A DNA stretch of 11,252 bases from Thermoproteaceae archaeon (GCA_020833025.1 JAJHRB010000050.1:1-11252); one strand, 5' to 3'; positions 1-11,252 are shown, counted from the stretch's first letter. The notes: generated from the sequence alone by a model not told the origin. Program-made: numbers and translations.

Positions 1-88
1 CGCTCTCTTGCCTGCCGCCCGAATCCCCGAGAACCAGGCCGCAGTACGGGCATCGCGCGGCGGCCTCGGCCGCTGCAGCCCCCTGCAA
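1..88 (-). CDS. possible small CxxC (zinc-binding) protein, runs off the left edge
   Basis: TTG at 88-86 opens a frame reading MQGAAAAEAAARCPYCGLVLGDSGGRQES to the window edge. It has a CPYCG knuckle and GGAGTG a short distance upstream. Only 29 codons are visible. Confidence 0.25.
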   Translation of the reverse strand, partial: MQGAAAAEAAARCPYCGLVLGDSGGRQES

Positions 89-559
89 TCATGCAGCCAC
101 ACTCCGACGACTTGGCCATGTTCTAGCGTCCAGAGGCACGGCCGGCAGCCCCTTCTCGAGACCGGTCCGATCCGGCACGTCCCTGGCCCGAGCTCCGGGG
201 CAAGCCGCGCGGGGGTGCGCGCCTCGCGCCCAGCCTGCCGGGCTCTAGGGCGCCTAGACTTGTACGGCGACCGCGGTCTCGGAGCTGCCTCTGTAGAGGA
301 CAATTTGACTCTGGCGTCTCTGCGTACATAACACGTCCGTCGAGGAGCTGTGACGGCCCCGCGAGTCGCGTTAAGTTGGGCATATTCGCCGGAGCCGCGC
401 CGAATCGGAGGGCGCACTGCCATGGCAAGAGCCGGCTCTTGAGCGCGCCGGCGTCGTAATGTCTTCCACTTTGAGCAGCCGGCTTGGTGGCTTTTAGTTT
501 ACCATGCCTCCCCGCGCCCAGGGCGCCGTTTCAATCGCACGGGCGGCCGGGAGCGCGCC

Positions 560-568
560 CTAAAAATA
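560..568 (+). promoter_or_regulatory. putative TATA box for xpd
   Basis: CTAAAAATA is an AT-rich element in GC-rich DNA. It lies ~27 nt before GTG 588, the spacing seen for other leaderless genes here. Confidence 0.45.
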
Positions 569-586
569 CGCCCACGCCGTGGGCGT
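568..586. repeat. 8-bp inverted repeat over the xpd start region
   Basis: ACGCCCAC-GCC-GTGGGCGT read directly from the sequence. Confidence 0.8.
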
Positions 587-2315
587 CGTGGAGCCTTTCC
601 CCTACGACGAGTTCAGGCCATTTCAGCGGGAAATTTACAAGAGGACGTACTCGGGGCTTAAGAGCGGCGTGCATGTTATCATAAACGCGCCGACGGGACT
701 GGGGAAGACCGCGGCAGTCCTCGGCGCAGTTGTCAAGTACGTGCTGGAGACTGGCGCCTCGGCGCACTACGTGGTTAGAACCAGGACAGAGCTCGAGCCT
801 CCAATTAGGGAGCTCGCCCGGATGGCCGAGCGCGGGGTGGTTGTGGACTATGCCGTGATCAAGAGCAGGCAGGATATGTGCTGCTACGACCAGCTCAAGA
901 GGCTGGACTACCTGGAGTTCCTGGCGGAGTGCGACTTGCTGAGGCGCATGGGAGAGTGCGAGTACTACCCGCCGAAGGACGTCGACGTCCCGCTGCGTAG
1001 CACCTCGGCGTACGTGAGAATGCTGTGCGCGAGCGGGAGCTGCCCGTATGAGTACGCGAGGCAGAGGGTAAGAGAGGCCAGGCTCCTCGTGTCCACGTAC
1101 TACTACGTCTTCGGGCGCGAGCGTGCCGACGTGAAGGACAGGGTAATCGTGATTGACGAGGCCCACTCGCTCGTGGACTCCGTCGCGCGTCTGCACTCCA
1201 TTAGAGTGTCGGAGGCCGACGTGAGGGCGGCATACAAGGAGGCCAGGCGGTACGGATTTGTCGAGGAGGCGAGAAAGATCTACGCCCTGCTGGCTTTTAT
1301 CAAGAGGGCGCGGGGAGTCGCGAGCGTTGACGAGCTCGCGGGAGTGCTGGGGGGCCTTGAGGTGGAGGGCGCGGCGTGGGAAGTAACAAAGCGGAGGATA
1401 GAGAGCGGGGCGAGCCCCTTCACGCCGCTGGTGCTGATAAGGGAGCTGGGGCGAGCGCTGAAGGGCAGGGCGAGGTACTTCATCGAGGCGAGAGCCGAGG
1501 AGTCCGGCAAGGCAATCGTGCTCTACCCGCTGGAGCCGGAGGCCATAATCAGAGATGTCTTGCGGGAGGCGCGCGCGGTCGCTCACATGAGCGGGACTCT
1601 CCCAGTTAGCCTCTACGCAGAGACTCTAGGCGTGGCTAGATACGAGAGAGTAGACATACCGTTCAATGCGTTTGTTCCGCGCAGTAACTACCTGGCAATC
1701 GTGGACGTCGGCGTGACGACGAAGTACGGCGAGAGAGGCGAGGACATGTACCTCAAGATAGCGCAGAGGGTGGCAGCCGTGGTGAACGTCTCGCCCGGCG
1801 GCGTTCTTGCCGTCTTCCCCTCCTACGAGGTAATGAAGGGAGTTAGGAGGTACCTCAGGCTGTCAATTGCGCACTGGTACGAGGATCAGGGCGGAATTGA
1901 CTGGGGGGGACTGCCCGACAGATTCTTCGTCGGCGCTGTCGCCAGGGGGAGATACGCCGAAGGGGTTGAGTACGTTAGGGGCGGGAGGAGTCTGCTCGCG
2001 ACCGTGGTCATCGTGGGAGTGCCGTACCCAGAGCCGGCGCCGTATCTCGAAAGGAGAGTTGAAAGCCTGAAGCCCCGACTGAGGGAGGCGGCGTGGAGTG
2101 CCGTGTACCTGTACGAGGCCGTCGTCAGCGTGAGGCAGGCAGTTGGCAGGCTCTTCCGGGGGCCCCGCGACAGGGGAGTGCTCGTGTTCCTCGACAGGCG
2201 CTACGTAGAGCCGGAGCTCTGGCAGAGCCTGTCCGACGTGCTTGCGGGCTCGATTATTGTTGGCGACGTGAGGGAGAGTCTCAGCGCGATTGAGGACTTC
2301 TTTGGCCGCGGGTGA
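579..2315 (+). CDS. xpd: XPD/Rad3-family Fe-S DNA helicase (SF2, DEAH)
   Basis: Q-motif-like FRPFQRE, Walker A APTGLGKT, Fe-S cysteines (RQDMCC, EC..EC, SCPYE), DEAH, motif III SGTL, FPSY and motif VI QAVGRLFRGPRD. The start may be GTG 588. Confidence 0.92.
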   Translation: MGVVEPFPYDEFRPFQREIYKRTYSGLKSGVHVIINAPTGLGKTAAVLGAVVKYVLETGASAHYVVRTRTELEPPIRELARMAERGVVVDYAVIKSRQDMCCYDQLKRLDYLEFLAECDLLRRMGECEYYPPKDVDVPLRSTSAYVRMLCASGSCPYEYARQRVREARLLVSTYYYVFGRERADVKDRVIVIDEAHSLVDSVARLHSIRVSEADVRAAYKEARRYGFVEEARKIYALLAFIKRARGVASVDELAGVLGGLEVEGAAWEVTKRRIESGASPFTPLVLIRELGRALKGRARYFIEARAEESGKAIVLYPLEPEAIIRDVLREARAVAHMSGTLPVSLYAETLGVARYERVDIPFNAFVPRSNYLAIVDVGVTTKYGERGEDMYLKIAQRVAAVVNVSPGGVLAVFPSYEVMKGVRRYLRLSIAHWYEDQGGIDWGGLPDRFFVGAVARGRYAEGVEYVRGGRSLLATVVIVGVPYPEPAPYLERRVESLKPRLREAAWSAVYLYEAVVSVRQAVGRLFRGPRDRGVLVFLDRRYVEPELWQSLSDVLAGSIIVGDVRESLSAIEDFFGRG

Positions 2316-2736
2316 GCAGGCGCCAGATCGCTATTGTCACGATGACAAGCGCAGCATTGGTGCCCGCTATCGCGACTGCAAGTAGTGGAACGCTCAGCGC
2401 CTCGTTAATTGCCGAGAATATCGCAGTCACCAGGCCGAGCAAGGCCGCGGCGACTGCTACAACGACGCCGAGTAGGGGCAGCGACTGCGCCCTCTCTGCA
2501 GCTGCCGGCGGCCGGGCCGGCGGGATCTCGCGGCGGGGCGGCGGGAGCTGCGGCAGCGGCGGCTGCGGCACGTTCTGAGCGCGCACCGTGGGGACGGTTG
2601 CAGGCAGTGGCGGCCTCACGGGAGGCGGCGGCGGCCTCGTCAGGGGCGCCCTCGCCACGGGCGGCGGCAGCAGCGGCTGTGGCGGCGGCGGCCTTCTCAG
2701 AGGGGGCCTCTCCCGCTCCTGCTCGTTAGCTGACAT
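2281..2736 (-). CDS. hypothetical proline-rich membrane protein (two C-terminal hydrophobic helices)
   Basis: ATG start with a TATA box 21 nt upstream. 31 Pro in residues 11-77, then two long hydrophobic segments. Fills the gap between xpd and topA and overlaps the xpd 3' end by 35 nt. Confidence 0.75.
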   Translation of the reverse strand: MSANEQERERPPLRRPPPPQPLLPPPVARAPLTRPPPPPVRPPLPATVPTVRAQNVPQPPLPQLPPPRREIPPARPPAAAERAQSLPLLGVVVAVAAALLGLVTAIFSAINEALSVPLLAVAIAGTNAALVIVTIAIWRLLTRGQRSPQSR

Positions 2737-2756
2737 GAATGCTTACCGTGACTATC

Positions 2757-2768
2757 TATAAAAGCTTG
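2757..2768 (-). promoter_or_regulatory. BRE/TATA promoter of the proline-rich gene (leaderless)
   Basis: Minus strand CAAGCTTTTATA, ending 21 nt before ATG 2736. The same CAAGCT context occurs at the tuf promoter. Confidence 0.65.
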
Positions 2769-2786
2769 TGTTGGCGCGGCGGTGAG

Positions 2787-2835
2787 AATCTGCCGGAAAT
2801 CTGCAGAGAGCCGCCAGTGCCTTAAAATCTGCCGG
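2787..2835 (+). repeat. direct repeats AATCTGC(CGG) upstream of topA
   Basis: AATCTGCCGG at 2787-2796 and 2826-2835, plus AATCTGC at 2798-2804. The last copy overlaps the TTAAAA box at 2822-2827. Confidence 0.75.
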
Positions 2836-2850
2836 CGCGTCGAGAATTCC

Positions 2851-4665
2851 GTGATTCTAGTAGTTGCCGAGAAGCGCTCGGTGGCTCAGGCAATTGCCAA
2901 GTACCTCGGCGGGACGTACAGGGCCAGGAGGGTTCACGGCGTGCCGGCGTACTACTTCAAGCACGAGGGGAGAGATGCCGTGTCGCTGGGCCTTAGCGGG
3001 CACATTGCCGACTACGACTTCCCGGCCAGGCACAACATCTGGGCACTGACGCCGCCCGAAGAGCTCTTCAGGGTTGCGCCGGTGCTCGTAATCCGCGAGG
3101 ACGCGATTAATTACGTCAGGGCACTAAAGGCCCTCGCGCGGCGCGCGGAGAAAGTGTACCTGGCCCTCGACGCGGACGTAGAGGGAGAGGCAATAGCCTA
3201 CGAGGCGATGCTCGTGATCAGGTCCGTGAACAGGCGCGCCAGCATATACCGCGTGCGCTTCAACGCGGTGACGCATAGAGACATACACGCCGCGTTTAGG
3301 CAGCCTACCGGCATTGACTTGAAACAAGTCGAGAAGGTGTTTGCCAGAATGCAGATAGACCTAGTTCTCGGCGCGGCATTCACGCGGCTCTTCACGCTGA
3401 CCGTGAGGGACCTTCTGAGCTACGGGAGATTTCTGAGCTACGGGCCGTGCCAGACCCCGGTGCTCGGCATTGTTACGTCACGAGAGCTCGAAAGAGCGAA
3501 CTTCAGGCCGGAGAAGTACTACATACTGAGAGCTGCGGTGGAGGTGGGCGGGCACAGACTCGAGGTCTCGTCTACTGCCAGGTTCAAGAGCAGGGAGCAA
3601 GCCGAGGCCGCCGCTGCTGCCGTGAGGCGCGGCGTCGTGAGAGTCGCGAGCTACAAGCAGCAGCACGTGCAGCCGCCGGAGCCTCTCGACACAGTGGAGC
3701 TAGAGCGGCGCGCGAGCAGGTGGCTCGGAATAAACTCAAAAAAGGCGCTGGACACCGCGGAGGGGCTGTACCGCGCCGGCTACATCTCGTACCCCAGGAC
3801 CGAGACGACGATATACCCTCCGACGCTGGATCTCGCCAGGATACTGCGCGATCTCTTGCCTGGCGAGCACGGAGATTACGCGAGAGAGCTCCTCCAGCGC
3901 GGCTTCAGGCCCACGCGCGGCGACTCCAATGACGGGGCCCACCCGCCGATATACCCGGTGAGGGGCGCGACGAGAGACGAGATCTACAGGGCGTTCGGCA
4001 GGCTGGGCCGCCACGCGTGGGCGATTTACGACTTTGTCGTCAGGCACTTCCTGGCAACGCTGAGCCCCCCGGCGCTCGTCGAGAGGCAGAGGGTGGTGGT
4101 AGACTTCGGGGCGGTCCAGCTCGAGGCAGAGGGACAGAGAGTAATAAGCCCGGGGTACTGGAGAGTTTACCCGTGGGAGAGACAGCGCGACGCGCCCCTC
4201 CCCCGCGTGAGCGTCGGGGACGCGGCCGTTGCGGTGAGAGTGGAGGTGCTCGAGAGGGAGACCGAGCCGCCGCCGAGACTATCCGAGTCAGAGCTGCTCG
4301 CAATCATGAGGAGGCACGGAATAGGAACCGACGCCACGATGCAGGAGCACATCCACACGAACATCAAGAGGGGTTACATTAAGCTCGAGGGCAGGAGGTG
4401 CGTGCCGACGGCGCTTGGCATGGCGCTCGCGACAACGCTATTCAAGCACGCGCCGGAGCTGATAGAGCCCACAGTGAGAGCGAGAATAGAGAGGGCGCTG
4501 CAGGACATAGTCAGAGGCAGCGTCTCGCCGCCGAGACTGATAGAGGAGGTGAAGGCAGAGTTCGAGAGGTACTTCCACGCGCTGAAGTCAAAGGGCGAGG
4601 AGGTGAGGCGCGCCCTTGCCGAGGCACTGAGAGAGAGCGCGGCCGGGCGCGCCGCGCGAATTTAA
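2851..4665 (+). CDS. topA: type IA DNA topoisomerase (archaeal TopA/topo III), no C-terminal zinc ribbons
   Basis: TOPRIM motifs ILVVAEK and LDADVEGE, SYGPCQTP, active-site GYISYPRT, and HPPIYP. The start is placed at GTG 2851, 29 nt after TTAAAA, rather than 2782. Confidence 0.95.
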   Translation: MILVVAEKRSVAQAIAKYLGGTYRARRVHGVPAYYFKHEGRDAVSLGLSGHIADYDFPARHNIWALTPPEELFRVAPVLVIREDAINYVRALKALARRAEKVYLALDADVEGEAIAYEAMLVIRSVNRRASIYRVRFNAVTHRDIHAAFRQPTGIDLKQVEKVFARMQIDLVLGAAFTRLFTLTVRDLLSYGRFLSYGPCQTPVLGIVTSRELERANFRPEKYYILRAAVEVGGHRLEVSSTARFKSREQAEAAAAAVRRGVVRVASYKQQHVQPPEPLDTVELERRASRWLGINSKKALDTAEGLYRAGYISYPRTETTIYPPTLDLARILRDLLPGEHGDYARELLQRGFRPTRGDSNDGAHPPIYPVRGATRDEIYRAFGRLGRHAWAIYDFVVRHFLATLSPPALVERQRVVVDFGAVQLEAEGQRVISPGYWRVYPWERQRDAPLPRVSVGDAAVAVRVEVLERETEPPPRLSESELLAIMRRHGIGTDATMQEHIHTNIKRGYIKLEGRRCVPTALGMALATTLFKHAPELIEPTVRARIERALQDIVRGSVSPPRLIEEVKAEFERYFHALKSKGEEVRRALAEALRESAAGRAARI

Positions 4666-4685
4666 CAGCTCTCGGGGCAGGCGGC

Positions 4686-5618
4686 GTGCAAGTCCCCGCG
4701 GATCTCGGCGGCGTTGAGGTGCACCCGCTCGCGTGGCAGGCAGGACCTGACGCCATAATCGAGGCGCCGCCTGGCTTCAAGTGGCTGGCCGTTGAGATAG
4801 CCAGGAGAACCGGCGCATCGGTGTCCGGCAGGCCCGTGTGGGGCGCGTGCGACGTGAGGCTCGACAGCGCGTTCCGCCGCGTGTTTCACGTCGGGCACAG
4901 CGTGCCGCCCAACGTGGCGCACCTGCTGCAGAAGAACCTGGGGGGCGCGCTGAAGATGCTCGAAACTGACGTGTACAAGCTCGAGGCGGGCGCGTTTGAG
5001 GTGTACTTCGTTCCCGTTTACTACAGGCCGCCGCCGCGGCTCCCGAAAATCGAGGGGCCCGGAAAGATTTACTTCCCGCTGCCGTACAGGAGAATAGCAG
5101 AGGCGCTGCGCGAGGAGACCGGGCTCCCGCTAGCCCGGGATCCAATAACTGGCTGCTGGGTAGGCGAGCCGCCGGAGGGCGGGACCGCGTACGTGGTTGC
5201 CTCGGGGCGCTTCCACCCGCTGACCCTCAAGCTGTTCTACCCGGAGGCCTCGGTGTACCAGGTCGACCCCTTCCGCGGCGCGGTGGAGAGCATAGCGGGG
5301 GAGTTCGCGAGGCTTATGAAGCTCAGGGCAAGGGCCCTTCTCGCGACGCCCCGGCGCATTGCCGTCCTGGTGAGCACAAAGCCGGGACAGAGACAGGGCG
5401 ACAAGGCGGCGGAGCTCGCAGCGCGCGGCGCAATCGTGGTAGTGATGGACGACGCGCTGCCGGAGTACATTGACGACATGAGCTTCGAGCTTGTAGTGAA
5501 CACTGCGTGCCCGAGAATAGGGATAGATGACGCGGACAGAATCGCGACTCCGGTGCTCAACTACTTTGAGTTTAAGCTCGGAGCCGTTGACCCCAGGCTC
5601 GCCGTGAGAATGTTATAG
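4686..5618 (+). CDS. dph2: 2-(3-amino-3-carboxypropyl)histidine synthase (diphthamide biosynthesis, Fe-S)
   Basis: Three cluster-ligand motifs WGACD, ITGCW and NTACPRI, plus GRFH and STKPGQ. The start is placed at GTG 4686, 20 nt after the topA stop. The track's start at 4398 lies inside topA. Confidence 0.88.
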   Translation: MQVPADLGGVEVHPLAWQAGPDAIIEAPPGFKWLAVEIARRTGASVSGRPVWGACDVRLDSAFRRVFHVGHSVPPNVAHLLQKNLGGALKMLETDVYKLEAGAFEVYFVPVYYRPPPRLPKIEGPGKIYFPLPYRRIAEALREETGLPLARDPITGCWVGEPPEGGTAYVVASGRFHPLTLKLFYPEASVYQVDPFRGAVESIAGEFARLMKLRARALLATPRRIAVLVSTKPGQRQGDKAAELAARGAIVVVMDDALPEYIDDMSFELVVNTACPRIGIDDADRIATPVLNYFEFKLGAVDPRLAVRML

Positions 5619-5705
5619 CGGACCGGCGGCGCCGGCCGGGATTTATTTACCCGGCGCTTAAGTTCGGCGCGCGCTTTAACGCGTTACCCCAACGCGCATC
5701 TAGGT

Positions 5706-7298
5706 GTGGGGACCGCAGGCCTCCCCGGCGAGAGAGTAGGCATTGTCATTAAGTCGCCGTCAACGCGCTACTTCATATTCAAGCCGTTCAGGGGCGTGGA
5801 GCTGGACGTCGGCACTTTCGTTGCGGTAGAGGTAGACGGGGTGAGAGTTCTGTCGCGGGTCGTTGCGGTGAGGCACAAGAGCGCGGCGGTGGACCCGCGC
5901 CTCATCGCGCAGCTCGACAGCGAGGAGACCGTGAGGGACGTGAAGGAGACGCTGGGCGTAGAGGACGCGCTGTATTACACGGAGGCCAAGGCCGCCGTCC
6001 TGGGCGCTAGAGCAGGGGGCAGAATTTACAGGCCGCAGAAGCCTGTCAGGCCCCTCAGTTACGTCTACAGGACCGCCAAGAGCGAGCTGGAAGAGTTCTT
6101 CGCCCCGAGGGGGGACGGCACTTACATATCCATCGGCAGGATAAAGGGCACGGACATACCCGCGCTCCTGGACGCCGAGAGGCTCGTCACGCACCACTGC
6201 GCGCTCCTGGCAAGCACGGGGGCCGGGAAGAGCTGGCTCGCCGGCATTATAATAGAGCGCCTCAGCCTCCTCGACATACCCATAGTCGTGATAGACCCGC
6301 ACGGCGAGTACTCCGCCATGTCGATTCCCGCGGCGGAGGAGGGCAGGGCCGTTGCCGAGAGGGTGAGGATATACGTGGTCGGCAAGGTCAACACGGAGTA
6401 CGCTGACGCGGCATTCAAGAGGAGGTTCGGCGCGCCCCGCAGCTACGTGAGGGTTGGCATTAACCCGAGGAGCCTGCCGCTGCGCACGCTGGAGAGGATA
6501 CTCGACGCGGTTTACGGTCTCACGGACGCCCAGAGGAGAATCCTGGAGGAGGGCTGGCAGGCAGCCACGAATTACGGCGAGAGGCAGCCGCTGACAACAG
6601 TGGAGGAGCTTGTCCGGGAGGTTCTCGAGCACGGCAAGCACGCCGCACCTCCGGGCTACGCGGGGGAGATGGCCGTGAGAGGTCTCGAGGGGAGGCTGAA
6701 GGCGCTGTTCTACTCAAGCGCCGTCTTCATAACGAGATACGGCGAGACGTATCAGGGGCAGCCAATAAGGCTCATCGAGCCGCATGCCTATGTCACCACC
6801 CCGGCAATTCACGTGTTTGACGTGTCCGGCCTGGACAGCCTGGACCAGCAGGTGTTTCTGGCGGTGCTTCTCGACCAGCTCTACCGCCTTGCAGTCAGCA
6901 GGAGGAGCATGACTACGTTTATTGTGATCGAGGAGGCGCACATATTCGCTCCGGCATCCTCCGCGGCGATCAGCAGGAGCTACGTCGCGAAGATAGCAAG
7001 GGAGGGCAGGAAGTTCGGGCTCGGGCTCTGTCTCATCAGCCAGCGTCCCTCCAAGCTGGACCAGGATGTCGTCTCGCAGGCCATGACGCAGATATTTAAG
7101 AGAATAATCAACCCGCACGACTTGAAGTACGTCATGTACGTGGCCGAGAGCTTGGACGACCCCCGCCCGCTCAAGAGCCTGGACGAGACGGAGGCGCTGA
7201 TCACAGGCATGTCAGTTCCCGTCCCACTGCTCGTAACGGTGGGGCCCAGATGGACCTGTCACGGGGGCGTCACCCCAAAATTGAGGGAGTTGGCCTAG
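5706..7298 (+). CDS. HerA-family (HerA/FtsK superfamily) ATPase with an N-terminal barrel-like domain
   Basis: Walker A LASTGAGKS, IDPHGEY, Walker B IEEAH, AREGRKFG and SQRPS. TTTAA at 5675 lies ~30 nt upstream. Confidence 0.88.
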   Translation: MGTAGLPGERVGIVIKSPSTRYFIFKPFRGVELDVGTFVAVEVDGVRVLSRVVAVRHKSAAVDPRLIAQLDSEETVRDVKETLGVEDALYYTEAKAAVLGARAGGRIYRPQKPVRPLSYVYRTAKSELEEFFAPRGDGTYISIGRIKGTDIPALLDAERLVTHHCALLASTGAGKSWLAGIIIERLSLLDIPIVVIDPHGEYSAMSIPAAEEGRAVAERVRIYVVGKVNTEYADAAFKRRFGAPRSYVRVGINPRSLPLRTLERILDAVYGLTDAQRRILEEGWQAATNYGERQPLTTVEELVREVLEHGKHAAPPGYAGEMAVRGLEGRLKALFYSSAVFITRYGETYQGQPIRLIEPHAYVTTPAIHVFDVSGLDSLDQQVFLAVLLDQLYRLAVSRRSMTTFIVIEEAHIFAPASSAAISRSYVAKIAREGRKFGLGLCLISQRPSKLDQDVVSQAMTQIFKRIINPHDLKYVMYVAESLDDPRPLKSLDETEALITGMSVPVPLLVTVGPRWTCHGGVTPKLRELA

Positions 7299-7325
7299 CG
7301 GGGCCCGCAGAGGCGGGAGAGGGCG

Positions 7326-8663
7326 CTAGGCCTTGACCTGCACCTGTGCCGGCTTGACCTCGACTATCTGGCCGGCCGCGATCGTTCTGCCCATGTCGCG
7401 GAGCGCGAAGCGCCCCAGGGCGGGGAACTCGCCGAACTTCTCCGCGACGACGGGCTTGAGCGGCTTCAGCTTCACGATGGCGACGTCGCCCTGCTTGATG
7501 AACTGCGGCTTGTGCTCCACGGTCTGGCCGGTGCGCGGGTCGAGCTTCGCGACTAGCTCCACTATCTGGGCAGGGACGGTCGCGGTGTGTATGTGCATCA
7601 CTGGCGTGTAGCCCGGCCCTATTGCAGTCGGGTGCCAGAGGACGACAACGCGCGCCACAACCTCCTCGGCCACTGTCGGCATGTTATCCAGCTTGCCCAC
7701 CACGTCGCCGCGCCTGACGTCTTCCTTCGCAATGCCTCTGATGTTAATGCCTATGTTGTCGCCGGGCTGCGCCGCCTCAATTTTCATGTGGTGAGTCTCT
7801 ATAGACCTGACGTCGCCGACCTTGCCGGCCGGCATTATTACTACTTTGTCGCCTGTCTTCAGCACGCCCGTCTCGACTCTGCCGACGACGACAGTCCCAA
7901 CGCCGGTTATGGTGAACACGTCCTGCACCGGCATTCTCAGAGGCTTGTCGACAGGCCTCGGCGGCTGCTGAATCATGTCCAGCGCCTCAAGCAGCGTCGG
8001 CCCGGCGTACCACGGCATGCTCTCTGACCTCTTCGTCACGTTGTCTCCCTTGAGCGCGCTGACTGGTATGAAGGGGACTTTGCCCGGGTCGTAGCCCAGC
8101 AGCTTGAGCAGCTTAGAGACCTCGGCCTTGATCTGCTCGAACCTCTTCTTGTCGTAATTCACTATATCCATCTTGTTCACGGAAACTATTATGTGCTGCA
8201 CGCCGAGCGTCCTGACCAAGAATAGGTGCTCTCTCGTCTGGCCGGCCGGGCCGATTCCGGCCTCGAACTCGCCCGGGCGTGCCGAGACGACAAGCATCGC
8301 GGCGTCGGCCTGGCTGGCCCCGACTATCATGTTCTTGATGAAGTCTCTGTGCCCCGGCAGGTCAATTATTGTGATGAACAGCTTCGGGGTCTCGAAGCCC
8401 ACGTGCGTGGCCTCTATCGTCACGCCGCGCTCCCGCTCCTCCTTGAACCTGTCGAGAATCCACGCGAGGGCGAAGTCCTCCTTGCCCATCTTTTTTGCGT
8501 GCTCCTCTATCTCCTTGAATGCCTTCTCGTCGACATAGCCCGTCTCTATGAGCAGTCTTCCGACCAGAGTCGACTTGCCGTGGTCCACGTGGCCTATCAC
8601 TGCTAGGTTTACGTGCGGTTTCTTGAGCGCGCTCGGCTTCGGCGGCAGCACTATCGACGGCAT
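7326..8663 (-). CDS. tuf: translation elongation factor 1-alpha
   Basis: GHVDHGKS, ERERGVTI, DLPGH, NKMD and GRFALRD. The start codon reads CAT at 8661-8663 and the stop CTA at 7326-7328 on the plus strand, so the gene is on the minus strand. Confidence 0.98.
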   Translation of the reverse strand: MPSIVLPPKPSALKKPHVNLAVIGHVDHGKSTLVGRLLIETGYVDEKAFKEIEEHAKKMGKEDFALAWILDRFKEERERGVTIEATHVGFETPKLFITIIDLPGHRDFIKNMIVGASQADAAMLVVSARPGEFEAGIGPAGQTREHLFLVRTLGVQHIIVSVNKMDIVNYDKKRFEQIKAEVSKLLKLLGYDPGKVPFIPVSALKGDNVTKRSESMPWYAGPTLLEALDMIQQPPRPVDKPLRMPVQDVFTITGVGTVVVGRVETGVLKTGDKVVIMPAGKVGDVRSIETHHMKIEAAQPGDNIGINIRGIAKEDVRRGDVVGKLDNMPTVAEEVVARVVVLWHPTAIGPGYTPVMHIHTATVPAQIVELVAKLDPRTGQTVEHKPQFIKQGDVAIVKLKPLKPVVAEKFGEFPALGRFALRDMGRTIAAGQIVEVKPAQVQVKA

Positions 8664-8682
8664 TGATCCTTCTCTCAAGGCT

Positions 8683-8697
8683 AGCTTTATAAGCTTG
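8683..8697 (-). promoter_or_regulatory. TATA promoter of tuf
   Basis: Minus strand CAAGCTTATAAAGCT. The TATA ends 23 nt before ATG 8663 and is centred in the inverted repeat AGCTT-TAT-AAGCT. Confidence 0.7.
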
Positions 8698-8746
8698 AGA
8701 CGAGAGGGAGCGGGGCGCCCTCAGGGCGGAAGGGGCCGTGCTGACC

Positions 8747-8755
8747 TTTAAAAAG
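8747..8755 (+). promoter_or_regulatory. TATA box of rpl34e (leaderless)
   Basis: TTTAAAAAG begins 27 nt before GTG 8774. Confidence 0.7.
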
Positions 8756-8773
8756 GGCCGCGCCCGCAGTGAC

Positions 8774-9052
8774 GTGCCCAGGCCGGCTTACCGCTCCAGA
8801 AGTCTCCGGAGAGTCAAAACAAAAACGCCGGGCGGGAGGCTCGTAACGCATTACGAGAAGCGCGACAGGGGAGTCCCCAGGTGCCCCGTCACCGGGCTGC
8901 CGCTCGGCGGCGTCAACTTCAAGGCGTATAGATTCGGGATTCCCAGGAGGGCGCCGAGCAGACCGTACGGCGGCGTGCTATCGCACAGAGCGCTCGCGCG
9001 CGCGCTAAAGCTGGCCGTCAGGAGCGAGTCCGCCGCGCCGCAGCAGTCCTAG
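8774..9052 (+). CDS. rpl34e: 50S ribosomal protein L34e
   Basis: [21 protein letters not shown]...RPYGG is the L34e signature. The start is placed at GTG 8774. Confidence 0.93.
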
Positions 9053-9070
9053 AGGCGGCGGGACCGCAGC

Positions 9071-9076
9071 TTAAAA
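9071..9076 (+). promoter_or_regulatory. putative TATA box of cmk
   Basis: TTAAAA begins 26 nt before GTG 9097. Confidence 0.5.
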
Positions 9077-9096
9077 CCGTCAGGGCGGGAGATCTC

Positions 9097-9669
9097 GTGG
9101 TCGTCGTTGCCGTCTCGGGGCAGCCGGGGAGCGGCAAGAGCACTCTGGCGAGGGAGATAGCAAGGGCCCTCAGACTGCCGCTCGCGTCTTCCGGCGCTCT
9201 CTTCAGAGAGCTTGCCAGCAAAATGGGATTCGACTTCGTGGAGTTTCACAGGCACGCAGAGCGGAACCACGAAATTGACAGGATGATAGACTCCATGGCG
9301 GTCGAGCGGGCGAGGTCCGGCAGCGCGGTCCTGGAGGGTCACCTGGTCGCGTGGATCGTCAGGCCGTACGCCGACGTGTGCATTTATCTCAAGGCGTCCA
9401 GGGAGGTCAGGGCGAGGAGGGTCGCGCTCAGAGACGGGAGGAGCTTTGAGGAGGCGCTCCGGGAGATAGCAGAGCGGGAGGAGCTCAACAGGAGGCGCTA
9501 CATGGCAATATACGGCATTGACGTAAGAGACCTCTCTATTTTCGACCTCGTCCTCGATACAACTCGCCTGACGATAAACGATGTGGTAAGAATAGGGCTG
9601 GACTTTACCTGCACGCTCCTGAACTTAAAATACGCAAGGGAGATCTGCACGCGTGAAATTCCTCGTTGA
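9097..9669 (+). CDS. cmk: archaeal cytidylate kinase
   Basis: P-loop VSGQPGSGKST, SSGALFRE, IDRMID, LEGHL, YLKAS and RY..IYGID..DLSIFDL. It follows rpl34e, the usual archaeal order. Confidence 0.92.
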   Translation: MVVVAVSGQPGSGKSTLAREIARALRLPLASSGALFRELASKMGFDFVEFHRHAERNHEIDRMIDSMAVERARSGSAVLEGHLVAWIVRPYADVCIYLKASREVRARRVALRDGRSFEEALREIAEREELNRRRYMAIYGIDVRDLSIFDLVLDTTRLTINDVVRIGLDFTCTLLNLKYAREICTREIPR

Positions 9670-10705
9670 GTGCACCGCCAGCACCAGGAAGCCGCCGACA
9701 GGGAGGAGGGTCGCAGTAGTGGGCGCAGGCCCGGCAGGCCTCGGCGCCGCGGGAGTCCTGGCGTGCAGGGGACACGAGGTTCACGTCTACGACGCCCTCC
9801 CGGAGCCCGGAGGCCTGCTGATTTTCGGAATCCCGCCGGAGAGGATGCCGAGAGAGAGCGTCAGGAGGGGCGTCGCCGAGCTGAGAGGTGCCAGCGTTGT
9901 GTTCCTCACCTCGACGTTTATCAGCTGCGGCGCGCAGCCCCAGCGGGAGCACGTGGCGCTGCTCTTCGCGCAGCGGCTCCTGAGGCTGGAGGAGTTGGCG
10001 CGCGAGTACGACGCCGTGATCATAGCCACGGGGGCCTGGAGGAGCAGGGCGCTGAGAGTTCCCGGCAGCGATCTTCCCGGAGTTTACAGCGCGCTGGACT
10101 TCATAGTCCGCGCCCGCGCGCACCAGCTCGGTTACCTGCCGAGAGAGCAGGTCCTGCCAGTCGGCAGGAGAGTTCTTGTAATCGGCGGCGGGCTCGTCGC
10201 GGTTGACGCCGCGCTGGAGGCCGCGGCGCAGGGCGCCAGAGAGGTAATCGTCGCGTACCGCCGCACGGCAGGCGAGGCTCCTGCCGGCAGACATATGATC
10301 GAGCTGCTCAAATCTCGCGGGATTAAGTTCCTGGAGCTCGTGACCCCCGTCGCATTCACTGGCAGGGATCGGGTGGAGAGGGTTAGGTTCGTGAGAGTGA
10401 GGCTCGGGGCTCCCGACAGCTCGGGGAGGCCGGCGCCGGAGCCCGTTCCCGGCAGTGAGTTCGACGAGGCATTCGACACCGTGCTGCTCGCAGTCGGCGA
10501 GCTGCCGACGCCGCCCGGCCTGTGCCTCGGCGTGGAGCTGGGGCCAGACAGCGCCGTGAGAGTAGACGAGAGAATGAGAGCCGGGAGGGAGGGCGTGTTC
10601 GCGGCGGGCGACGTGGTAACGGGGCCATCGACGGTTGGGATGGCGTTCAGCTCCGGCGTGAGGGCGGCGAGATATGTCGACGAGTACCTCTCCGGGGTCT
10701 ACTGA
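9653..10705 (+). CDS. GltD/SudA-like FAD/NAD(P)H oxidoreductase lacking the N-terminal Fe-S domain
   Basis: FAD motif VVGAGPAG, GGLLIFGIP, ATGAW, NAD(P) motif IGGGLVAVD followed by YRR, and FAAGDV. The start overlaps the cmk end by 17 nt. Confidence 0.88.
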   Translation: MKFLVECTASTRKPPTGRRVAVVGAGPAGLGAAGVLACRGHEVHVYDALPEPGGLLIFGIPPERMPRESVRRGVAELRGASVVFLTSTFISCGAQPQREHVALLFAQRLLRLEELAREYDAVIIATGAWRSRALRVPGSDLPGVYSALDFIVRARAHQLGYLPREQVLPVGRRVLVIGGGLVAVDAALEAAAQGAREVIVAYRRTAGEAPAGRHMIELLKSRGIKFLELVTPVAFTGRDRVERVRFVRVRLGAPDSSGRPAPEPVPGSEFDEAFDTVLLAVGELPTPPGLCLGVELGPDSAVRVDERMRAGREGVFAAGDVVTGPSTVGMAFSSGVRAARYVDEYLSGVY

Positions 10706-10803
10706 GCGGCGCCGCGATGCGGCAGGCCCAGAGCCGGCGCGGGGAGGCCGGCGGCCCGGCCGGGAATTTGAGCTGCCGGACCCCGCCGCCCCTCAGCTAT
10801 TTA

Positions 10804-10818
10804 GAAAAATTTAAAAAG
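10804..10818 (+). promoter_or_regulatory. strong BRE/TATA promoter upstream of the tRNA 5' fragment
   Basis: GAAAAA followed by TTTAAAAAG, the same 9-mer as the rpl34e TATA. The first T is 29 nt before tRNA position 1. Confidence 0.8.
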
Positions 10819-10838
10819 TCGTGCGGCGAGATACCGCG

Positions 10839-10862
10839 AGCCCGGTCGTCTAGCGGTCAAGG
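10839..10862 (+). tRNA. 5' fragment (positions ~1-23) of a tRNA-Gln-like gene; no anticodon arm or T-arm in cis
   Basis: AGCCCGG TC GTCT AGCGGTCAA GG gives an acceptor 5' strand, U8, D-stem GUCU and D-loop A14 G15 G18 G19. A at position 1 fits the archaeal tRNA-Gln A1-U72 pair. Similarity breaks at 10863, where A24 is expected. I found no GTTCRAATC on either strand. Confidence 0.7.
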
Positions 10863-10889
10863 GGCCAGTAGGCGGCCCGGGCGGCGGCT

Positions 10890-10914
10890 CCCGGGGCGGC
10901 ACGCCTGCCCCGGG
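10890..10914 (+). other. GC-rich hairpin downstream of the tRNA fragment
   Basis: CCCGGGGCGG-CACGC-CTGCCCCGGG forms 10 bp with one G-U pair. Confidence 0.65.
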
Positions 10915-11024
10915 CTCTGTACTCTCGCAGCAGCGCTCCAACAAAGCCCGCACGTACTCCCCACCCTCCTGACGTTCATCGCGCAGAAGGTCGCGGGAGA
11001 GCGCGGGCCGTACGGGGACTAGGC

Positions 11025-11252
11025 TTAGCCGCCCTTCTTGACCAGCTCCAGCAGCAGTTTCTGTATCTCCAGTAGTGTAGTCTGCACGGCGTCTATTCTC
11101 TTATTGGTCTCCAGTAGGGCTGCCTGAACGGCGTCTATTCTCTTTGCGATCTCGTCTATTCTCCTGTTCGTCTCGTCTATGCGCCGGTCAAGCCTGGCGA
11201 TCTCTGCCCGCACTTCCTTCAGCTCGCCCCTCACTTCTCTCAGCTCGCCCGC
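11025..11252 (-). CDS. paREP15-like coiled-coil repeat protein, 5' end outside the window
   Basis: The frame is open to the window edge: AGELREVRGELKEV...ETNRRIDEIAKRIDAVQAALLETNKRIDAVQTTLLEIQKLLLELVKKGG. The family name comes from recalled resemblance only. Confidence 0.7.
   Translation of the reverse strand, partial: AGELREVRGELKEVRAEIARLDRRIDETNRRIDEIAKRIDAVQAALLETNKRIDAVQTTLLEIQKLLLELVKKGG
11066..11250. repeat. 21-nt and 42-nt period intragenic repeats encoding heptads
   Basis: A 42-nt period pair at 11066-11102 and 11108-11144; CTCGTCTAT at 11151 and 11172; CACTTCyyTCAGCTCGCCC at 11211 and 11232. Confidence 0.85.

Follow-up and report, generated by a model that had tools for sequence, protein, structure and literature searches.

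A Probable Split, Trans-Spliced tRNA-Gln Joined between Positions 21 and 22 in a Thermoproteaceae Archaeon

The window, which is the whole 11,252-nt stretch of archaeal DNA that was analyzed, carries at positions 10839-10920 what is probably the 5' gene piece of a split, trans-spliced tRNA-Gln(CUG). The probability of this reading is put at about 0.88, based on sequence comparison. The remaining part of the tRNA-Gln is located on another contig and has a tail matching that of the 5' piece, so that the cell would have to join two RNAs. The two gene pieces together give one complete cloverleaf tRNA.

Genome and Neighborhood of the 5' Piece

The genome under study, designated as G000, is an archaeal MAG of 1.56 Mb in 126 contigs, with 62.6% G+C and a completeness of 94%. 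Its contig C14 is identical with the whole window. The comparison set was composed of 28 other genomes from the family, which are labeled G001, G003, G012, G013, G014, G041, etc. The genes in the window encode an XPD-like helicase, a topoisomerase, Dph2, HerA, EF-1alpha, L34e, a cytidylate kinase, and an oxidoreductase, all of which are housekeeping genes, and no integrase was found in the gene content of the whole window. The oxidoreductase gene (9653-10705) is located upstream of the promoter of the 5' piece. On the other side, a convergent gene on the minus strand terminates at 11022, 100 nt past the 5' piece. This minus-strand segment (11022-11252) corresponds to the C-terminal part of a coiled-coil repeat protein, whose paralogs are present on C47, C19, and C61. 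The read depth is elevated 2-10 fold over the segment, and every assembly breaks there. One open reading frame on the plus strand (10522-11022) overlaps the 5' piece, and was rejected as a gene; it has no Pfam match and is not called in the public assemblies.

The possibility that assembly or binning joined a tRNA 5' end to an unrelated sequence is hardly credible. The two Gln genes share repeats of 24-39 nt, which could confuse a short-read assembler, and the pieces are close to contig ends, but the region 10300-11181 is covered colinearly and without joints by an ENA assembly and by Logan contigs from four public runs in two studies (DNA metagenome runs from hot springs, the only listed runs that contain the locus, whose contigs show colinearity only). 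The promoter, exon, trailer, and flanks are reproduced with 0-4 differences in five independent assemblies. Besides, a chimera would not yield the matching pairs of trailer and leader, or the correctly spaced promoters, that are described below.

Promoter, Exon 1, and Trailer on Contig C14

A putative BRE/TATA promoter, AGAAAAATTTAAAAA (AGAAAAA-TTTAAAAA), was read from the sequence at 10803-10817 on the plus strand. Between the end of TTTAAAAA and A1 of the tRNA at 10839 there are 21 nt, and the corresponding spacing is 20-23 nt in several contiguous tRNA genes of G000 inspected by eye, such as those on C100, C89:52603, and C125. The motif agrees with the promoter motif of 28 contiguous tRNA genes in the genome.

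Exon 1 of tRNA-Gln(CUG) is 22 nt long (10839-10860, plus strand), and corresponds to Sprinzl positions 1-21. It reads AGCCCGG-TC-GTCT-AGCGGTCAA, and consists of the acceptor 5' strand, U8 and C9, the 5' strand of the D stem, and the complete D loop. A single difference from positions 1-22 of the relatives' intact tRNA-Gln was observed, U for C at D-loop position 20. From 10861 onward, the sequence departs from tRNA and continues as a GC-rich trailer. The first-pass annotation of this DNA had described a promoter, a 5' end resembling that of a tRNA, and a sudden change to a GC-rich trailer, all of which were found where it had placed them. It had also given the tRNA match as 24 nt (positions ~1-23). 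The assignment to a tRNA-Gln exon holds, but the length does not; the exon is 22 nt at 10839-10860, and G10861 and G10862 are trailer bases that equal the mature G22 and G23 by chance only.

The 3' end of the exon and the beginning of the trailer include the first strand of a predicted bulge-helix-bulge (BHB) motif. GGUC at 10855-10858 (+) is the exon strand of a 4-bp helix H, the same H as in the cis introns of relatives, and pairs with GGCC at C89:418-421. It is followed by the 5' splice-site bulge A A / G at 10859-10861 (+), where cleavage is predicted after A10860 in the register of the relatives' cis introns. GGG at 10862-10864 (+) would constitute the outer helix h' with CCC at C89:415-417, as do the covarying h' helices of 2-5 bp in the cis introns. 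The next 8 nt, CCAGTAGG (10865-10872, plus strand), remain unpaired as an internal loop of the trailer, and alignment A1 shows their homology with the beginning of the cis introns (GGCCACGG...). Then comes one strand of the address helix, CG plus GCCCGGGCGGC (10873-10885, plus strand), which is predicted from complementarity and cofolding to pair with C89:400-413 through 13 bp with one bulged A. By alignment, the address helix has its homolog in the 5' half of the stem of a 51-nt cis intron. The piece is closed by a GC-rich terminal hairpin with an 8-bp stem and a 9-nt loop, and then CTCT (10890-10914, plus strand), and this hairpin is conserved in a paralogous piece on C28. No oligo-T terminator was found downstream of the C14 piece.

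ARAGORN and Rfam recognized no tRNA within the window. The 392 nt that remain before the end of C14 do not contain exon 2, as had been stated before from the window itself. A permuted-gene layout was not observed either, with no tRNA 3' part anywhere in the window.

The Partner on Contig C89

In the whole of G000, a T arm followed by CCGGGCT was found at exactly two places, C89:470 (+) and C19:707 (-). Both of these 3' pieces end with ...GGTTCGAATCCCGGCCGGGCTACCA, and both are without exon 1. Each is preceded by a CTTAAAAA box and then by a leader of ~23 nt. The leader on C89 is GCCGCCCGGGC-A-CG-A-CCC-GGCC-AT, and G22 follows at C89:424. GCCGCCCGGGC is the reverse complement of the C14 trailer, and is located at C89:400-410, ~22 nt downstream of the TATA box. 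The first 14 nt of the leader pair with 10873-10885 of the window. The tRNA body on C89 starts at G22 and ends with CCGGGCTACCA. Its anticodon is CUG, and it contains a 16-nt intron of textbook BHB type at 37/38.

The first-pass annotation had proposed a search of the genome for the reverse complement of the trailer, and the match at C89:400-410 in front of a tRNA body is the outcome of that search. It had expected GACC, 2 nt, and a body starting near G22; the 2 nt (AT), the start at G22, and the CCGGGCTACCA end are as expected, while GGCC, with one G·U pair, takes the place of GACC. Among the three junctions it had considered, 21/22 proved to be right, and 22/23 and 23/24 did not.

The junction motif consists of H = GGUC/GGCC (4 bp with one G·U), the bulges AA/G and AU/G, and h' = GGG/CCC. 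The exon-side helix h is weak, and thus the motif formed by C14 and C89 belongs to the relaxed HBh' type. The cofold gain of C14 and C89 is -18.1 kcal/mol, against a mean of -7.5 for shuffled leaders, and 2 of the 300 shuffles reach the observed value. The 11-nt core of the complementarity is not unique and occurs 8 times in G000. In cofolds of the whole pieces at minimum free energy, the acceptor stem and the long trans helix are formed, but the BHB is not, because GC-rich alternative pairings compete near the junction. Therefore, the register of the BHB rests on the comparison with cis introns.

A 12-nt perfect complement of the trailer (10875-10888), CGGGCGGCGGCT, was also seen in the leader of a tRNA-Leu(CAA) 3' piece at C34:~22700. 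It may be due to chance in GC-rich sequence, or may reflect cross-talk.

When exon 1 from C14 was joined to exon 2 from C89 and the cis intron was removed, ARAGORN recognized the product as a 76-nt tRNA-Gln(ctg) with a regular cloverleaf. With the partner, its complementary leader, and this joined product, the earlier interpretation as a split tRNA-Gln is supported. The boxes before all four Gln pieces, two 5' and two 3', are BRE/TATA-like and of the tRNA type, and agree in motif and spacing with those of the 28 contiguous tRNA genes. In the 3' pieces the start is predicted at the first bases of the complementary segment. Each Gln piece appears to have its own promoter.

The Second Pair, on Contigs C28 and C19

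BLAST of the region revealed a paralogous 5' piece with a promoter of its own at C28:34809-34730 (-). Its exon is the same as that on C14, except for C instead of U at D-loop position 20, and its trailer is related. The C28 trailer CGGTCTGGGCGGC and the C19 leader GCCGCCCAGACCG are perfectly complementary over 13 bp. The 13-mer of the C19 leader is found only twice in 1.56 Mb, in the C19 leader itself and, as the complement, in the C28 trailer. The cofold gain of this pair is -22.2 kcal/mol, compared with a shuffled-leader mean of -5.4, and none of 300 shuffles reaches it.

The anticodon of the C19 body is UUG, and the body is interrupted by two cis introns. One, of 19 nt at 31/32, shows a complete BHB, and the other, of 24 nt at 37/38, is less regular on the h' side. 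C28 and C19 joined in silico give a 76-nt tRNA-Gln(ttg) with a regular cloverleaf (ARAGORN). This UUG product is identical, letter for letter, to the gene of the same-genus relative G012.

Two compensatory changes distinguish the trans helices of the two pairs: C-G and C-G in C14/C89 correspond to U-A and U-A in C28/C19. These changes between paralogous pairs indicate that the trans helix is under selection. The 5' pieces on C14 and C28 are alike from +1 through CCCGGGCTCT, and not beyond. This extent of likeness suggests that there was one split, followed by duplication, and that the partners then co-evolved, with the order of events deduced from the alignment.

Contiguous tRNA-Gln Genes in the Genome and Its Relatives

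No contiguous tRNA-Gln was found in the 126 contigs of G000 (94% complete) by the RF00005 profile at E <= 1, by BLAST with a relative's gene, or by a pattern search that allowed 0-60 nt of intron. When an intact tRNA-Gln from the same genus was used as a query, positions 1-24 mapped only to C14 and C28 in G000, and positions 38-76 showed 100% matches only at C89 and C19. The first-pass annotation had asked whether an isoacceptor is otherwise missing, and this is the case for the assembly, where no contiguous or cis-intron tRNA-Gln is present and both Gln isoacceptors are split.

The pieces themselves are invisible to standard searches. RF00005 at E <= 1 detects none of the four Gln pieces in G000, and ARAGORN misses all four as well as the Rfam tRNA model does, so the genome looks devoid of tRNA-Gln. 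The tRNA counts used for grading MAG quality would consequently be too low for such lineages.

Contiguous tRNA-Gln genes are present in 26 of the 28 relatives, and the two genomes without one are 61% and 91% complete. Most relatives have a cis intron at the 21/22 site. Nine of the contiguous genes are intronless there, and the others are interrupted by a cis intron of 15-51 nt precisely at the A21/G22 boundary. In all of the 17 distinct cis introns that were parsed, GGCC (positions 18-20a) pairs 4/4 with GGCY located 2 nt before G22. The bulges in these 17 introns are AA/N and NN/G. If the cis introns are cut out in the shared register, the sequence equals that of the intronless genes. As intron removal reproduces the intronless genes, the splice register is fixed, and hence the junction in G000.

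The same-genus MAG G013 contains one contiguous tRNA-Gln(UUG). In addition, locus L006 (G013:C81:29987-33013) carries a piece at G013:C81:31513 (-) that is composed of a promoter, Gln exon 1, and a non-tRNA trailer with a hairpin and a T-run terminator. The reverse complement of this trailer was searched for as the mark of a partner, and the sole near match, G013:C6:77, is unrelated and lies upstream of another tRNA.

These data bear on the reading of the C14 piece as a dead relic, that is, a tRNA-Gln 5' fragment left by rearrangement or by the integration of a mobile element, with the working genes in the unassembled 6%. tRNA genes are common sites of rearrangement and integration, partial tRNA fragments are present in Aeropyrum, the MAG is 94% complete, and G013 has a similar piece of promoter and exon 1 whose partner was not found there. 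Nevertheless, a relic is quite improbable. The exon is the same as in the functional genes of relatives except for one D-loop base, and the promoter is intact. The complementarity of trailer and leader is kept through two double changes between the paralogous pairs. The 3' pieces, which are without exon 1, keep perfect bodies, intact cis-intron motifs, and an encoded CCA. The fragment does not resemble an att site, either; the assembly contains no intact tRNA-Gln, and the window consists of housekeeping genes without an integrase.

The Tail of the 5' Pieces

Both Gln 5' pieces (10886-10920 of the window; C28:34760-34728 (-)) end with the conserved GC-rich hairpin and then CCGGGCU-CU. In both, the 7 nt that precede CUCU complement the 5' strand of the acceptor stem. 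An origin of the tail 10886-10920 as a decayed T arm and acceptor strand, through duplication and degeneration, was considered and rejected. In semi-global alignments of the tail with the tRNA 3' part, 525 of 1000 and 163 of 1000 shuffles reached the observed score, and since the score is no better than that of shuffles, such an origin is unsupported.

The hairpin and the CCGGGCU/AGCCCGG pairing would also be expected from a stand-alone small RNA, in which a tRNA-like 5' fragment and a terminal hairpin serve a regulatory or decoy role. The 5' piece folds stably as a monomer (-55 kcal/mol), and the final 7 nt and the conserved hairpin fit this role. However, it leaves unexplained the matched leaders of the partners and the BHB register, and the two 3' pieces would then have no source for their exon 1. 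The CCGGGCU end is missing from the G013 piece, and the likeness of the tail to the tRNA T arm and acceptor is not above the shuffled controls. A stand-alone small RNA is highly unlikely.

Probable Origin from a Cis Intron

Metagenome contigs were scanned for exon 1 followed by GGGGCCA, and 17 loci were obtained. In thirteen of them, a contiguous tRNA-Gln gene is interrupted at 21/22 by a 51-nt intron, and shorter cis introns of the same family are present in two others. The family member G041 carries the same 51-nt intron at 21/22. This intron forms a long hairpin. Both G000 trailers align with its 5' half, up to ...GCGGTCCGGGC, and both G000 leaders with its 3' half (GCCCGGACGC-AG-CCCGGCTAT). 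The likeness stops at the hairpin loop (alignments A1 and A2). Because the two stem halves match the trailer and the leader, the gene is likely to have been broken in the intron loop. The split genes look like an intron-containing gene that was broken in the loop of its intron and gained a new promoter before the 3' part. The C28 piece retains a TrmO-like neighbor gene, which is also beside the contiguous tRNA-Gln in the same-genus genomes G001, G003, G013, and G014, and the synteny at C28 stops at the tRNA.

One family therefore has, at the same site, no intron, an intron of 15-32 nt, a hairpin intron of 51 nt, and a gene broken in the hairpin loop. It is an unusually clear evolutionary series for the Gln split. 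This series from intron to split directly supports an origin of present-day split tRNAs from genes with introns, as opposed to a survival of ancestral half genes.

If the pieces were neighbors across a contig gap, they would belong to one long precursor with a very long cis intron at 21/22. All four Gln pieces are indeed located 0.3-2 kb from contig ends, three of them less than 700 nt from the end, and the halves of the split tRNA-Asp of Aeropyrum and Thermosphaera are only ~160 nt apart. This arrangement is improbable, however. Each 3' piece has its own TATA of the tRNA type, with the start placed at the complementary segment, and the convergent minus-strand gene terminates 100 nt past the 5' piece. 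No overlap exists between the end of C14 and the start of C89, and C14 terminates within the multi-copy coiled-coil gene family. Up to the end of C14, exon 1 is not followed by exon 2, unlike in a cis-intron gene, where both share one transcription unit. Even if the pieces were co-transcribed, they would still be spliced via the same helix and bulges.

Proposed Processing and Splicing Enzymes

We infer the transcription starts and the annealing, cleavage, and ligation in vivo from the sequences of the separate pieces, and the trans-spliced tRNA-Gln would be produced as follows. Transcription of the 5' piece from its own BRE/TATA would begin at A1 or beside it, and give a 22-nt exon with a trailer of ~60 nt. 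The C89 gene would be transcribed from its own TATA as a leader of ~23 nt and exon 2 from G22 to CCA, including the 16-nt intron at 37/38. Annealing of the two RNAs would involve the 13-bp trailer/leader helix with its single bulge, the acceptor stem of 7 bp, and the D stem, and a BHB would form at the junction of the annealed C14 and C89 RNAs. The splicing endonuclease would then cut both bulges, and RtcB would join A21 to G22; the cis intron of C89 would be removed likewise. The ligated junction is expected to be ...GGUCAA joined to GGAUGCGGGGCUCUGG. The paralogous pair of C28 and C19 would yield tRNA-Gln(UUG) in the same manner.

The enzymes for these steps were searched for in G000. Both the N-terminal and C-terminal domains of EndA are encoded at C61:40093-40611, and a weak second EndA-like frame is present at C29:11828 (19 bits). 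RtcB is encoded on C60. In the relatives, cis introns at the 21/22 site are spliced. Judging from these genes, G000 appears to encode a splicing endonuclease able to cut non-canonical sites, as well as the RtcB ligase. The RtcB gene, at C60:4614-7331 (+), is a single open frame of 961 aa. An insert of ~450 aa, possibly an intein, divides its Pfam match into two parts (2-55 and 46-426).

Other Candidate Fragmented tRNA Genes

Pieces of other tRNA genes were recognized in G000. For tRNA-Leu, there are two promoter-driven 5' pieces, whose exons end in a D-loop GGTCAA context, and four promoter-driven 3' pieces (CAA, UAG, CAG, and GAG), whose leaders are complementary to the 5' trailers through 10-11 nt. 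These two 5' and four 3' pieces are located at C89:44350 (+), C89:55050 (-), C34:22766 (+), C89:48546 (+), C89:53517 (-), and C102:3212 (+). For tRNA-Asn, the pieces are at C20:13302 (-) and C74:5823 (+). The 5' trailer CGGGTCCCGAGAC and the leader of the 3' piece are perfectly complementary over 13 nt, and the 3' piece is promoter-driven and on a different contig from the 5' piece. Promoter-driven 3' pieces without a nearby 5' strand were observed for Arg(UCU) at C13:7369 (+), Lys(UUU) at C81:468 (-), Trp(CCA) at C28:19278 (-), and a Ser-like tRNA at C12:11377 (+).

By a crude pattern, ~18 of 48 CCA-ending tRNA 3' ends have no recognized 5' start within 700 nt; this number includes cases at contig ends and acceptor-stem introns, and the pattern misses a contiguous Leu gene on C100.

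Two further features of tRNA genes were noticed. A family of ~17-nt introns in the T loop at 56/57 (TTC/GGGGAGAGCCCGCCCAG/AAAT) is common to many different tRNA genes, and these introns explain why the tRNA finders miss those genes. Carriers are at C28:35903-35958 and at least nine other places: C89:48797, C89:52502, C102:2869, C74:17774, C46:16120, C13:7130, C125:3461, C29:15217, and C72:22537. In tRNA-Glu at C19:16028 (-) and G013:C35:1-150, the acceptor 5' strand is apparently broken after position 3 (...GCC / CCGGTAG), which fits the 3/4 intron reported for Thermoproteales.

The odds are moderately better than even that the Gln split is one case of a genome-wide shattering of tRNA genes, which would also include at least Asn and four Leu isoacceptors. 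Split class II tRNAs are said to be unknown so far (PMC4390854), and the Leu pieces would then be the first. The split tRNAs of the genome would also outnumber the six of N. equitans or C. maquilingensis. If the other pieces of G000 hold up, this would be the most fragmented tRNA gene set yet seen. If, moreover, the genus is Pyrobaculum, as appears from the data, the shattering would be in a family whose cultured members reportedly had none.

Comparison with Known Split tRNAs

Split tRNAs have been known since 2005, from N. equitans, C. maquilingensis, and four Desulfurococcales. The reviewed ligation sites of split tRNAs are 25/26, 29/30, 30/31, 32/33, and 37/38. Cis introns at 20/21 and 22/23 are listed for Crenarchaeota (PMC4090602). 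The Gln site in G000 is between the 22nd and 23rd nucleotides of the gene, which is 21/22 in Sprinzl numbering. No report of a split at 21/22, or of any split tRNA in Thermoproteaceae, was found in the literature, in line with the earlier suspicion that this junction is undescribed. Chan, Cozen and Lowe (2011) reported trans-spliced tRNA in none of five Pyrobaculum genomes (PMC3218864). The mechanism proposed for G000 is that of known split tRNAs. What is new is the junction 21/22, where the D loop meets the D stem and the 5' exon is 22 nt long. If the split is real, 21/22 would be the most 5'-proximal ligation site known, and two Gln 5' pieces whose exons differ in one D-loop base would have evolved distinct address helices.

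The split tRNAs of C. maquilingensis (2009; PMC4033280, PMC4090602) share many features with those of G000. Both organisms are free-living and presumably belong to the same order, Thermoproteales. In both, the pieces appear to have their own promoters, complementary flanks, and a BHB at the boundary, the split sites are the cis-intron sites of relatives, and the flanks resemble the introns of relatives. C. maquilingensis also has a short 5' piece (positions 1-25), with tRNA-Glu split at 25/26. In G000, the junction is 21/22 and the tRNA is Gln; the 5' exon of 22 nt is therefore shorter than the 1-25 piece. Each isoacceptor in G000 has its own 5' piece with a diverged address helix, whereas one constitutive piece is shared in C. 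maquilingensis. The Gln(UUG) 3' piece of G000 contains two further cis introns, unlike C. maquilingensis.

The tRNA-Gln(UUG) of N. equitans (Randau et al. 2005; PMC3218864) is similar in that a tRNA-Gln is made from two separately transcribed pieces with GC-rich complementary flanks, and the splicing endonuclease is used; for G000 these steps are predicted. N. equitans belongs to another phylum and has the reduced genome of a symbiont, and its tRNA is split at 32/33 in the anticodon loop. That split was experimentally verified, whereas the one in G000 is predicted from sequence.

The tRNA-Asp(GUC) and tRNA-Lys(CUU) of Desulfurococcales (PMC3218864) are, like the G000 case, recent and lineage-restricted splits in crenarchaea. 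They were likewise deduced from contiguous orthologs and from synteny broken at the tRNA. Their junctions are different, 37/38 and 30/31, and there is one split tRNA per species.

The closest counterpart is the cis D-loop intron in tRNA-Gln/Glu of Thermoproteaceae (20/21 or 22/23 class, PMC4090602), which has the same site, the same H (GGCC/GGCY), the same bulges, and h'. Its 51-nt version is homologous in sequence to the G000 trailer plus leader. In the cis-intron genes, the exons are in one transcription unit, 15-51 nt apart, whereas in G000 exon 2 is encoded elsewhere, behind what appears to be a promoter of its own.
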